A stretch of DNA of 62,033 bases, filler included. It is 8 parts of 8 records of this genome, joined end to end, with 100 filler letters (N's around TTAATTAATTAA, not from the genome) between each part and the next. Parts side by side here need not be neighbours in the genome. Positions count along the whole stretch, not along the records: positions 39,599 to 45,541 come from SRR31156797_106012; 7 more parts are not named here. One strand, written 5' to 3'. This document shows positions 1-62,033 of this stretch, one piece after another. A program made the position numbers and the translations under genes. The notes below the pieces were generated by a model. The model was not told where the DNA came from. It did no database searches and saw nothing but the letters and a program-made list of their open reading frames with translations. Position 1 is the stretch's first letter; every line of letters begins with the position of its first letter.

Positions 1-27
1 CATGAAGGACATGAAGTTCATGAAGTA
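1..27. repeat. 9-bp tandem repeat CATGAAGNN x3 at contig edge
   Basis: catgaagga/catgaagtt/catgaagta; probably the remnant of a dispersed intergenic repeat where the assembly broke. Confidence 0.55.
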
Positions 28-75
28 AACGTCATGGTGAAAACCGATTCAGCGAGAAGAGTCAAGTTCCACAGG

Positions 76-312
76 TCATGTAACAGAGGGTGGTTCCTTG
101 TAGAAGGTCAGTTCCCAGGCGTTGTTTTGGGGATCGTGGCGTATGATATAGGTGCCCTCGTCAGAGCCTGTGAATTTAAAATAGCGGTGGTCGGGGGCAA
201 GCCAGCTGTCAATCAGCTTTTTAACGCGGATCTTTTTTCCGTGGATAACAATGGCCCGGGGCGTCTCCTCCCCCCTGTACCCGGAATAGCATTTCACCTC
301 GAGGGATATCAT
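76..312 (-). CDS. small conserved hypothetical protein
   Basis: 78 aa; pattern CYSGYRGEETP...DSWLAPDHRYFK...YIIRHD...WEL resembles a widespread small hypothetical family. Confidence 0.7.
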   Translation of the reverse strand: MISLEVKCYSGYRGEETPRAIVIHGKKIRVKKLIDSWLAPDHRYFKFTGSDEGTYIIRHDPQNNAWELTFYKEPPSVT

Positions 313-374
313 TGTTCAGGACCCCCTGCAAACGTCCCGGGGTATGGGGGGAATTTTACCCGGAGCAAGCCGGG

Positions 375-908
375 TCATGCCGTGGTCTCGACGATGTTCC
401 CACCGAGCTCATTGATTCTATCGTCAATGGCTTTCAAGGCTTTATCAATGGTCTGGTAACTGATGTCGGGAAGTTTGCCTCCCCAGATTTTTTCCGCTTC
501 TTCAAATCCTTTGAGAACCCCTTTTCGTCCCTGTTTGAGGCGTTCCATGTCGTCACCGGCACCGTTCAGTACAAAATCGGCAATGCGCTGGGAGGTCTTT
601 GCCACGCCATAATAGCCGTCCTCGCTCACTAGGCTTGCGGCCTCTTCCGGTGTGAGTTCGGACAGGGGCGTTTTGTCAAGGGCGAAATCCTGCTTTTGCT
701 GATCGGTCAGGAGGTTGAACTGGTCGATCATACCCTGGGTGCGGGTGCTGAGCCAGGTGGTTTCCCTGGCGCTGAAGGAAAATCGAACCGTGTTGACGGA
801 AAGTGACAGGGTTGTGGACCGGGCTTTGACCTGGTTTGAATTCTTTGTTTCCAGTAACCCATAGCCTGGTTTTTGAAACGGGTTGATGCTGTAGCCGGTA
901 TTTATCAT
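375..908 (-). CDS. hypothetical protein, DUF5610-like
   Basis: AGGAGGT RBS; C-terminal motif EEA.LVSEDGYYGV.KTS.RI.DF...GFEEAEK.WGG.LPDISYQT. Confidence 0.7.
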   Translation of the reverse strand: MINTGYSINPFQKPGYGLLETKNSNQVKARSTTLSLSVNTVRFSFSARETTWLSTRTQGMIDQFNLLTDQQKQDFALDKTPLSELTPEEAASLVSEDGYYGVAKTSQRIADFVLNGAGDDMERLKQGRKGVLKGFEEAEKIWGGKLPDISYQTIDKALKAIDDRINELGGNIVETTA

Positions 909-947
909 TTGATACCTCCTTGGTGATTAACGGCCTGGTACCTTATA

Positions 948-974
948 ATTTCGGAGTCCCCCGGCAAAAACTGA
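948..974 (-). promoter_or_regulatory. possible sigma28 (FliA)-type promoter
   Basis: minus strand TCAG-N15-TCCGAAAT versus consensus TAAA-N15-GCCGATAA; imperfect match. Confidence 0.3.
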
Positions 975-991
975 AGTTGAAAAAAAACAAC

Positions 992-2389
992 TCAGGGGCT
1001 TCGGGTCAAAGTGATCACCAGGACTTCCGGCCGGCAGTTGAACCGGAGCGGAATTCCGGATGAGCCTGCCCCGCAGGAGGTGTAGCCGCAGGTGTCGTTG
1101 TATCGCCAGCGTCCCGAGACAAATCGCCTTGGCACCGGACAGTGGGTGAACACCGGTCCGATCAGCGGCAGGCAGATCTGGCCGCCGTGGGTGTGGCCGG
1201 AGAGGCACAGATCGATATCGTGATGGTCCAGGCTGTGGATGACCTCCGGGGAATGGGCAAGTAGGATGGAGAACGCGGTTTCCGGCACCTCCCCGAGGGC
1301 CTTGTCAAGGTCGTGGCACTGGTAATAGTGGGGATCGTCAACCCCGCAGATGGCGAGGTGCTGGCCATCCCGTTCCAGGACCATGGCGTCGTTGATCAGC
1401 ATGCAGACGTTGGAGTCTTCGAGATCAGGGGCGATCTCCAGGCAGTCGTGGTTGCCGAGGATTCCGAACACGCCGTCCCTGGCGCGGATATGTCGAACAA
1501 GTCTTTCCAGTTTCTCATTGGCCTTTTCAAACTGCCCGTACATCTCCATCCGGTAATCCCCCCCCAGGAGGCACAGATCCACCGGCTGTTTCCTGACGAT
1601 TTCGATGAGCCGCTCCGTCAGGCCGTCCAGGCCATCCAGGTGGAGATCGCTCATGAAGAGGATCTTATATTGGTCAAAGGCTTCGGGAAGGTGTTTGAAG
1701 CTGAAACTGAGGGCGTTGACCCTGATCCTGAGGGCGTTCCTCAATCCCCGGTTGTAGAGCCCGGACAGCTTGAAGAAGGTCTGCATGAAGATCCGGTAGT
1801 AGATGAAGTTTTCAAAATTAAAGAGCCGGGAGACCGGGGAGAGGGCGATATGGCAGGCCCGCCATTCCTTGAAGCCGGAAGTGGACCGGATCACGGTGTT
1901 GGCCTGTTTCCGGGCCGGTAAAAAGAATCTCCGGTGCAACCGGGAGCCAAAGATGCCCGCCAGGATAAATATGGTGAGCATGGCGCCCGAGGCCCGGAAA
2001 GAAAACCCGTAGGCGCTGTGGAACATGACAAGGGGAAATCCTCCCTGGAAGACCTGGTCCAGGAAGATGATTTCCGTTCCCTCGTCAAAGCTGAATCTTC
2101 TCTTGATAAAACTTGATACGCTGTCTCCGGCCATGGCCAGGAACCCTGCCCCAAATCCCAGTGGGAGGGAAAATCCAAGCGCATAGCCAATGGAGCATCC
2201 CGCCAGGATTCCGATTCCGAACCCGCCCACGGTCTTGTGCTTTCCAAGAAAGGCACGGCCGTCCCAGCAACGCAGGTCAAAGTCCATGGGCGTGCCGAAG
2301 GGTCTTTCTTTGGAGCAAAACGGCATCATGACCGCAGGGGCGGCATTGATCAAAAGAAGCAGCATGATAATCTTTGCGGCAATCATCAT
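992..2389 (-). CDS. CDP-archaeol synthase (CarS/DUF46)-like membrane domain fused to a calcineurin-like metallophosphoesterase
   Basis: N-term NAAP..PMDF..DGRAFLGKHKT..GDSVSSFIKRR..LDQ; C-term SDLH, GGDY, GNHD, LAHSP, GHTHGGQ. Confidence 0.8.
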   Translation of the reverse strand: MMIAAKIIMLLLLINAAPAVMMPFCSKERPFGTPMDFDLRCWDGRAFLGKHKTVGGFGIGILAGCSIGYALGFSLPLGFGAGFLAMAGDSVSSFIKRRFSFDEGTEIIFLDQVFQGGFPLVMFHSAYGFSFRASGAMLTIFILAGIFGSRLHRRFFLPARKQANTVIRSTSGFKEWRACHIALSPVSRLFNFENFIYYRIFMQTFFKLSGLYNRGLRNALRIRVNALSFSFKHLPEAFDQYKILFMSDLHLDGLDGLTERLIEIVRKQPVDLCLLGGDYRMEMYGQFEKANEKLERLVRHIRARDGVFGILGNHDCLEIAPDLEDSNVCMLINDAMVLERDGQHLAICGVDDPHYYQCHDLDKALGEVPETAFSILLAHSPEVIHSLDHHDIDLCLSGHTHGGQICLPLIGPVFTHCPVPRRFVSGRWRYNDTCGYTSCGAGSSGIPLRFNCRPEVLVITLTRSP

Positions 2390-2412
2390 CGGCTCATTGC
2401 TCCGAACCCGGG

Positions 2413-2781
2413 CTATCGCACCGGCACCATTTCAAGCCAGTACCCGTCCGGGTCATTAATGAAGTAAATGCCCATCTCCTTGTTCTCATAGCAGATACAG
2501 TCCATTTTTTTATGAAGGGCGTATGCCGCTTCGAAATCAGGGGTCTTGAAGGCGATGTGGAATTCCTCATCCCCCAGGTTGTAGGGGGTCTCCTGTGATT
2601 TGAGCCAGGTAAGTTCAAGCTTGTTGGATGTGGTGCCGTCCCCTAAAAAAACGATGATGTAGCTGCCGTCCCGGGCGGTTTTCCGTTTTATCTCCTTCAA
2701 GCCGAGGGCCTTGTGATAGAAGTCCAGACTTTTTTCAAGGTCCAGCACATTGATATTGAAATGGTCGATGGTAAATTTCAT
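2413..2781 (-). CDS. gloA: lactoylglutathione lyase / VOC family
   Basis: DHFNINVLDLEKSLDFY...LELTW...YNLGDEEFHIAF...YFINDPDGYWLE; start moved to MKFTID after an AAGGA RBS. Confidence 0.85.
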   Translation of the reverse strand: MKFTIDHFNINVLDLEKSLDFYHKALGLKEIKRKTARDGSYIIVFLGDGTTSNKLELTWLKSQETPYNLGDEEFHIAFKTPDFEAAYALHKKMDCICYENKEMGIYFINDPDGYWLEMVPVR

Positions 2782-3019
2782 TGTAATTTCCTTTTGATGG
2801 GTTTGCAAGAATCTCCCCGCCACGCAACGTATGACGTTTCCGGGATCCGGGTTGGGAATGAAAATACTCTATCATGATTCGTAATTTTTTCAAAGGAATG
2901 CATTTTGCTTCAGGGCTGTTGCGGGACATGGAATCCCTACTACAATTTTACGAATTCATTACATCCACTTCGGTCCGTTTTTTTCCGATGTATAGTCGTT
3001 TAATCTGAAGTATAATCCG

Positions 3020-3051
3020 GGAACGGCCATCCAGGCCGGATCGGCCGTTCC
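3020..3051. terminator. GC-rich hairpin downstream of BCCT gene
   Basis: ggaacggcc...ggccgttcc inverted repeat; no clear U-tract. Confidence 0.35.
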
Positions 3052-3090
3052 ACAACTGCCGGTAAAAGTACATGTGGAATGTCAGGTAGA

Positions 3091-4599
3091 TCAGTGTTCG
3101 CCGGTGAGCTGTTTGACAATGGCCCAGGCCATGGCCACCATGAGTAGTACAAAGGGAAACGAGACGACAAAGGAGATGGTTTGAACCGCTTTCAGTCCTC
3201 CGGCCACCAGCAGCATGGCGGCGATGGTGCTGCAGACGATCCCCCAGAACACCTTGACTCCGTTTCCCGGTTCAAGCTCTCCCCCCGAGGTCATCATGCC
3301 GACCACAAAGGTGGCGGAATCCGCAGAGGTGATAAAGAAGACCATGACGATCACCATGGCGATCAGGGAGAGGACGGCGCCCATGGGAAAGTGGTCGAAC
3401 AGAACAAAGATGGCGGTGGTGACGTCTTTGACCGTTGCCTCGGTAATGCCGCCTCCGCCGTTGAGTTCGATGCCAATGGCCGATCCCCCAAGGATGTTGA
3501 ACCAGATGGCGCACATGAGTGTGGGAGCCAGGAGGGTGCCGAAGATAAATTCCCGGATGGTGCGGCCCCTTGAGATCCGTGCGATGAACGCCCCCACAAA
3601 GGGCGCCCAGGTCAGCCACCAGGCCCAGTAAAAGACGGTCCAGGTTCCGCACCAGTCATACCCCGTATGTAGTTCGACTTCTCCTGAGGCATCCATGAAA
3701 AAGCTGAGCCAGACCATGTTTTGAAGGTAGCTGCCCATGGATTCAACCAGGGAATCGATAATGTGGCGGGTGGGGCCGAGCAGCAGCACCAGGAGCATCA
3801 ATATAAAAGCAAGGGCCATATTGGTGCTGCTCAATATCCTGATGCCTTTGTCAATGCCGGTCACGGCGGAGAGGATGTAGAGAAGGGTGACAACGGCGAT
3901 GATGATGATGGAAATAGTGGTGGAATTGGGAATCCCGTAGAGCCGGTTCAGTCCGGTTGTCACCTGGAGGCTGCCCAGGCCAAGGGAAGTGGCCACCCCA
4001 AAGAGGGTTACCACCACGGCCAGGCTGTCAATGGTTTTGCCCATGATCCCTTCCACTTTTTTTCGGCCCATCAGGGATTCCATTGTCCAGGAGATCAGGG
4101 CCGGGTTGCCTTTTCTGAACTGGGAGTAGGCAAGGGCCATGGCCACGACGGCGTAGCAGGCCCAGGGGTGGAAGCCCCAGTGGAACAATACGGTTCGCAT
4201 GGCATCCGAGGCCGCCTGGGCGGATTTGGGTTCGGCAAAGGGGGGAGACGCAAAATGGCAGATGGGTTCGGCCACGCCCCAGAAAACAAGGCCGATGCCC
4301 ATGCCCGCGGCAAAGAGCATTGCAAACCAGGCGGTCCGGGTGAATTCAGGCGTTTCATCATCCTTGCCAAGCCGGATGCTGCCGTATTTGCTCACTGCCA
4401 GTCCAAAGCAGAAGATCACAAAGCCTGCCACGCACACCATGTAGATCCAGCCGAAGTTTTGGATAAAAAAATGAAACAGTTTATCAAAAACAGCTTTGGT
4501 TCCCTGGGGCGATACCAGGGTTGCTCCGATAAATGCGGCACAGATGATGACCGACGTGGTTGTGATTCGCTTGTCAATGGCGCGTTCCACCGTTTTCAT
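3091..4599 (-). CDS. BCCT family (betaine/carnitine/choline) transporter
   Basis: WFAMLFAAGMGIGLVFWGVAEP, FHWGFHPW, WTVFYWAWW, FIARISRGRTIREF; start MKTVER after AAGGAG. Confidence 0.95.
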   Translation of the reverse strand: MKTVERAIDKRITTTSVIICAAFIGATLVSPQGTKAVFDKLFHFFIQNFGWIYMVCVAGFVIFCFGLAVSKYGSIRLGKDDETPEFTRTAWFAMLFAAGMGIGLVFWGVAEPICHFASPPFAEPKSAQAASDAMRTVLFHWGFHPWACYAVVAMALAYSQFRKGNPALISWTMESLMGRKKVEGIMGKTIDSLAVVVTLFGVATSLGLGSLQVTTGLNRLYGIPNSTTISIIIIAVVTLLYILSAVTGIDKGIRILSSTNMALAFILMLLVLLLGPTRHIIDSLVESMGSYLQNMVWLSFFMDASGEVELHTGYDWCGTWTVFYWAWWLTWAPFVGAFIARISRGRTIREFIFGTLLAPTLMCAIWFNILGGSAIGIELNGGGGITEATVKDVTTAIFVLFDHFPMGAVLSLIAMVIVMVFFITSADSATFVVGMMTSGGELEPGNGVKVFWGIVCSTIAAMLLVAGGLKAVQTISFVVSFPFVLLMVAMAWAIVKQLTGEH

Positions 4600-4756
4600 T
4601 GGGTCTCCTTGTGGGGTTGAGATCGTTTGCTGATAGAAAAACGTGATCCTTTGCAATTATTTGATGATGTTTGGGGCCTCCCTGGATTTGAAATGGGGAG
4701 GGGGATAGACCGGGTGCGGTCTCTCCCCCCATGGGGTGATGGTCAAGCGTTCAACA

Positions 4757-5551
4757 TTATTCAAACACGCCTGCCCTGAAGGATTTCAGGTAGTTCATGC
4801 AGAAATTGTCCCTTCCTGCCAGGGCTTCCGCCGCAACAATGGCTGCGATCATGCCCTTGTCCAGGGGATTGACAATGGCGCCGTCCAGGCCCTTGGCAAT
4901 GGCCTGGATCATGAACGCCCGGTTCAGGTGCTTTCTGCCGGGAAGCCCGTAGGAAATGTTGGAAAGCCCGCAGGCCGTATGGATGCCCGGGAAGGTGTTG
5001 ACAATGGTTTCAATGGTGTCGATGAACTCCACGCCGAACCGGTTGTTCACGGACAGGGGCTGCACCAGGGGATCCACATAGATGTTCTCGACGGGAACAT
5101 TGTTTTGAATCAGCGCGTTGACAAGCTTGTCCGCGATTTTCATCCTGTCGTCAACGGTCTCGGGCATGCCGTCGTCGCCCATGCACAGGGCCACCACCTT
5201 GAGGTCGGTGCCCGCCACGATGGGCATGAGGTTGTCATAACGCTCATTTTCAAGGGATATGGAGTTGATCATGGCAACGCCCTTGTGAACGGACAGGGCC
5301 GCCTCGATGGCCTTGGGATCGGGACTGTCAATGGCACAGGGGATGTCCACTGCTTCCTGGACCGTTTGGACCAGCCATTTGAGATAATCCGCCTCCTTGC
5401 CCACAAAGATACCGGCATTGACATCCACAAAATTGGTGTGGTTTTCCTCCTGGGCCTTTGCCACTTGTCTGATGGCCTCCGCATCCTGGTTTTCGATGGC
5501 CGCCTTGATGGCCTTGCGGCTGGCATTGATGAGTTCTCCGATGATAATCAT
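4757..5551 (-). CDS. methyltetrahydrofolate:corrinoid methyltransferase (pterin-binding, AcsE/MtgA-type role)
   Basis: IIGELINASRK, IDSPDP, MINSIS, YVDPLVQP, CGLSNISYGLP.R. Confidence 0.92.
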   Translation of the reverse strand: MIIIGELINASRKAIKAAIENQDAEAIRQVAKAQEENHTNFVDVNAGIFVGKEADYLKWLVQTVQEAVDIPCAIDSPDPKAIEAALSVHKGVAMINSISLENERYDNLMPIVAGTDLKVVALCMGDDGMPETVDDRMKIADKLVNALIQNNVPVENIYVDPLVQPLSVNNRFGVEFIDTIETIVNTFPGIHTACGLSNISYGLPGRKHLNRAFMIQAIAKGLDGAIVNPLDKGMIAAIVAAEALAGRDNFCMNYLKSFRAGVFE

Positions 5552-5565
5552 GGTGACGCTCCTTA

Positions 5566-5766
5566 TCAGGCTGCGGATAGAAAGGTTTTTGCCAGTTTTG
5601 ACGCGGAGCCGGCATCCGGGGCATAGCCGTCAACCCCGATTTCATCTGCAAATTCCTGGTTCACCGGTGCACCGCCCACAAGAATTTTGACCGAATCCCT
5701 GAGACCGCTTTCGGCAATGGCATCCACGGTTTGTTTCATCATGGGCATGGTGGTGGTGAGGAGGGC
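5566..5766 (-). CDS. corrinoid (B12-binding) protein, C-terminal part (truncated by contig end)
   Basis: ALLTTTMPMM...VKILVGGAPVNQEFADEIGVDGYAPDA. Confidence 0.9.
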   Translation of the reverse strand, partial: ALLTTTMPMMKQTVDAIAESGLRDSVKILVGGAPVNQEFADEIGVDGYAPDAGSASKLAKTFLSAA

Positions 5767-5866
5767 NNNNNNNNNNNNNNNNNNNNNNNNNNNNNNNNNN
5801 NNNNNNNNNNTTAATTAATTAANNNNNNNNNNNNNNNNNNNNNNNNNNNNNNNNNNNNNNNNNNNN
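5767..5866. other. artificial contig spacer
   Basis: N44-TTAATTAATTAA-N44. Confidence 0.99.
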
Positions 5867-7752
5867 AATCCTGCATCAATAACCTGCTGCATCAGTTCCT
5901 TTATCGCAGGCATTTCCTCTTCAAAACTTATGGCTGATGTGACAAGGACAAGTTCAATCTCCTTCTCTTTCAGGCCATTGATCCTGAGGATGTTATCCTC
6001 GTTCATCATTTCACTGAACAGAGTAATTGGTGCATAGATGATATCGGCACCGGATTTTGATGCAACGATAACCGAGTCGATATTGGATACCTCAACACTC
6101 AAAAGGGGTCCTTTATTCTCTGAACCTGATTGCCCTTTCTTTCTCCTGTATCCTGTGGAAACATCAGGGCAGGCACGATTGCGACCCTGTGAAGGGAATC
6201 TTGAATTGAAGAGCTCATCCACAGCTTCTCTTCTTGTCCCGGAAAGTGCTCCAAGGGGGATGAATATATTATCGTCAATATCAAGAACTATATCTTCTGC
6301 GTGGAATGTCGTGTCCCCCAGCTTTGCAAGGGACGTTGTGATCTGTTCCTTGTCAGTTGCTGCCTTTTTTGCTTCCTGTACCACATAATCGCTTATGGCC
6401 TCTGTTTCCATGTCCCTGCTCTTTACAGTAACACTGAGTTTCTCCCCTATTCTCGCATGAAGGGTTATCATCAGAGGCGTGGTATAGAGCCCGGTATCCT
6501 GCAGCTTCTGCAATAACTGCGGGTCGGTGGAAACATAGACCTCATCATTCTTCCGTATTGACTTACTGGTCTTCGGACTTATTAGGAGGGTGGCCTCTTC
6601 TCCTTTCTTTGCCACTTCAACCGGTTTCCCGTCAACAAGAACACCGTTTATACGGCATCCTATCATCCTTATCTTTGTGTTTATGCTGATCCCGTCATTG
6701 GGTTTGATATCCTCAAGCGGGGTGATGGTGAGCCTGCCTTCATCATCTGCCTTCATTATGCTTGATACGGTCCCAAGGTAAGCACCATAATTAGCACTGT
6801 ATTTTCGCTGAGTGACATCATCTTTACCAAGAACGAAACCACGTGTAAATCCTCTGTAGAAGAGCTTTGCCAGTTCGGTTTCCATTTCCTCCAGTTCTTC
6901 TACACTGAAGTTCTCTCCTGTATCACATACCTTTTCGGCAACGGTACGATAGGTTCTGGCACTGGCAGTGACGTATTCCGGTCTTTTCATCCTTCCTTCG
7001 ATTTTCAGGCTTTTTACACCGCTTCTTACAATATCTTCAAGCCCGGGAAAGGTACAGAGTTCTGCACAACTGATGGGATATGCACCAACTAGCTCGTTGT
7101 CTATTACCTGACCGTCCACTGACATCTTAAATGGTCGTCTGCATGGCTGGAAACATGCTCCCCTGTTCGCACTTCTGTCAGTAATAGCAGTGCTGAAGAG
7201 GCATCTGCCTGAGAATGAGTAGCAAAGGGCACCGTGGACAAATATCTCTATTTCAATGGATGTCTGGTCTATGATGCTCTTTACCTGTTCCGTTGTAAGT
7301 TCCCTTGAAAGTATAACCCTTGAAGCACCTGCATCTCCCATAAAGGCCACACCCTGTGGGTTGTGTATGGTCATCTGGGTGCTTGCATGTAGTGGAAGGT
7401 CCGGAAAATGCTCTTTCAGTAAAAAGAAAAGACCGAGGTCTTCCAGTATGATGGCATCTATATTGTAAGCATATGCCTTGTGAACAATATCAATAGCATC
7501 CTGAACCTCGTTCTGTTTGAGTGGTATGTTCAGTGCTAGGAAGACTTTGACACCGTATGAATGTGCAAGATCTATATTCTCTCTTAACTCGTTTATTGAG
7601 AAATTCTTTGCACCCTGTCTTGCATTGAACTCGCCGACTCCCAGATAGACTGCGTTAGCTCCGCCTTTTATTGCAGCTTTGAGGGCTTCAGGGTCACCGG
7701 CAGGTGCCAGTATCTCAGGGGGTGTACATCTTGAAGGACTGTTATTATGCAT
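5867..7752 (-). CDS. peptidase U32 family Fe-S protein with DUF3656-like region (RlhA-like RNA hydroxylase), 3' truncated
   Basis: PEILAPAG, GANAVYLG, HASTQ, HGALCYSFSGRC...NRGACFQPCR, KIEGRMKRPEY, LAKLGDTTF; start at MHNNS is approximate. Confidence 0.85.
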
Positions 7753-7907
7753 AGGGATCAGGTTCTTTTGGATATATGGGATTGATGGAATTGCACGGAT
7801 ATTTTCCAGCAAAGAGATTTACAGGCAGGACTATCCGGGTCGGTCTACATTATGTTCGTCTTATTTAAAACGATTTCTACAATATGACATTTCACTGTTC
7901 TTCAACT

Positions 7908-9404
7908 TTAAGAATAGGACACTGATTCTACAGTAGTACCTTTTCCTATGAGCAGGTTGTACGAATCGTTCGCCTCATTGTATTTGACAAGTACATTAAA
8001 TATTCTGAGTATGCTTCCATACTCTGCCTTTGTGATGATCTCATTGTCCTCTGAGAAATTATGAGAGGGAAGTACAGCGTAAATTGCCTTTTTAGAAGTA
8101 CCATCGCATATGCGATAAAGTTTGTACTTTTCGTCACCCAGATCCCCTGACATCAAGGAACACATCACATTTATTCGCTTCTTGTTGTGGGTATCTATCT
8201 TTGACATGCGGGCGAACTTCGACTTTGCAGGAGTGATAAAATTCTGTTTTGCCAGTTTATCCTTCCTGAGTATCGCGTATGAGTATTTGATATCGACATT
8301 GATGTAGCGGTATGGTTCATCACATTCTGCCATTCTCACCATAAGCCTGGGAGCCTTTATGTCCTGTTTCTGCTCAAAACTCCAGCATTTGTCCAGTGTG
8401 CATTCGGCGGACCAGAGGAATGAGCATGGACTGTAGATCTTAAGTCCGGCTCGCTTTAGCATAATACTGAGTCTTCTCATCTCGATGGAATTGTTCTTGT
8501 CAGCGGGTTCTATTATAATTATACTGCCATCTGGCGAAAGTTTCTCTGACATCTTCTTCACAAGAGTGATCCTCTGCTGGAGGTCCAGGTCCTTCATCTC
8601 GTTGAGAACGTTTGAAAAGACCATGAGGTCGATGTTGTCAGGTAGCTTCTCGATGTCAAGTTCATTAAGATCTGCTTTGATGGGTTCCTCCACAGTAACA
8701 TTCGACTGTATCGCTGCATATTGTGGTACAAGGAAATTGTAGGCTTCCACATTCTCATGGAAAAGTTCGATGGAATGGATCTCAGCCCTGTGATTATCAA
8801 GACGGTTGTACAGGTCAATTATGGCCAGTGGTATTGTGCCTGGTCCGGAACCGACATCCAGTATCTTCATGCGGTCCTTCAGCAGACCTTCCTTTGCCAT
8901 ATCATAGAGCAGGTACTGGAACTGTACGAAGTATACCGGGAACTGGTATGCAAGGTAGCCGAGTACATCATAGCCTCTCCCGTAACTTATGTTCCTGTCA
9001 CTGCCTTCTTTCCAGTAGCTGGATTTCTGATTTCGGATGGCCTTTCTTATCTTTTCAAGCACAAAGGTTTCGTCCCACTTCTTGCTGGTCTTTTTCTCTA
9101 TGTATTGCTCAATGAGACGTTCCATTTTTCTGGAAACTCCGGGTGAGCTGAAAAAGAGTTCGTTCTTTTTGATCTCATCCCCGGACAGTTCCATCTGTTT
9201 TCTGGAGGCTGCCCGAATGATCCTGTAATCATCACCTTCTTCAACAACATCGACCCCGAGGTCAAAGATTAGTGGTTTAAGGGTCTGGTATACCTGCCGG
9301 ACAGATGTTTCTTCCTTGAGGTAATCTGTAAGTTCTGATAGCATAAATTCCGGTCTCATACGTGAGACGTATTTAAATGTGGATATAATCTCCCTGTCTG
9401 ACAT
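7908..9404 (-). CDS. class I SAM-dependent methyltransferase, Rsm22/METTL17-like
   Basis: YLAYQFP, ILDVGSGPGT, FSNVLNE, IIIEP, then SPC..EC..KC and later ICDG. Confidence 0.75.
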   Translation of the reverse strand: MSDREIISTFKYVSRMRPEFMLSELTDYLKEETSVRQVYQTLKPLIFDLGVDVVEEGDDYRIIRAASRKQMELSGDEIKKNELFFSSPGVSRKMERLIEQYIEKKTSKKWDETFVLEKIRKAIRNQKSSYWKEGSDRNISYGRGYDVLGYLAYQFPVYFVQFQYLLYDMAKEGLLKDRMKILDVGSGPGTIPLAIIDLYNRLDNHRAEIHSIELFHENVEAYNFLVPQYAAIQSNVTVEEPIKADLNELDIEKLPDNIDLMVFSNVLNEMKDLDLQQRITLVKKMSEKLSPDGSIIIIEPADKNNSIEMRRLSIMLKRAGLKIYSPCSFLWSAECTLDKCWSFEQKQDIKAPRLMVRMAECDEPYRYINVDIKYSYAILRKDKLAKQNFITPAKSKFARMSKIDTHNKKRINVMCSLMSGDLGDEKYKLYRICDGTSKKAIYAVLPSHNFSEDNEIITKAEYGSILRIFNVLVKYNEANDSYNLLIGKGTTVESVSYS

Positions 9405-9427
9405 TATTGAATCATACCCCTTCCCAT

Positions 9428-9523
9428 GTGATAAATATGGTGATGGATTGGGTGATGGATTGGACGATAGATTGGGTGACGGATTATGTGATGAGTCGGT
9501 CGATGGATGGGATTACGGATGGA
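9428..9523. repeat. degenerate 12-bp tandem repeat, about 8 units, consensus GTGATGGATTGG
   Basis: gtgataaatatg/gtgatggattgg/gtgatggattgg/acgatagattgg/gtgacggattat/gtgatgagtcgg/tcgatggatggg/attacggatgga. Confidence 0.8.
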
Positions 9524-9703
9524 GCGGTTTCAGTTGTTAATGTTTTGAAGAACTGCAAAAAGGCGTCTAATTTAAATATCATTAAAGTATAGTCAAATTT
9601 AGTTGTCTTAAAACAAGTTAATTGGATTATCTCCGAAGATCTGGACAACGAAAATAAGCAGGGAACTTCCACATGGACGAGGGAATTTCTCTAATAAAAA
9701 GAA

Positions 9704-10051
9704 ATGAGATCAAGGATTGAGCAAATGGAAGCTGAAAAACCATTAAAACCATTATTTCAGAAAATAATAGAAAAAGCACGAGACTCTATTTTGAATTTTG
9801 ACAGTGTGGAAGCCGAATCTGCCGTAAGGGAAGCGGTTGATGCAGGCATGGACCCTGTCGACCTGATAGAGAACGGATTTATCGAGGGAATGAAAGAGAT
9901 GGGTGACCTTTTTGAAAAAGGAGATGTTCCGCTTCTGCATATAATGGCAGCATCAAAGATAATGGAAAAAGGCCTTTCAATGCTGAAAAGTTGTGCAAGC
10001 GAGAGACATATGGATTTTAACCTGTTTGGAAACATAGCACTGAGCAATTAA
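9704..10051 (+). CDS. stand-alone B12-binding cap (four-helix) domain protein
   Basis: AVDAGMDPVDLIENGFIEGMKEMGDLFEKGDVPLLHIMAA resembles the N-terminus of methylamine corrinoid proteins; no DxHxxG; TAA stop. Confidence 0.8.
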   Translation: MRSRIEQMEAEKPLKPLFQKIIEKARDSILNFDSVEAESAVREAVDAGMDPVDLIENGFIEGMKEMGDLFEKGDVPLLHIMAASKIMEKGLSMLKSCASERHMDFNLFGNIALSN

Positions 10052-10110
10052 GTTTTGTAAAAATTAATGCAGCTATTTTAAACAAACCAGATGAATTCGG
10101 AACTTAATCT

Positions 10111-10320
10111 TTACAGAGTTCCTTCTTCATCTTCAAAGATAAAAACCTCTTCGATTCTCATATCAAATATTCTTGCAATGGTATGAGCTAGCTTTAAAGA
10201 AGGGTTATATTTTCCTTTTTCCAGGAACAAAATGGTTTCACGCCTGACACCTGCTTTTTTTGCAAGATCTTCCTGAGTTATATTATATCTTGCCCGGAGT
10301 TCCTTAATTCTTGTTCTCAT
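10111..10320 (-). CDS. XRE-family HTH transcriptional regulator
   Basis: [16 protein letters not shown]...[19 protein letters not shown]. Confidence 0.92.
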
Positions 10321-10712
10321 TGATCCTGCTTAAATCCTTTTTTATCATAGTACCATCGCAAAAAGACCCATGAACTCATTGCAATAAGGGCTAATTCTGA
10401 ACTTATATCCTTAAAAAGTATTTCGTATTTCCAGTCGGCCATCGTAAGGATGGCGATACAGGCCATCATTATCACCCATGAATGATATCCTGCTTTTTCG
10501 TTGATTCGCCAGCTTCGTTCGTCCCGGATGAAATATTCTCTTGGTTTACTGGATACGTGTAGAAACATGACAGTAAGCATCGATCCCATTATGATAAAAG
10601 CAAATCCGGTTCCATAATACTTAAAGTGCCAGAGAACAAAACCCAAAAGAAACAATCCGGCAATAACGCCGACAAAGCGTAAATTATATTTGTCTATTTT
10701 CATAAAACTCAT
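10317..10712 (-). CDS. DUF2178-like membrane protein
   Basis: DER.x.INEKAG motif between TM helices; 4-bp overlap with the XRE gene. Confidence 0.75.
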
Positions 10713-10713
10713 C

Positions 10714-11019
10714 CTAGATCTCTTTTGATTTATAATAATGACTGAAGCCTATCATGGAGGCCAGCATTAAAAAGAACATAAATGCCACTACTGGCAGTAC
10801 CTGAAGTTTGAACAACTCCAGCATCTCTCCCCACAGGATCACAGCCATTGCCGCCATTAACACAATAAGAGTGTTTTGCGAGGCTTTGCCTGCAATTATT
10901 TCTGTTCTTTCATCGTGTTCAGGTTCATCCAATCTTTTGCGTCTTCTTTTTTGAAGAAGAAAACCGATTGTCATCCCGGTAAGAATTCCAACAATAGCAT
11001 GTACGTCTGGCAGGTTCAT
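10714..11019 (-). CDS. DUF2178-like membrane protein
   Basis: DERTEIIAGKAS motif, TM helices. Confidence 0.75.
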   Translation of the reverse strand: MNLPDVHAIVGILTGMTIGFLLQKRRRKRLDEPEHDERTEIIAGKASQNTLIVLMAAMAVILWGEMLELFKLQVLPVVAFMFFLMLASMIGFSHYYKSKEI

Positions 11020-11164
11020 CCCAAGTCCTTCTTAAAGTTGTGCAATTCTAATAAAATGTTAGATATTTACAACTTATATGGATGGATGTGCTTATAAATT
11101 TTTGGTTGGATTTATGTTTTATTAAAATGTAATCTTTATTAGCAATAAATATCCATTTTTTATT

Positions 11165-11566
11165 ATGGATAGTTCTGCCACACACGAAGAGCTCCTTCTG
11201 CGAGAGTCAGATATCCTGATCGCTGATGGAGAATATGAAAAAGCGATATCCTGTCTGGATAAGATCCTTAAAAGAGATCCAGAGGATGAAGAGGCTCTTT
11301 CACTCAAAGGACTTGCCTATTGCCTTAAAGGTGAGCCCGAAACAGGAATTGCCATCTTTGAGGAAACTCTTGAAATTGATCCGTTTTCCAGAACCGTGCT
11401 CATAACCTTTGCAGATGCATGTCTACATTCATCGATGCCGGAAAAGTCACTAGAGATCATAGAAAGGGCAATAAGCTATTATCCTGATGATGATAGTCTT
11501 GTCATGATAAAAAAAGTCATTCTGGGTGCCAGAAACAGAAGCCAGGTCGATTCATTTTTTAACTGA
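11165..11566 (+). CDS. TPR-repeat protein
   Basis: GEYEKAISCLDKILKRDPEDEEALSLKGLAY and further TPR-like repeats. Confidence 0.85.
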   Translation: MDSSATHEELLLRESDILIADGEYEKAISCLDKILKRDPEDEEALSLKGLAYCLKGEPETGIAIFEETLEIDPFSRTVLITFADACLHSSMPEKSLEIIERAISYYPDDDSLVMIKKVILGARNRSQVDSFFN

Positions 11567-11611
11567 GATAAAACCAGTAACTATTTATCCCCACAGTTTC
11601 TATTAATTTAT

Positions 11612-12396
11612 ATGAGTTGGTATGTACTTGATGCAGTAGACCGTGCTATAGAAAGAACACGGATATGTCTAATAGAACCCTTCGATTTCTGGAAATGGGT
11701 TAAGCTTGCTTTAATTGTTTTTTTTATTGGCGGTTCAGCAGGATTTAATAGTGGTGGTAACAGCTACGGAGGGGATAGTTTTGATGGATCGGATTCAGAC
11801 TTTTCCTCGATGCCATCAGGCCTGGATGAAATTGGGAATAGCATACATGATGCCTTGTCCTCAACTTCGGCATTAGCAATTATAGTTGGAATTGTCTTGT
11901 TAGTAGTCCTTTTTGCATTGCTTTTGAGTATTATCGGGAGTGTAATGGAATTTGTTTTCGTTGAATCTCTGGTATACAATGATGTGCATATAATCAGTTA
12001 CTTTAAAAAGTATTTAGGTCAGGGGCTGTCGTTGTTTATCCTGCGCGTGCTTATCGGACTGGCTTCTTTGCTTTTGCTAGGTATCCTACTAGGTTCATTC
12101 TTATTCATAATAATGGTAGCAATGGGACTTTCCTTCTCAGACCTATCTGGAATGGGATCAGATGAATCGATTGGAGTATTTTTTATAATGCTCTTTGTTT
12201 TTTTTGCTGTAGCATTTTTACTTGCTATTATTACAAGTATGCTGACTTCTTTTATCAACCTGTCAATACCGGTTTCCATGTATTCTGATTGCAGTATTTA
12301 CTCAGGTCTTTCCAGAGTACTTGGGCAGTTCAAACGCGAATGGCAACAGATCATCATCTATTGGATAGGCAGAGTGATACTCGGTATTGCTGTTGG
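11612..12396 (+). CDS. archaeal multi-pass membrane protein, 3' truncated
   Basis: MSWYVLDAVDRA...PFDFWKWVKLALIVFF; several TM helices. Confidence 0.75.
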
Positions 12397-12496
12397 NNNN
12401 NNNNNNNNNNNNNNNNNNNNNNNNNNNNNNNNNNNNNNNNTTAATTAATTAANNNNNNNNNNNNNNNNNNNNNNNNNNNNNNNNNNNNNNNNNNNN
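12397..12496. other. artificial contig spacer
   Basis: N44-TTAATTAATTAA-N44. Confidence 0.99.
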
Positions 12497-13410
12497 TGTT
12501 CCTTACAGACATCCATGCAATGAGGGCAGCGGGGATGAAAGCTGCATCCGGTCGGGGGATTAATCGGGCTCGGCACATCCCCATGCAGTATAGTTCTGGT
12601 TCGGTCTACCTTGGGATCCGGAACCGGAACCGCTGAAAGGAGCGCGCGGGTGTAAGGATGCTTTGGATTGGTGTACAAGTTAACATAATCCGTTGATTCA
12701 ACAATCTTGCCCAGATACATTACAGCGATGCGGTCGCACAGGTATTCCACCACCGCCAGGTCGTGAGCGATGATGATATAGGAAAGATCGAATTCGCCCT
12801 GCAGGTCTATTAAAAGATTTATTATCTGGGCCTGGATTGAAACATCCAGGGCCGACACCGGTTCATCGCCTATAATCAGGCTTGGATTCAAAGCCAGGGC
12901 CCGGGCTATGCCGATGCGCTGCCTCTGGCCGCCGGAAAATTCATGGGGATACCTGGAGGCGTGATCGGGGATAAGGCCGACTTTTTCCATCAGGTAAGCG
13001 ACCCGGTCGTCCAGTTCCTTACCCTGGTATAAACCGTGAATGCGCATTGGGTCGCCCAGTATCCGTTGTACGGTCATGCGAGGATTTAATGATGAATACG
13101 GGTCCTGGAAAATAATCTGCATTTCCTTGCGCAGGGCGCGCAGTTCCAACCGCCCCAATTCTTCAAGGTTTTGCCCCTGAAAATGGACTTGCCCGGAGGT
13201 CGGCTCGATCAGGCGTAAAATCGCCATGCCCGTGGTTGTTTTTCCGCATCCGCTTTCGCCGACCAGGCCCAGGGTTTCGCCGGCGGAAAGGTTGAAACTG
13301 ACGCCGTCAACGGCATGAACGTATCCCGCGGTCTGAGAAAACATCCCCTTTTTTACAGGGAAATGAACTTTCAGGTCCTGGACTGTCAATAAGTTGGTTG
13401 TTGTTTTCAT
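12497..13410 (-). CDS. oligopeptide/dipeptide ABC ATPase (OppF/DppF), 3' truncated
   Basis: [48 protein letters not shown]. Confidence 0.95.
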
Positions 13411-13426
13411 AGGTTATTGCATCACC

Positions 13427-14458
13427 TCAGGCGGCGCTGACAGCCGGCATTTCGTTTTTGTCCTGGTTGTGCAGCCAGCAGCGCACTCTCCGGCCTTCTC
13501 CTTCGGCCTTTATATCCGTCATTTCCGGTTTATTAAAACGGCATATATCCATGGCTTCCGAACACCTGGGATTAAAAGCGCACCCCTTGGGCAGGTCATA
13601 CAAAGAGGGCACGACCCCGGTTATTTCCCTAAGCCGTTGACGACCGCTCATAGCCCTGCGGCCTATAATGGGTACGGATTGCAAAAGCCCCCGCGTGTAA
13701 GGGTGGAGCGGGTTATCAAAGATGTCTTCCGTCCGGCCTTCTTCAACAACCTGACCGGCGTACATAACCACAACCCACTTGGCCATTTCGGCGATTACGC
13801 CCAAATCATGAGTGATCATTAAAATGGCCGCATGGAATTCCTCTTTCAACTCGACCATGAGATCGATAATCTGGGCCTGAATAGTAACGTCAAGCGCGGT
13901 GGTAGGCTCGTCGGCAATCAATATTTCAGGGTTGCAGGCCAGGGCCATGGCTATCATGGCGCGCTGTCTCATTCCGCCTGACAACTGGTGCGGGTACTGA
14001 TGGATTCGTTTGCGAGGCGACGGAATCTGGACCTTGGCCAATATTTCCGCCGATCGCTCCAGGGCTTCCTTTTTTCCGCAATTCAGGTGGTTGACAAAAA
14101 CTTCCCCGATTTGTTCGCCAATGGTGTACACGGGATTCAGGGAAGTCATGGGCTCCTGGAAAATCATGGAGATTCGGTTGCCGCGGATGGATCGCATTTG
14201 GCCGGGGGATAATTGAAGCAGGTTGGTCCCGTCAAAGACTATTTTCCCGCCGACTATTTTGCCGGGAGGGTCTTGAATAAGCCTCATAATGGAAAGAGCC
14301 GTCACTGATTTACCGCATCCGCTTTCACCTACCAAGCCAAGAGTTTCACCACGACTCAGGTTAAAAGAAACGCCGTCGACCGCTTTGGCCACGCCGTCAA
14401 AGCCGTGGAAATGTGTTTGCAGGTTATCAACTTCCAAAAGAAGTTTGGATTCATTCAT
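13427..14458 (-). CDS. oligopeptide/dipeptide ABC ATPase (OppD/DppD)
   Basis: [38 protein letters not shown]; start at MNESK. Confidence 0.95.
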
Positions 14459-14573
14459 ATCTGTTGTCCCTTTGACGCACATTTGTCATTCAAGCTCAGG
14501 GATAATAACACGTCGGACCTCTTTTGTTCAACTTTGCTTCAAATAACCGCCCGAGTTACATCCCGTCATCATT

Positions 14574-16106
14574 TTAACCGTCGAATACGACTTTTCCTCC
14601 AATGATGGTTGCGACAAGGCCTTCAGGAAATTGAACGGGATTTTCAAAAGTCGCCCGGTCGCTGAATGTTTCGGGATCGAACAGGACAAGATCCGCCCTG
14701 TATTGTTTTTTTATCAGGCCGGCATCTTTTAAACCAAGCCGCTGTGCCGACAGTCCGGTCATTTTCGCAATGGCCGTTTCCAGGGACAGAACCTTTAATT
14801 CACGGACGAATCGGCGGATGACCCGGGGGAATGTTCCATAAAGTCGCGGATGGGGCTTGCCCGCACCCGGGATGCCGTCCGACCCGATAAGTGCAAAGGG
14901 CAGTGCAATGAAGCCGGCCGTGTTTTCTTCCAGCATTGATGCGGCGACAATTGTTATCATGCCCTGTTCCTCCATAATAAGGTCCAGGGTAAACAAAAAG
15001 GGGTCTTTACCCGCGATTTCGGCTGCTCGGGCAATAGTCAGGCCTTCATATGGCTTGTTGGCAGGGGTCATTACTTCGGCTATGGAAATTCCGTCAAACC
15101 CGGCATTGTGATAAATGTTTTCCCAACCCGGGATGCCGTCTTTTATCTGATTGGTTATTTTTTCCCTTTCATTACTGTTTGCCAGTCGCCTCAGCAGGCC
15201 GTCGGTTCCGCCTTCCTGGGCCCATGGCGGAATAATGGAAAGGAGGGTTGTTGACGAATGAGCGTAAGGATACACGTCGCAAGTTAAATCCAATCCCCTG
15301 GATCTTGCCGATTCCAGCAGTTCAATCGCCTTTTCCGCCATTGGCCAGGTTCGGCGGCCGGCGGCTTTAAGATGGGAAATATGCGTAGGCGCTCCTGTTT
15401 CAAGGCCTATTCTTATCACCTCATCCAGCGACTCCATAAGTCCTTCGGCTTCGTTGCGAATATGACTGGCATGAAAGCCGCCCTTTTGGGCCAGCACCTT
15501 TGCCAATTCAATTATTTCATCCGCTTGTGCAAAACCGGAAGGCGGGTAATACAATCCGGTTGAAAGACCGACCGCCCCTTGTTCCAGGGCCATGGCCAAT
15601 TCGCGCTTCATTATTTCCATTTCATGTGAATCGGGGCGATCCGCACGGAAGCCCATGGCCATCACCCTGATATTGGAATGGCCTACCAGAGACATCAGGC
15701 GCAGCGTCGGTCCGGCGGCGCCGACAGCTTGCATATATTCTTCAAAAGTGCAGCCGATATCTCCAACATCCTGAATCCCGAAATGGTCCAGGATCATCCT
15801 GAATGTTTCGGGATTGCTCGGGGCGGGCGACAGTCCGCAGTTGCCGGCTACATCCAGGCACACGCCCTGGCGGTAACGTATTTCACCATCCGGGTTGGTT
15901 ATGTGATACAGGTCGGTGTGGGTGTGCAGGTCTATGAAACCCGGGGCCAAAACCAACCCGGAAGCATCTATTTGCTTTTCGGCTTGGCTTTCTATCACAG
16001 GATCCATGGTTGTAATAAGGCCGTCTTTTATCCCTACATCGCCTTTATGGCCTTCGCTGCCGGATCCGTCTATTATCAATGCATTTTTTATCAATATATC
16101 GAACAT
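14574..16106 (-). CDS. N-acyl-D-amino-acid deacylase (D-aminoacylase) family amidohydrolase
   Basis: PGFIDLHTHTD, GNCG.S, SHIRNE, HISHLK, GSDG, HPRLYGTFPR; start at MFDILIK after GAGGA. Confidence 0.92.
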   Translation of the reverse strand: MFDILIKNALIIDGSGSEGHKGDVGIKDGLITTMDPVIESQAEKQIDASGLVLAPGFIDLHTHTDLYHITNPDGEIRYRQGVCLDVAGNCGLSPAPSNPETFRMILDHFGIQDVGDIGCTFEEYMQAVGAAGPTLRLMSLVGHSNIRVMAMGFRADRPDSHEMEIMKRELAMALEQGAVGLSTGLYYPPSGFAQADEIIELAKVLAQKGGFHASHIRNEAEGLMESLDEVIRIGLETGAPTHISHLKAAGRRTWPMAEKAIELLESARSRGLDLTCDVYPYAHSSTTLLSIIPPWAQEGGTDGLLRRLANSNEREKITNQIKDGIPGWENIYHNAGFDGISIAEVMTPANKPYEGLTIARAAEIAGKDPFLFTLDLIMEEQGMITIVAASMLEENTAGFIALPFALIGSDGIPGAGKPHPRLYGTFPRVIRRFVRELKVLSLETAIAKMTGLSAQRLGLKDAGLIKKQYRADLVLFDPETFSDRATFENPVQFPEGLVATIIGGKVVFDG

Positions 16107-16414
16107 ATCTTCCTCAAATCCATTGGCCGCTTCTACTATTTTCCTTTTAATGCGATACGACAGTTTTTCATGGCCGCCGCTTATTTTCCAAACAATGTCT
16201 GTACATGGTTTTTTACCCGGAATCAACATAAAGGCTGTGCTTTATGGCGGTTTTTATTTTTACAGGGTTTAGCTGCGCCTTGTCTCCGCCATATTCATCC
16301 CGGTTATAAAATGAACTAACAGACACTGTTTAAGCCCGGATAACCCGGCGGAGCGCACGGTTATTAAAGAATTGCGACCCGGGCGTCAAAAAAGAAATTT
16401 GATGCAACTAATAC

Positions 16415-16448
16415 TTGCCTAAGGGGATTATTCTTTATAGAATCCCCT
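16415..16448 (+). promoter_or_regulatory. sigma70-type promoter overlapped by an inverted repeat (possible operator)
   Basis: TTGCCT-N17-TAGAAT; AGGGGATT (16422-16429) / AATCCCCT (16441-16448). Confidence 0.55.
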
Positions 16449-16498
16449 CGATCTGTTCAAGATTGGATTTTTTGTAACAATTTGGAGGAGGAAGCAGA

Positions 16499-18100
16499 AT
16501 GAAGAGAATTCTAGTTTTGGTGTTAGCCCTGGTTATTTGTGTACCGGCCATGTCGGCCCTGGCGGCCAGAAGTGGCGGAACTTTGAACTATATGGCGCCT
16601 TACGGCGGGGACCCCTACGGACTGGATCCCCACAAGTCGACGCGTTACCAGGACTGGCTGATTTTTATGAACATTCATCGTTCACTTTATCGCTGGGACG
16701 CCTCAACGAGCACGCCCAAGCCCGATCTGGCCGAAAGCGTCAGCGTCTCCGATGACGGACTTGTTTACACATACAAACTGCGCCCCAATATTAAATTCCA
16801 CAACGGACGCCAGTTGACCGCGGATGATGTGATCTGGTCGTTTAACCGCATTGCCGGCATGAAGCCTGCTTCCCCCTCGGCAAATAACATTCGTCCAATC
16901 GAAGGCGCCAAAGAAGTTGAAGACGGCAAGGCCAAGACTATTTCCGGCCTGAAAAAGATAGACGATCTGACTTTTGAAATGAAGCTGCATTCTCCCGTAG
17001 CCATGGAATATCATTTATGGCTGCCGGGTACGGCCGTTATTCCCAAGGAAGAAGTTGAAAAAAAAGGCGATGCATTTATGACCGATCCTGTCGGTTGCGG
17101 CGCCTTCAAGTTCGTAAAATGGGTAAAAGGCTCGGAAGTTGTAATAGAGAAGTTTGATGGATTTTTCATTGAGGGACAGCCTTACCTGGACAAGATTGTA
17201 TTCAAGATCATGGGCGAGGCCGCGGCCCGGGATCTGGCGTTCAAGGCCAAGGATCTGGACGCCACAATCGTGGGCGCTGTCAACTACCCGGAATACAAGG
17301 CCGATCCTGTCATATCAAAAAATATGATCGAAGTTGCGGAAATGTTCACGCGCTTGGCCGGTTTTAATCCTGCATTTAAGCCTTTTTCCGACAAGCGGGT
17401 CAGGCAGGCCATAAACCACGCCATTCCGTCCGAACTTATAATCAAGAAAATCCTCAAGGGTAAGGCTTTTCCCTGCAGAGGATATCTGCCGACCACGTCG
17501 CCGGCATTCAACCCCAATATTAAAAAATATGATTACGATCTGGAAAAAGCCAAGAAACTCATGAAAGAAGCCGGCTATGAAAAAGGTTTCGTGATTGAAA
17601 AAGCTATTGGCACGGCCAACAAATCCTGGGGCACCGGCATTTATGAAGCCGCCATGCCGTATTTGAAAAAAATCGGCATTACAATGAAAATTCAGCAGAT
17701 GGAAGGCGCGGCCATGGCCGAACGGGTGCGCGCCGGCAATTACCAGATGTTCATCTGGTCCCTGGAATCAGGTCCGGATCCATTGGTTGTATTGGAACGC
17801 TGGAAGAGCGAAAATCCCCAGGCCGCCGGCAACTATGTAAAATACAACAACAAGGAATTCGACAAATTCATGGACATGGCCGCCAAGGAACGGGACGAGA
17901 AAAAGAAAATTGAATACATCCAAAAAGCCGAAGCTCTCTTTTCCGAAGACGCACCGGTGTGGTTTTTCAATTACAACAAAGCCATCATGGCTTTCCATCC
18001 CTGGGTCCACGGCTTGGCCAAGGTCGCTCCTGAAATGATGTTTCAGGACCTTACATTGGTGTGGGTGGATGAAAAATCACCGCGCGCCAACGCGAAATAA
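16499..18100 (+). CDS. ABC transporter substrate-binding protein, family 5 (peptide/nickel)
   Basis: signal peptide; PDLAES..SDDGLVYT.KLR..KFHNG..LTADDV.WSF.R; VRQAINHAI; GGAGG RBS. Confidence 0.95.
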   Translation: MKRILVLVLALVICVPAMSALAARSGGTLNYMAPYGGDPYGLDPHKSTRYQDWLIFMNIHRSLYRWDASTSTPKPDLAESVSVSDDGLVYTYKLRPNIKFHNGRQLTADDVIWSFNRIAGMKPASPSANNIRPIEGAKEVEDGKAKTISGLKKIDDLTFEMKLHSPVAMEYHLWLPGTAVIPKEEVEKKGDAFMTDPVGCGAFKFVKWVKGSEVVIEKFDGFFIEGQPYLDKIVFKIMGEAAARDLAFKAKDLDATIVGAVNYPEYKADPVISKNMIEVAEMFTRLAGFNPAFKPFSDKRVRQAINHAIPSELIIKKILKGKAFPCRGYLPTTSPAFNPNIKKYDYDLEKAKKLMKEAGYEKGFVIEKAIGTANKSWGTGIYEAAMPYLKKIGITMKIQQMEGAAMAERVRAGNYQMFIWSLESGPDPLVVLERWKSENPQAAGNYVKYNNKEFDKFMDMAAKERDEKKKIEYIQKAEALFSEDAPVWFFNYNKAIMAFHPWVHGLAKVAPEMMFQDLTLVWVDEKSPRANAK

Positions 18101-18119
18101 GCATTTCTTTTCCCAAAGG

Positions 18120-18149
18120 GGGCGGGCGGATGCCCGCCCTCATTTTTTT
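18120..18149 (+). terminator. rho-independent terminator
   Basis: gggcgggc-ggat-gcccgccc followed by a T-run. Confidence 0.8.
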
Positions 18150-18184
18150 GTGTTATAAATTTGTATTCAATGCTAAAACGACCG

Positions 18185-18284
18185 NNNNNNNNNNNNNNNN
18201 NNNNNNNNNNNNNNNNNNNNNNNNNNNNTTAATTAATTAANNNNNNNNNNNNNNNNNNNNNNNNNNNNNNNNNNNNNNNNNNNN
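18185..18284. other. artificial contig spacer
   Basis: N44-TTAATTAATTAA-N44. Confidence 0.99.
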
Positions 18285-18345
18285 GAGAGTCCAGAGAACC
18301 CTTTTTCAAAAGGGGGGCTTTGGTCCCCTAAGGGCCGGCGGAGGC
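18285..18345. repeat. partial dispersed palindromic (REP-like) element at contig edge
   Basis: imperfect hairpin ccagagaacccttttt/aaaaggggggctttgg ending in ggcggaggc; resembles Desulfovibrionaceae intergenic repeats. Confidence 0.5.
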
Positions 18346-18348
18346 AAA

Positions 18349-18792
18349 ATGCGTCTATTCTTTATAATTATGTCATTCATCTTTGGGGCGTTGGCACCTA
18401 CGCAGGCCGGAGTGAACTTGAAGCTCCGCGGCTTTGTGGGCGATCCTGTTTTGGCAGCCATTATTTCTTTTACTGTTGGGACACTTAGCCTCATCGCTTA
18501 TGCCTATTTCACGAAAGTTCCGCTTCCGGAAGGTTCTGCTGTTTTAAAAGGACCGTGGTGGGTGTGGACCGGTGGATTTATGGGGGCGTTCTTTGTGGCT
18601 GCGGCGATTGTTGTGGCTCCGGTGCTGGGTGCCGGGACTATGATGTGCTGGATGGTTGCCGGACAGATGGCAGCTTCCCTTGTGCTGGACCACTATGGAA
18701 TCATAGGGTATGCCGTGCGGGAAGCCACGCCGGGGCGTATTGTCGGGGCTTTGCTGGTCATTGTTGGCGCAGTGCTGATCGAGAAATTCTAG
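18349..18792 (+). CDS. DMT family transporter (YdcZ/DUF606)
   Basis: QAGVN, ISFTVG, PWW.WTGG..GA, GQM..SLVLDHYG. Confidence 0.9.
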   Translation: MRLFFIIMSFIFGALAPTQAGVNLKLRGFVGDPVLAAIISFTVGTLSLIAYAYFTKVPLPEGSAVLKGPWWVWTGGFMGAFFVAAAIVVAPVLGAGTMMCWMVAGQMAASLVLDHYGIIGYAVREATPGRIVGALLVIVGAVLIEKF

Positions 18793-18815
18793 GTAAAATA
18801 TCAAGGAGTGGGGTT

Positions 18816-19700
18816 TTGAAGGATATTCTTTGTAAATACTTGAAGAAGTTGTGGGAAAATACAGTTCTGGTCTGCCGGATGGTCAAGATTGAGCATTCTA
18901 TTTTTGCCCTGCCGTTTGCTTATATGGGATTGTTTCTGGCTAGCGGAACATGGCCGGAATTTAAGCCTTTTGCCCTGCTGACCGTGGCTATGGTGGCGGT
19001 GCGCTCCTTTGCCATGGCTGTGAACAGGCTTTTTGATATCAATATCGATAGTGAAAATCCGCGTACCCGGACCCGCCCGCTGGTAACCGGAGAATTGACT
19101 CCGTTCTTTACTTTCTTTTTCATCGTGGTCTGTGCGGTAGTGTTTGTTTTTGCTTGTAAGGGTATGAATGAACTCTGCTACAAACTTTCATATTTTGCGC
19201 TGGGTTGGTCCGCTTTCTACTCCCTGACCAAACGTTTCACCATGCTTTGTCACTTTGTGCTCGGCTCGGTACTGGGCCTTGCTCCGGTTGCAGGTTGGCT
19301 CTGCGTTGATCCAAATTTCTCCCTGCCTGCGATTTTGTTTTTCTTCGGGGTTACATTCTGGGTGGCCGGATTCGACATCCTGTACGCTACACAGGACCGT
19401 AAGTTTGACCGCAACCGGGGACTTAATTCCGTTCCGGCTAATCTTGGTATTCAGAAGGCACTGACCATTTCCACATTCAGCCACATCAATACGGTAATCT
19501 TTTTCGCGTTGGCCGGTTTAGCTGCCGGACTGGGCTGGATTTACTTTTCCACCCTCGCGGTAGTGGGCGGGATACTTATTTTTGAACATCAGGTGATTTC
19601 TGCTGCGGATATGAGCCGGGTGAACATGGCTTTTTTCACCTTGAACGGGGCAATTTCAGTGCTGTTGTTTCTTGGTACTCTTGCCGACATAATGATTTAG
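18816..19700 (+). CDS. UbiA-family prenyltransferase (MqnP-like, futalosine menaquinone pathway)
   Basis: MVKIEHSIFALPF, RSFAMAVNRLFD..ID.ENPRT..RPL, YSLTKRFT, WVAGFDILYA.QD; TTG start after AAGGAG. Confidence 0.88.
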   Translation: MKDILCKYLKKLWENTVLVCRMVKIEHSIFALPFAYMGLFLASGTWPEFKPFALLTVAMVAVRSFAMAVNRLFDINIDSENPRTRTRPLVTGELTPFFTFFFIVVCAVVFVFACKGMNELCYKLSYFALGWSAFYSLTKRFTMLCHFVLGSVLGLAPVAGWLCVDPNFSLPAILFFFGVTFWVAGFDILYATQDRKFDRNRGLNSVPANLGIQKALTISTFSHINTVIFFALAGLAAGLGWIYFSTLAVVGGILIFEHQVISAADMSRVNMAFFTLNGAISVLLFLGTLADIMI

Positions 19701-19778
19701 AGTGCTGGTGATTATTCTTTTGCTCTTAAATATCTGCGCAATAATATGTAGATAAAAAACATTTGTTACTAATATGTT

Positions 19779-19817
19779 ACGGAGTCAGTGCAGTACACTG
19801 GCTCCGTTTGTGTTTTT
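19779..19817 (+). terminator. rho-independent terminator
   Basis: acggagtcagtg-cagta-cactggctccgt then ttgtgttttt. Confidence 0.65.
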
Positions 19818-19904
19818 GAAATAGATTAAAACGGGTAGACAAGCTCTTATATAGGGTTTAGAAGCGATTTTGCGAGGTTTATAGAAGGTTCGGCTTTGGA
19901 AGGC

Positions 19905-19931
19905 TAAAAATACTCTTAATTCTGCCGATAT
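19905..19931 (+). promoter_or_regulatory. sigma28 (FliA) promoter of the MCP gene
   Basis: TAAA-N15-GCCGATAT, near consensus, upstream of a chemoreceptor. Confidence 0.8.
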
Positions 19932-20034
19932 ATTATTGTATCATTCTGATGTTTGCATGTCAGTGTGGGAGTCGGCAGAAAGGGATGATCGGATAATTTT
20001 GTGGGTTATTCGTATTTAGCTGGGAGAAGTTGAT

Positions 20035-21618
20035 ATGGACAATGGAAATGGAAAGTTTCTGCGCACCGTTGCAGGGATTTATTTAGGGGTGCTAGTCGTC
20101 GCTGCAGTGTTTTGCGGCGTGATTTTAACTGGTTTCAGCAATGAATCGTGGGCAATGACTGGATTGGCTTCCGGCTTGATTGCTCTTCTGGTTCTGCTGG
20201 GAATCTGTATTTTTACCGTTCTCAAAAATCAGGTCGTCCGGCCTGTGGAATGCCTTACAAATTTTGCTAACCTTGTGATTAAGGGTAAGTACTCGGAAGC
20301 TGATAAATGTAACAGCACCGGGCTTGACGGCTTACGCGCTGCAATGAGCGAGTTGAGTTATTCTTATAAGGAACGGCTCGGCTTCAGCAACAGTATCCTT
20401 GAAGGTCTGCCTCTGGGTTGCTGTATTGTAGACCTTAAGGAACACATCAACTTTTTGAACAAGGAATGCCTTGAGATGATCGGCTCTAACGAACAGCCGC
20501 AGTCATATTACGGGCGTATGATTTCCCAGATTTTTTACCACGATGACCGCAAGTCCCTTATCGGACATTGCATGGATGATGATACTCGGGCCATGAATCG
20601 AGAGGTTATCTTCAAGCATGTGGACGGCAGTGATATCAACGTGCTGGCTAACCTTTTTCCTCTGCATGATGTGGTGGGCAATGTGATCGGTGGTTGCTGT
20701 TTGTACATTAACACCACTGAATTGAAGCAGCGTGAAGCATATATTCTTGAACAGAACGAATTGATCGCCAAGGCCGCTGATCAGGCTGACTCCGTGGTTT
20801 ATGAGCTTAGCAGCGCTGCTGAACAGTTGCGTGGATTGGTTGGGGAGGCCCGCAAGGGAGCCATGGTTCAGAGTGAGGAGGCCGGACAGGCCGCTACTGC
20901 TATGGAAGAAATGAATGCCACTGTGCTCGAGGTTGCCCGCCATGCGCAGGAGGCTGCTAGTGACGCTGATAAAGCTAAGGCTGATGCGGAAAAAGGCGAA
21001 GATACCGTTGCCGGGGTTGTTAGCGCTATTGATGAAGTTTCCGGTCAGGCTAATTCCCTGAAAGCTTCCATGGAAGATCTGGACGTTAAGGCGGAAGCCA
21101 TCGGTAATGTCCTTAGCGTGATTGAAGATATCGCGGACCAGACCAATCTGCTGGCTCTGAACGCCGCAATTGAGGCTGCCCGGGCAGGTGAGGCCGGACG
21201 CGGATTTGCCGTTGTTGCTGACGAAGTCCGCAAACTTGCGGAAAAGACTGTGCAGGCCACAACCGAGGTTCATCAGGCTGTTTCCAATATCCAGCAGGGA
21301 GCCAAGACTAATGTGCAGGCTACCGAGGCTGCAGTTGAGTCTGTAACCCGCAGCACCGCGCTGGCCGGAGAATCCGGCGATGCTCTGGCCCGTATTGTTT
21401 CCATGTCCGAAGAAACTTCTGACCGGATCAGGTCCATTGCCACTGCTGCCGAGCAGCAGGCCGCAGCCAGTGAGCAGATCAACCGATCCACTGAAACGGT
21501 CAACCGCATTTCAAACGAGACCGAACAGGCCATGGTTGAGTCGTCGGAAGCTATTGAAAAGCTGGCCCAACTGGCAGACAGCCTCTCCGATATCATTCAC
21601 GGAATGCAGAATAAGTAA
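20035..21618 (+). CDS. methyl-accepting chemotaxis protein with cytoplasmic PAS domain
   Basis: two N-terminal TM helices, PAS-like region, [40 protein letters not shown]. Confidence 0.95.
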
Positions 21619-21660
21619 AAATAAATGGGGCAGGTCTAATTGGACCTGCCCCATTTATTT
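21619..21660. terminator. bidirectional terminator
   Basis: aaataaatggggcaggtc...gacctgccccatttattt between convergent genes. Confidence 0.85.
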
Positions 21661-21712
21661 ATGGCACTGAACGCACCTATCCCCTCAGCCTGAGGAGTTT
21701 TCGTTTCTTTGT

Positions 21713-23032
21713 TCAAAATCCGTAGCGCAGGTAATCCTTGTCCTTGCGGTTGATCAGCTGGATGTAGCGATAGCGGCTTTTAACCTGCGCTTCTTCAAGT
21801 AGTGAATAGCCCTGATTACGGCAGGAATCGCAGGCCGCAGCCGGGATTTCAAGACCAAAGCCCATGGGGCCGCCTTCGCGCTGGGTCTCCACCTTGAGCA
21901 ATCCCCGACAGTTGTCGCAGAGCAGCAGGGATTCGGTTTGGGATTCAGTGAATCCTTCGGTGTCGTAGAAAATATTGCGATGACGCACGGACCAGCCTCC
22001 ACTGATAACACCTTCAAAACTCTCCGCCGGCGGATTGAAATAAATCTCCTTAACCCCTTCACAGATGGTCGCAATGTAATTCATGACTTCTTCAGATTCC
22101 CTGAGTGTTTCAGGGTTGAAGCCAGGTTCGCGTACGTGGGAATAGTCTACCCCTGCCATAGCCAGACTGATACCAAGATTCACGTATGGCAAGGCACCCT
22201 GAATGGCGTAGCCGCCTTCAAGTACGGCAATGTCCGGCTTGAGCATGGAGTTGAGTGCAGCATAACCCTGCGCTGAGAAATTCATGTTGGTGATCGGGTC
22301 GGTGAAATGGTTGTCCTGTCCGGCTGAGTTGATGATCAGGTCCGGTTTGAAATCCTCAAGAATGGGCATAACCGCATTTTCCATAACCATCATGAATCCG
22401 TCATCGGATGTTCCGGGAGGTAGGGGAATGTTCACTGTGCGTCCGAGGGCTTTGGGGCCGCCTGATTCTTTGGGGAAGCCTGTGCCGGGATAAAGGGTCC
22501 GCCCGTCCTGATGCAAGGATATGAACAGGGTGTCCGGATCGTGCCAGTATACATCCTGTGTGCCGTCCCCGTGGTGGCAGTCGGTATCCACAATGGCGAT
22601 GCGCTTGGGGCCGTAATTCTCGCGGATGTACTCACACATGATGGCTTCTATGTTGATGGCGCAGAATCCGCGTGAACCCTGCACGCTCTTCATGGCGTGG
22701 TGTCCCGGCGGACGCACGAGGGCAAAAGCTCTGTCCCGCTCTCCTTCCATAACCAATTGTGCAGCTTTGATGGCCCCGCCTGCTGAAATACAGTGCGAAC
22801 GGGTGGCAATGGCCTCTGCTTCTGGAAAACAGAAATGTACCCGTTCAATATCTTCGCTGGTGGCCACTTCGGGCTTGTATTCGCGGATGCCTTCGATGTC
22901 GAATAGTCCTTCCTCGCGCAGTTGGTCCTGCGTGTAGAGCAGTCTTTCCTCACGTTCCGGGTGGGTGGGGGAAATTGCCCAGTCAAAGGCGGGGAAAAAT
23001 ATGATTCCCAGACTGTTTTCAGCCTTGAGCAT
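21713..23032 (-). CDS. histone deacetylase family amidohydrolase with C-terminal CxxC...CxxC extension
   Basis: RPPGHHA, DTDCHHGDGTQ, SAGQD, LEGGY; CDNC and CDSC near C-terminus. Confidence 0.92.
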   Translation of the reverse strand: MLKAENSLGIIFFPAFDWAISPTHPEREERLLYTQDQLREEGLFDIEGIREYKPEVATSEDIERVHFCFPEAEAIATRSHCISAGGAIKAAQLVMEGERDRAFALVRPPGHHAMKSVQGSRGFCAINIEAIMCEYIRENYGPKRIAIVDTDCHHGDGTQDVYWHDPDTLFISLHQDGRTLYPGTGFPKESGGPKALGRTVNIPLPPGTSDDGFMMVMENAVMPILEDFKPDLIINSAGQDNHFTDPITNMNFSAQGYAALNSMLKPDIAVLEGGYAIQGALPYVNLGISLAMAGVDYSHVREPGFNPETLRESEEVMNYIATICEGVKEIYFNPPAESFEGVISGGWSVRHRNIFYDTEGFTESQTESLLLCDNCRGLLKVETQREGGPMGFGLEIPAAACDSCRNQGYSLLEEAQVKSRYRYIQLINRKDKDYLRYGF

Positions 23033-23044
23033 TCTAAACTCCGT

Positions 23045-24709
23045 TTATGAATATGTCCGGTCCACGCCGGGTTTGATCTGACATTTTACCCTGATATTGC
23101 GCCCTACAGTGCTGGCTCCGTTAACCATATTAAATGACGAGGAATTGGTGATCTGAGCATTGGAGCCGTCCGAGGCCACGTGCATTTCGCCGAGATGAGC
23201 CAGCAGATGGTTCATGGCATCCTTTTCCGCGTCTTCGAGTTTGTAATTGCGGGGGATGTTCTCGCGGTGCCCCAGAGAGGGGATGAACATGAGTCCGCGT
23301 TCGGTGTCGGCGAAAAGCTCCAGTTCGGTGGTTGTTCGGGTCAGGGCCGCGCCGATGGCATTGGCTACATCATAGTTCTGCGGCACTTCGGTGGAAAGGC
23401 GGAACTTGCGGAAGACGTCCATTTTCATGGCTTGTGCTGGGCCGCCCATGATGTAGATCTTGCGGGGGATGATTTTCCTGTTCTCAAGCAGTTCGTGGAT
23501 GGTGTAGACTGGCTGTTGGTTGATTTCATTCACGAGGGAGCGGGTGGAATCGTGGATTTTGTCCACAGCGTATCCGATGGCCTGATCTGCCAGTTCGTCG
23601 GGTTCCAGACCTTGTTTGGCTGCGAAAGCAGTGAAGCCGGATTTAGAGCGTTCAGTATTGCCGCAATCGCAGGAATCTTTCCAGATGAGTGCGTCAGTGA
23701 GAGTGGGGATTTCTCCCCCGAAAGCAATGGACGGGCCTAGACGAGTGGGGCCGACTCGGACGCTGCCATTAAATATTGATATGGCTGAATCTCCGCCGAT
23801 GCCGATGGAATGGACTTTTAAAGCCCGCACAAGGGTGGGGTGGGAGCCGATGTGGATGCCTTCCTGCTCGATAAGCGGGCTGCCTCCAGCAAAAATTGCA
23901 ATGTCGGTGGTGGTCCCTCCAATATCGTAGATTATGGAGTCATGGGTGATGTTGCACAGAGCGATGATGCCCATGACGCTTGCAGCGGGACCGGAAAAAA
24001 TGGATTGCACCGGAACTTTGCGTGAAAGGCCCAGCGGCATGGTTCCCCCGTCCGCCTTGAGGATGTTGACCTTGATCTGACCGAGTCCCATTTCATCTAG
24101 GGTATCGGAAATGGCGTCGGCGAATTTGTTGAAAACCCTCCAGACTGCACAATTGTAGAAGGCGGTGGAAATGCGGCGCGGGAAGTTCAGTCTCCCGGTC
24201 AGTTGATGGCCGAGGGTGATGAAGTCCGCGTTGTCGCCGATGGCAAGTTCAATTGATTTTTCATGGGCCGGGTTGCGGGGGGAAAATTTGGTGACCGCTG
24301 CATAGACTTTGATTCCGGAGTTGCGGCAGGAAACAATTGCTTCTTCAAGGGAGAGGTTGTCTAGCCTTTTGGTCTCTGATCCGCGGTGGTCCAGTGAACC
24401 GGGAATGACGTGGAAATCCTTGCAGGTCATAAAAGAATGAGGATCGAGGCCCGGGCCTGCAGATACAATGACGCCCACATCTTCGTAATTCCCTTCCACA
24501 ATGGAGTTGGTGGACAGGGTTGTAGACAGGTTCAGCTGACGTATGCGGGACGGGTCGGTGTGGCGGAGAATTTCTCCAAGGCTGTTCCTGATGGAAGAGA
24601 GCAGATTGTCGTGTTCAGTGGCAACCTTGACCTGCGCTTCCAATCCGTCAGGACCTATGGCAACGGCGTCTGTATGGGTTCCGCCGACATCAATTCCGAG
24701 AAGGAGCAT
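23045..24709 (-). CDS. hydantoinase/oxoprolinase family (HyuA-like) protein
   Basis: GIDVGGTHTD, LSTTLSTN, SGPAAS, DIGGTTTD, IGIGGDS, PTLTDA, VANAIGAA. Confidence 0.92.
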   Translation of the reverse strand: MLLLGIDVGGTHTDAVAIGPDGLEAQVKVATEHDNLLSSIRNSLGEILRHTDPSRIRQLNLSTTLSTNSIVEGNYEDVGVIVSAGPGLDPHSFMTCKDFHVIPGSLDHRGSETKRLDNLSLEEAIVSCRNSGIKVYAAVTKFSPRNPAHEKSIELAIGDNADFITLGHQLTGRLNFPRRISTAFYNCAVWRVFNKFADAISDTLDEMGLGQIKVNILKADGGTMPLGLSRKVPVQSIFSGPAASVMGIIALCNITHDSIIYDIGGTTTDIAIFAGGSPLIEQEGIHIGSHPTLVRALKVHSIGIGGDSAISIFNGSVRVGPTRLGPSIAFGGEIPTLTDALIWKDSCDCGNTERSKSGFTAFAAKQGLEPDELADQAIGYAVDKIHDSTRSLVNEINQQPVYTIHELLENRKIIPRKIYIMGGPAQAMKMDVFRKFRLSTEVPQNYDVANAIGAALTRTTTELELFADTERGLMFIPSLGHRENIPRNYKLEDAEKDAMNHLLAHLGEMHVASDGSNAQITNSSSFNMVNGASTVGRNIRVKCQIKPGVDRTYS

Positions 24710-24887
24710 CTGATAATTCCTTGAATTCTTCTCCCGTTTTATGCGGGAGGCTGGTGAGCAGTATTACATTAATGAATCGATCCATTCATTTATCTAGCAC
24801 CCGGCCAATGTTGACGTCCAGAGCTTTTACCGTCAGCGGTTTGATGTGTTCCGTGAGCGGTTTTATGGTTCTTGTTTACGGATGGTG

Positions 24888-26423
24888 TTATTGGTTCTTG
24901 CTGATTCCAAGTTTTTTCATGCGCGAATCAAAGGTGGAACGGTTTACTTCCGCTGCCCGGGCTGCGCGGCTGATATTCCAGCGGTATTTCTCCAGAAGTT
25001 TCATTATGTAGGCGTATTCCATCTCTTTCCAAGTGAATGAGCCGAGGTCTTCCTGCGGTCTATCCGGAATAGTTTTTGTTTCCCCCTGTTTGCAGTCAGT
25101 TCTTTCCACAGGAGGTTTGGTGCCGGGATGCACAATGTGCAAGGGCAGGTCCTTGATGGAAATTGTATCGCCGGGAACCATGGCTTGAAATTGTTTGACC
25201 ATGTTTTCCAGTTCGCGGATGTTTCCTGGCCAGTTGTACTTTCCCATAGCTGTCATGGCTTCGCTGGACATGTTTTTGGGCAGCATGTGGCTATGGGCAG
25301 CTTCACGGTTTAGGAAATGTCCGGTCAGCAGGTGGATGTCTTCTCTTCGTTCGCGCAGGGCGGGCAGCTTGAGGGGCAGAACGTTGAGCCTGTAATAGAG
25401 GTCTTCCCTGAATCTGCCGGAACGCACATCCTCTTCAAGGTTGCGGTTGGTGGCTGAGATGATACGAATATCTATTTTTTTGGTATGCGTTCCACCAAGA
25501 GGTTTGATTTCACTCTCCTGCAATACACGCAACAGTTTGGCTTGCAGATTGATGTCCATATCTCCTATTTCATCAAGAAATACAGTGCCTCCATCTGCAG
25601 CTTCAAATAGGCCGGATTTATTACTGGTGGCCCCGGTAAAGGCTCCTTTTACATAGCCGAACAGTTCACTTTCAAGCAGGTTTTCGGGGATGGCGCTGCA
25701 GTTCTGGGTCAGGAAAGGTTTTTGAGCGCGTGAACTCTGGGCGTGGATTTCTTCAGCAAAGAGTTCCTTACCGGTCCCGGACTCACCGTAGAGCAGAACC
25801 GGATAGTTGGTGGCTCCGTAGTTTTTGACCAGTTTGAGGGCTTTGTTTACGGATTGACTTTTGCCCACAATGGTTTTGTTGTTTCTGATGCTGCTCAAGG
25901 TTCGACTGAGCTGGGCGAATTCAATGCGCTGTTTTTGGAATTCAATGGAATTGCGTAAGGAAATGGAGCCGATGTCCACCATGTCCTGCAGCATGGTGAG
26001 GTAAGCCGGGTCAAGATTGAGCTGTTCTCCGGCCGCGCTGGTGTCGATAACCTGCACTGCTCCATACACTTCTTGTCCTTCAAGTTTAAGTGGAAAGCAG
26101 AGGATCAAGCGGCTTTTAATTTTGAAATTTTTTTCCAGCAAACTGTAGTGGCGTGAGTCACCTGCCTCCGCAATGGTCATCTTTCCGTTTTGAATGACCC
26201 AGCCCACAATGCTTTTTTCCTGCGGGGGTATTTTTACTCCCTTGACGTCTTCGCTTTTCTCTCCCAGCGCTTCAACACATTCATACATGCCGTCGCGCTC
26301 CAGCCAAAGGGACCCGCGCTCAACATTTTGTAGTTTAAGCAGCAGAGTCAGAATTTGTTGTTGCAATTTTTCCGGGTCTAATTCTTTCGAAAGGGCCTTG
26401 TAATCATTTACGGATATAGTCAT
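24888..26423 (-). CDS. GAF-domain sigma54-dependent transcriptional activator
   Basis: [47 protein letters not shown], Fis-type HTH. Confidence 0.95.
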
Positions 26424-26593
26424 AATAAGTGGTTTCGATCAGATGTTTTGATGGTATTATTTAGTTATATTTTTGATATGTCGTTAAAGTTGTGTCTTGT
26501 CAACATCGGTTACTCGTTAAATAATTGAGGAGGAGACTGAGTTTGCTGAGTGATCCCTTTAAAACTGTGCTGTCAGGGGTTCTTGATAAAGTT

Positions 26594-26609
26594 TGGCACG
26601 GATGGTGCT
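26594..26609 (+). promoter_or_regulatory. sigma54 -24/-12 promoter
   Basis: TGGCACGGATGGTGCT (GG-N10-GC), divergent from the sigma54 activator. Confidence 0.75.
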
Positions 26610-26635
26610 GTATGGAAAGCAGCTTGTTAGTCAAG

Positions 26636-26690
26636 TATGGACCGGAGAGCCCACTCCACCTCCCCGACCCCTCCGGGCTTTCCGGTCCAT
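26636..26690 (+). ncRNA. candidate structured leader or sRNA hairpin with C-rich anti-SD loop
   Basis: 17-bp stem tatggaccggagagccc/gggctttccggtccata (one G-U pair); loop actccacctccccgaccctcc. Confidence 0.5.
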
Positions 26691-26744
26691 AACCTTTTCA
26701 AGAGCAAATTCGACGCAATTCCTCGAATATACGGAGATGATCTG

Positions 26745-26978
26745 ATGAGTAGTGTTGAAACTTTAGTATCCATGCATCGGGAAGATATGGCTCTCTTAAG
26801 AACTGAAGCCAAGCAGGCCAGAAGAGAGCGATTGGATAATAGTCGTGAAATGGATCTGGCATTTAAGGATCTGCGCAGCAAACTTTCCGCTGAAATGCCG
26901 GTAACAAGTTCTTTTTCTTTTAAACTCCGTGCTCCTATAGCTCTTATGGCTACCTTGATGGGAGTGATTGGTTTTTAA
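26745..26978 (+). CDS. small hypothetical protein (77 aa)
   Basis: GGAG RBS then MSSVETLVSMHRED...; helical charged core and hydrophobic C-terminus. Confidence 0.55.
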   Translation: MSSVETLVSMHREDMALLRTEAKQARRERLDNSREMDLAFKDLRSKLSAEMPVTSSFSFKLRAPIALMATLMGVIGF

Positions 26979-27047
26979 GTGGTTTTGTGTCCTGCCGTTG
27001 TGGTAGGATGATCGCCGATAAAAAAGCCCGTTCATCAGCTGATGAAC

Positions 27048-27147
27048 NNNNNNNNNNNNNNNNNNNNNNNNNNNNNNNNNNNNNNNNNNNNTTAATTAAT
27101 TAANNNNNNNNNNNNNNNNNNNNNNNNNNNNNNNNNNNNNNNNNNNN
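27048..27147. other. artificial contig spacer
   Basis: N44-TTAATTAATTAA-N44. Confidence 0.99.
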
Positions 27148-27148
27148 A

Positions 27149-29719
27149 TGGCTTGATTCAGGGAAAGCCGATTTTATACACGATACCGGCTATACAAAAG
27201 ACAGAGATGAGTTTCTCGACTATAGCAAGACTATCATTGAGATGCCCGAGACGATTTTTGTTCGTTCAGACCAGTACGATATTACAGGACTCCATTCACT
27301 TAAAGGTAAAAAAGTTGCGTGTGTGAATAAACACATATCCCATACATATTTACAATCCTTTCCAGGAATTTCTTGCTATGTTGTAAAAACCCCGGTTGAA
27401 GGCATATTTGAGCTGATTTCAAAAAATGTAGATGCGTTTGTTTACCCGAAACAGATCGTTCTGTATCTTACACAAAATTTAAGACTGACGGATAAAATTA
27501 AAATCACAGGAGATCCGTTAAGAGTTCTGACTTGGTCAATGGTTGTCAAAGAAGGGAACAAAGAAGTATTATCGCTTTTAAATGAAGGGATCGAGGAGGT
27601 TAAAAAATCCGGTGAGTATGACCGTATTTACGATAAATGGTGGGGCAAAAGAGCACTTACAGGATACTCAAAGAAAGAGCTTCAAATCATAACAACTATT
27701 GCGGTGGTAATGGCGATTATTGTCGTGTCTCTGATAGCTCTCCTTATTTACAGCCAGATACTCCGCTCCAGAAAAAATAAGTTAAAAAAAGAAATTTCTC
27801 AGAGAAAACGGGTTGAGACCCAGCTGAGGGAAAGTGAAAAAAAATACCGGGCTTTCTTTCAGAATTCATGTGATCCAATGTTGATTCTTCATGCTGGAGT
27901 TTTTATAGACTGCAATGATGCAGCGGTAATGGCCTTGGGGTATCAGAAAGCTGAGGAAATTATAAACCTTCCTCCGTCAGCATTGTCTCCAGAGTACCAG
28001 CTTAATGGAAAAAAAACCACTGATAAGAAAGCAGAAGTGGTAGAAATTGCCTATCGGCAAGGATCGCACCGCTTTGAGTGGGAGCATCAAAAAAAAAATG
28101 GAGATGTGTTTCCTGTAGAGGTCTCTTTAACCGCCATGCCTTCTGAAGGAAAAATGGTATTGCTTGTTGTCTGGCGGGATATTTCAAACCAAAAGAGAGC
28201 CGAAGCCCGAAACGAAAGATTGATAATGGCGATTGAACAATCAGCAGAATCAATTGTAATTACCGATACAAATGCAACCATTCAGTATGTAAATCCTGCA
28301 TTTGAAACGATTACAGGCTATTCACATGAGGAAGTGCTGGGCAAAAATCCAAATGTGCTGAAAAGCGGAGAACAAAACAAGTCCTTTTATCAGAACATGT
28401 GGAACATCTTGCAAAAACCTGCAACATGGACCGGACGATTGATTAATAAAAAAAAAGACGGCACTCTTTATACTGAAGAAGCAACGATTTCGCCCGTTTT
28501 AAATGCCTCGGACAAAGTTGTGAATTATGTGGCTGTTAAGCGTGATATTACGGATGAAATAAAGATAGAAAATAGGCTTCAGCAAGCCCAGAAAATGGAA
28601 GCCATCGGGAGTTTGGCTGGGGGGATTGCCCACGACTTTAACAATATACTGGTTCCTATAGTCGGGATGGCTGAAATGCTGATTGAAGATCTGTCGGATA
28701 AAAAACCTGAACAGCAATATGCACGTGAAATATTTAGAGCAGGCAAAAGAGCCGCCGATCTGGTTCAACAAATTCTGGCATTCGGTCGTCAAACAGATCA
28801 TAAAACCATGCCGATAAAAATTCAATCAGTTATTAAAGAGGTTCTCAAGTTATGTAGGTCTACTATTCCCTCGGACATTGAGATTAAGCAGGATATTCAA
28901 CATGATTGCGGGCTTGTAAAAGCAGATTCCACCCAAATCCACCAGGTGGCGATGAATTTGATCACTAACGCATATCATGCCGTTGCAGAGAAAAGCGGTA
29001 GGATCTCTGTCCACCTCAAAGATTTTGATTTGTGCCAGGGGGATTTCCCAGAAAGTGAACTTAAACCGGGTCGGTACGTTCAGTGTACAGTTTCTGATAC
29101 CGGCTGCGGTATAGAGCCCGGTGTCATGGATAAAATTTTTGAACCATATTTTACGACCAAGGAGCAAGGTAAAGGAACCGGGCTCGGTCTTGCAACTGTA
29201 TATGGAATCGTCAAGGAGTACCAAGGAGATATCACGGTATACAGTGAGTTGGGAAAAGGGACTACATTCAATGTGTTCCTGCCGGTATTAGAGGAAACCG
29301 ATGATACTGAAATCGCTCCACACCCGGAAAGGCTGCAAACAGGAACTGAACGAATTCTTTTAGTTGATGATGAAGAACCTATAGCAGAGATTGAAAAACT
29401 CATGCTGGAGAAACTGGGCTATAGTGTAATCTCTTTTACTAACAGTATTGAAGCCTTAAAAGCGTTCCAATCCAATCCGAAAGCCTATGATTTGATTATT
29501 ACTGACATGACAATGCCCCAAATGACGGGTGATTTGCTTTCAAGGGCACTCAAAGAGATCAGACATGACATACCTATCCTAATCTGTACCGGATTTAGTG
29601 AAAGGATTGATCAGAAAAAAATGGAAGCGATCGGAGTAAATGGGATTCTAATGAAACCGATTGCAAGGGTGGCGTTGTCTAAAAAGGTCCGTGAAATTTT
29701 AGGCAAAAAAGTAATTTGA
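27149..29719 (+). CDS. hybrid sensor histidine kinase (family 3 SBP domain, 2 PAS, HisKA/HATPase, REC), 5' truncated
   Basis: frame is open from the contig start; QKMEAIGSLAGGIAHDFNN, KGTGLGL, ILLVDDE, ITDMTMP. Confidence 0.93.
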   Translation, partial: WLDSGKADFIHDTGYTKDRDEFLDYSKTIIEMPETIFVRSDQYDITGLHSLKGKKVACVNKHISHTYLQSFPGISCYVVKTPVEGIFELISKNVDAFVYPKQIVLYLTQNLRLTDKIKITGDPLRVLTWSMVVKEGNKEVLSLLNEGIEEVKKSGEYDRIYDKWWGKRALTGYSKKELQIITTIAVVMAIIVVSLIALLIYSQILRSRKNKLKKEISQRKRVETQLRESEKKYRAFFQNSCDPMLILHAGVFIDCNDAAVMALGYQKAEEIINLPPSALSPEYQLNGKKTTDKKAEVVEIAYRQGSHRFEWEHQKKNGDVFPVEVSLTAMPSEGKMVLLVVWRDISNQKRAEARNERLIMAIEQSAESIVITDTNATIQYVNPAFETITGYSHEEVLGKNPNVLKSGEQNKSFYQNMWNILQKPATWTGRLINKKKDGTLYTEEATISPVLNASDKVVNYVAVKRDITDEIKIENRLQQAQKMEAIGSLAGGIAHDFNNILVPIVGMAEMLIEDLSDKKPEQQYAREIFRAGKRAADLVQQILAFGRQTDHKTMPIKIQSVIKEVLKLCRSTIPSDIEIKQDIQHDCGLVKADSTQIHQVAMNLITNAYHAVAEKSGRISVHLKDFDLCQGDFPESELKPGRYVQCTVSDTGCGIEPGVMDKIFEPYFTTKEQGKGTGLGLATVYGIVKEYQGDITVYSELGKGTTFNVFLPVLEETDDTEIAPHPERLQTGTERILLVDDEEPIAEIEKLMLEKLGYSVISFTNSIEALKAFQSNPKAYDLIITDMTMPQMTGDLLSRALKEIRHDIPILICTGFSERIDQKKMEAIGVNGILMKPIARVALSKKVREILGKKVI

Positions 29720-29765
29720 CCTGTTTAAAATAAGGAAACTGAAAGCGATCATTGTTGGTATTATC

Positions 29766-32700
29766 TCAAAAGGGGCCGGGTCTCGGATTAAGATAATGCA
29801 AAAAATTGCGCAGTAGTTCATTGTTTCCATTATGGTCGCTACCGTCAAAGACCAGATTGAGTACCGGAATCGGGTTGGAGTTTGCGTCTCCAAGTTGTCT
29901 TATAATAATACCCGTATTTTCGTAGGCCGATCCGATTTCAAGGATGCCGTGGGGGGCGGTCCGAGTGAATCGTTTGGCCAGGCGATAGCGACCGTTGCTG
30001 CCGGAAAAAAGCGGTAAAATATTATCGGCAGCAGTTCGCAAGGCGGCGGGATCGGGTTCAAAGGCGCCTGCGGTCCCTAATGCGCGGGCTACCCTGGTCA
30101 TCAGTTGCCGGCACAGGTCAAGATGTTTTTGGATTCCAGGGTCCTTTTGGCGGTTGTTCCAGTCTTCCCAGAGCAGATAAAGCACCTCGGAAAGGGGTTG
30201 CCAACAGATTCTGGCCGGGATGGTATCCATAAAAAACTGGTGATTGAAGGGATTGAAGACCACAGCAGGTTCGCCCGTCACCAGAAGCTTTAATTCATTC
30301 GGAACAACAGTGGCGGCTGTACGGGTGGCAAGATTGATCACTGTATCGGCATCCAGAGCGTTTATGGACGCAATCACCTGTTCCAGGGCCTTTTTTCTGC
30401 CCTGGACCGGTCCGGCCAAAATAATGTCGCCTGCCACCAGGGGTAGGAAAAAGCGCGTAAAAAAATCCGGGGCCAGAATCGCATCTTCCAGAAAGGGTGC
30501 ATAAATACGGGTGTCGGGAAAATCATCTCCAATCAGCGAAGCGATAACCTGGGCGTAGAGCCCCTCCACTTCCGCCCCTTCGGTCTGGGGGATGAGGATG
30601 GCGCTGGCTTTACCGGTCATGGCCTGCTTTTGGGCATCCCCCATAAGGCTGACAAAGGAGAGATATTCTTTGGCAGCACCCAGCCGCTTTCCCTGTTCAA
30701 GACTTTCTGTGTCCGTGGGTCTCAAGGTACTGGCCCGAACCCCTTGGCTTTTCAGAACGGCACAGGCTATTTCCGAAAAAGGAAACATGGGGGGAATGGC
30801 CAGGGGAAGGTTTTTGTCCAATGAGGAGCGCAACCGGCCCGAGGTATTCGGATGCTTTGGGGGAACAGGTTTTTTGTCAAAACTTAACGCAAATGCTTCT
30901 AAGCGGGTGATGATACCAACCTTTGAACTGTGTTCATCCACTTCCAGGTGAAGAAAGGGTTTTCCGGCCATCTCTCTGCGGAAAAGATGGAGCAGGGCCG
31001 TGTCCGGACCACAGCCGTGGTTGGTCAGATAGACGGCAAAAAGGTTAGGGGATTGCCTGATCTTTCTGGCTCCGGCAAGAATGTGCTGGGCAAATGGCCA
31101 GTATAGATTGGGATAATCCTTGTCCATGCCTTCTTCTTCGGCGTCCAGAACAAAAAGGGGCATGACCCGGTATCCCATGGCGGACAGATGCTTTGGCACC
31201 GACATGTTCAGCATTGGATCATTTATGCCGTAGGGCCGGGTAATGATAACAAAGACAGGGGCGTCTGAGGGTATGGATGATAAAAATGATTTGCCAAGCC
31301 GGACCAGGCTGCGGTTGTACCCCATAAAGGTAAAAGCGGCTTTTTGCATGGCCCGGATGGTGGATAATTTGGATTTGCCCAAAGTCTTTCCCAGGTCCAG
31401 GATGGTCTTGGCAATGTATTTGGTGCCGAACTTAAATGAAATCCGGGGGCTGAGCAGGGTGATATCCCCGTTTCCAAGACCCAGGGCATGTTCGGTCAGT
31501 TTGGCTGCGGTTTGAAAATAGAGACACCCATAGTCCTGTCTTGTCCAGGATCCTGAATGCTTTACGGTGAATACCCGGGGCAGGAAAATATAATCCACCC
31601 CTTTTTGGCGCAGGCTATCCACATGGCCGTTGACCAGTTTCACGGGGTAACAGGTTTCTTCCAAAGCGGATTGTCTGCTTTTGTTCACCATGTCCCGATC
31701 TGTGGGATCGGAAAGCAGAACGTTAAAACCAAGCTCTGTAAAAAAACGGTTGAACAGCACAAATAACTTGTGGAGAAACAAAACCCTGGGAATCCCGATG
31801 GTTGAACGGCCGGGAAAACGGTTGGGTTTATAGCCTTCCAGAAACAGCTCCTGGGACCGGGACCATATATCGGGCAAGGCTTCCAACGATTTGGAACGGC
31901 TTTGTGGTGCATTCCGGGGTGCCCCGGCAGTGTCGGTTGGGGGCCTTTGGGGAAATGCCCCGATGCTGCCGGATTCAAACCTGGATTGGGACAAAAGCGC
32001 CACTCCCAAAGCACCGGTGACGCTGAAATAAGGGGAGACGGTGACCGGGCTGCCCAAAAGGGAGCGAAAGGCATTGACAACACCCTGGTTATGGGCGATG
32101 CCGCCCTGGAGAAAAATATGATCTCCCAGGGACCGGTCACCGACCACCCGGGTCAAGTAATTGCGAACGATGCTGTAGGCCAGTCCTGCCACAATATCTG
32201 CCTTGGCCTCTCCCCGGCCCAGGGCCTTGGAAAGCGCCCCCTCAATGAACACGGTGCAGCGCTCTCCAAGATCCAGGGGCGCTTGGGACTTGAGTGAAAG
32301 GGGACCAAATTCCCGGATATCCACCCCGATTTTTTTTGCCTGTTCTTCCAGAAAGGAGCCGGTGCCGGCCGCGCAGATGCGGTTCATTTCAAAATCCGTT
32401 ACCACCTGGTTCCCCAGGCGGATAAATTTTGAGTCCTGGCCGCCGATTTCCAAAATGGTGTCCGCCTCCGGATGCTGGAACAGGGTGCCTTCGGCCTGGG
32501 CCGTAATTTCATTGACCACCAGGGCCGCCCCGATGGATTTACCGGCCAGATACCGGCCGGACCCTGTGACCCCGATGGACAGAATGCAAAATTTTTTTCC
32601 CATCTGCTGTTTGAGCTTCTCCATGCCCGAAAGTACGGTTTCCACCGGCGTGCCCCGGGTGCGCATGTACTGCCAGTGCAGCATCTGCTTGTCCGGGCTG

Positions 32701-33761
32701 ATCAGCACAAGATTGGTGGATGTGGACCCCACATCCACACCCAGGTGCCCTGTCACGGGAGAGTGCATAGTTTTGATCGGATGCAGCCCTTCCTGATCTT
32801 TGTTTCCAAAGCCCGCCAGGGGCCGGGATGTGCCGGAAGATTTTGAGCCGGATATCCCCATACCCAATAAATGGCATATTCGGGACAGTTTCAAGGCCTG
32901 CGCCGTCGGCAGAACCCCCAGAGCAGCACCCATGGCACCAGCGTAGGTATATTCCGGCTCCAGGAGAAAATCATCGTCAGACAGGTGAAAGGTCTTGGCC
33001 AGGGCCTGGCGTACCCCGTAAATTTCCATGACCCTGCCGGTCAGAAACACCGGTGGGGAAACCGGATTGTGTTTGACCACGTTGGACTTGTAATTTCTGA
33101 CCATGGCATGAATAAGGCCCAGGAGAATGTCCGCTGTTTTCGCTCCATCCTGCTGGAAATGGATCATGTCTGTTTTGGAGAACACTGAGCAGCGTCCGGC
33201 AATGGGCAGTACCTTTGTTGCCAGGCGCGTTTGCCCGGACAGTCCGGAAAGCGGTATGGCAAGTCGCTGGGCCTGTTCCTCAAGAAAGGAACCGGTGCCC
33301 GCCGAGCAGCTTGAGTTGAAAAAGAACTTCACCCGGGAGGCGTCTTTTTTTGAAAACCCCGTAATAAAGCTTGCACGGGCGGCCCCAATGTCCATGATGC
33401 TGCCGGCCCCAGGTGCCATGGCAAGACACCCCTCGACCACCGCCGGCACAATGTCCAGCAGGAAAACACCCGGGCTAGGGTGGATGCCTTCAATTTGTAC
33501 CGGCCTGTCCGAATGTTCGGCTGATTGTTCCGCCAATGCTTTGTTAATCTGTACGGCAACGGGTTCGGCCAGGCTGCCGGTCATTCCCATCCGCACTTTG
33601 GGAAATTTTGAGGCGGTTTCGGATAATAATGTTTTCAAGCAATCGGCCGGGGCCCCGGAATGTTTCTCAAATCGGGAGTAGACCCTGTTTTTATCCGCAT
33701 CCAGCACCACCAACTTGATGGCGCATGTGCCCATATCAATGCCCAGGACAGGAAATGTCAT
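29766..33761 (-). CDS. large acyl-CoA dehydratase activase-related protein (2x BadF/BcrAD ATPase + DUF2229-like)
   Basis: GIDMG, CSAGTGSFLEEQA, GRCSVF; GVDVGSTST, CAAGTGSFLEEQA, ERCTVF; ETCYPVK, NHGCGPD, EVDEH. Confidence 0.88.
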   Translation of the reverse strand: MTFPVLGIDMGTCAIKLVVLDADKNRVYSRFEKHSGAPADCLKTLLSETASKFPKVRMGMTGSLAEPVAVQINKALAEQSAEHSDRPVQIEGIHPSPGVFLLDIVPAVVEGCLAMAPGAGSIMDIGAARASFITGFSKKDASRVKFFFNSSCSAGTGSFLEEQAQRLAIPLSGLSGQTRLATKVLPIAGRCSVFSKTDMIHFQQDGAKTADILLGLIHAMVRNYKSNVVKHNPVSPPVFLTGRVMEIYGVRQALAKTFHLSDDDFLLEPEYTYAGAMGAALGVLPTAQALKLSRICHLLGMGISGSKSSGTSRPLAGFGNKDQEGLHPIKTMHSPVTGHLGVDVGSTSTNLVLISPDKQMLHWQYMRTRGTPVETVLSGMEKLKQQMGKKFCILSIGVTGSGRYLAGKSIGAALVVNEITAQAEGTLFQHPEADTILEIGGQDSKFIRLGNQVVTDFEMNRICAAGTGSFLEEQAKKIGVDIREFGPLSLKSQAPLDLGERCTVFIEGALSKALGRGEAKADIVAGLAYSIVRNYLTRVVGDRSLGDHIFLQGGIAHNQGVVNAFRSLLGSPVTVSPYFSVTGALGVALLSQSRFESGSIGAFPQRPPTDTAGAPRNAPQSRSKSLEALPDIWSRSQELFLEGYKPNRFPGRSTIGIPRVLFLHKLFVLFNRFFTELGFNVLLSDPTDRDMVNKSRQSALEETCYPVKLVNGHVDSLRQKGVDYIFLPRVFTVKHSGSWTRQDYGCLYFQTAAKLTEHALGLGNGDITLLSPRISFKFGTKYIAKTILDLGKTLGKSKLSTIRAMQKAAFTFMGYNRSLVRLGKSFLSSIPSDAPVFVIITRPYGINDPMLNMSVPKHLSAMGYRVMPLFVLDAEEEGMDKDYPNLYWPFAQHILAGARKIRQSPNLFAVYLTNHGCGPDTALLHLFRREMAGKPFLHLEVDEHSSKVGIITRLEAFALSFDKKPVPPKHPNTSGRLRSSLDKNLPLAIPPMFPFSEIACAVLKSQGVRASTLRPTDTESLEQGKRLGAAKEYLSFVSLMGDAQKQAMTGKASAILIPQTEGAEVEGLYAQVIASLIGDDFPDTRIYAPFLEDAILAPDFFTRFFLPLVAGDIILAGPVQGRKKALEQVIASINALDADTVINLATRTAATVVPNELKLLVTGEPAVVFNPFNHQFFMDTIPARICWQPLSEVLYLLWEDWNNRQKDPGIQKHLDLCRQLMTRVARALGTAGAFEPDPAALRTAADNILPLFSGSNGRYRLAKRFTRTAPHGILEIGSAYENTGIIIRQLGDANSNPIPVLNLVFDGSDHNGNNELLRNFLHYLNPRPGPF

Positions 33762-33773
33762 CTTTTATTCTCC

Positions 33774-35879
33774 TTAAAAATGGACCCGCATACCGGCAAA
33801 GATGTAGGGCCCAACATTTGACCCCAGAGATTTATCCACGGATTCGTCGAAAATGTTATTCACACCGCCGTAAAATTCATACTGTTTTTTGATGCCAAAT
33901 TGTTTGAGAAAACTGATATCCACAAGCTCGTAGGAACCCACTTTTTTCGTCCGGCTTTTATACTGACTGCCGATATGCCGTGCCGTGAGTGAAAGGGAAA
34001 ACGTCTGGCAGGCCTGATAGTTCACGCCCAAAGAAAGTGTCCGGTCCGGGTTGTAGAGCAGATCTTTTCCGGTTTCACCGTCTTCGGTGGAAAGTTCGGT
34101 CCAGTTGAAGTCGGCGGCGACCCCGTGCCCGAAATCATATCCCAGATTCAGTTCTAATCCCTTGATATCCACATTCTGTTGATTGACATAGGTCTGGTAA
34201 TCGTCACTGCCGTCACCGTCGGCGTCCACCCGTTGGATTTCAATTTTATCACTGACATCGTTGTAGAAAAGGACGACTTCGTAACTGAATCTTTGATATT
34301 CTCCGCTGATTCCAAGCTCATAGCTCCTCAGAAATTCAGGAGATAGTTCGTGCACTGTGGTCTTGGTGCCGTATACGGCTTCGGCTCCAATCCTTGGGAT
34401 ATCGCCCGGTGACGGGGCAACGACATAGAGCTCTGCCGTATCCGGTGCCCGGTAGCCTTCGGCGTAGTTCGCGCGAACCTTGAACATGGGAGAAAACTGT
34501 TTGGCCAGTCCGACTTTAAAGGTCGCTTTGTTGTCCGCATCGGACATGTCATCGTACCGAGCCCCGAAAATGGCATTGAGGTCCGGGGTAATCTGCCACT
34601 CATCCTGGAGATAAACCGCCTTGAACAACTGGGTATCGTTTGTAAATTCGTAATTTGTGGGATCGGGATTGATGGCGGCGGAATTTCTCGATATTTCCCG
34701 GTATTCGGCACCGCCCACCATAAGGTGATCAGACGTGACTGCCCAGGTGGATTCCGCCTCGTATCCGGTGATATCCACATCCGCACTGAATTTGGTGTTC
34801 GTGGGTGCCGTAAAATTTTTTGCCCGGGTTTTGTTGCGTTTCTCATACTCCGACCGGTAGACTCCTATCCGGCCCGTCAGGGTGTCTGTGAATTTGTACG
34901 TAACCGAGGTATTGGCATCCAGCCTTTTATTGTCGTCCTCAGAGTCCACAGGCGTATCCAGAACCATGACGGCGGGTGGGGTCTGCCCTGGTTTTGTCTT
35001 TTTGAACCCGCCGGTGTATGTGCCGTCCCGGTTTTCTTCAAAGTAATTCAGGCCCAGCTGTGCACTCAGGGCTTCGGTCAAGTCAGCATCTAAACAAAGT
35101 CCTGTGGAAAAAACTTCCGAGGCGTCGCGATAGGTGACGTCAACATCACCGGTCTGGGTGTGCTGGGAATCCGAGGTGATCGGCCGACTGGTTTTGGGAT
35201 TCAGGGCTTTTGAAAAATAGGTTTCGGTTTCCGTATAAGGCCTGGCCTTATTGTAATTGGTATACAGGGTGTACCCCAGTTTTCCCACCCGTCCCCGGGC
35301 ATTGACACCGGCCTTGTGGGACTCCCCGTCCCCCTGGTCGTTCATACCTGTGGAAACATCCATATCCACGGCAAACTTTCTTTGAGCGGCTTTTTTGGTG
35401 ATGATGTTGATCACCCCGCCCAGGGCATCCGATCCGTAAAGAGTGCTCATGGGGCCTTTGACGATCTCTATCCGCTCGACCATGCCGGCCGGAATCCTGT
35501 CCATCTCATAGGTGCTCTGGGTCTCACCTGCCACACGCCTGCCGTCAATGAGCAGCAGCGTGCCGTTGCCCCCCATGCCGCGGATGGAGATGGTACTCTT
35601 GGACTTGGCGCTTGAATGGGCAAACTGGCCGTATTGCAGGGTCAGACCAGGGGTTTTTTCCATAATGGCCTTCAGGGTGTCTGCACCCATCATCTTGATC
35701 TGCTCTGCGGTAATCACATCCACCGACGCCGTAATCCCGTCAATATTTTTTTCCGTCTTTGTCGCGGTAACCACCAGGGATTCTTCCTGGACCACCTTTT
35801 CTTTTGCTGCAAAAGCTGCACCGGCAACCATGGCGATCAGCACTGTTGCATACAGGCAGGTCACTATTTTCATTCTCAT
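33774..35879 (-). CDS. TonB-dependent outer membrane receptor
   Basis: signal peptide, LVVTATK, ERIEIVKGPMSTLYGSDALGGVINIITK, C-terminal Phe. Confidence 0.95.
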   Translation of the reverse strand: MRMKIVTCLYATVLIAMVAGAAFAAKEKVVQEESLVVTATKTEKNIDGITASVDVITAEQIKMMGADTLKAIMEKTPGLTLQYGQFAHSSAKSKSTISIRGMGGNGTLLLIDGRRVAGETQSTYEMDRIPAGMVERIEIVKGPMSTLYGSDALGGVINIITKKAAQRKFAVDMDVSTGMNDQGDGESHKAGVNARGRVGKLGYTLYTNYNKARPYTETETYFSKALNPKTSRPITSDSQHTQTGDVDVTYRDASEVFSTGLCLDADLTEALSAQLGLNYFEENRDGTYTGGFKKTKPGQTPPAVMVLDTPVDSEDDNKRLDANTSVTYKFTDTLTGRIGVYRSEYEKRNKTRAKNFTAPTNTKFSADVDITGYEAESTWAVTSDHLMVGGAEYREISRNSAAINPDPTNYEFTNDTQLFKAVYLQDEWQITPDLNAIFGARYDDMSDADNKATFKVGLAKQFSPMFKVRANYAEGYRAPDTAELYVVAPSPGDIPRIGAEAVYGTKTTVHELSPEFLRSYELGISGEYQRFSYEVVLFYNDVSDKIEIQRVDADGDGSDDYQTYVNQQNVDIKGLELNLGYDFGHGVAADFNWTELSTEDGETGKDLLYNPDRTLSLGVNYQACQTFSLSLTARHIGSQYKSRTKKVGSYELVDISFLKQFGIKKQYEFYGGVNNIFDESVDKSLGSNVGPYIFAGMRVHF

Positions 35880-35905
35880 CTGAAGTCTCCTTTAAAGCCC
35901 AAAGC

Positions 35906-37015
35906 TTATTCCATAGTCATCTTCTTAGATTGTTGTTTTTGAACCTCCATGGTGGCACGCTTGAAATGAATCAGCTCCAAGAGGACACCTTCGGGAGATT
36001 GATGAAACGCACTGATGTACATGCCCATTCGCTGGGCGTGCATCTTGTCCCGGATAAGCCAAAAATATTCCTTCTGGGTCAAAATCCCTTCTTTTTTGAG
36101 CTTGTCTGCGGATTTAATGAACTCGGCAGCCAGATGATTGGCCTGGGCAACAATTCCGTCACAGGCGGCCAAATTCACGCCGGCCCGGGATTTGGTATGG
36201 CATTGGCTGCAGATTTTTACCATCGCATCTCTTTGTTCGGTCCATTGGGCCATAGTGGGCCTGAAGCTGTCCGGGGCCAGTATCGGACCGAGCATCTCCA
36301 CCGCCCCTTTGACGGTGTCCTGGTCGGCAGAAAGCACGGGATCGGACTCTTCACCCCGAACGCCAAAAAAGCCCCAACTGGTCTTGACCATGTGATCGCC
36401 TCCGGACATATGGCAGGTCGCACATGTAGGAACACTGCCGTCCAGTCCCCGGGAGCGGTACAGGGCACCGTGCCTTGAATTTCCATAGGCTTCATACTGG
36501 GGATGATTTCCCATGTGGCAGGGAAGACAGGATTCGGGCTTGCGTGCCTCCCGGGCGGAGAATCTGTGACTGCCGTGGCAGGCGTTGCACTGTCCCCCGT
36601 CCTTGCAGATGCTGTTGTGGCAGGTGGCGCAGGATTTATCAAAAACGGCGGGAGCCTGGGCCTTGACCTTTTTACCCATGGCGGAGATGGACAGCGCGGC
36701 TTCGGCTTTGCCGTGCTTGCCCATGGTAAACCGTTGCGCCTGCTTTTCGTGGCATGTTCCACACACCTTGATATTCGGCATAATTGCCTTTTTTGAATCT
36801 GTTTCACTGGTGTGTGCCGAACCGTGGCATTGGGTACAGTCCATGCCGGATTTGGCCATGCTGGACAGCTCCCAGTCCTCAACCAGGGAAGGTGTGAGTT
36901 TTCTGTGACATTGGATGCATTCGGCCCTTGTATTGCCCTGGGCAAAGGCCGCCTGTGTCCAATCGACCAGGATTACCACCAGTATTCCAATTATAAAAAA
37001 CCGTTTTTTATCCAT
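35906..37015 (-). CDS. octaheme cytochrome c, compact HAO-family-like
   Basis: 8 CxxCH (CIQCH, CTQCH, CGTCH, CATCH, CNACH, CLPCH, CATCH, CSQCH); HRFSA.EARKPE.C..CHMG.HPQYE.Y; start at MDKKRFF. Confidence 0.85.
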   Translation of the reverse strand: MDKKRFFIIGILVVILVDWTQAAFAQGNTRAECIQCHRKLTPSLVEDWELSSMAKSGMDCTQCHGSAHTSETDSKKAIMPNIKVCGTCHEKQAQRFTMGKHGKAEAALSISAMGKKVKAQAPAVFDKSCATCHNSICKDGGQCNACHGSHRFSAREARKPESCLPCHMGNHPQYEAYGNSRHGALYRSRGLDGSVPTCATCHMSGGDHMVKTSWGFFGVRGEESDPVLSADQDTVKGAVEMLGPILAPDSFRPTMAQWTEQRDAMVKICSQCHTKSRAGVNLAACDGIVAQANHLAAEFIKSADKLKKEGILTQKEYFWLIRDKMHAQRMGMYISAFHQSPEGVLLELIHFKRATMEVQKQQSKKMTME

Positions 37016-37745
37016 TGGCAGCCTGATTCTTTTGGGCCGGGGCCGCGGATTCAATGACTTCAATCACCCGGTCTGATTGCTCAAACAATTGTTTGACCAT
37101 ATTCTGGAATCGTTTCGGAAAGGTTCTCTTGTTTTCAGGTGTGGCATCCGGGCCAATGGCACTCATCAGGATGGCTTTGGGATTCACCGCCCTTTCAGGG
37201 TGATAGTTGATGCCCACCTGTTTGTTTGTGTCCAGCCGGGTAAACCGGATATCCGTATCAATGGGTGCATTGTAAAAAAGCAGATTCCTCCGGTTGAATC
37301 GTCCCCCGGGAAGTCCTGCGAATCCGAAATCCGTGGTTGCCCCTGTGATATTGGAAAGTACGGTACCCACAACACCGGCATTGTCCTGGGTGACCCCATC
37401 TCTGATTTCAACCTTTATCTCGCCCCTCCGGGGCAATTGGTTTTTGTATAAGGCCTTGAGTCCTTCCCTGGCTGCAAGATAGGCTCCGCCTACAACGGCA
37501 CAGCTATGCCCCGCCATTTTTACGGTGTCCACATAGGAGATTTTTAAGATGCCTTTCTCGCTTGTCCCGATAAATTCGCCGAGGGGATCTTTCAAAACGA
37601 TTGCATTGATTTTGTCAAAAAAGGCGGGATATTGCATCTTTGGATCACCATCCGCTCCCATTGCCGTCCCGGCAACGGGAATAATCGTAGATAACAAGGC
37701 AATTGCCAACATTTTCCGGATTTGTTTTTTTGTTCTAATTTTCAT
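37008..37745 (-). CDS. FmdE-like protein with N-terminal signal peptide
   Basis: YPAFFD.I..I.LKDPL..F.G, KMAGHSCAVVGGAY, ITGA...GFAGL..GRFNRRNLL. Confidence 0.65.
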   Translation of the reverse strand: MKIRTKKQIRKMLAIALLSTIIPVAGTAMGADGDPKMQYPAFFDKINAIVLKDPLGEFIGTSEKGILKISYVDTVKMAGHSCAVVGGAYLAAREGLKALYKNQLPRRGEIKVEIRDGVTQDNAGVVGTVLSNITGATTDFGFAGLPGGRFNRRNLLFYNAPIDTDIRFTRLDTNKQVGINYHPERAVNPKAILMSAIGPDATPENKRTFPKRFQNMVKQLFEQSDRVIEVIESAAPAQKNQAANG

Positions 37746-37811
37746 ACATTTCCCTTATAAAATTGATGTTATAAAACATAGGCTGCATAATACCTGTTTC
37801 CTTGGCCTTGT

Positions 37812-37829
37812 CTTTGCGCTACAGCAAGT
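37812..37829. promoter_or_regulatory. candidate Crp/Fnr-family (NnrR-like) binding site
   Basis: CTTTGCG-ctac-AGCAAGT, core TTGC-N6-GCAA, about 70 bp upstream of the FmdE-like start. Confidence 0.5.
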
Positions 37830-37916
37830 CTATTCAAATTTTTATCAAAGTATAAATAAAAGTTAGGTTGCAGAAAAAGAATATATAGAAATCGAGGAAG
37901 TTGGGGGTGCTAATAG

Positions 37917-38597
37917 TTATTTTTTTGCAAAAGCTTTCAGAGCTTCAGGGTCGGTAACTGTCACACTTTGACGAGAAGATTTCAGCCAACCGTTTTTTTC
38001 CCAATCACTTAGGGTACGGCTGACGGTAAACATTGAGGCCCCTATATGGTCTGCAATATTCTGGCGACTCAGGGGGATATCAATATAAATTCCATTCTCT
38101 TTTTTACGGCCTGTGTTGGACATCAGGCTGATCATAAATTTGGCGATACGCTGGGGGGCTTGTTCCGAACATAAATCCAGATAGCGCTGCTGCAAATCTT
38201 CCATACGCTCGAAAAGAAGTGTGATCAAATCCAGGGTAATTTCTGGGTGTTTTCGGGCGATTTCGAGGCATCCGCCCCTGTCCCAGGAGATGACTTTCGT
38301 CTCTTTTATTGCCTGGGCCGTCACTGGATAAACGCCACCTCTAAGTACAATGGGGCTGGCTGTCATTTCACCGGAAGAGATATAACGAATAATGACTTCC
38401 CGGCCCTGCGCATTGAGTTTTGACAGCTTTAGGCATCCTTTAACCACCAGATAGCACCTTTGGGCAGGTTCCCCTTCATGAAACAGATACGCTTTGGGCG
38501 ACATGCGCTTGTTGATACCATATTTAAGAAAATCCGTGTAGCGTTGGGAAAGCAGTGTCTTCAAAAGATGAGGATCTGATTCTTTTTTTAATTGCAA
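37917..38597 (-). CDS. Crp/Fnr family regulator (Dnr/NnrR/HcpR-like, no FNR Cys cluster)
   Basis: LFHEGEPA...G.LKL...GREVI...YPVTAQA...QRIA...PLSRQNIADHIGASMFTVSRTLS.W; TTG start. Confidence 0.9.
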   Translation of the reverse strand: MQLKKESDPHLLKTLLSQRYTDFLKYGINKRMSPKAYLFHEGEPAQRCYLVVKGCLKLSKLNAQGREVIIRYISSGEMTASPIVLRGGVYPVTAQAIKETKVISWDRGGCLEIARKHPEITLDLITLLFERMEDLQQRYLDLCSEQAPQRIAKFMISLMSNTGRKKENGIYIDIPLSRQNIADHIGASMFTVSRTLSDWEKNGWLKSSRQSVTVTDPEALKAFAKK

Positions 38598-38876
38598 TGC
38601 GTTTTCCTTACACTTTAAGTGTATCCGTTTAAATAAAATCCTTTAGGTTTGTTTTTATTGCATAAAAAAGTTTGAAATGAAATAGATTGTTTTGTATCTG
38701 TTTAGAAAGTCGAAATGTATTTTTTAAAATTGCGTCCAACCATAAGCCTTTTTTCATGGGGAGTAGAGGATCGGTTTATCCCGAATTGGCATGCTTATAG
38801 AATGGTGGATAAAGAGGAATGTAGGCGATGGAATTGATCACAGCGATTCAGGCAGTTGTCCCATAGGAAGGAGCAA

Positions 38877-38918
38877 TAAAAAATGCCGCTGCTCAAATTG
38901 ATTTGAGCAGCGGCATTT
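38877..38918 (-). terminator. rho-independent terminator
   Basis: perfect 18-bp inverted repeat aaatgccgctgctcaaat/atttgagcagcggcattt with U-tract on the minus strand. Confidence 0.85.
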
Positions 38919-38933
38919 GCCGTTTTGCGTTAA

Positions 38934-39498
38934 CTATTTCTTGAAAATTTCAGGCGGTTTTGTTGTGCTGCCCGTGGCGTTGGGATAGTTTTCTGTTTTG
39001 TAGGATTTTTTACCGGTTTCAATCAGGTGGTTTGCTTCTTCCATGAACCCATTCAAGCGTTTTTTGCATTCATAGAATCCGTGCCACCATGAATAGTCCG
39101 GGGCCATCATCGCAGCCCCCATTCTTGCCCGGCGCCCTTCGTGGTGCCACAGTTCATAGTACTCCACTTCAAGGGGCTCATCAAAAAAACGGGTCTTGTC
39201 GAGCAGGCCTTTTGTATAAAGTTCATCAAGTTTGGCTTTAGCCGGTTTAAAATAAACTTCATTATATTCTTTGATGGTTTGATCCATTTGACTGTAGTGG
39301 GCTTGGGTCCACTTTTTTCCGTGACACTGCATACAGATTTCCTGCATTTTAGTCCGTTCTTCCTGCCAATTTGTTTGGGCCGGAAGGGGTTTGAAGTCTT
39401 CGGGTCTGACTGTCAAAGGGGCTTGTAATTCCCAGGATAATCTTTCGGTGACGTCATGGGAGGTCATTACACTGCCGGCACCGGACATATGACATGAG
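38934..39498 (-). CDS. HAO-family multiheme cytochrome (epsilon-Hao-like), C-terminal part
   Basis: SCHM, HDVTERLSWE, CMQCH, WHHEGRRARMGAAMMAPDYSWWHGFYE. Confidence 0.88.
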
Positions 39499-39598
39499 NN
39501 NNNNNNNNNNNNNNNNNNNNNNNNNNNNNNNNNNNNNNNNNNTTAATTAATTAANNNNNNNNNNNNNNNNNNNNNNNNNNNNNNNNNNNNNNNNNNNN
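39499..39598. other. artificial contig spacer
   Basis: N44-TTAATTAATTAA-N44. Confidence 0.99.
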
Positions 39599-40342
39599 CT
39601 CACTCCCGATAAAATCAGGTATGACAAGGTTAAACTGGTCGATTATCCACTCATTTCCCTTTCGGACTGAAATACTGCGCTTAATCTCCCTCAGAGGTGT
39701 TTCATTGTGAATTAAGTGATCGTCGATCTCGATTTTTCGGGCCACCATCATCAGAACGGGTTTGGGATAGATCAAAGCATCCACATTACCGGAGAGGAGC
39801 GAGAAGAGTGCATCCTCCGCCGTCAGGAAAACATGAACATCGGCGTTATCCACCTCCTGCACCAGGACAGCCCCCACATTGGATTCAACGACGGCGACAG
39901 TTTTTCCCGATAAACCGGAGAGACTGTCCACCGATTCAGAACTCTCCCTGAAGAAGATATGGATCGGAAAAGTTTCCACGGGGTCGGAGAATGAGCGGGT
40001 TGCCAGTCTTCCGGAGGTTATCCCCTGATTAGGGATAATATCAATCTCTCCGGTATCGAGGGCCGCATTCATATCACTCCAGCTCTCTATACCTATAAAT
40101 TCAATTGAAAATCCTGCCAAAGGGGCCAGAGCATTGATGATATCTATGGCAAACCCTTGGGGATCTCCGCTCTCCGAAAGACTGTACTGAGGTGGAAAAG
40201 AGGGATGAACCCCCACCCTCAGATGTCCGTTGGCGGCCTCCTCAGCCGGGAGTCTCCAACTATTAACAAAGGAAAGAGTGAATAGAAGAAATAGGATAAG
40301 GGTTTTACCCGGAAGCATATAAAAGCGTTTCATCATAGTCAA
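39599..40342 (-). CDS. family 3 solute-binding domain protein (possibly a sensor N-terminus), truncated
   Basis: LRVGV...FPP...GFAIDI...W..M.AAL..GEIDI...LSGKTVAV...LLSG.VDA. Confidence 0.8.
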
Positions 40343-40566
40343 ATCCTGTTCACCAGGAGAAAGAAAGAATCCCTCCCCCCTCTGATCTCACCCTTAATCC
40401 TAATCGATTCGCTAAGGAAATCAAACAAAATCATAAACTATATGATAATTTTTAAAATACAGCACAAAAACTGGTTTTATTAAAAAAGTCCATTATAATT
40501 CAGTGCAGGATCAAACAAACAATCGAAATACAAATATCAGAGCTATCGATGAATCAGGAGAAATTG

Positions 40567-42807
40567 ATGAGCAAAATAAACTGGATTCCGGGACTTTTAA
40601 TATCAGCAATCGTATTTTTCTCTTGTGCATTCGGCAGCGATCCCCTGGGAGAAGATTCACCAGCCGAACAAATATCGGCCAATGTGATAACGGGCACCAT
40701 TAAAGTGTTTCCTGATGTTGATTCCAGATCGACGTCCCGATCGACCGATATAATTATGCGCAGTGATATGGTACCGGCCCAGGCATTGGTCAGCATATAT
40801 TTGTTAAAAGATGTCCATTATAACGATCCTGTAGCAACCGTAAAAACAGATGCAAACGGTGAGTATGAAATTACCGCAGAAGATGTTCGCGGATATTTAC
40901 TGTCCCACAACCTGATTACCGAGGAGACGGAGGAAGAGGGTGTGATAACGGCCTTTCGGGCCCTGGGCAAGGTTCAGGTGAGGGCCCTTGTGGTGAAGCA
41001 GACAGAGGGTGTAGAAAGTGCCATCGCTATTCAGAGTATTGCGGATCCTTCTGATATTGATCCGACGACTGGACTACCGACCCCGGTCGCGGTTGATCCC
41101 ATCGCTCATCGTCTAATCAAAGCAATAATAAACCAAATCAAGGATTCTATTTCTAGTTTAAGCACCTTGAATATGTCGAATGATCTTTTCCAGAGTATTA
41201 CAGATGAAGTGATAAATTCGGTAAGCACAGAGATTGAACATGTGCTGGAAGAAGCTCCAACCTCTATCATTGAAATTCCCGAAGGACAATCAGCGGCCGA
41301 TGTGATTGCTGCTCAGGAGGCTGAATTAGAATTGATTATGCCTGATGAAAACCTGGAATCCTTGATTCTCATGCTGGACTCGGAATCCGACCTGCTGGAG
41401 GACGATTTGACAGGACCCGCAAATCTGGATGAGATTTTAACGGCCGAGGAAGCAGTGAGTGATTCCGGCTTATCCAGCAGCCTGGATGATGAGGCATGGG
41501 GGCTGCTCTCCGGTCTGGAAAATGCGCTGAATGAGTCCCTGGAAGAATCAATTGAAACGACCATTGAGGAAGACAATGTCACCCTGGATCCGGATAGAGA
41601 AGAGATGCTCAATGAATTAAGAACTGATTCCAGAAGAACAACCTTGCTCAATCTGGGGTATATACTGGCGTATGACAGTGATGATGATAATCAGTCTGAC
41701 AGCTTAATCGTTCCCTTCTCCCCTCCGGCCTGGATGGATACCGTCAACCTCCCCGGTACAAGCTACGGTGGAAATGAAAGGTTCAGGGTCATCTCTATTG
41801 ACGGGTTAAAAACTGAGGTATCCGCACTGAAAAGTTCATTCTCAAACGACACGGACTTCTCCAACGCCCTGTATAATGAAACAGACCGTGGGGATGCGCT
41901 GACGATATTGACCTATATAAGGTTTGGGGAAACATTGAACAGGCGAACGATTGTATCCGGCAATTTTATAGAGAGCCTGATAGACCTGGACAAAACGACA
42001 ACGGTTGAGGAACTTTGTAACTATCTCACGGCCAATTCCATGTTAGAAAGGACCCCCTGGTTTATAGGGGCAGGAGGTCATTTTTATCATAATTATATTA
42101 CCTCTTCAATAAACCCCGGCAACAGTTTATATGATCAGCTGCTCGATTACATAACCTATGATTATTCTGCAGATGATTATAATTCTCTGACAGGCTATTT
42201 TCAACAGAGTAAATTATACACCGCTCTGGCCCTGGGAGTGCTCAGGGAAGAGTATGAGGAACTTCTCATCGAGCATGGTAATGATGGTTTTGATTATACG
42301 TCCATTTATCCCGAATCCGAGGATTATGAAGATAAAATACTCAACAGCAGGGTCTTTAACGAGACCACAATTGATGAAATAAGCAGGGCTTACTACAGTT
42401 GTTTCGGGTTCGAATCCGATTCTATATTCAGTGCCCGTGGTAACGGTTCGACAAGCTTATCCCCCTATGAATTGTTGCTGGTGAATCAGATACTGAACAA
42501 ATTAACCTATCTCTATTCAGACACAGAGTCCGCTCCTCAGGCCATCGGTGTAGCGGATTTGGCCTTGGAAGGAGAAGCTGATAATCATTATATTCCACAA
42601 TGTGAAAACCTCTATAAGCTGACACCCGCTTTAACAGAAAACTATCCTGTCGATTATCTGGTTGATTTATTGGGGATAGAAAACTTCACTCATGAATCCG
42701 GTTTCTTTATTCTTATGGATGCTGTGGCAGACCTATATGAGATGGGCGGTATTTATGAAGGATTTTACAATTTCCCCGAATATCAGGAAGAGGTAAGTCA
42801 GCAGTAA
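40567..42807 (+). CDS. large acidic lipoprotein of unknown function
   Basis: AGGAG RBS, lipobox-like IVFFSC, Asp/Glu-rich, TVKTDANGEYEI beta-sandwich-like motif. Confidence 0.7.
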   Translation: MSKINWIPGLLISAIVFFSCAFGSDPLGEDSPAEQISANVITGTIKVFPDVDSRSTSRSTDIIMRSDMVPAQALVSIYLLKDVHYNDPVATVKTDANGEYEITAEDVRGYLLSHNLITEETEEEGVITAFRALGKVQVRALVVKQTEGVESAIAIQSIADPSDIDPTTGLPTPVAVDPIAHRLIKAIINQIKDSISSLSTLNMSNDLFQSITDEVINSVSTEIEHVLEEAPTSIIEIPEGQSAADVIAAQEAELELIMPDENLESLILMLDSESDLLEDDLTGPANLDEILTAEEAVSDSGLSSSLDDEAWGLLSGLENALNESLEESIETTIEEDNVTLDPDREEMLNELRTDSRRTTLLNLGYILAYDSDDDNQSDSLIVPFSPPAWMDTVNLPGTSYGGNERFRVISIDGLKTEVSALKSSFSNDTDFSNALYNETDRGDALTILTYIRFGETLNRRTIVSGNFIESLIDLDKTTTVEELCNYLTANSMLERTPWFIGAGGHFYHNYITSSINPGNSLYDQLLDYITYDYSADDYNSLTGYFQQSKLYTALALGVLREEYEELLIEHGNDGFDYTSIYPESEDYEDKILNSRVFNETTIDEISRAYYSCFGFESDSIFSARGNGSTSLSPYELLLVNQILNKLTYLYSDTESAPQAIGVADLALEGEADNHYIPQCENLYKLTPALTENYPVDYLVDLLGIENFTHESGFFILMDAVADLYEMGGIYEGFYNFPEYQEEVSQQ

Positions 42808-42923
42808 GTATAGAGATTCAAGACCTGAAAAGATGAGCCCTTCTATAGACTCAATTATAATCCTCCCGGAGATTGAGGCAAACTCTCCCCCCGGGATTCG
42901 GTAGATTCATTACGGGAGGGAAT

Positions 42924-43400
42924 CTACTCCCCCGCCTTCGCCCGCCTCTCGGCTTCCTTCTTCACATTGGCCACCATGCCGCCGACGATACCGCTTAAGG
43001 CTTCTTCGTCAGCATCGAAATAGAAGGCCTCGTTAAAGAGGTGGTGGACGGTTCCGTCTTCGTTCAGGGTCAGGGTGTGAACGCCGGAGTAGTCCTTGCC
43101 CTTGGGGTCGATCCCCAGGTAGGCGTACTGACAGGGGCGGTCCATATGGATAATTTCTTCATCCAGTTCCCACTTCTCTCCGCTTTCGTGATCGCTTAAG
43201 ACCCAGTGGGATTTCATTCCCGGTCCCTCTTTCACTTCGGAAATAATCGTGACCGATTCGACATTCTCTTCCAGTTCCACAAAGAGCTGCAGATCGGTGA
43301 TGACATCGAAAACAGTTTCCATCGGGGCATTAATATCACTCTCTTTGGTGATAATCAGATCATCGGGGTTCCTTTTTTCAGGCATTATGGAATAGTCCAT
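42924..43400 (-). CDS. SRPBCC/START-like family protein
   Basis: INAPMETVFDVITD...W; AAAGGAG RBS before MDYS. Confidence 0.75.
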   Translation of the reverse strand: MDYSIMPEKRNPDDLIITKESDINAPMETVFDVITDLQLFVELEENVESVTIISEVKEGPGMKSHWVLSDHESGEKWELDEEIIHMDRPCQYAYLGIDPKGKDYSGVHTLTLNEDGTVHHLFNEAFYFDADEEALSGIVGGMVANVKKEAERRAKAGE

Positions 43401-43433
43401 TTCGGCTCCTTTTATCATTAAGCTTCCCCGGCC

Positions 43434-44393
43434 CTAAAGGCCGAAGAAACTCTTCTTTAGTATGTCATGCCGGATCTTCCCGGCGGAAAACACCTTACCG
43501 GTGTTCAGGTTGATAATTTCAACTTCGGCGGGCGAATGGATCGCCAGGTCCATCTTGTAAAAATCCTTCTCCGCTTCGATAAAGAGATCGACGAAAAGCC
43601 GGCCGTAGTCTTTGGCGCTTTCGGTGACCAGCTTAGGTATGACTTCTTCAATGATCGCATCTTCGGATCGGACCCAGAAAACGGCCTTTCCCCCGTAGAG
43701 GAGGCAGTCGTTGACCCAGCCCATCTCGGTCAGGTCATCCGGAGCCAGGGGGGCAACAGCGCAGAATCCCCGGGCCGTCACAATCTGCTTCACATCAAAA
43801 TGGTTAAGCATCATCTGGTTGATCGTCTGTTCCACAATCCGGGCAGAAACCTGGACTGTGTTGACGATGCAGTTGTAGGAGTGCATCAAAAGATAAAGGT
43901 TCTCCGGTTTGACCCCGCAGACTTCGGCAGCCCGGGCGGCAAAGGCGGCATCGGGAAGATTTCCCGAGGTGATGCCCATGACCGCTTCATGGTGTTCGTC
44001 GACGTAGTCGGTAAGCTGAACATGGTGATCGTTTTTACCCCTGGCCTGGGCTCGTGCGGGACCGGAACAGATAGCTGAAAACTCACCGTCGGTTAACTGG
44101 AGACCTGCCATCTGGGATGCGATGCAGGCAAGTTCGGGGTTATCCACGAAAACCTCGACTCCGGCGACGGAGATCTTTTCATCCAGGGGAAAGTCAGAGA
44201 GTGAAGTTCGACCTAAACAGGCCATATCGATATCGGTGAAGATTTTCGCTGCCTCCCAGCCCCCGGGAACTTCGATTCCCATATCGATGACATGGGTACC
44301 ATTCTCCAGGGTGTAATAATTGCACCCCAGAGCCTCGACGTTTTCAATCAAATCCCGAACCCGCTTCATCGAGTATTTATTAATTGAGATCAT
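43434..44393 (-). CDS. mch: methenyltetrahydromethanopterin cyclohydrolase (Mch) homolog
   Basis: MISINK, NGTHVIDMGIEVPGGWEA, P.LAC.ASQ.AG, SGPARA, VQVSARIVE, NDCLLYGG, YG..F...F...DFYKMD..SPA.V.I.NL.TG..F.AG. Confidence 0.88.
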   Translation of the reverse strand: MISINKYSMKRVRDLIENVEALGCNYYTLENGTHVIDMGIEVPGGWEAAKIFTDIDMACLGRTSLSDFPLDEKISVAGVEVFVDNPELACIASQMAGLQLTDGEFSAICSGPARAQARGKNDHHVQLTDYVDEHHEAVMGITSGNLPDAAFAARAAEVCGVKPENLYLLMHSYNCIVNTVQVSARIVEQTINQMMLNHFDVKQIVTARGFCAVAPLAPDDLTEMGWVNDCLLYGGKAVFWVRSEDAIIEEVIPKLVTESAKDYGRLFVDLFIEAEKDFYKMDLAIHSPAEVEIINLNTGKVFSAGKIRHDILKKSFFGL

Positions 44394-45541
44394 GCTTCCC
44401 CCTTCAGAGGCGCAGCCGATTCCAGAGTCTCACGGACTTCGTTCAGGAACCGGGCGGCGGGGGCGCCGTCGACGATCCGATGATCGTAGGTGAGGCTTAA
44501 GGAGAGAATGGTCCGTATATGTATGCCGCCGTCCTTTACAACGGGAGTCGGAATCATGGTACCAACGCCGAGGATAATAGACTGGGGCGCGTTGAGGATC
44601 GGGGTGAAATACTTTACGTTGAGCATACCTACGTTGGAGATAGTAGCGGCACCGCCGTCCATCTCCCCCGGGGCAAGGGTCCCGGCCTTGGCCCGGGAAG
44701 CAATCCCTGACAGGTCGGCACAGACGGTTTTCAAAGGTTTTTTATCAACACCCCGAAGGACGGGAACGGTCAGGCCGTAATCGGCATCCACGGCAACGGA
44801 GATATCGATCTCCTCCAGTGTCCGGATAGCATCGGTACCGGCCATAACGGTCCGGACGATGGGATGGTTCACCATGGCGCCGGCCATTGTTTTAATAAGA
44901 ATCGCCGTATAGGAAAGCTTAACTCCTTCGGCGGCATAGTCGGCTTTGACGGTACCGTATGCGGCGGCCAACTCAGTAACATCAACATCCATGGTGATGG
45001 AGGTCTGGGCGGAGCCCTGCATCGATTCCATCATTCGGCGGGCGGTAACCTTACGCACCGTGTTCATCGCAGCGCCTGGTCCGGCAGCCTTGGAGGCAGC
45101 GGGTGCAGGGGAAGCCTGAGGTGCGGCGGCAGGCGCCGGGGTGGCAGCCGGAACTGCTCCTGTCCCGGCATTCGCGCAAGCTCTAATATCCTCCCGGGTA
45201 ATCGCATTAAGAATCCCGGTGCCCTTGATCCCCCGGTAGTCGACTCCCATCTCCTCGGCAAGTTTCAATGCCTTGGGGGTAATCCGGATGCCGGGAACCT
45301 CTCCGGGAAATCCGGTACCTGAAGATGCAACCGCCGGTTGAGCCGGTGCCGCGGCGGGCTGTGCTCCCGGAACGGGGACAGAACCTGAGACCGGAGCCTC
45401 GACCGAAGGTTCAGAGCCGGAACTCCCGACCTCGGCACCGCCGGCGGCAGCCTCGGCTTCCAGCCCGCTGATGTCTTCATCGGCTCCGGCAAGGATCGCA
45501 ATAGGTGCCCCGCAGGGAAGGGTCTCCCCCTCTTCGCAGTA
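44390..45541 (-). CDS. dihydrolipoamide acyltransferase (E2), 5' truncated
   Basis: frame is open to the contig end (EEGETLPCGAPIAI lipoyl-domain tail, Pro/Ala linker, RITPKALKLA E3-binding); TISNVG, FTPILNAPQ, SLTYDHRIVDG. Confidence 0.93.
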   Translation of the reverse strand, partial: YCEEGETLPCGAPIAILAGADEDISGLEAEAAAGGAEVGSSGSEPSVEAPVSGSVPVPGAQPAAAPAQPAVASSGTGFPGEVPGIRITPKALKLAEEMGVDYRGIKGTGILNAITREDIRACANAGTGAVPAATPAPAAAPQASPAPAASKAAGPGAAMNTVRKVTARRMMESMQGSAQTSITMDVDVTELAAAYGTVKADYAAEGVKLSYTAILIKTMAGAMVNHPIVRTVMAGTDAIRTLEEIDISVAVDADYGLTVPVLRGVDKKPLKTVCADLSGIASRAKAGTLAPGEMDGGAATISNVGMLNVKYFTPILNAPQSIILGVGTMIPTPVVKDGGIHIRTILSLSLTYDHRIVDGAPAARFLNEVRETLESAAPLKGEA

Positions 45542-45641
45542 NNNNNNNNNNNNNNNNNNNNNNNNNNNNNNNNNNNNNNNNNNNNTTAATTAATTAANNN
45601 NNNNNNNNNNNNNNNNNNNNNNNNNNNNNNNNNNNNNNNNN
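45542..45641. other. artificial contig spacer
   Basis: N44-TTAATTAATTAA-N44. Confidence 0.99.
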
Positions 45642-46030
45642 AAACTTTCCACTGCGTCAGTCACGTGGGCCAGATTGCCCGTTATTATAACCGCTTCCAC
45701 GGAATTGTTTATTATCACGGGCTGCAGGCTCGTTATTACCTCAATTCCCGCGCGTTCAATGACCCTCAGGCGTTTGCGCACCGGTTTACCGGTTTTAAAT
45801 ACTTCCACCAGATCCCTTGTTTCATTCATTGGGTATACAGGCTTTCCCCAAAAATGCTCCCGGGAAAACTCCTTGCTTACACCGAGCATGCGCTCGTAAT
45901 AGGGATTGGTGTAAATAATCACACCTTGACGATCTACAACTATGACCCCTTCCCGATAGTTTTCAAATAGCTGTTCCAGAACATCCCAGGAACGAATATC
46001 ACCCATGTTCGCAAAGTATTCAGATAGCAT
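45642..46030 (-). CDS. PAS-domain protein, probably the N-terminus of a sigma54 activator, truncated
   Basis: EGVIVVDRQGVIIYTN...LVEVFKTGKP; divergent from a sigma54 promoter. Confidence 0.65.
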
Positions 46031-46350
46031 GCTTTAACCTCGAAAACAGTTTTCCTGAAAATTGGACAAAAAGCAAAGATTATTGAGCGGTGAATCCAAA
46101 AAATTGTAATAAGATTGATTGCGAGCACGCCGCTTCAAACCCAAATCTCTCCCAACCGCTGAAAGATAATACAATTTAAGAATCACGGTTCAATAAATGC
46201 CCCGGCAATAGGCGGGGTGTCAAAACTCTGAATTTCTTGCGAATTGAAAGAAATCTCTGCTTTTCGTGAATCCGATATTACAACCGGGGCGCCTTGATTC
46301 CGGATTTCCGAAAGCGAAGTTTACATTCCTGTTTTTTTCTTCTCTTCTTC

Positions 46351-46366
46351 TGGCATACGACTTGCT
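46351..46366 (+). promoter_or_regulatory. sigma54 -24/-12 promoter
   Basis: TGGCATACGACTTGCT (GG-N10-GC). Confidence 0.85.
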
Positions 46367-46435
46367 CCAAACCCGGGCAGTCCGCAAGATTATTGGCATT
46401 ATTGCATAAACTATTTAAACTCGGAGGTGATATTT

Positions 46436-48022
46436 ATGAACTGGCAGGATATCGACATTGAAAAAACGACTTTAACCGACCTGGTGACATTTTGGGCTCA
46501 GGACAGGCCTGAAAAAGACCTCCTCATTTTCGAAGGCTCCCATATCTTTGACGGCCGAGTCGAAAGCTATTCCTTTAAAAAGATGGAATCCCTGATTAAC
46601 AGGTTTGGAAACGCCCTCAAGGAACTCGGATTGAAAAAAGGAGACCGCGCGGCCATATACCTGCCAAACTGCCCCGAATTCATTATTGCTTATCTATGCA
46701 TTATGAAAATAGGCGCGGTTGTAGTTCCGGCCAGTCCTATCTACACCAAAAGGGAAGTGATGTACCTGCTGGAAGACACAGGCTGCAAAACCGTGATTAC
46801 GGCTTCTTTGCTGGCCGCCAATATTGGGCAGGAAGAGCTGTCTAAATTGGACCATATAATCCTATTGGATAAGCAGGAAGGCTTTCCGTCTTTTTACGAT
46901 TTATTGGAAAATGCCCCGGATTCGCTCGAAAGAGCGGAAATCGACGTGCACAACGACCTGGCCATGATCGCGTATACCTCCGGTTCGACAGGCGTCCCCA
47001 AAGGCGTTCCCCACACAAATTATGAATTTACATGGAATCTTCGCCAAGCCCTGTTGCATATGGAATTCAAGGACAGTAGCGCCGTGGCCTGCACTACAAC
47101 CCCTCTCTTTCACGTGACCGGTTATCACGATACTTTCGGTTTGGGGCTTTTTGCCGGAATAGCAACCGTGGTTATGGAAAGGTTTGATCCGGCCAAATTT
47201 TTCGAACTGGTTGAAAAACATAAAATCACATACACACTTGTGCCGACGGCCGGACTTATTTACCTGCTCAATGTCCCGGACAGCGACAAATACGACCTTG
47301 GGAGTCTGGAAGGCATCATGAGCGGCGGGGCCGCCGTGCCCAGGGAAATAGGCGAAGCCATGACAAACAAATTCAACATAGACCTGGTGGAAGGTTACGG
47401 CTCCACCGAAGTATTGATATCCAACGTCAACCCTCGATCGATTAGGGGCGAAATCAAGTTCGGCTCAGTGGGGCCTTGCCTGAATTATTCTGAAGAAGTC
47501 GTCATAAAAATTGTTGATGAAATTACAGGCGAAGGAGAAAAACCCCAGGGGGAACTGGGGGAAATATTGATAAAATCTCCCAGTGTCTGCAAATCTTACT
47601 GGAACAAACCCGAAGATTCGGCAGAGGGTTTCAAAAATGGTTTCTGGTATTCCGGCGATATAGGGTATATTGATGAGCAAGGTTACCTGTACATTGTTGA
47701 TCGGAAAAAGGAGATGATTAATGTCTCCGGTTTCAAATGCTGGCCCCGCGAGGTCGAGGAAGTAATCCACGCCCATCCGGCTGTGGCTGACGTGTCCGTT
47801 GTCGCCAGGCCGCATCCGGTCAAGGAAGAGGAACCGGTGGCTTTTATCGCCTGCAAACCGAGTGAAACGCTTAAGCCCGAAGATATGAACGATTACCTTG
47901 CCGACAAATTGGCAAAGTACAAGATACCAGTAGACTATTTTTTCATGGACGCCTTGCCCAAAACCCTGCAGGGCAAGACAAAAAAAGATGAATTAAAGAA
48001 AATCGCCGGTGAATCCGCCTGA
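46436..48022 (+). CDS. AMP-forming acyl-CoA ligase (class I adenylate-forming)
   Basis: YTSGSTGVPKG, EGYGSTE, SGDIG.ID, DRKKEMI.VSG, LPKT..GK; GGAGGTGA RBS. Confidence 0.93.
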   Translation: MNWQDIDIEKTTLTDLVTFWAQDRPEKDLLIFEGSHIFDGRVESYSFKKMESLINRFGNALKELGLKKGDRAAIYLPNCPEFIIAYLCIMKIGAVVVPASPIYTKREVMYLLEDTGCKTVITASLLAANIGQEELSKLDHIILLDKQEGFPSFYDLLENAPDSLERAEIDVHNDLAMIAYTSGSTGVPKGVPHTNYEFTWNLRQALLHMEFKDSSAVACTTTPLFHVTGYHDTFGLGLFAGIATVVMERFDPAKFFELVEKHKITYTLVPTAGLIYLLNVPDSDKYDLGSLEGIMSGGAAVPREIGEAMTNKFNIDLVEGYGSTEVLISNVNPRSIRGEIKFGSVGPCLNYSEEVVIKIVDEITGEGEKPQGELGEILIKSPSVCKSYWNKPEDSAEGFKNGFWYSGDIGYIDEQGYLYIVDRKKEMINVSGFKCWPREVEEVIHAHPAVADVSVVARPHPVKEEEPVAFIACKPSETLKPEDMNDYLADKLAKYKIPVDYFFMDALPKTLQGKTKKDELKKIAGESA

Positions 48023-48056
48023 ACCGGCCTGCAATTTCAAATGAAGGAGACCGCCG

Positions 48057-49883
48057 ATGATACAAGAAACAATGACCGCGATTGAAAGAGCCGAGGCCGC
48101 CATTGCCCTGGAAGCCGTGGACAGGCACCCTGTTTTTCCAATACTGGTCACCACCGCGCCCAGACTTTACGGTATTTCCCAGGGCGAAGCCTGGCGCAAC
48201 CATGATGCGGCCCGCGAAGCAATGTTATGGTGTTACAGGGAATTCGGATACGATTTCGGAAGCAAGCCGAATTATTACTATCCCATGCTTCCGGGAAAAA
48301 ACTGTGGAGCGCCCGTGCGCAACCTCATACCCGGTAAGCAACTCGCCGAAGACGACCTTTACCAGATCGACGAAAGAGTATTATTCTCCCGGGACGACTA
48401 CGACAAAATCGCCGCCCTGGGTTGGAACGGATTCTGGGATGAACATTATGAAAAAATGAGCGGCAAACCTCTTGAGAACTTCGCCTTTATGCAATCCATG
48501 TCCAATCAGTTTTACAACGACGACCTGGAAATCTGCAGAAAAGAAGGCATGCCCGTTTTTCTAGGCGTAGCAGTCGATTCGGTGCTCATGGCCTTTTCCC
48601 TCTCCAGGACCCTCACCGAATTCACCAAGGACTTGTACAGCGTCCCCGATAAAGTGGAAGCAGCCATGCAGGCCTCATGCGACGACCTCATCGCCAACTC
48701 CATTGAAGTCTGCAAGCGAAACGGGCAAAAGTTCGCCTTTGTCGTCCTGGAAAGAGGCTCTGGTTTTTACTATCGCCTCGACGTTTTTGAAAGGTTTGAA
48801 TGGCCGTTTCTGCAAAGATACGTGGACGCCTATATTGCCGAAGGCATTATCCCCTGGCTGCATTTCGACACGGACTGGGGCATAAACCTGCCGTATTTGC
48901 TGAAGCTGCCCAAGGGCAAATGCGTGTGCGACCTTGACGGCACAACCGACATTTTCAAAGCCAAGGAAGTGCTCAACGGGCATATGTGCATAAGCGGAGA
49001 CGTCCCGGCCGGGTTGTTATCCCTGGGCAAGCCGGAAGAAGTGGAAGAGTATTGCCGTAAGCTGATAGATGAAGTCGGTGAAGGGGGAGGATTCATGCTC
49101 ACCACCGGCTGTGAATGCCCTATTGACGCCAAGCCGGAAAACCTCCGCGCCATGGTTGAAACAGGCAAGAGCTACGTTGGGAAAAAAGGCCGGACACTGA
49201 CGGCGGCCGCCCCCAAGGCGAGGGAAGCGGTTTATGAAGAAGCTGTCGATGTCAGCGGAGAAATCGCCAGGGCCGTGGCCGACCTGCAATTCGACGATGT
49301 CATGAAACTGGTCGAAACCGCGGTCTCAGAAGGCCGAAACGCACTGGACGTTCTCAACGAATGCCGGGCCGGCATGGATATAGTCGGGAATAAATATTCA
49401 AGCGGCGAATACTACCTGGCTGAACTTATAATGTCCGCTGACCTGTTCAAACAGGTTGTGGCCATTCTGGAACCCCTCCTGCTGGAAGACGCCAAAGGGA
49501 GTTCCCTTGGTTCCATGGTTATTGCCACGCCCAAGGGCGACATCCACGATATCGGCAAGGATATCGTAGCCACGCTTTTCAAATCCACAGGCTTCGACGT
49601 CCACGATCTAGGCGTCGACGTCGCCCCCGAAGTTATCGCGAACAAAGTCATAGAAACCGATGCCAAAATTCTGGCCATGTCCGCCCTTATCACTCCGACC
49701 TTTGAATCCATGAAGCAAGCAGTCGATATATTGGTGGAAAAAGGTCACAGGGAAGGCAAATTCATTGTGATTGGCGGAGGCCCCACCACTGAAACCGTGC
49801 GCGAATATGTGGGCGCCGACCTGTGGACCCTCGATCCCAAGTACGGCGTAAACCGGTGCCGCGACTTCGTAAACGCCGCCTGA
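48057..49883 (+). CDS. UroD/MtaA-CmuA-family methyltransferase fused to a C-terminal corrinoid-binding protein
   Basis: AIALEAVDRHP, FERFEWP, LHFD, CISGDVP, GGGFMLTTGCECP; cap domain GM..VG..Y..GEYYL.EL; DIHDIGK, DLGVDV, MSALIT, IGGG. Confidence 0.9.
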   Translation: MIQETMTAIERAEAAIALEAVDRHPVFPILVTTAPRLYGISQGEAWRNHDAAREAMLWCYREFGYDFGSKPNYYYPMLPGKNCGAPVRNLIPGKQLAEDDLYQIDERVLFSRDDYDKIAALGWNGFWDEHYEKMSGKPLENFAFMQSMSNQFYNDDLEICRKEGMPVFLGVAVDSVLMAFSLSRTLTEFTKDLYSVPDKVEAAMQASCDDLIANSIEVCKRNGQKFAFVVLERGSGFYYRLDVFERFEWPFLQRYVDAYIAEGIIPWLHFDTDWGINLPYLLKLPKGKCVCDLDGTTDIFKAKEVLNGHMCISGDVPAGLLSLGKPEEVEEYCRKLIDEVGEGGGFMLTTGCECPIDAKPENLRAMVETGKSYVGKKGRTLTAAAPKAREAVYEEAVDVSGEIARAVADLQFDDVMKLVETAVSEGRNALDVLNECRAGMDIVGNKYSSGEYYLAELIMSADLFKQVVAILEPLLLEDAKGSSLGSMVIATPKGDIHDIGKDIVATLFKSTGFDVHDLGVDVAPEVIANKVIETDAKILAMSALITPTFESMKQAVDILVEKGHREGKFIVIGGGPTTETVREYVGADLWTLDPKYGVNRCRDFVNAA

Positions 49884-49896
49884 TGACTTCACTAAT

Positions 49897-49923
49897 AAAG
49901 GCGGGCTTGGGCGCCCGCCTTTT
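49897..49923 (+). terminator. rho-independent terminator
   Basis: aaaggcgggc-ttgggc-gcccgcctttt. Confidence 0.8.
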
Positions 49924-50026
49924 CACGGATTATTTGTAATTTGTAGAGGCGCTCCCACCGTGGACGCCTCGTTTTTTTTGTCCTACAGCCGCCCGGTGTG
50001 GAATTGCGCCGCCTAAACCCCAATCC

Positions 50027-50587
50027 TTACTTGGCTCTTTCCAGGTATTCACCGCTTCGGGTGTCTATCTTCAATACATCGCCTTCATTAATAAACAGGG
50101 GAACCTGAACGACCAGCCCGGTTTCCAGCTTGGCCGGTTTGGTCGCGCCGGTGGCTGTGTCGCCCTTAACACCGGGATCGCTTTCCGTGACCACAAGGTT
50201 CACCGTAGTCGGCAGATCAAGGCCGATCGGCTGCCCGTTGTAAAACAACAGCTTGATATTGATGTTCTCCTGCAGATAGTTGCTCGCATCGCCCACTTGC
50301 TCTTCACTCATGAATGTCTGTTCGTATGTCTCGTTATCCATGAAACAGAAGCCCTGCTTGTCGAGGTAAAGATACTGCATATCCTTTTCCTCCACATCGG
50401 GCCGTCCCACTTTTTCACCAGAACGGAATGTTTCGTCCAAAACCCTGCCGGTAAGCATGTTCTTTATTTTGGTGCGAACAAAAGCCCCGCCCTTGCCGGG
50501 CTTGACATGCAGGAAATCCACGATGATGTAAGGGTCTCCTTTAAATTCTATTTTTAGACCTTTTCTAAAATCACTGGTTGAATACAT
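50027..50587 (-). CDS. efp: elongation factor P
   Basis: [47 protein letters not shown]...IDTR.GEY. Confidence 0.98.
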
Positions 50588-50655
50588 TATTCATCATACT
50601 CCTTAGAAATATTTATCGGTTCCAGGGAATGCACATTGCTCCGCCTTCCCCGGAT

Positions 50656-50873
50656 TTATGTCAAAGCTTCAACGGATTCCCGGCGTTTCCTGGCCGCGTC
50701 TTTCAATCGCTCCAGCTTTTTGGCCAAACGCTTCTTGCTTTCATCCTGTTTCACATCCAAAGTGTCGTCTTCAACTATATCCTCATCCAGGCTTCCGGCC
50801 TCTAAGCCCGCGCCGTCGACTTCCTCCAGTTCAAAATCCACGTTATCATCGGCCAGGTCCGCCTCATCGATAT
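50656..50873 (-). CDS. C-terminal acidic/basic tail of an unknown protein, 5' truncated
   Basis: open frame from the contig end, IDEADLADDNVDFELEE...KKRLAKKLERLKDAARKRR. Confidence 0.55.
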
Positions 50874-50973
50874 NNNNNNNNNNNNNNNNNNNNNNNNNNN
50901 NNNNNNNNNNNNNNNNNTTAATTAATTAANNNNNNNNNNNNNNNNNNNNNNNNNNNNNNNNNNNNNNNNNNNN
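50874..50973. other. artificial contig spacer
   Basis: N44-TTAATTAATTAA-N44. Confidence 0.99.
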
Positions 50974-51852
50974 CCCAGCATCATGCTGGTCATCATGGCC
51001 GACCAGCTCAACCTGTCGGTGGGGGACTTGTTCATTGGTGCGGTTTTTCCGGGGCTTATTTTAGGCTTTCTGTACATCTTCTATATTATTTTAATCGGAC
51101 TGATCCGGCCGGGAAAGGCGCCGCTGCCCGAACAAAAGGAAAAGATATCGGTCAGGGCTTTTCTGGATGTGCTCAAGACCATTCTGCCGCCCATGGGCTT
51201 GATTCTGCTGGTTTTAGGCTCTATCTTCGCCGGCGTGGCCACCATTACCGAGGCCAGCGGCGTGGGCGCTTTGGGGGCGACCCTGCTGGTGTTGTTAAAC
51301 CGGAAACTCTCCTTCAATGTCTTCAAGGAAGTGAACAAGGCAACCTTTTCCACTTGCGGCTATATTTTCGGTATCTTTTTCGGGGCACAGGCCTTCGCGC
51401 TGGTGTTGCGCATGCTCGGAGGCGATGAGTTTATCGAAAGGATGATACTCAGCCTCCCCTTCGGCCCCATGGGCATTATCGCCTTTATTCTGGGGTTGGT
51501 TTTTTTTATGGGTTTTTTTCTGGACTGGATAGAGATCAGTCTGATTTTCCTGCCCCTTCTGGCGCCGGTCCTGCCCGGACTGGAGCTGGAAATCAACGGT
51601 TTCGGTGTTATTGAGAATCCGGAGTTGGTTTGGTTCGCGGTTCTGGTGGCGGTGACCCTGCAGACCTCATTTCTCACGCCGCCGGTGGGGTTTACCATAT
51701 TTTTTCTGCAGGGGGTTGCGCCGGAGGGCGTGGTGTTGCTGGACATCTATAAAGGTGTCATCGGATTTGTCATTTTACAGATTATCGGCCTCTTGCTTGT
51801 CTTTATGTGCCCCGCGCTGGTGCTCTGGCTGCCTTCCGTGGCCTATGGATAG
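50974..51852 (+). CDS. dctM: TRAP transporter large permease (DctM), 5' truncated
   Basis: PSIMLVIMAD..SVGDLF.GA..PG, GVATITEA.GVGA.G, GFFLDWIEI, QTSFLTPP.G. Confidence 0.93.
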   Translation, partial: PSIMLVIMADQLNLSVGDLFIGAVFPGLILGFLYIFYIILIGLIRPGKAPLPEQKEKISVRAFLDVLKTILPPMGLILLVLGSIFAGVATITEASGVGALGATLLVLLNRKLSFNVFKEVNKATFSTCGYIFGIFFGAQAFALVLRMLGGDEFIERMILSLPFGPMGIIAFILGLVFFMGFFLDWIEISLIFLPLLAPVLPGLELEINGFGVIENPELVWFAVLVAVTLQTSFLTPPVGFTIFFLQGVAPEGVVLLDIYKGVIGFVILQIIGLLLVFMCPALVLWLPSVAYG

Positions 51853-51916
51853 GCCGGGCCGCCGCGGGATGGGGTTGCCGTGCCGGGGCCTGACTTCATT
51901 AATAAGGAATCACAAT

Positions 51917-52819
51917 ATGATTGATATTGAAAAGATACGAATCACTACCCTGGTTGATAACGGGGTGGCCGACATGGGTTACATGGCTGAGTGGGGCCTG
52001 AGCCTCCATCTGGGTTTTGACGATGGCATAAATGTTTTGCTCGACACCGGAGAAGGAAGGGCATGTGTCCCCAACGCTTCTGCCGCCGGTATCGACCTGG
52101 ATGAAGTGGGTGCCATCTGCCTCAGCCACGGGCATGGTGACCACACCGGGGGATTGCTTCCGGTCCTTAAAAAGATTCGGCAGAAAAACCCCCGGCGGGA
52201 AAAAGTGGACATCTATTGCCATCCCGCGGCCCTGGAAGAACAGTACATCAAGCATTCGGACAGCTATTTTTACCGCGGTATCCCTTACCATCCGGAAGAA
52301 TTGCGCAGCCTGGGGGCCCGCTTTCACACTTCAAAGGAGCCGGTCTGGCTGAATGATCATATGGTGTTGAGCGGCGAAGTCCCCTTGCAGACCGATTTCG
52401 AAGCGCCGTCCGACATCTGTTATCTCAAGAACCATGACCGGTATCACCCCAGCCCGGTTCAGGACGACCAGGCCCTTTTTGTGCGTACGCGCCAGGGTCT
52501 CCTGGTGCTCTCCGGCTGTGCCCATCGGGGGATCATCAACACCCTTCTGTATGCCAGGGAAATCACCGGAGTGGAGCAGATACACACGGTGGTGGGGGGG
52601 ACTCATCTTTTAAACACCTCCATGCGGCAACAGGAGAGAACCGCCCATATGTTTCTGGAACTTAACGTGCATAAAGTGGGCGTTTCCCACTGTACCGGGC
52701 TCAAGCCGGCCTGCTATCTGGCCCAACGCCTGGGTCCGGAGAGGTTTTTTTTCAACAACGCGGGAACGGTCATAACTTTTTCAGGTCGGGATATCACCAT
52801 TGAAGCCTTTGAAAAATAG
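51917..52819 (+). CDS. MBL-fold metallo-hydrolase (COG1237-type), cytoplasmic
   Basis: ITTLVDN, AEWGLS, LLDTG, LSHGHGDHTGG, DDQAL, GCAHRG, GGTHL, SHCTG; AAGGA RBS. Confidence 0.9.
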   Translation: MIDIEKIRITTLVDNGVADMGYMAEWGLSLHLGFDDGINVLLDTGEGRACVPNASAAGIDLDEVGAICLSHGHGDHTGGLLPVLKKIRQKNPRREKVDIYCHPAALEEQYIKHSDSYFYRGIPYHPEELRSLGARFHTSKEPVWLNDHMVLSGEVPLQTDFEAPSDICYLKNHDRYHPSPVQDDQALFVRTRQGLLVLSGCAHRGIINTLLYAREITGVEQIHTVVGGTHLLNTSMRQQERTAHMFLELNVHKVGVSHCTGLKPACYLAQRLGPERFFFNNAGTVITFSGRDITIEAFEK

Positions 52820-53021
52820 TATCCATCGGATTGAAACCCTAAATAATATGGAAAAGGAGGTGAGATTCGCGGTTCCTTTCATTTGATATGCAGGTTGTGT
52901 GAAGCCTGTGAATACCACCCAACCGGAGAGTTATGCGTTGAGGGGGTATCGGATAGGCCTCAAAATATGAAACGCGGTGGGTGTGCCGCATAATTTGTAT
53001 CAACAGCAAAGGAGGGAGCAA

Positions 53022-54119
53022 ATGAAACGAAGGGACTTTTTAAAGGGCGTGGCGGCCGCTGGAGCGGCTGCATCGGTAACCGGCGGGCTGGGTATGATGC
53101 CCGAAGCGGCCCATGCGGGCAAAAAACAGGACTTCGGCCAGGTCAAGGGCGTTAAGGTGGATGTCTTGAGCGAGACCAGCTGGTTTGACAATGCCAAGTT
53201 CAAGAAAAACATCATGGACTACGGCGGCGCCATGACCAACCAGTATGATATCCCCTGGGATTGGGACAACGCCGGCGGGTATATGACCAAAATCACCGTC
53301 ACCCCGTTGGAGGGCGAGCCCAAGGTCTTCCTCATGGACACGGGCTGGAACAATGACTGGGTGGACTACATCTATGATGAGAAGTCCGATATGGGTAAGC
53401 TCCTCACCTCCGGGGAGGTGGACACCATGATCCTGTCCCATTGGCACCTGGACCATTACTGGGGCGTTGAATCCACCCTCAAGCGTAACCCCAAGATTAC
53501 CATGATTGCGCCCAAAACATACTACCCCGAGGACATGAAGTTATTAAAGGGCGGCACCAACATCGCGAAGACCAAGGACGGCAAGGAAGTGGTGATCAAC
53601 AAGAACAAGGTTCCCCACCAAGGGAAGCTGATGCTCACGGGCCCCAAGGGGGAGAATGGAAGCGGCCTCTACAAGATCATGCCGGGCATGGCCGTCAAGA
53701 TGTATGATGTGCCCATCCTTTTGAGGGTGCGGGGAGAGAACGTGCTCTACTTCAACGTCAAGGATAAAGGTGTCGTTACCGTAACCGGCTGCTGCCACCC
53801 CGGCATCCTCACCCTTAACGCATGGGCCCGGCGAAATGTGAAGGGGTATCAGCCGTATGGGTGTTACGGCGGTCTCCACATCAGCCTCTTTGAGACCTGG
53901 GATCCCAAGTTCAATGATATCATCAAGGGGGTGAAAGCCTTCAAGCTCAAAAAGGTGGGCTGCAACCACTGTACCGGCTGGATTTGGGCGGACAAGGCTG
54001 CCCAGGCCGGTGTGCCGGTGGTAAAGGGTACCAATAAGTACAAAACCTATAAAAAATACTCAACGGTGGCCAAGGCCAACAACGTCTTTTTGACCAACGG
54101 AGACACGGTGGAATTCTAA
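53022..54119 (+). CDS. Tat-exported MBL-fold protein (COG1237-like)
   Basis: MKRRDFLKG...AAHA signal; MDTGW, SHWHLDHYWG, TGCCHPG, GGLH, CNHCTG. Confidence 0.88.
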   Translation: MKRRDFLKGVAAAGAAASVTGGLGMMPEAAHAGKKQDFGQVKGVKVDVLSETSWFDNAKFKKNIMDYGGAMTNQYDIPWDWDNAGGYMTKITVTPLEGEPKVFLMDTGWNNDWVDYIYDEKSDMGKLLTSGEVDTMILSHWHLDHYWGVESTLKRNPKITMIAPKTYYPEDMKLLKGGTNIAKTKDGKEVVINKNKVPHQGKLMLTGPKGENGSGLYKIMPGMAVKMYDVPILLRVRGENVLYFNVKDKGVVTVTGCCHPGILTLNAWARRNVKGYQPYGCYGGLHISLFETWDPKFNDIIKGVKAFKLKKVGCNHCTGWIWADKAAQAGVPVVKGTNKYKTYKKYSTVAKANNVFLTNGDTVEF

Positions 54120-54143
54120 GGCGCTTAAACGCCGGAACCGGCT

Positions 54144-54169
54144 GGCCGGGCGGTGATGGCCGCCCGGCC
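54144..54169 (+). other. intercistronic GC hairpin
   Basis: ggccgggcgg-tgatgg-ccgcccggcc; no U-tract. Confidence 0.55.
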
Positions 54170-54209
54170 GACCAATTTGCTATCAACATCTTCCTCGGAG
54201 GGATGTTTT

Positions 54210-55436
54210 ATGAACCAGAAGCTGGAAAACGGCGGCAAATTCAACTATCTCTACGGCCTTATCAATCTGGCCGTGGTTTTTTGTATCGTGTGGCTGCTCT
54301 GGTATGTTTTCATGCATGCCGACGGCTTAATGAAACTATATACGCCCATGTACGGATTTTCTCTGGTGGCCATGTTTTTGGCCTCGGTGGTTCTGTTGGG
54401 CAAGGTGCTGGGTTGGCCGGGAAATGGTGACGGATCCCTGTCTGGAAATGCCGTCATCGCAAAGGGCATATTGGGCACCGTCATCGCACTGGCCATCATG
54501 TATGTGGTTTACTATCTGATATTTTGGCTCTTTATCGGGGGGTTGGGTGTGGCCTACTTCAGCCCCGGCGCCCTGGTGGCGGGTGGCGGCACGGGCGCGG
54601 AACCGTGGAATGCCCGGGAGTGGGCTTCCACCGCCATACTCTATTTCTCCACCGCATTTTTGTGGTGGGCCCTGGTGTGGAACCTGGGGTTCGGCCGTTT
54701 CCCCTGGCAAAATGACGGACCCTGGGTGGTCGGTTTTTCCAGGATGTTTGTTGTTTTGTTTTTCGCCATCATAACCTTTGCGGTGATGTTTCACCCCCAT
54801 GTCTGCGTTCTCTTTCCCGAGGCTCAGACAATGGTTGGGGCGCAAGCCTGGTGGGAGGTCTGGGCGGAGACGGGCAGTGCCTTCTGGGGGCTGGGTCTGG
54901 TGCTTTGTACCCTGTTCTGGGTGGTTTTCTGCGATCTATTCTGGGAAGGCCAACCCTTCGGGCTCATGGACAAAGAAGGCGAAGGTACCCTTTTAAAGGG
55001 CATCGTGACCTTTCTGGTGACCCTGGCGCTCGGTCTGCTGCTCATGAAAATACTCACGTTGGTTTTCAACGGTATCTGGATGGAGCCCTATCAGGGCGGA
55101 CAGTATACCGACGGTCCCGACTGGCGATACATTCACATGGGTGAGATTTCGGGCTTCTGTGTGTTGTTCGCCTTTATCTGGAAAACCTATTTCAACAACT
55201 TCCCCAACGGCCTGCCCCTGATTCCGCGGGCCGTGATCCGTTCGGTTATCGGAATGGTTGGCGGTCTTTTGATATACTGGTTCTATTATTCACCCTTGAG
55301 CAACTTTTTCCTGGGCAAGGTGGCGGGTTGGGCACAGCCCGATGATCAGCCTCTGGTCTGGACCCTGTTGTTTTTGTCGGTGGTGTTGATCCAGTCCGAT
55401 TTTTTTCAAAACTGGCCGCGGCGTGGGGTTAGGTGA
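54210..55436 (+). CDS. Trp/Phe-rich polytopic membrane protein, putative transporter
   Basis: about 10-11 TM helices, LWYVFMH..GLMKLYTPMYG motif; GGAGGG RBS before MNQKL. Confidence 0.75.
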   Translation: MNQKLENGGKFNYLYGLINLAVVFCIVWLLWYVFMHADGLMKLYTPMYGFSLVAMFLASVVLLGKVLGWPGNGDGSLSGNAVIAKGILGTVIALAIMYVVYYLIFWLFIGGLGVAYFSPGALVAGGGTGAEPWNAREWASTAILYFSTAFLWWALVWNLGFGRFPWQNDGPWVVGFSRMFVVLFFAIITFAVMFHPHVCVLFPEAQTMVGAQAWWEVWAETGSAFWGLGLVLCTLFWVVFCDLFWEGQPFGLMDKEGEGTLLKGIVTFLVTLALGLLLMKILTLVFNGIWMEPYQGGQYTDGPDWRYIHMGEISGFCVLFAFIWKTYFNNFPNGLPLIPRAVIRSVIGMVGGLLIYWFYYSPLSNFFLGKVAGWAQPDDQPLVWTLLFLSVVLIQSDFFQNWPRRGVR

Positions 55437-55467
55437 AACGCGTGATGAGTCATTAAAAGGGGTCAAG

Positions 55468-55731
55468 ATGGCTGACAAAAGCAAGCGCCATTTTTTTCGG
55501 GACCTGTTGCGGGAGGGTGGGCGAACCTGGGCCGCCTTTCAGGAAGGACGGGAGGAGGCTCGGGAAAAGGCGGATCAAGATGCCTTTTTCGATTCCTACG
55601 AGTCCAGCTATGCCCTCACCCTGGCGGAAGAAGAGCTGGTGATGGACAGCGCTCGCCAGGCCGGCATCAAAACCGAAGGGCGGGATAAAAACGAAATAGC
55701 CAAGGAATTGTTTTCCAAACAGGGAAGGTAG
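55468..55731 (+). CDS. small hypothetical protein
   Basis: MADKSKRHFFRDLL...; 87 aa, operonic spacing. Confidence 0.7.
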   Translation: MADKSKRHFFRDLLREGGRTWAAFQEGREEAREKADQDAFFDSYESSYALTLAEEELVMDSARQAGIKTEGRDKNEIAKELFSKQGR

Positions 55732-55732
55732 C

Positions 55733-56635
55733 TTGGTCTTGGAAACATTTTTACAAGGACATATAGACGGCCTTCTGGTTGCCGCTTCCTGGGTGGAGCG
55801 GCTGCGCGGAGAGCTGGGGCTTGAGGGCGTGCATCAGGTATGGGGAGAGGTGCCGACCTGGTATTTATGGTTGGGCGCCTCCCCCGGTGCCTATTGTCTG
55901 GAGATGGTCCATGTATCCCGGGTGGGCGACGGCCTTATCAACGGTAGTTTTGCCGTGAAGTTTTACCCTGCCCCGGATAGCGAGATTTTCCAAACGTTGC
56001 CACCCGAGGAGAGGGAGATCCGGCAAAGCGTACTTTTTGACGCCAGCGGCGCGCCGGTCTTTGAGACCCGCCACCGTATCCCCGCAGATCTTTTCACCGT
56101 GGGTGTCTTGGCCCTGACCTTGGATCCGGATCAGGAATGGGGCCTTTATACCATCACCGCTCTGAATATTTGTCGCCGGGTGGTGGGGGGTAGTGGCGGC
56201 AAAGAGGTCCTGCTTGGCCGCCTACCGGGATGGCAATTGTCTTTTGCCCTTTATCACAGATTGTTGTGCCTCCATGCTTTCCACAAAAAGCATCCCCCGG
56301 TGAATGCGCAGTTCAGTGTTGAGCCGGGTTTCGAGAAGGTTTATACCCCGGGTGTGGATGCTCTGACGCGTCCATGTTCGGCCAACAAGACCCTGACCTT
56401 GAGCGTTCTCTTTGGGCCGGATCCGGCCAAACCACCGGCCGAGCCCCTGGAGCTGATGCGCCGGGAGTTGGACGAAAGCGGCGGACGGAAGATCCTTGAC
56501 CAGAGTTTTACCTGCCAACATTTTCATGGCTTGGAAATCGGTCCGGAAGGTCAGCCGGTTTTGAGCGAGGATTGGTGGCGTCTTGCAGGGGTGGATTATA
56601 AGTCGGAGCTGTCCTCCGCCTGTGGTTGTTGTTAA
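55733..56635 (+). CDS. hypothetical protein with C-terminal CQHFH and ACGCC
   Basis: 300 aa, TTG start 1 nt after the upstream stop. Confidence 0.7.
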   Translation: MVLETFLQGHIDGLLVAASWVERLRGELGLEGVHQVWGEVPTWYLWLGASPGAYCLEMVHVSRVGDGLINGSFAVKFYPAPDSEIFQTLPPEEREIRQSVLFDASGAPVFETRHRIPADLFTVGVLALTLDPDQEWGLYTITALNICRRVVGGSGGKEVLLGRLPGWQLSFALYHRLLCLHAFHKKHPPVNAQFSVEPGFEKVYTPGVDALTRPCSANKTLTLSVLFGPDPAKPPAEPLELMRRELDESGGRKILDQSFTCQHFHGLEIGPEGQPVLSEDWWRLAGVDYKSELSSACGCC

Positions 56636-56957
56636 GGGTTTGTTCAAAAATCACTTCAAATTTTCCCATCACAGCTTCAAGCTATCTCCCTGTCCCGTTT
56701 CAGGGAGATGAAGTCCCCGAAAGATTAAAAGAAAAAGGACAAAACCGGCTCTTGTTCCGTTATCGGATCGCACACAATGCTGTACATGCCCTCCCCGAGA
56801 TCGTATAAATAGATCATATATGGGGGCTTGGGTCGATTCTAGAGAATCCGCATGGTTGACCGGACCCTATCCCTCATTTTCCATCCATGAGTCAGTTTAC
56901 GAAACGCACCCTCTTATCACAAGCACGCCGCTATTTTCGAAACGGAGGAAGCTTGAA

Positions 56958-59390
56958 ATGAGACTTCGCGTCATACTTCTGGTCTTGAGCCTGCTGGCCT
57001 TTTTTTCGGCAGCTGTTGCGGGTTATCAATACTACACTTCTTCCAAAACCGCCGCCTTCAAGGAGGCGGACCGAAAGGCCCTGCTGCAGGCTGAAACCCT
57101 CCGGAACCGGATCGCTTCATTTCTGTTTGAAAACATGAAAACCGTAAAGGTCCTGGCGGGCCTTGGGGAAATGAAGGTCGCCCTCTCCATAGGAGACCCT
57201 CGAAGCATACGGGCGGCAAATGGCATCCTGGATCATATGAACAAGGTCCTTCAAACGGACGTCTCCTACCTCATTGACCGGAAAGGTTTCACCATCGCTT
57301 CCAGCAACCGAAACCGGACGGATAGTTTTGTGGGGCAGAATTATGCTTTCAGACCCTATTTCAAGGATGCGATTAATGGGACCACTTCCATCTATATGGC
57401 CCTGGGCGTCACTTCCAAAAAGCGCGGCATTTATTACAGCTGTCCCATATACGGCAGCAATGGCCATAGGCCCACCGGTGTGGCGGTGATCAAGACTGCC
57501 GTTGATCCTCTGGAAAATGAATTCTCAGGAACTTTTGAAGGTTCCGTTATGCTCACCGACCCCAACGGAATTGTTTTCATGAGCAATCGGAAGGACTTCA
57601 TTTTAAACCTTCTGTGGGAACTCCCTTCCGAAAAGACCGTGGAAATAACCGAAACCATGCAGTTCGGCAGGGGGCCGTGGAGCTGGAGCGGCATTAAGCG
57701 GATAGATCTTACCCAAGCCGTTGACGCGGCCGGGAAACAATATCTGATCAGAGAATTGGATATAGAGAACTACCCCGGCTGGCGCATCATCTTTCTTCGA
57801 AGTCTCAAGTCGATTTCCCGGCATGTTTCCAATCCGCTTTTGAGGACGACCCTCCCCATCATTTCCATGCTCTGTGTTCTGGTGGGGTTGAGCGTCTTCT
57901 TTCTGTATCGAAGAGCCAGCATTGATATTTTAAGGCGAAAAGCGGCTGAAAAAGCGCTGAAAGAGAGTGAAGAGACGGCCCTTGCCCTCTTGAACGCCCC
58001 CACCGAAAGCGCGTTGCTCCTCGATACGGACGGCAAAATTCTCGCCTTGAACGTGACAGCCGCCGATGCCATGGGTAAATCCATGGAGGAACTGGCGGGG
58101 CTGAATGTTTATGAACAGTTTTCCGGCCACATTGCCAAGCGCAGGGAAGCGTATCATAAAGAGGTCCTGGAAACGGGAAAGCCCGTCCGCTATGAAGACG
58201 AGCGCCGGGGAAGGTGGCGGGACACCAACCTTTATCCGGTTCTGGATTCACGGAAAAGAGTGGTTCGCGTGGCCATTTTCTCCCGCGATATTACGGAACA
58301 AAAAAGAGCTGAACAGGCACTTAAAAAGGCCAGGGACGCGTTACGTCAATATTCCAGGGAATTGGAGTTGCAGGTCAGGGAAAGGACCAAGGAAATTGCC
58401 AGTATCCTTGAAAATACGCCCGCCCTGGTCTTTGTTAAAGACATGAAATTCCGTTATCTATTCGCGAATACCCGGTTTCAGGAACTCTTTGACATTAAAA
58501 AAGACGCCATTCGAGGGCAAACGGACCATGACATTTTTCCCAAGCAAATCGCCCGGCGGCTTCGTGAATCCGAACTCAAAGTCCTGTCGGAAAAACGCCC
58601 CTTTCATGTGGAAGAGGAGATTCCCCAGAAGGACGGCCTTCATACCTACCTGCTGGTCAGATTTCCCATCTTTGATGAATATGGATCCATTCAGAGACTT
58701 TGCGGCATTGCCACGGATGTTACGGAACTGAAAGCCGCACAGCATCAGCTCAGACGTCTTTCGGCCCGATTTATGGATGGGCAGGAAGAAGAACGTGCCG
58801 CCATCGCCCGGGAACTGCATGATGAATTGGGCCAGATGCTGACGGCATTGCGCATGGAGTCTGTCTGGCTGTACCATCACCTTAAAGAGAATGACCCGCC
58901 GGCCGGGGAAAGGGCTTCGGCCATGAGCGGGCTGATCGATGAAACCATCGATGAGGTCAGGGGCATGGCACTCAGGCTGCGTCCCAAGGTACTGGATGAT
59001 CTCGGCATTATCGATGCGCTGGAATGGTACGCCACGGAATTTGAAAAAAGGTCCGGTATTGCGGCTATTTTCAAAAACCGAAATGTACCGCCCATAGACC
59101 GTACCCTGTCAACGGCCATTTACCGTATCGTTCAGGAGGCGTTGACCAATGTGGCCCGCCATTCCCATGCAACCCACGTGGATATTCTGCTGCAAATGGA
59201 AGGGAAACTTCTGACCCTCTCCATTAAGGACAACGGCTGCGGCTTTGGTGAGAAAGAACCGCTTAAATCTCAAGGCCTGGGCATCGCGGGGATGCGGGAG
59301 AGGGTCAACCTTGCGGGTGGCCTTTTTGACATTCAATCCAGGACCGGCGAAGGGACCCATGTTATTGTCACTATTCCGCTTAAAGGGTAA
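56958..59390 (+). CDS. sensor histidine kinase (DctB-like Cache, 2 PAS, HisKA_3/NarX-type)
   Basis: SFVGQNYAFRPYF; QEEERAAIARELHDELGQ.LT, LRP..LDDLG, QEALTNVARHS, DNG.GF, GLGIAGMRER; GGAGG RBS. Confidence 0.93.
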   Translation: MRLRVILLVLSLLAFFSAAVAGYQYYTSSKTAAFKEADRKALLQAETLRNRIASFLFENMKTVKVLAGLGEMKVALSIGDPRSIRAANGILDHMNKVLQTDVSYLIDRKGFTIASSNRNRTDSFVGQNYAFRPYFKDAINGTTSIYMALGVTSKKRGIYYSCPIYGSNGHRPTGVAVIKTAVDPLENEFSGTFEGSVMLTDPNGIVFMSNRKDFILNLLWELPSEKTVEITETMQFGRGPWSWSGIKRIDLTQAVDAAGKQYLIRELDIENYPGWRIIFLRSLKSISRHVSNPLLRTTLPIISMLCVLVGLSVFFLYRRASIDILRRKAAEKALKESEETALALLNAPTESALLLDTDGKILALNVTAADAMGKSMEELAGLNVYEQFSGHIAKRREAYHKEVLETGKPVRYEDERRGRWRDTNLYPVLDSRKRVVRVAIFSRDITEQKRAEQALKKARDALRQYSRELELQVRERTKEIASILENTPALVFVKDMKFRYLFANTRFQELFDIKKDAIRGQTDHDIFPKQIARRLRESELKVLSEKRPFHVEEEIPQKDGLHTYLLVRFPIFDEYGSIQRLCGIATDVTELKAAQHQLRRLSARFMDGQEEERAAIARELHDELGQMLTALRMESVWLYHHLKENDPPAGERASAMSGLIDETIDEVRGMALRLRPKVLDDLGIIDALEWYATEFEKRSGIAAIFKNRNVPPIDRTLSTAIYRIVQEALTNVARHSHATHVDILLQMEGKLLTLSIKDNGCGFGEKEPLKSQGLGIAGMRERVNLAGGLFDIQSRTGEGTHVIVTIPLKG

Positions 59391-59403
59391 AGGAGCATGA
59401 AAA

Positions 59404-60042
59404 ATGATCAGAATACTGTTGGCTGACGATCACAGCATTGTTCGGGACGGCCTCCGTCGCATCATTGAAGATGCGGGGGACATGGCGGTGATCGCAGAAG
59501 CGGATGACGGTCACGGGGCCATTCATCAGGTTCGGAAAAGCGCTCCCGATGTGGTTGTCATGGATATCAGCATGCCGGGGATGGACGGTCTGGAAGCGGT
59601 GGCCCAGATTCACGGCAACTATCCTGAACTGCCCATTCTCATCCTGACCATGCATGAGGAAGAACAGTATGTGGTCCGGTGTATATCGGCGGGGGCCATG
59701 GGGTATGTCACCAAAAGATCGGCCCCCGAAGACCTGGTCAAGGCCATACGGAAAATCCATGGAGGAGGACGTTATCTCACGGCCTCCGCGGCCGAAGCAA
59801 TGGCCATGCGCGTGGCAAGGGGAAAGGAAAGCCTCTCGCCCTTGGACGCTTTGTCGGACAGGGAAATCCAGGTATTGAAACACCTGGCCTCAGGCAAAAC
59901 AAACCGTGAAATTGCCGAGATCTATTTCATCAGTATTAAAACGGTGGATACCTATCGCCTCCGCCTGCTCAGAAAATTGAATCTTCGAAACAATGCGGAA
60001 CTGGCGCGTTTTGCCATTCAGAGCGGGCTCATTGAGCCCTGA
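59404..60042 (+). CDS. NarL/LuxR-family response regulator
   Basis: LADDH, MDISMP, LTMH, LSDREIQVL...GKTNREIA...ISIKTVDTYR. Confidence 0.96.
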   Translation: MIRILLADDHSIVRDGLRRIIEDAGDMAVIAEADDGHGAIHQVRKSAPDVVVMDISMPGMDGLEAVAQIHGNYPELPILILTMHEEEQYVVRCISAGAMGYVTKRSAPEDLVKAIRKIHGGGRYLTASAAEAMAMRVARGKESLSPLDALSDREIQVLKHLASGKTNREIAEIYFISIKTVDTYRLRLLRKLNLRNNAELARFAIQSGLIEP

Positions 60043-60055
60043 TACCTGAAAAAGA

Positions 60056-60096
60056 TGTAAGAAAATTTCCTACAGTAAAATCAGAAATCTCCCGAT
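60056..60096. promoter_or_regulatory. candidate response-regulator binding site (tandem imperfect palindromes)
   Basis: TGTAAGAAAATTTCCTACA followed by ATCAG-N7-CCGAT, just after the regulator and before the SBP genes. Confidence 0.55.
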
Positions 60097-60233
60097 TTAC
60101 AATCCGTTTTCACACCTGTAGCATCACGGACAATCCGTTTCAATTCTTAGAAACCTGTCAGCCCAGGAAAAAGTGTATTTGGTTTATCCGCCCTGATGAG
60201 ACAGTTTATCTGAATCGCAAGGAGGGATGAGAA

Positions 60234-61448
60234 ATGAAACACCCGTCAAAATTTTTTTTGGCTTTTTCCCCCATTTTTTTGGTTGCGGCGTGCCTCTTTT
60301 CGGTTTCCATCTGTGAAGCAGCCGAACCGGTTAAAATCGGCATTGTTCATTCCAAAAAATTTCCATTTGCCGCCATGATGCAGGATGCCTATGAAATGGC
60401 CCTTGGGGTCATTCACCGGGATGGGGGAATTAACGGCAGGGAGTTGAAGCTCATATACCGAGACGACCGGGGAAACCGGCGAGCGGGCGAGAAAAGCATA
60501 AAAGAGCTGGTTGAACTCCGGGATGTCTCCATGCTGGTGGGCGGTTACAGCAGCAGCAATACCGTCTACATGGCGGGAATGGCGGAGAAACTGGATATGC
60601 CTTTTCTCGTATGTACCGCCGCGGACGACCGGATTACCCAAAGGGGATGGAAGAACATCTACCGTCTGAATCCCCCGGCCAGCCAGTATACGGAAGGGCT
60701 GGAAAATTTCTTTTTAGATCGCATCAAGCCCAAATCCATGGCCATCGTCTATGAAAACAGCCCTTACGGAACCGATGCCGCCTTGCGGATGATGTGGTTT
60801 TGCCGGGAGCATGAAATCGATATCCGCCGCATTATTCCCTACCACAAGGAAAGAACAAAGGCGGAATATTACGAACGCATCCTGGCCCCTCTTCAATTGA
60901 AAGGCTCGCCGCCGGAAGTGATCTATATGGTCTCTTATCTGAAAGACGCCGTGGCCGTTGTGAAAGAGATCCGGAAGCTGGGAATCAATTCTCTGCTTTG
61001 CGGCGGCGCCGGGGGGTTTACCCATCCGAAGTTTATTGTAGATGCGGGAGATGCCGCCAATCTGGTTCTCACGGCCACGCTCTGGTTTCAGGAGATGAAA
61101 TATCCCGGGACCAAACAGTTTTATGATGAATACCTCAAACGATATTCCGCAAGACCCGATTATCATGCCGCCGAAGCATATGCCGCGCTTCTGGTGGCGG
61201 CCCATGCCTTGAGGCAGGCCGAATCCCTGACCCCTGAGGCGATTCGGACGGCGTTGAACCGGACGGATATGAAAACCCCTTTCGGGCCGATCAAGTTTTC
61301 ATCCTTTGGCAAATTCCAGAGACAGAACCGCCTTCCCACCCAGGTTCTCGAGATTATCAACGGCAAGTTCGAACTCATATGGCCTTTGAATCTGGCCACC
61401 GCCACATTCGTTCCATCGCCCGGTTGGAGGGGCTCTGAAAGTAAATAA
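60234..61448 (+). CDS. branched-chain amino acid-type (LivJ-like) solute-binding protein
   Basis: signal peptide, GGINGRELKL...DD.G, LVGGYSSS, AADDRITQRG, TPFGPIKF. Confidence 0.9.
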   Translation: MKHPSKFFLAFSPIFLVAACLFSVSICEAAEPVKIGIVHSKKFPFAAMMQDAYEMALGVIHRDGGINGRELKLIYRDDRGNRRAGEKSIKELVELRDVSMLVGGYSSSNTVYMAGMAEKLDMPFLVCTAADDRITQRGWKNIYRLNPPASQYTEGLENFFLDRIKPKSMAIVYENSPYGTDAALRMMWFCREHEIDIRRIIPYHKERTKAEYYERILAPLQLKGSPPEVIYMVSYLKDAVAVVKEIRKLGINSLLCGGAGGFTHPKFIVDAGDAANLVLTATLWFQEMKYPGTKQFYDEYLKRYSARPDYHAAEAYAALLVAAHALRQAESLTPEAIRTALNRTDMKTPFGPIKFSSFGKFQRQNRLPTQVLEIINGKFELIWPLNLATATFVPSPGWRGSESK

Positions 61449-61516
61449 GGTTCCGCGGGATATGGATTCCTCCCGTGGATTATTGAGGTTAAAACTAATT
61501 TTCAAGGAGGATTGTC

Positions 61517-62033
61517 ATGAAAGGAATTTTTCGGCTAACAGGCATTATCGGTGTTTCATTGGTTTTCATTCTCTCTCTTAGCTTCAGCGCTTCCGCAAGG
61601 ATGTACAAGATGTCAGGCGGTCCTTCCGGGGGGACCTTCCAGTATTACGCCAGCGCCATTTCCACCCTGGCCAAAAAGCATAAAATCAAACTTCTGGCCA
61701 GTTCATCGGGGGGGTCCATTGAAAACATCCGGCTCACCAACTCGGGGAAAACCAACTTTTCCGTGGCCTATTCGGGCAACGTATTCCAGGCCCGTGAAGG
61801 GATCATGAAGGGAGATCCCAGGAAATATGAAAATGTTCTGGCCCTTTCATATTTCTACGGCGCCCCCGCCCAGTTGGTGGTCAGGGCGGATTCCGGCATT
61901 ACCAGTGCAAAACAGCTGGTGGGAAAGCGGGTCGGTGTGGGGAATGCCGGATCGGGCGCCGCCGCCAATGCGGAGCTATTTTTCACCGAACTGGGCATCT
62001 GGGACAAAATAAAGAGAAATTTTCTAGGTTACC
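61517..62033 (+). CDS. TAXI-family TRAP solute-binding protein, 3' truncated
   Basis: absent from the ORF track; AAGGAGG RBS, MKGIFRLTG...GGPSGGTFQYYA...SSGGSIENIR...LVVRADSGI....LVGKRVGVGNAGSG. Confidence 0.92.
   Translation, partial: MKGIFRLTGIIGVSLVFILSLSFSASARMYKMSGGPSGGTFQYYASAISTLAKKHKIKLLASSSGGSIENIRLTNSGKTNFSVAYSGNVFQAREGIMKGDPRKYENVLALSYFYGAPAQLVVRADSGITSAKQLVGKRVGVGNAGSGAAANAELFFTELGIWDKIKRNFLGY

Follow-up and report, generated by a model that had tools for sequence, protein, structure and literature searches.

An Mch-family cyclohydrolase homologue joined to a thiamine/lipoate dehydrogenase operon in bacteria

Organization of the locus

The window, by which we mean the whole 62,033-nucleotide stretch of DNA that was analysed, contains three consecutive open reading frames on the minus strand, at the positions that an earlier note on this DNA had given for them. 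The first, recognized from its reading frame and Pfam matches, encodes a dihydrolipoyl acyltransferase, E2 (44390–45541, 383 codons), the 5′ end of which is cut by the end of the contig. It is followed by a full-length homologue of the cyclohydrolase Mch (43434–44393, 319 residues), which profiles, alignment, and trees place in a non-canonical, operon-linked clade of that family, and by a gene for an SRPBCC (Polyketide_cyc2) protein (42924–43400), again identified by reading frame and Pfam. The plus strand reads TCAT at positions 44390–44393, which corresponds to ATGA on the coding strand; the mch ATG thus overlaps the TGA of E2, exactly as had been noted, in an arrangement as would be found in translational coupling. 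The same spacing of −3 between E2 and mch occurs in the related loci L001, L002, L020, and L068.

The E2 encoded in the window retains the tail of its lipoyl domain, an E3-binding domain (Pfam E3_binding, 5.6e-09), and a catalytic domain (2-oxoacid_dh, 3.1e-68) with the catalytic DHRIVDG segment reported previously. Its N-terminal part is lost at the contig end; a lipoyl domain is present in the E2 orthologues of L001–L004. Over the catalytic domain, the protein is 68% identical to the E2 of L002. The contig stops at 45541 and is followed by an artificial linker, N44-TTAATTAATTAA-N44 (45542–45641), that joins two contigs of the record, so that the window lacks the E1 genes that would be expected 5′ of E2. 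A tblastn search of the window for the rest of the operon, with 11 operon proteins, returned only E2 and the SRPBCC gene. A Logan contig of run X1 extends 1,182 nt past position 45541.

The longest reading frame of the SRPBCC gene begins at 43418; the likely start is the ATG at 43400, which has AAGGAG 5 nt upstream and at which the alignment with the L002 orthologue begins. With this start, the gene lies 33 nt after mch, in agreement with the earlier reading. Its product matches PF10604 with 36.8 bits (cut-off 27.4; E = 5.9e-09). The gene is present in 3 of 85 loci, with orthologues in L002 and L016 only, and is therefore a lineage add-on. On the minus strand, 3′ of the SRPBCC stop, a terminator-like hairpin with a T-run (42834–42853) probably ends the operon, a reading based on a consensus match only.

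The window consists of short draft-bin contigs placed end to end, which would leave room for an assembly artefact or a chance adjacency on this contig, an explanation to which we attach next to no weight. All four related genome loci, and dozens of loci from metagenomes, show the identical gene order, and this synteny refutes it. Moreover, a second assembly of run X1 (possibly the source sample) contains positions 40400–45541 within a single contig of 14,363 nt with 0 differences, and contigs of a second study that are 85–95% alike bridge the junction between mch and the SRPBCC gene.

A separate branch of the Mch family

The assignment to the Mch family, first made by eye, is confirmed by profile searches. 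The protein matches PF02289 over profile positions 1–311 of 311 (8.2e-95, 318 bits), scores 289.2 bits against TIGR03120 (cut-off 228.8), and shares ~45% identity with Mch of Methanopyrus kandleri (1QLM; E = 2.3e-70). In terms of sequence motifs, SQMAGL, SGPARA, and SARIVEQ are all found, so that the retention of SGPARA and ARIVE described earlier is seen directly in the sequence. Nineteen positions are conserved to at least 85% in both halves of the family: 17 residues together with R185 and E188, the catalytic, water-activating Arg/Glu of Mch. Homology to canonical Mch (EC 3.5.4.27; PF02289, TIGR03120; PDB 1QLM, 4GVQ, 4FIO) is thus full length and includes SGPARA, the Arg/Glu of SAR(I/V)VE, and these family-wide positions. 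The chemistry is likely to be unchanged, namely addition of water to an N-CH=N carbon.

In contrast to canonical Mch, the window protein sits in a separate branch whose chief clade-wide difference is a His (His286) in the (I)HSPA segment, where canonical Mch has F(A/S)PA with a Phe that is 91% conserved. Glu142, found family-wide, is Gln in the operon-linked clade and Thr in the window protein. SQMAGL, noted earlier as standing in place of the usual SQ(K/Y)AGW, does not define the clade: most members retain W or Y at that position, and the change is specific to a subgroup.

Two trees verify that these proteins stand apart from ordinary Mch. In a FastTree phylogeny of 182 rows, one half (88 rows) holds every operon-linked Mch and the other 94 rows are canonical, with a support of 97 for the split. 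In an IQ-TREE phylogeny of 64 of these rows, a branch with an SH-aLRT of 96 separates the 37 operon-linked rows from Mch of Methanotorris, Methylophilaceae, Bathyarchaeia, and Halorubrum. In neither tree does the window protein group with the enzymes of H4MPT-using organisms.

The cofactor context of canonical Mch was looked for in the four genomes with the closest operon relatives, one of them a complete chromosome. β-RFAP synthase (TIGR00144, the mptG check), Fae, and Mtd over cut-off were each found in 0 of 4, and FolD in 4 of 4; an Ftr-like gene is present in one, where it lies in another catabolic cluster. The expectation that the relatives would lack H4MPT biosynthesis and an ftr/mtd/fae context is borne out to this extent. 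Canonical Mch has ftr, mtd, and fae as neighbors, whereas Mch of the clade lies in an operon with E1, E2, and an SDR, and the related hosts examined lack H4MPT synthesis. The closest operon relatives are Spirochaetales MAGs (76% and 62%), which makes the proposed spirochaete host plausible; no Rfam matches, rRNA included, and no tRNAs were found in the window that could confirm it, and two large window proteins gave paralogue-level matches only in genomes G001–G004.

These results bear on the simplest explanation, that the protein serves as an ordinary Mch in formaldehyde or C1 metabolism dependent on H4MPT and lies by chance beside a pyruvate or acetoin dehydrogenase operon. The TIGR03120 equivalog cut-off is passed, the identity to 1QLM has the value given above, and every source names such proteins Mch; given this identity and this score, the substrate may yet be methenyl-pterin-like. 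However, the separate clade in both trees, the conservation of the E1/E2/SDR linkage across phyla, and the failure to find H4MPT biosynthesis, Fae, or Mtd in the four related genomes largely refute this explanation, which we regard as very improbable. A further argument against it is that 300 additional genomes, sampled within the phylum to which G002 belongs, have no such Mch, a patchy and transfer-like spread. The database name of the window protein is likely to be wrong.

A conserved operon in related bacteria

The earlier note had proposed checking whether E2 and Mch are neighbors elsewhere. The order E1α-E1β-E2-Mch is found in 4 of 4 related genome loci, as a rule together with genes for an SDR, a RibD-like reductase, and a deaminase of the purine/pterin type. 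Gene counts for E1, E2, SDR, and deaminase were made by tblastn on loci from metagenomes or genomes; since the 80 metagenome loci were retrieved with two motifs of the operon-linked clade, the counts describe the clade and provide no contrast to canonical Mch. For 36 loci, at least 4 kb of sequence is available before Mch; of these, 33 have E1α, 33 E1β, 34 an SDR, 24 the E2 catalytic domain, 18 a deaminase, and 5 E3. E2 ends directly before Mch in 15 of the 17 loci, window included, that have an Mch at least 50% identical and at least 1.5 kb upstream. Its recurrence among relatives makes this gene order more than a coincidence. By source name, the carriers are MAGs of Spirochaetales, Clostridia, Bacillota, Chloroflexi, and Halanaerobiales, largely anaerobic groups. 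On balance, we consider this a conserved, catabolic operon with a core of E1α, E1β, lipoyl E2, SDR, and Mch, in which Mch is the last enzyme. Given the adjacency, the clade, and the relatives that lack an H4MPT context, the proposal of an undescribed catabolic module stands, and our literature search found no paper describing the operon.

The dehydrogenase part resembles acetoin dehydrogenase (AcoABCL) and Gram-positive-type PDH with a heterotetrameric E1: the relatives have an E1α of ~327 residues, an E1β of ~325 residues, an E2 with one lipoyl domain, and sometimes an E3, and the SDR accompanies E1 and E2 as in acoABCL-budC-type clusters. The closest solved E1α is human PDH E1α (4e-50). Unlike in these systems, most scores fall below the cut-offs. 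Against the PDH E2 equivalog TIGR01349 (cut-off 445), the window E2 scores 219.7 and the L002 E2 246.4; the L002 E1α scores 323.9 against TIGR03182 (cut-off 393.85), and the L002 orthologue reaches 80.7 with the AcoC model (cut-off 307). The L002 E1β passes its subfamily model (340.5 versus 321), the sole PDH model above cut-off. Further differences are the rarity of E3 noted above, sister operons in which E2 is split or represented by a lipoyl protein only, and the constant association of the complex with Mch. Nine loci combine E1α/β with only an ~80-residue lipoyl protein that has no E2 catalytic domain. A prediction of a complex between E2 and Mch gave a score of 0.00 in two uncontrolled runs and does not speak to whether the two associate.

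Other forms of Mch were also considered. Two proteins with fused lipoyl, E3-binding, and Mch domains (P0004 and P0028) are given little weight because each occurs only once and has a degenerate Mch domain, and a dedicated search for longer, fused Mch forms found none. Long Mch reading frames of 400–700 residues in GC-rich loci have no extra Pfam domain and are probably over-extended.

In the sister operon type, a true Mer homologue comes after Mch (its best PDB match is Mer, 1e-43; other F420 enzymes only 1e-7); Mch and a Mer homologue adjoin in 20 of 92 downstream positions. This adjacency raises a route with pterin-bound C1 units, in which the thiamine/lipoyl system, like the P and H proteins of glycine cleavage, would place a C1 or formyl unit on a tetrahydropterin (THF or other), and Mch, the SDR, and the Mer of sister operons would interconvert formyl, methenyl, methylene, and methyl states. 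The glycine cleavage system does share a decarboxylating first enzyme, a lipoyl carrier, an E3, and pterin-C1-type neighbors; its first enzyme uses PLP, however, whereas that of the operon uses TPP, and the operon has no T-protein and no sign of a pterin acceptor. The Ftr-like gene in one relative, the intact catalytic core of Mch, the DHFR-fold RibD_C-like reductase, and the lipoyl carriers without an E2 core, reminiscent of H-protein, are in keeping with such a route. It is nonetheless unlikely in our judgment: β-RFAP synthase, Mtd, and Fae were not found in any of the four related genomes, all of which already have FolD; clusters with multiple copies contain two to four Mch paralogues, superfluous for a single cofactor-bound step; and deaminases, importers, and GntR or HTH-cupin regulators argue for breakdown of an imported compound.

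Substrate clues and a possible pathway

The accessory genes of the relatives offer clues to the substrate. The deaminase is nearest to MTA/SAH, 8-oxoguanine, and guanine deaminases, and the Bmp binding protein (11114–12145 in L001) to nucleobase or atrazine binders. The relatives usually carry a GntR or HTH-cupin regulator together with a nucleobase-type Bmp ABC importer or an MFS transporter, and xanthine-dehydrogenase-type, M20, and OTCase-like genes occur in some loci. A single cluster can hold up to four Mch paralogues, which we count, with the deaminase, the binding protein, and these genes, among the signs of a heterocycle. For the RibD_C-like protein (DHFR fold), sequence searches found no solved relative. 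Ectoine, thiamine, histidine, and riboflavin were considered as substrates and dropped for want of any handle. Two loci, L025 and L029, are without E1 and E2; both they and L004 have, after Mch, genes for amine oxidases and for a TIM barrel resembling sugar isomerases. L029 also contains a DeoC aldolase, and G004 both DeoC and an FGGY kinase. We take these genes, with the RibD_C-like reductase, as a sign of a side chain on the substrate.

With moderate confidence, we read the window Mch as a member of a bacterial side branch that keeps the Arg/Glu core, no longer acts on methenyl-tetrahydromethanopterin, and would serve as a hydrolase opening an N-CH=N ring within a catabolic operon. As the last enzyme of a thiamine/lipoate dehydrogenase operon, it probably opens the nitrogen ring of an imported purine-like compound. 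Of the two functions suggested earlier, the repurposing of Mch to open a cyclic amidine is thus the one we favor; we infer the substrate class, most probably a purine-like N-heterocycle, as well as what each partner does and in which order.

In the putative pathway, an imported purine-like compound with a ribosyl or ribityl side chain would be deaminated, and Mch would hydrolyse the N-CH=N ring carbon to a formamide, the chemistry by which methenyl-H4MPT is converted to N5-formyl-H4MPT and also that of GTP cyclohydrolase III. The RibD-like enzyme would then reduce a ribosylamine to a ribitylamine, the SDR would oxidise a side-chain hydroxyl, and the thiamine-dependent E1 would cleave the resulting ketol or 2-oxo compound, with the acyl part passing through lipoyl-E2 to CoA. 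The reaction set is reminiscent of the early steps of riboflavin and archaeal pterin biosynthesis (GTP cyclohydrolase II/III, RibD), in which an imidazole is opened to a formamide, a pyrimidine deaminated, and a ribosylamine converted to a ribitylamine, and the operons of relatives include a RibD_C-family protein. Unlike in those pathways, only this RibD_C-like protein is homologous to a riboflavin enzyme, and the direction would be catabolic. A simple acyl-CoA ending does not explain the nine loci that have the lipoyl protein only.

A broader proposal, which we put forward tentatively and consider doubtful as a whole, is that bacteria recruited archaeal one-carbon enzymes (Mch and, in the sister operons, also Mer and Ftr) for the breakdown of purine-type nucleosides, running riboflavin/pterin-style ring chemistry backwards, with the thiamine/lipoyl complex cutting the ribityl side chain or the lipoyl arm passing its cargo directly to the Mch-fold enzyme. 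If true, this would constitute a new route of N-heterocycle catabolism and would put a machine of the 2-oxoacid dehydrogenase type to a new use.

The co-occurrence of Mch, Mer, and Ftr, three H4MPT-binding families, fits the pterin-bound C1 route or a methanopterin substrate about as well as it does the favored model. In the latter of these alternatives, methanopterin or another pterin cofactor would be scavenged from dead methanogens: H4MPT would be the substrate, the Mch, Mer-like, and Ftr-like proteins would keep their ancestral ligand, and the deaminase, reductase, SDR, and E1/E2 would dismantle the pterin and its ribityl tail. The recruitment of these families in bacteria unable to make H4MPT, the kinship of the deaminase to pterin and purine deaminases, and carriers from largely anaerobic groups can be rationalized in this way. 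We find scavenging quite improbable, as the Bmp binding protein resembles nucleobase binders, which are small in relation to a ligand as large as methanopterin, and the clade-wide exchange of Phe for His argues for an altered ligand.

Under the favored reading, a ring-opening hydrolase in a catabolic operon, the operon would belong to a pathway that degrades a nitrogen-rich ring compound and that the literature searched does not describe. Its elucidation would reveal novel catalysis by an Mch-fold enzyme and an uncommon role for a thiamine/lipoyl complex, and would fill in part of the nitrogen and nucleotide turnover of anaerobes. In public databases, the source-named relatives, which number in the hundreds and come from Spirochaetales, Clostridia, Bacillota, and Chloroflexi MAGs, are all called "methenyltetrahydromethanopterin cyclohydrolase"; metagenome surveys that take mch or mer to indicate methanogenesis or methylotrophy would therefore arrive at counts that are too high.

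The operon contig and its assembly

The window is made up of eight short contigs (about 5–12 kb) joined by linkers of the form N44-TTAATTAATTAA-N44 at 5767–5866, 12397–12496, 18185–18284, 27048–27147, 39499–39598, 45542–45641, and 50874–50973; because the contigs are stitched in this way, adjoining blocks are not necessarily genome neighbors. The operon contig, 39599–45541, carries three minus-strand genes. The E2 gene (44390–45541, minus strand), whose 5′ end is lost at the contig end, encodes a protein that contains DHRIVDG and matches the Pfam families 2-oxoacid_dh (3.1e-68) and E3_binding (5.6e-09). It is followed by the 319-aa homolog of methenyl-H4MPT cyclohydrolase, Mch (43434–44393, minus strand), which matches PF02289 over the whole profile (8.2e-95), exceeds the TIGR03120 cut-off of 228.8 with a score of 289.2 bits, and aligns with Methanopyrus kandleri Mch (1QLM) with an E-value of 2.3e-70. 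The sequence bears out the earlier note on the fine structure of this region: the start codon of mch and the stop codon of E2 overlap as ATGA at 44390–44393 on the minus strand, the motifs SQMAGL, SGPARA, and ARIVE are all found in the Mch homolog, and the SRPBCC gene begins 33 nt after mch if it starts at 43400 on the minus strand, the likely start given the upstream AAGGAG and the point at which the alignment with the ortholog from a Spirochaetales MAG (locus L002) begins. Downstream of the SRPBCC gene is a terminator-like hairpin.

Convergent with the operon, at 40549–42807 on the plus strand, lies a gene whose product, a very acidic protein of 752 aa, bears a signal peptide and a lipobox-like FFSC; the suggestion of a spirochaete host in the earlier note rests on this protein.

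Other assemblies support the contiguity of the operon contig. Run X1, possibly the source sample, has been assembled a second time, and in that assembly one contig of 14,363 nt spans 40400–45541 with 0 differences and extends 1,182 nt beyond the contig end. Two runs from another study, X2 and X3, yielded contigs that are 85–95% alike to parts of the contig and that bridge the mch–SRPBCC junction (43210–43645), indicating that relatives of the window organism occur elsewhere. Among the runs listed for the stretch, none is an RNA run. Together with the gene order shared by relatives, this leaves the reading of the adjacency as a misassembly or a chance arrangement on one contig with a negligible probability and close to refuted.

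E2–Mch adjacency in genomes and metagenomes

A genome scan for close Mch relatives, with one genome per species, returned four loci: a Spirochaetales MAG (L002; Mch 76% identical to the window protein), an uncultured bacterium (L003; 71%, the gene being cut by the contig end), a Sediminispirochaeta MAG (L001; 62%), and a Chloroflexia chromosome (L004; 57%). All four have the order E1α (about 327 aa)–E1β (about 325 aa)–E2–Mch, and the E2–mch adjacency recurs in metagenome loci as well, so it is not unique to one contig. In L002 the string comprises a TRZ/ATZ-type deaminase, E3, GntR, SDR, E1α, E1β, E2, Mch, and the SRPBCC protein. The other three loci have an additional RibD_C-like protein before the deaminase. 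L001 further contains a Bmp-type ABC importer, a cytidine deaminase, and a UbiD-like enzyme, and L004 a second Mch, a lipoate ligase, and a second amidohydrolase. Farther along the L004 genome are a DeoC aldolase, an FGGY kinase, a third Mch, a xanthine-dehydrogenase-type subunit, and a luciferase-like protein.

An alignment of 29 clade members, used to scan metagenomes, yielded 80 further loci; these were recovered by two clade motifs, so that the counts describe the clade and offer no contrast with canonical Mch. Partners were counted by tblastn, independently of gene calling, in the 36 of 85 loci with at least 4 kb before Mch; ORF-based gene-order counts under-count E1α, antisense ORFs being picked in some loci. 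SDR was present in 34 of these 36 loci, E1α and E1β in 33 each, the E2 catalytic domain in 24, a deaminase in 18, a Mer-like gene in 16, a RibD_C-like gene in 9, a xanthine-dehydrogenase-type gene in 8, and E3 in 5. For loci in which Mch shares at least 50% identity with the L002 protein and 1.5 kb of upstream sequence is available, the end of E2 directly precedes Mch in 15 of 17, the exceptions being L025 and L029. Several divergent Mch paralogs can occur per cluster (four in L021, three or four in L077 and L079, and three within 18 kb in genome G004).

Operon-linked and canonical Mch

A FastTree phylogeny of 182 family members (representatives of 285–345 aa from the 150 best, every fourth close homolog, and the Mch genes of 22 loci) splits with support of 97 into one half of 88 rows, holding every operon-linked gene, and another of 94 rows. 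With a mixture model and 64 of these rows (118 left out), IQ-TREE likewise separates the 37 operon-linked rows from the rest by a branch with an SH-aLRT of 96; the separate clade envisaged in the earlier note is thus recovered by both methods. Organism-named rows opposite the query include Methanotorris, Methylophilaceae, Bathyarchaeia, and Halorubrum, and those named on its own side come from MAGs of Spirochaetales, Clostridia, Oscillospiraceae, and Halanaerobiales.

In terms of residues, 19 positions are at least 85% conserved in both halves, among them R185 and E188 in the AR..E segment. Position 286 is His in 74% of the operon-linked half (97% of the query's subclade) and Phe in 91% of the canonical half, the window protein having His. 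Position 142 is Gln (92%) versus Glu (90%), with Thr in the window protein; position 227 is Ile (71%) versus Thr (69%), with Val in the window protein; and position 256 is Val (69%) versus Pro (70%), with Val in the window protein. The SQMAGL motif singled out in the earlier note is present, but its Trp-to-Leu change is seen only in the small subgroup of the query; Trp or Tyr occupies this position in most of the clade.

The four related genomes, one of which is recorded as a whole chromosome, were searched for H4MPT biosynthesis and partner genes, as the earlier note had proposed for the host. β-RFAP synthase and Fae were found in 0/4, Mtd over its cut-off in 0/4, Ftr in 1/4, and FolD in 4/4. 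None of 300 other genomes sampled from the phylum of G002 has an Mch match at an E-value of 1e-20 or better; the gene is patchily spread. Judged by sequence, the window protein belongs to the Mch superfamily and appears to lack the clade and H4MPT-context features that define the functional family. Trees, residues, the H4MPT genes missing from related genomes, and patchy spread together indicate that it is not an ordinary Mch. The ordinary-Mch reading, opposed by the separate clade and by the missing H4MPT context in related genomes, is highly improbable and close to refuted.

Operon variants and proposed function

The deaminase is nearest to MTA/SAH, 5′-deoxyadenosine, 8-oxoguanine, and guanine deaminases, in all cases below equivalog cut-offs, and the Bmp binding protein is nearest to nucleobase- or atrazine-type binders. 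The 339-aa protein belongs to the RibD_C family; its automatic Atlas names, "pyrimidine reductase" and "dihydrofolate reductase family," serve as a lead only. E1α is nearest to pyruvate dehydrogenase E1α; both E1α and E2 fall below the corresponding equivalog cut-offs, and E2 scores poorly on the AcoC model of acetoin dehydrogenase.

A sister operon type, with Mch 40–44% identical to the query, consists of an HTH-cupin regulator, E1α, E1β, a lipoyl protein, an E2 catalytic protein, SDR, Mch, and a luciferase-like protein; the E2 parts are separate here, as a free 90-aa lipoyl protein and a 235-aa catalytic protein. The luciferase-like protein is a true homolog of Mer, the F420-dependent methylene-H4MPT reductase (best PDB match Mer, 1e-43; other F420 enzymes, about 1e-7) and follows Mch in L035 (1656–2624) and 33 other loci. 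Two consecutive methanogen C1 enzymes, Mch and Mer, have been recruited together. In nine loci of this type (L034, L037, L041–L043, L045, L046, L081, and L084), tblastn found no E2 catalytic domain, and E1α/β are accompanied by only a 77–91-aa lipoyl protein. A further variant, L025, L029, and L030, is without E1, E2, and SDR and has a DAO-type oxidase and a SoxA-like flavoprotein after Mch. Upstream of Mch, L025 and L029 carry a RibD_C-like gene and a deaminase; both also have a sugar-isomerase-like TIM barrel after Mch, and L029 has in addition a DeoC aldolase. In L004, too, amine oxidases and a sugar-isomerase-like TIM-barrel protein follow Mch. This amine-oxidase variant looks like an alternative means of removing the same side chain.

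Constant heterocycle-type partners (deaminase, RibD-like reductase, and between one and four Mch paralogs), combined with interchangeable side-chain modules (SDR with E1/E2, or amine oxidase with sugar enzymes), are best accommodated by N-heterocycle breakdown. With modest confidence, we read the operon as probably serving the breakdown of an imported nitrogen heterocycle in which a ring nitrogen carries a sugar or polyol. Mch hydrolyzes an N–CH=N carbon to a formamide, and N5-formyl-tetrahydropterin and ring-opened guanine share the same formamidopyrimidine substructure. In biosynthesis, GTP cyclohydrolase III opens the imidazole ring of a purine-type compound, the same opening that Mch chemistry would provide. 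A specific scheme, for which we infer substrate and order of steps from an observed parts list, is offered tentatively and is unlikely to be right in full: the heterocycle would be deaminated, its ring opened by Mch, the resulting ribosylamine reduced and then oxidized by SDR, and the product cleaved in a thiamine-dependent reaction with transfer via lipoyl-E2 to CoA.

The Mch–Mer–Ftr trio, together with lipoyl carriers resembling H-protein, would also suit a pterin-bound C1 route, which we regard as improbable because the H4MPT genes are missing, FolD is present, and Mch occurs in multiple copies. Scavenging of methanopterin would also account for the trio and is less probable still. A search of the full-text literature found no published description of the operon.

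The Ftr homolog of the Sediminispirochaeta MAG G001 (L012 4399–5259, contig 36; 1M5S, 5.5e-37) belongs to yet another cluster, which also holds an FGGY kinase, two amidohydrolases, a Zn-ADH, an aldo-keto reductase, and a URO-D-like protein, adjoining an MtmB-like methyltransferase and a corrinoid protein.

Two database proteins, P0004 (456 aa) and P0028 (472 aa), both singletons, have lipoyl and E3-binding domains with an Mch domain in place of the E2 catalytic domain. In the Mch domain of P0004 the SGPARA loop is missing and the catalytic Glu is replaced by Gly; P0028 has Ser at the latter position and a 32-aa gap. Both domains look inactive from these changes, and the proteins could represent decayed genes or use of the Mch trimer as a scaffold.
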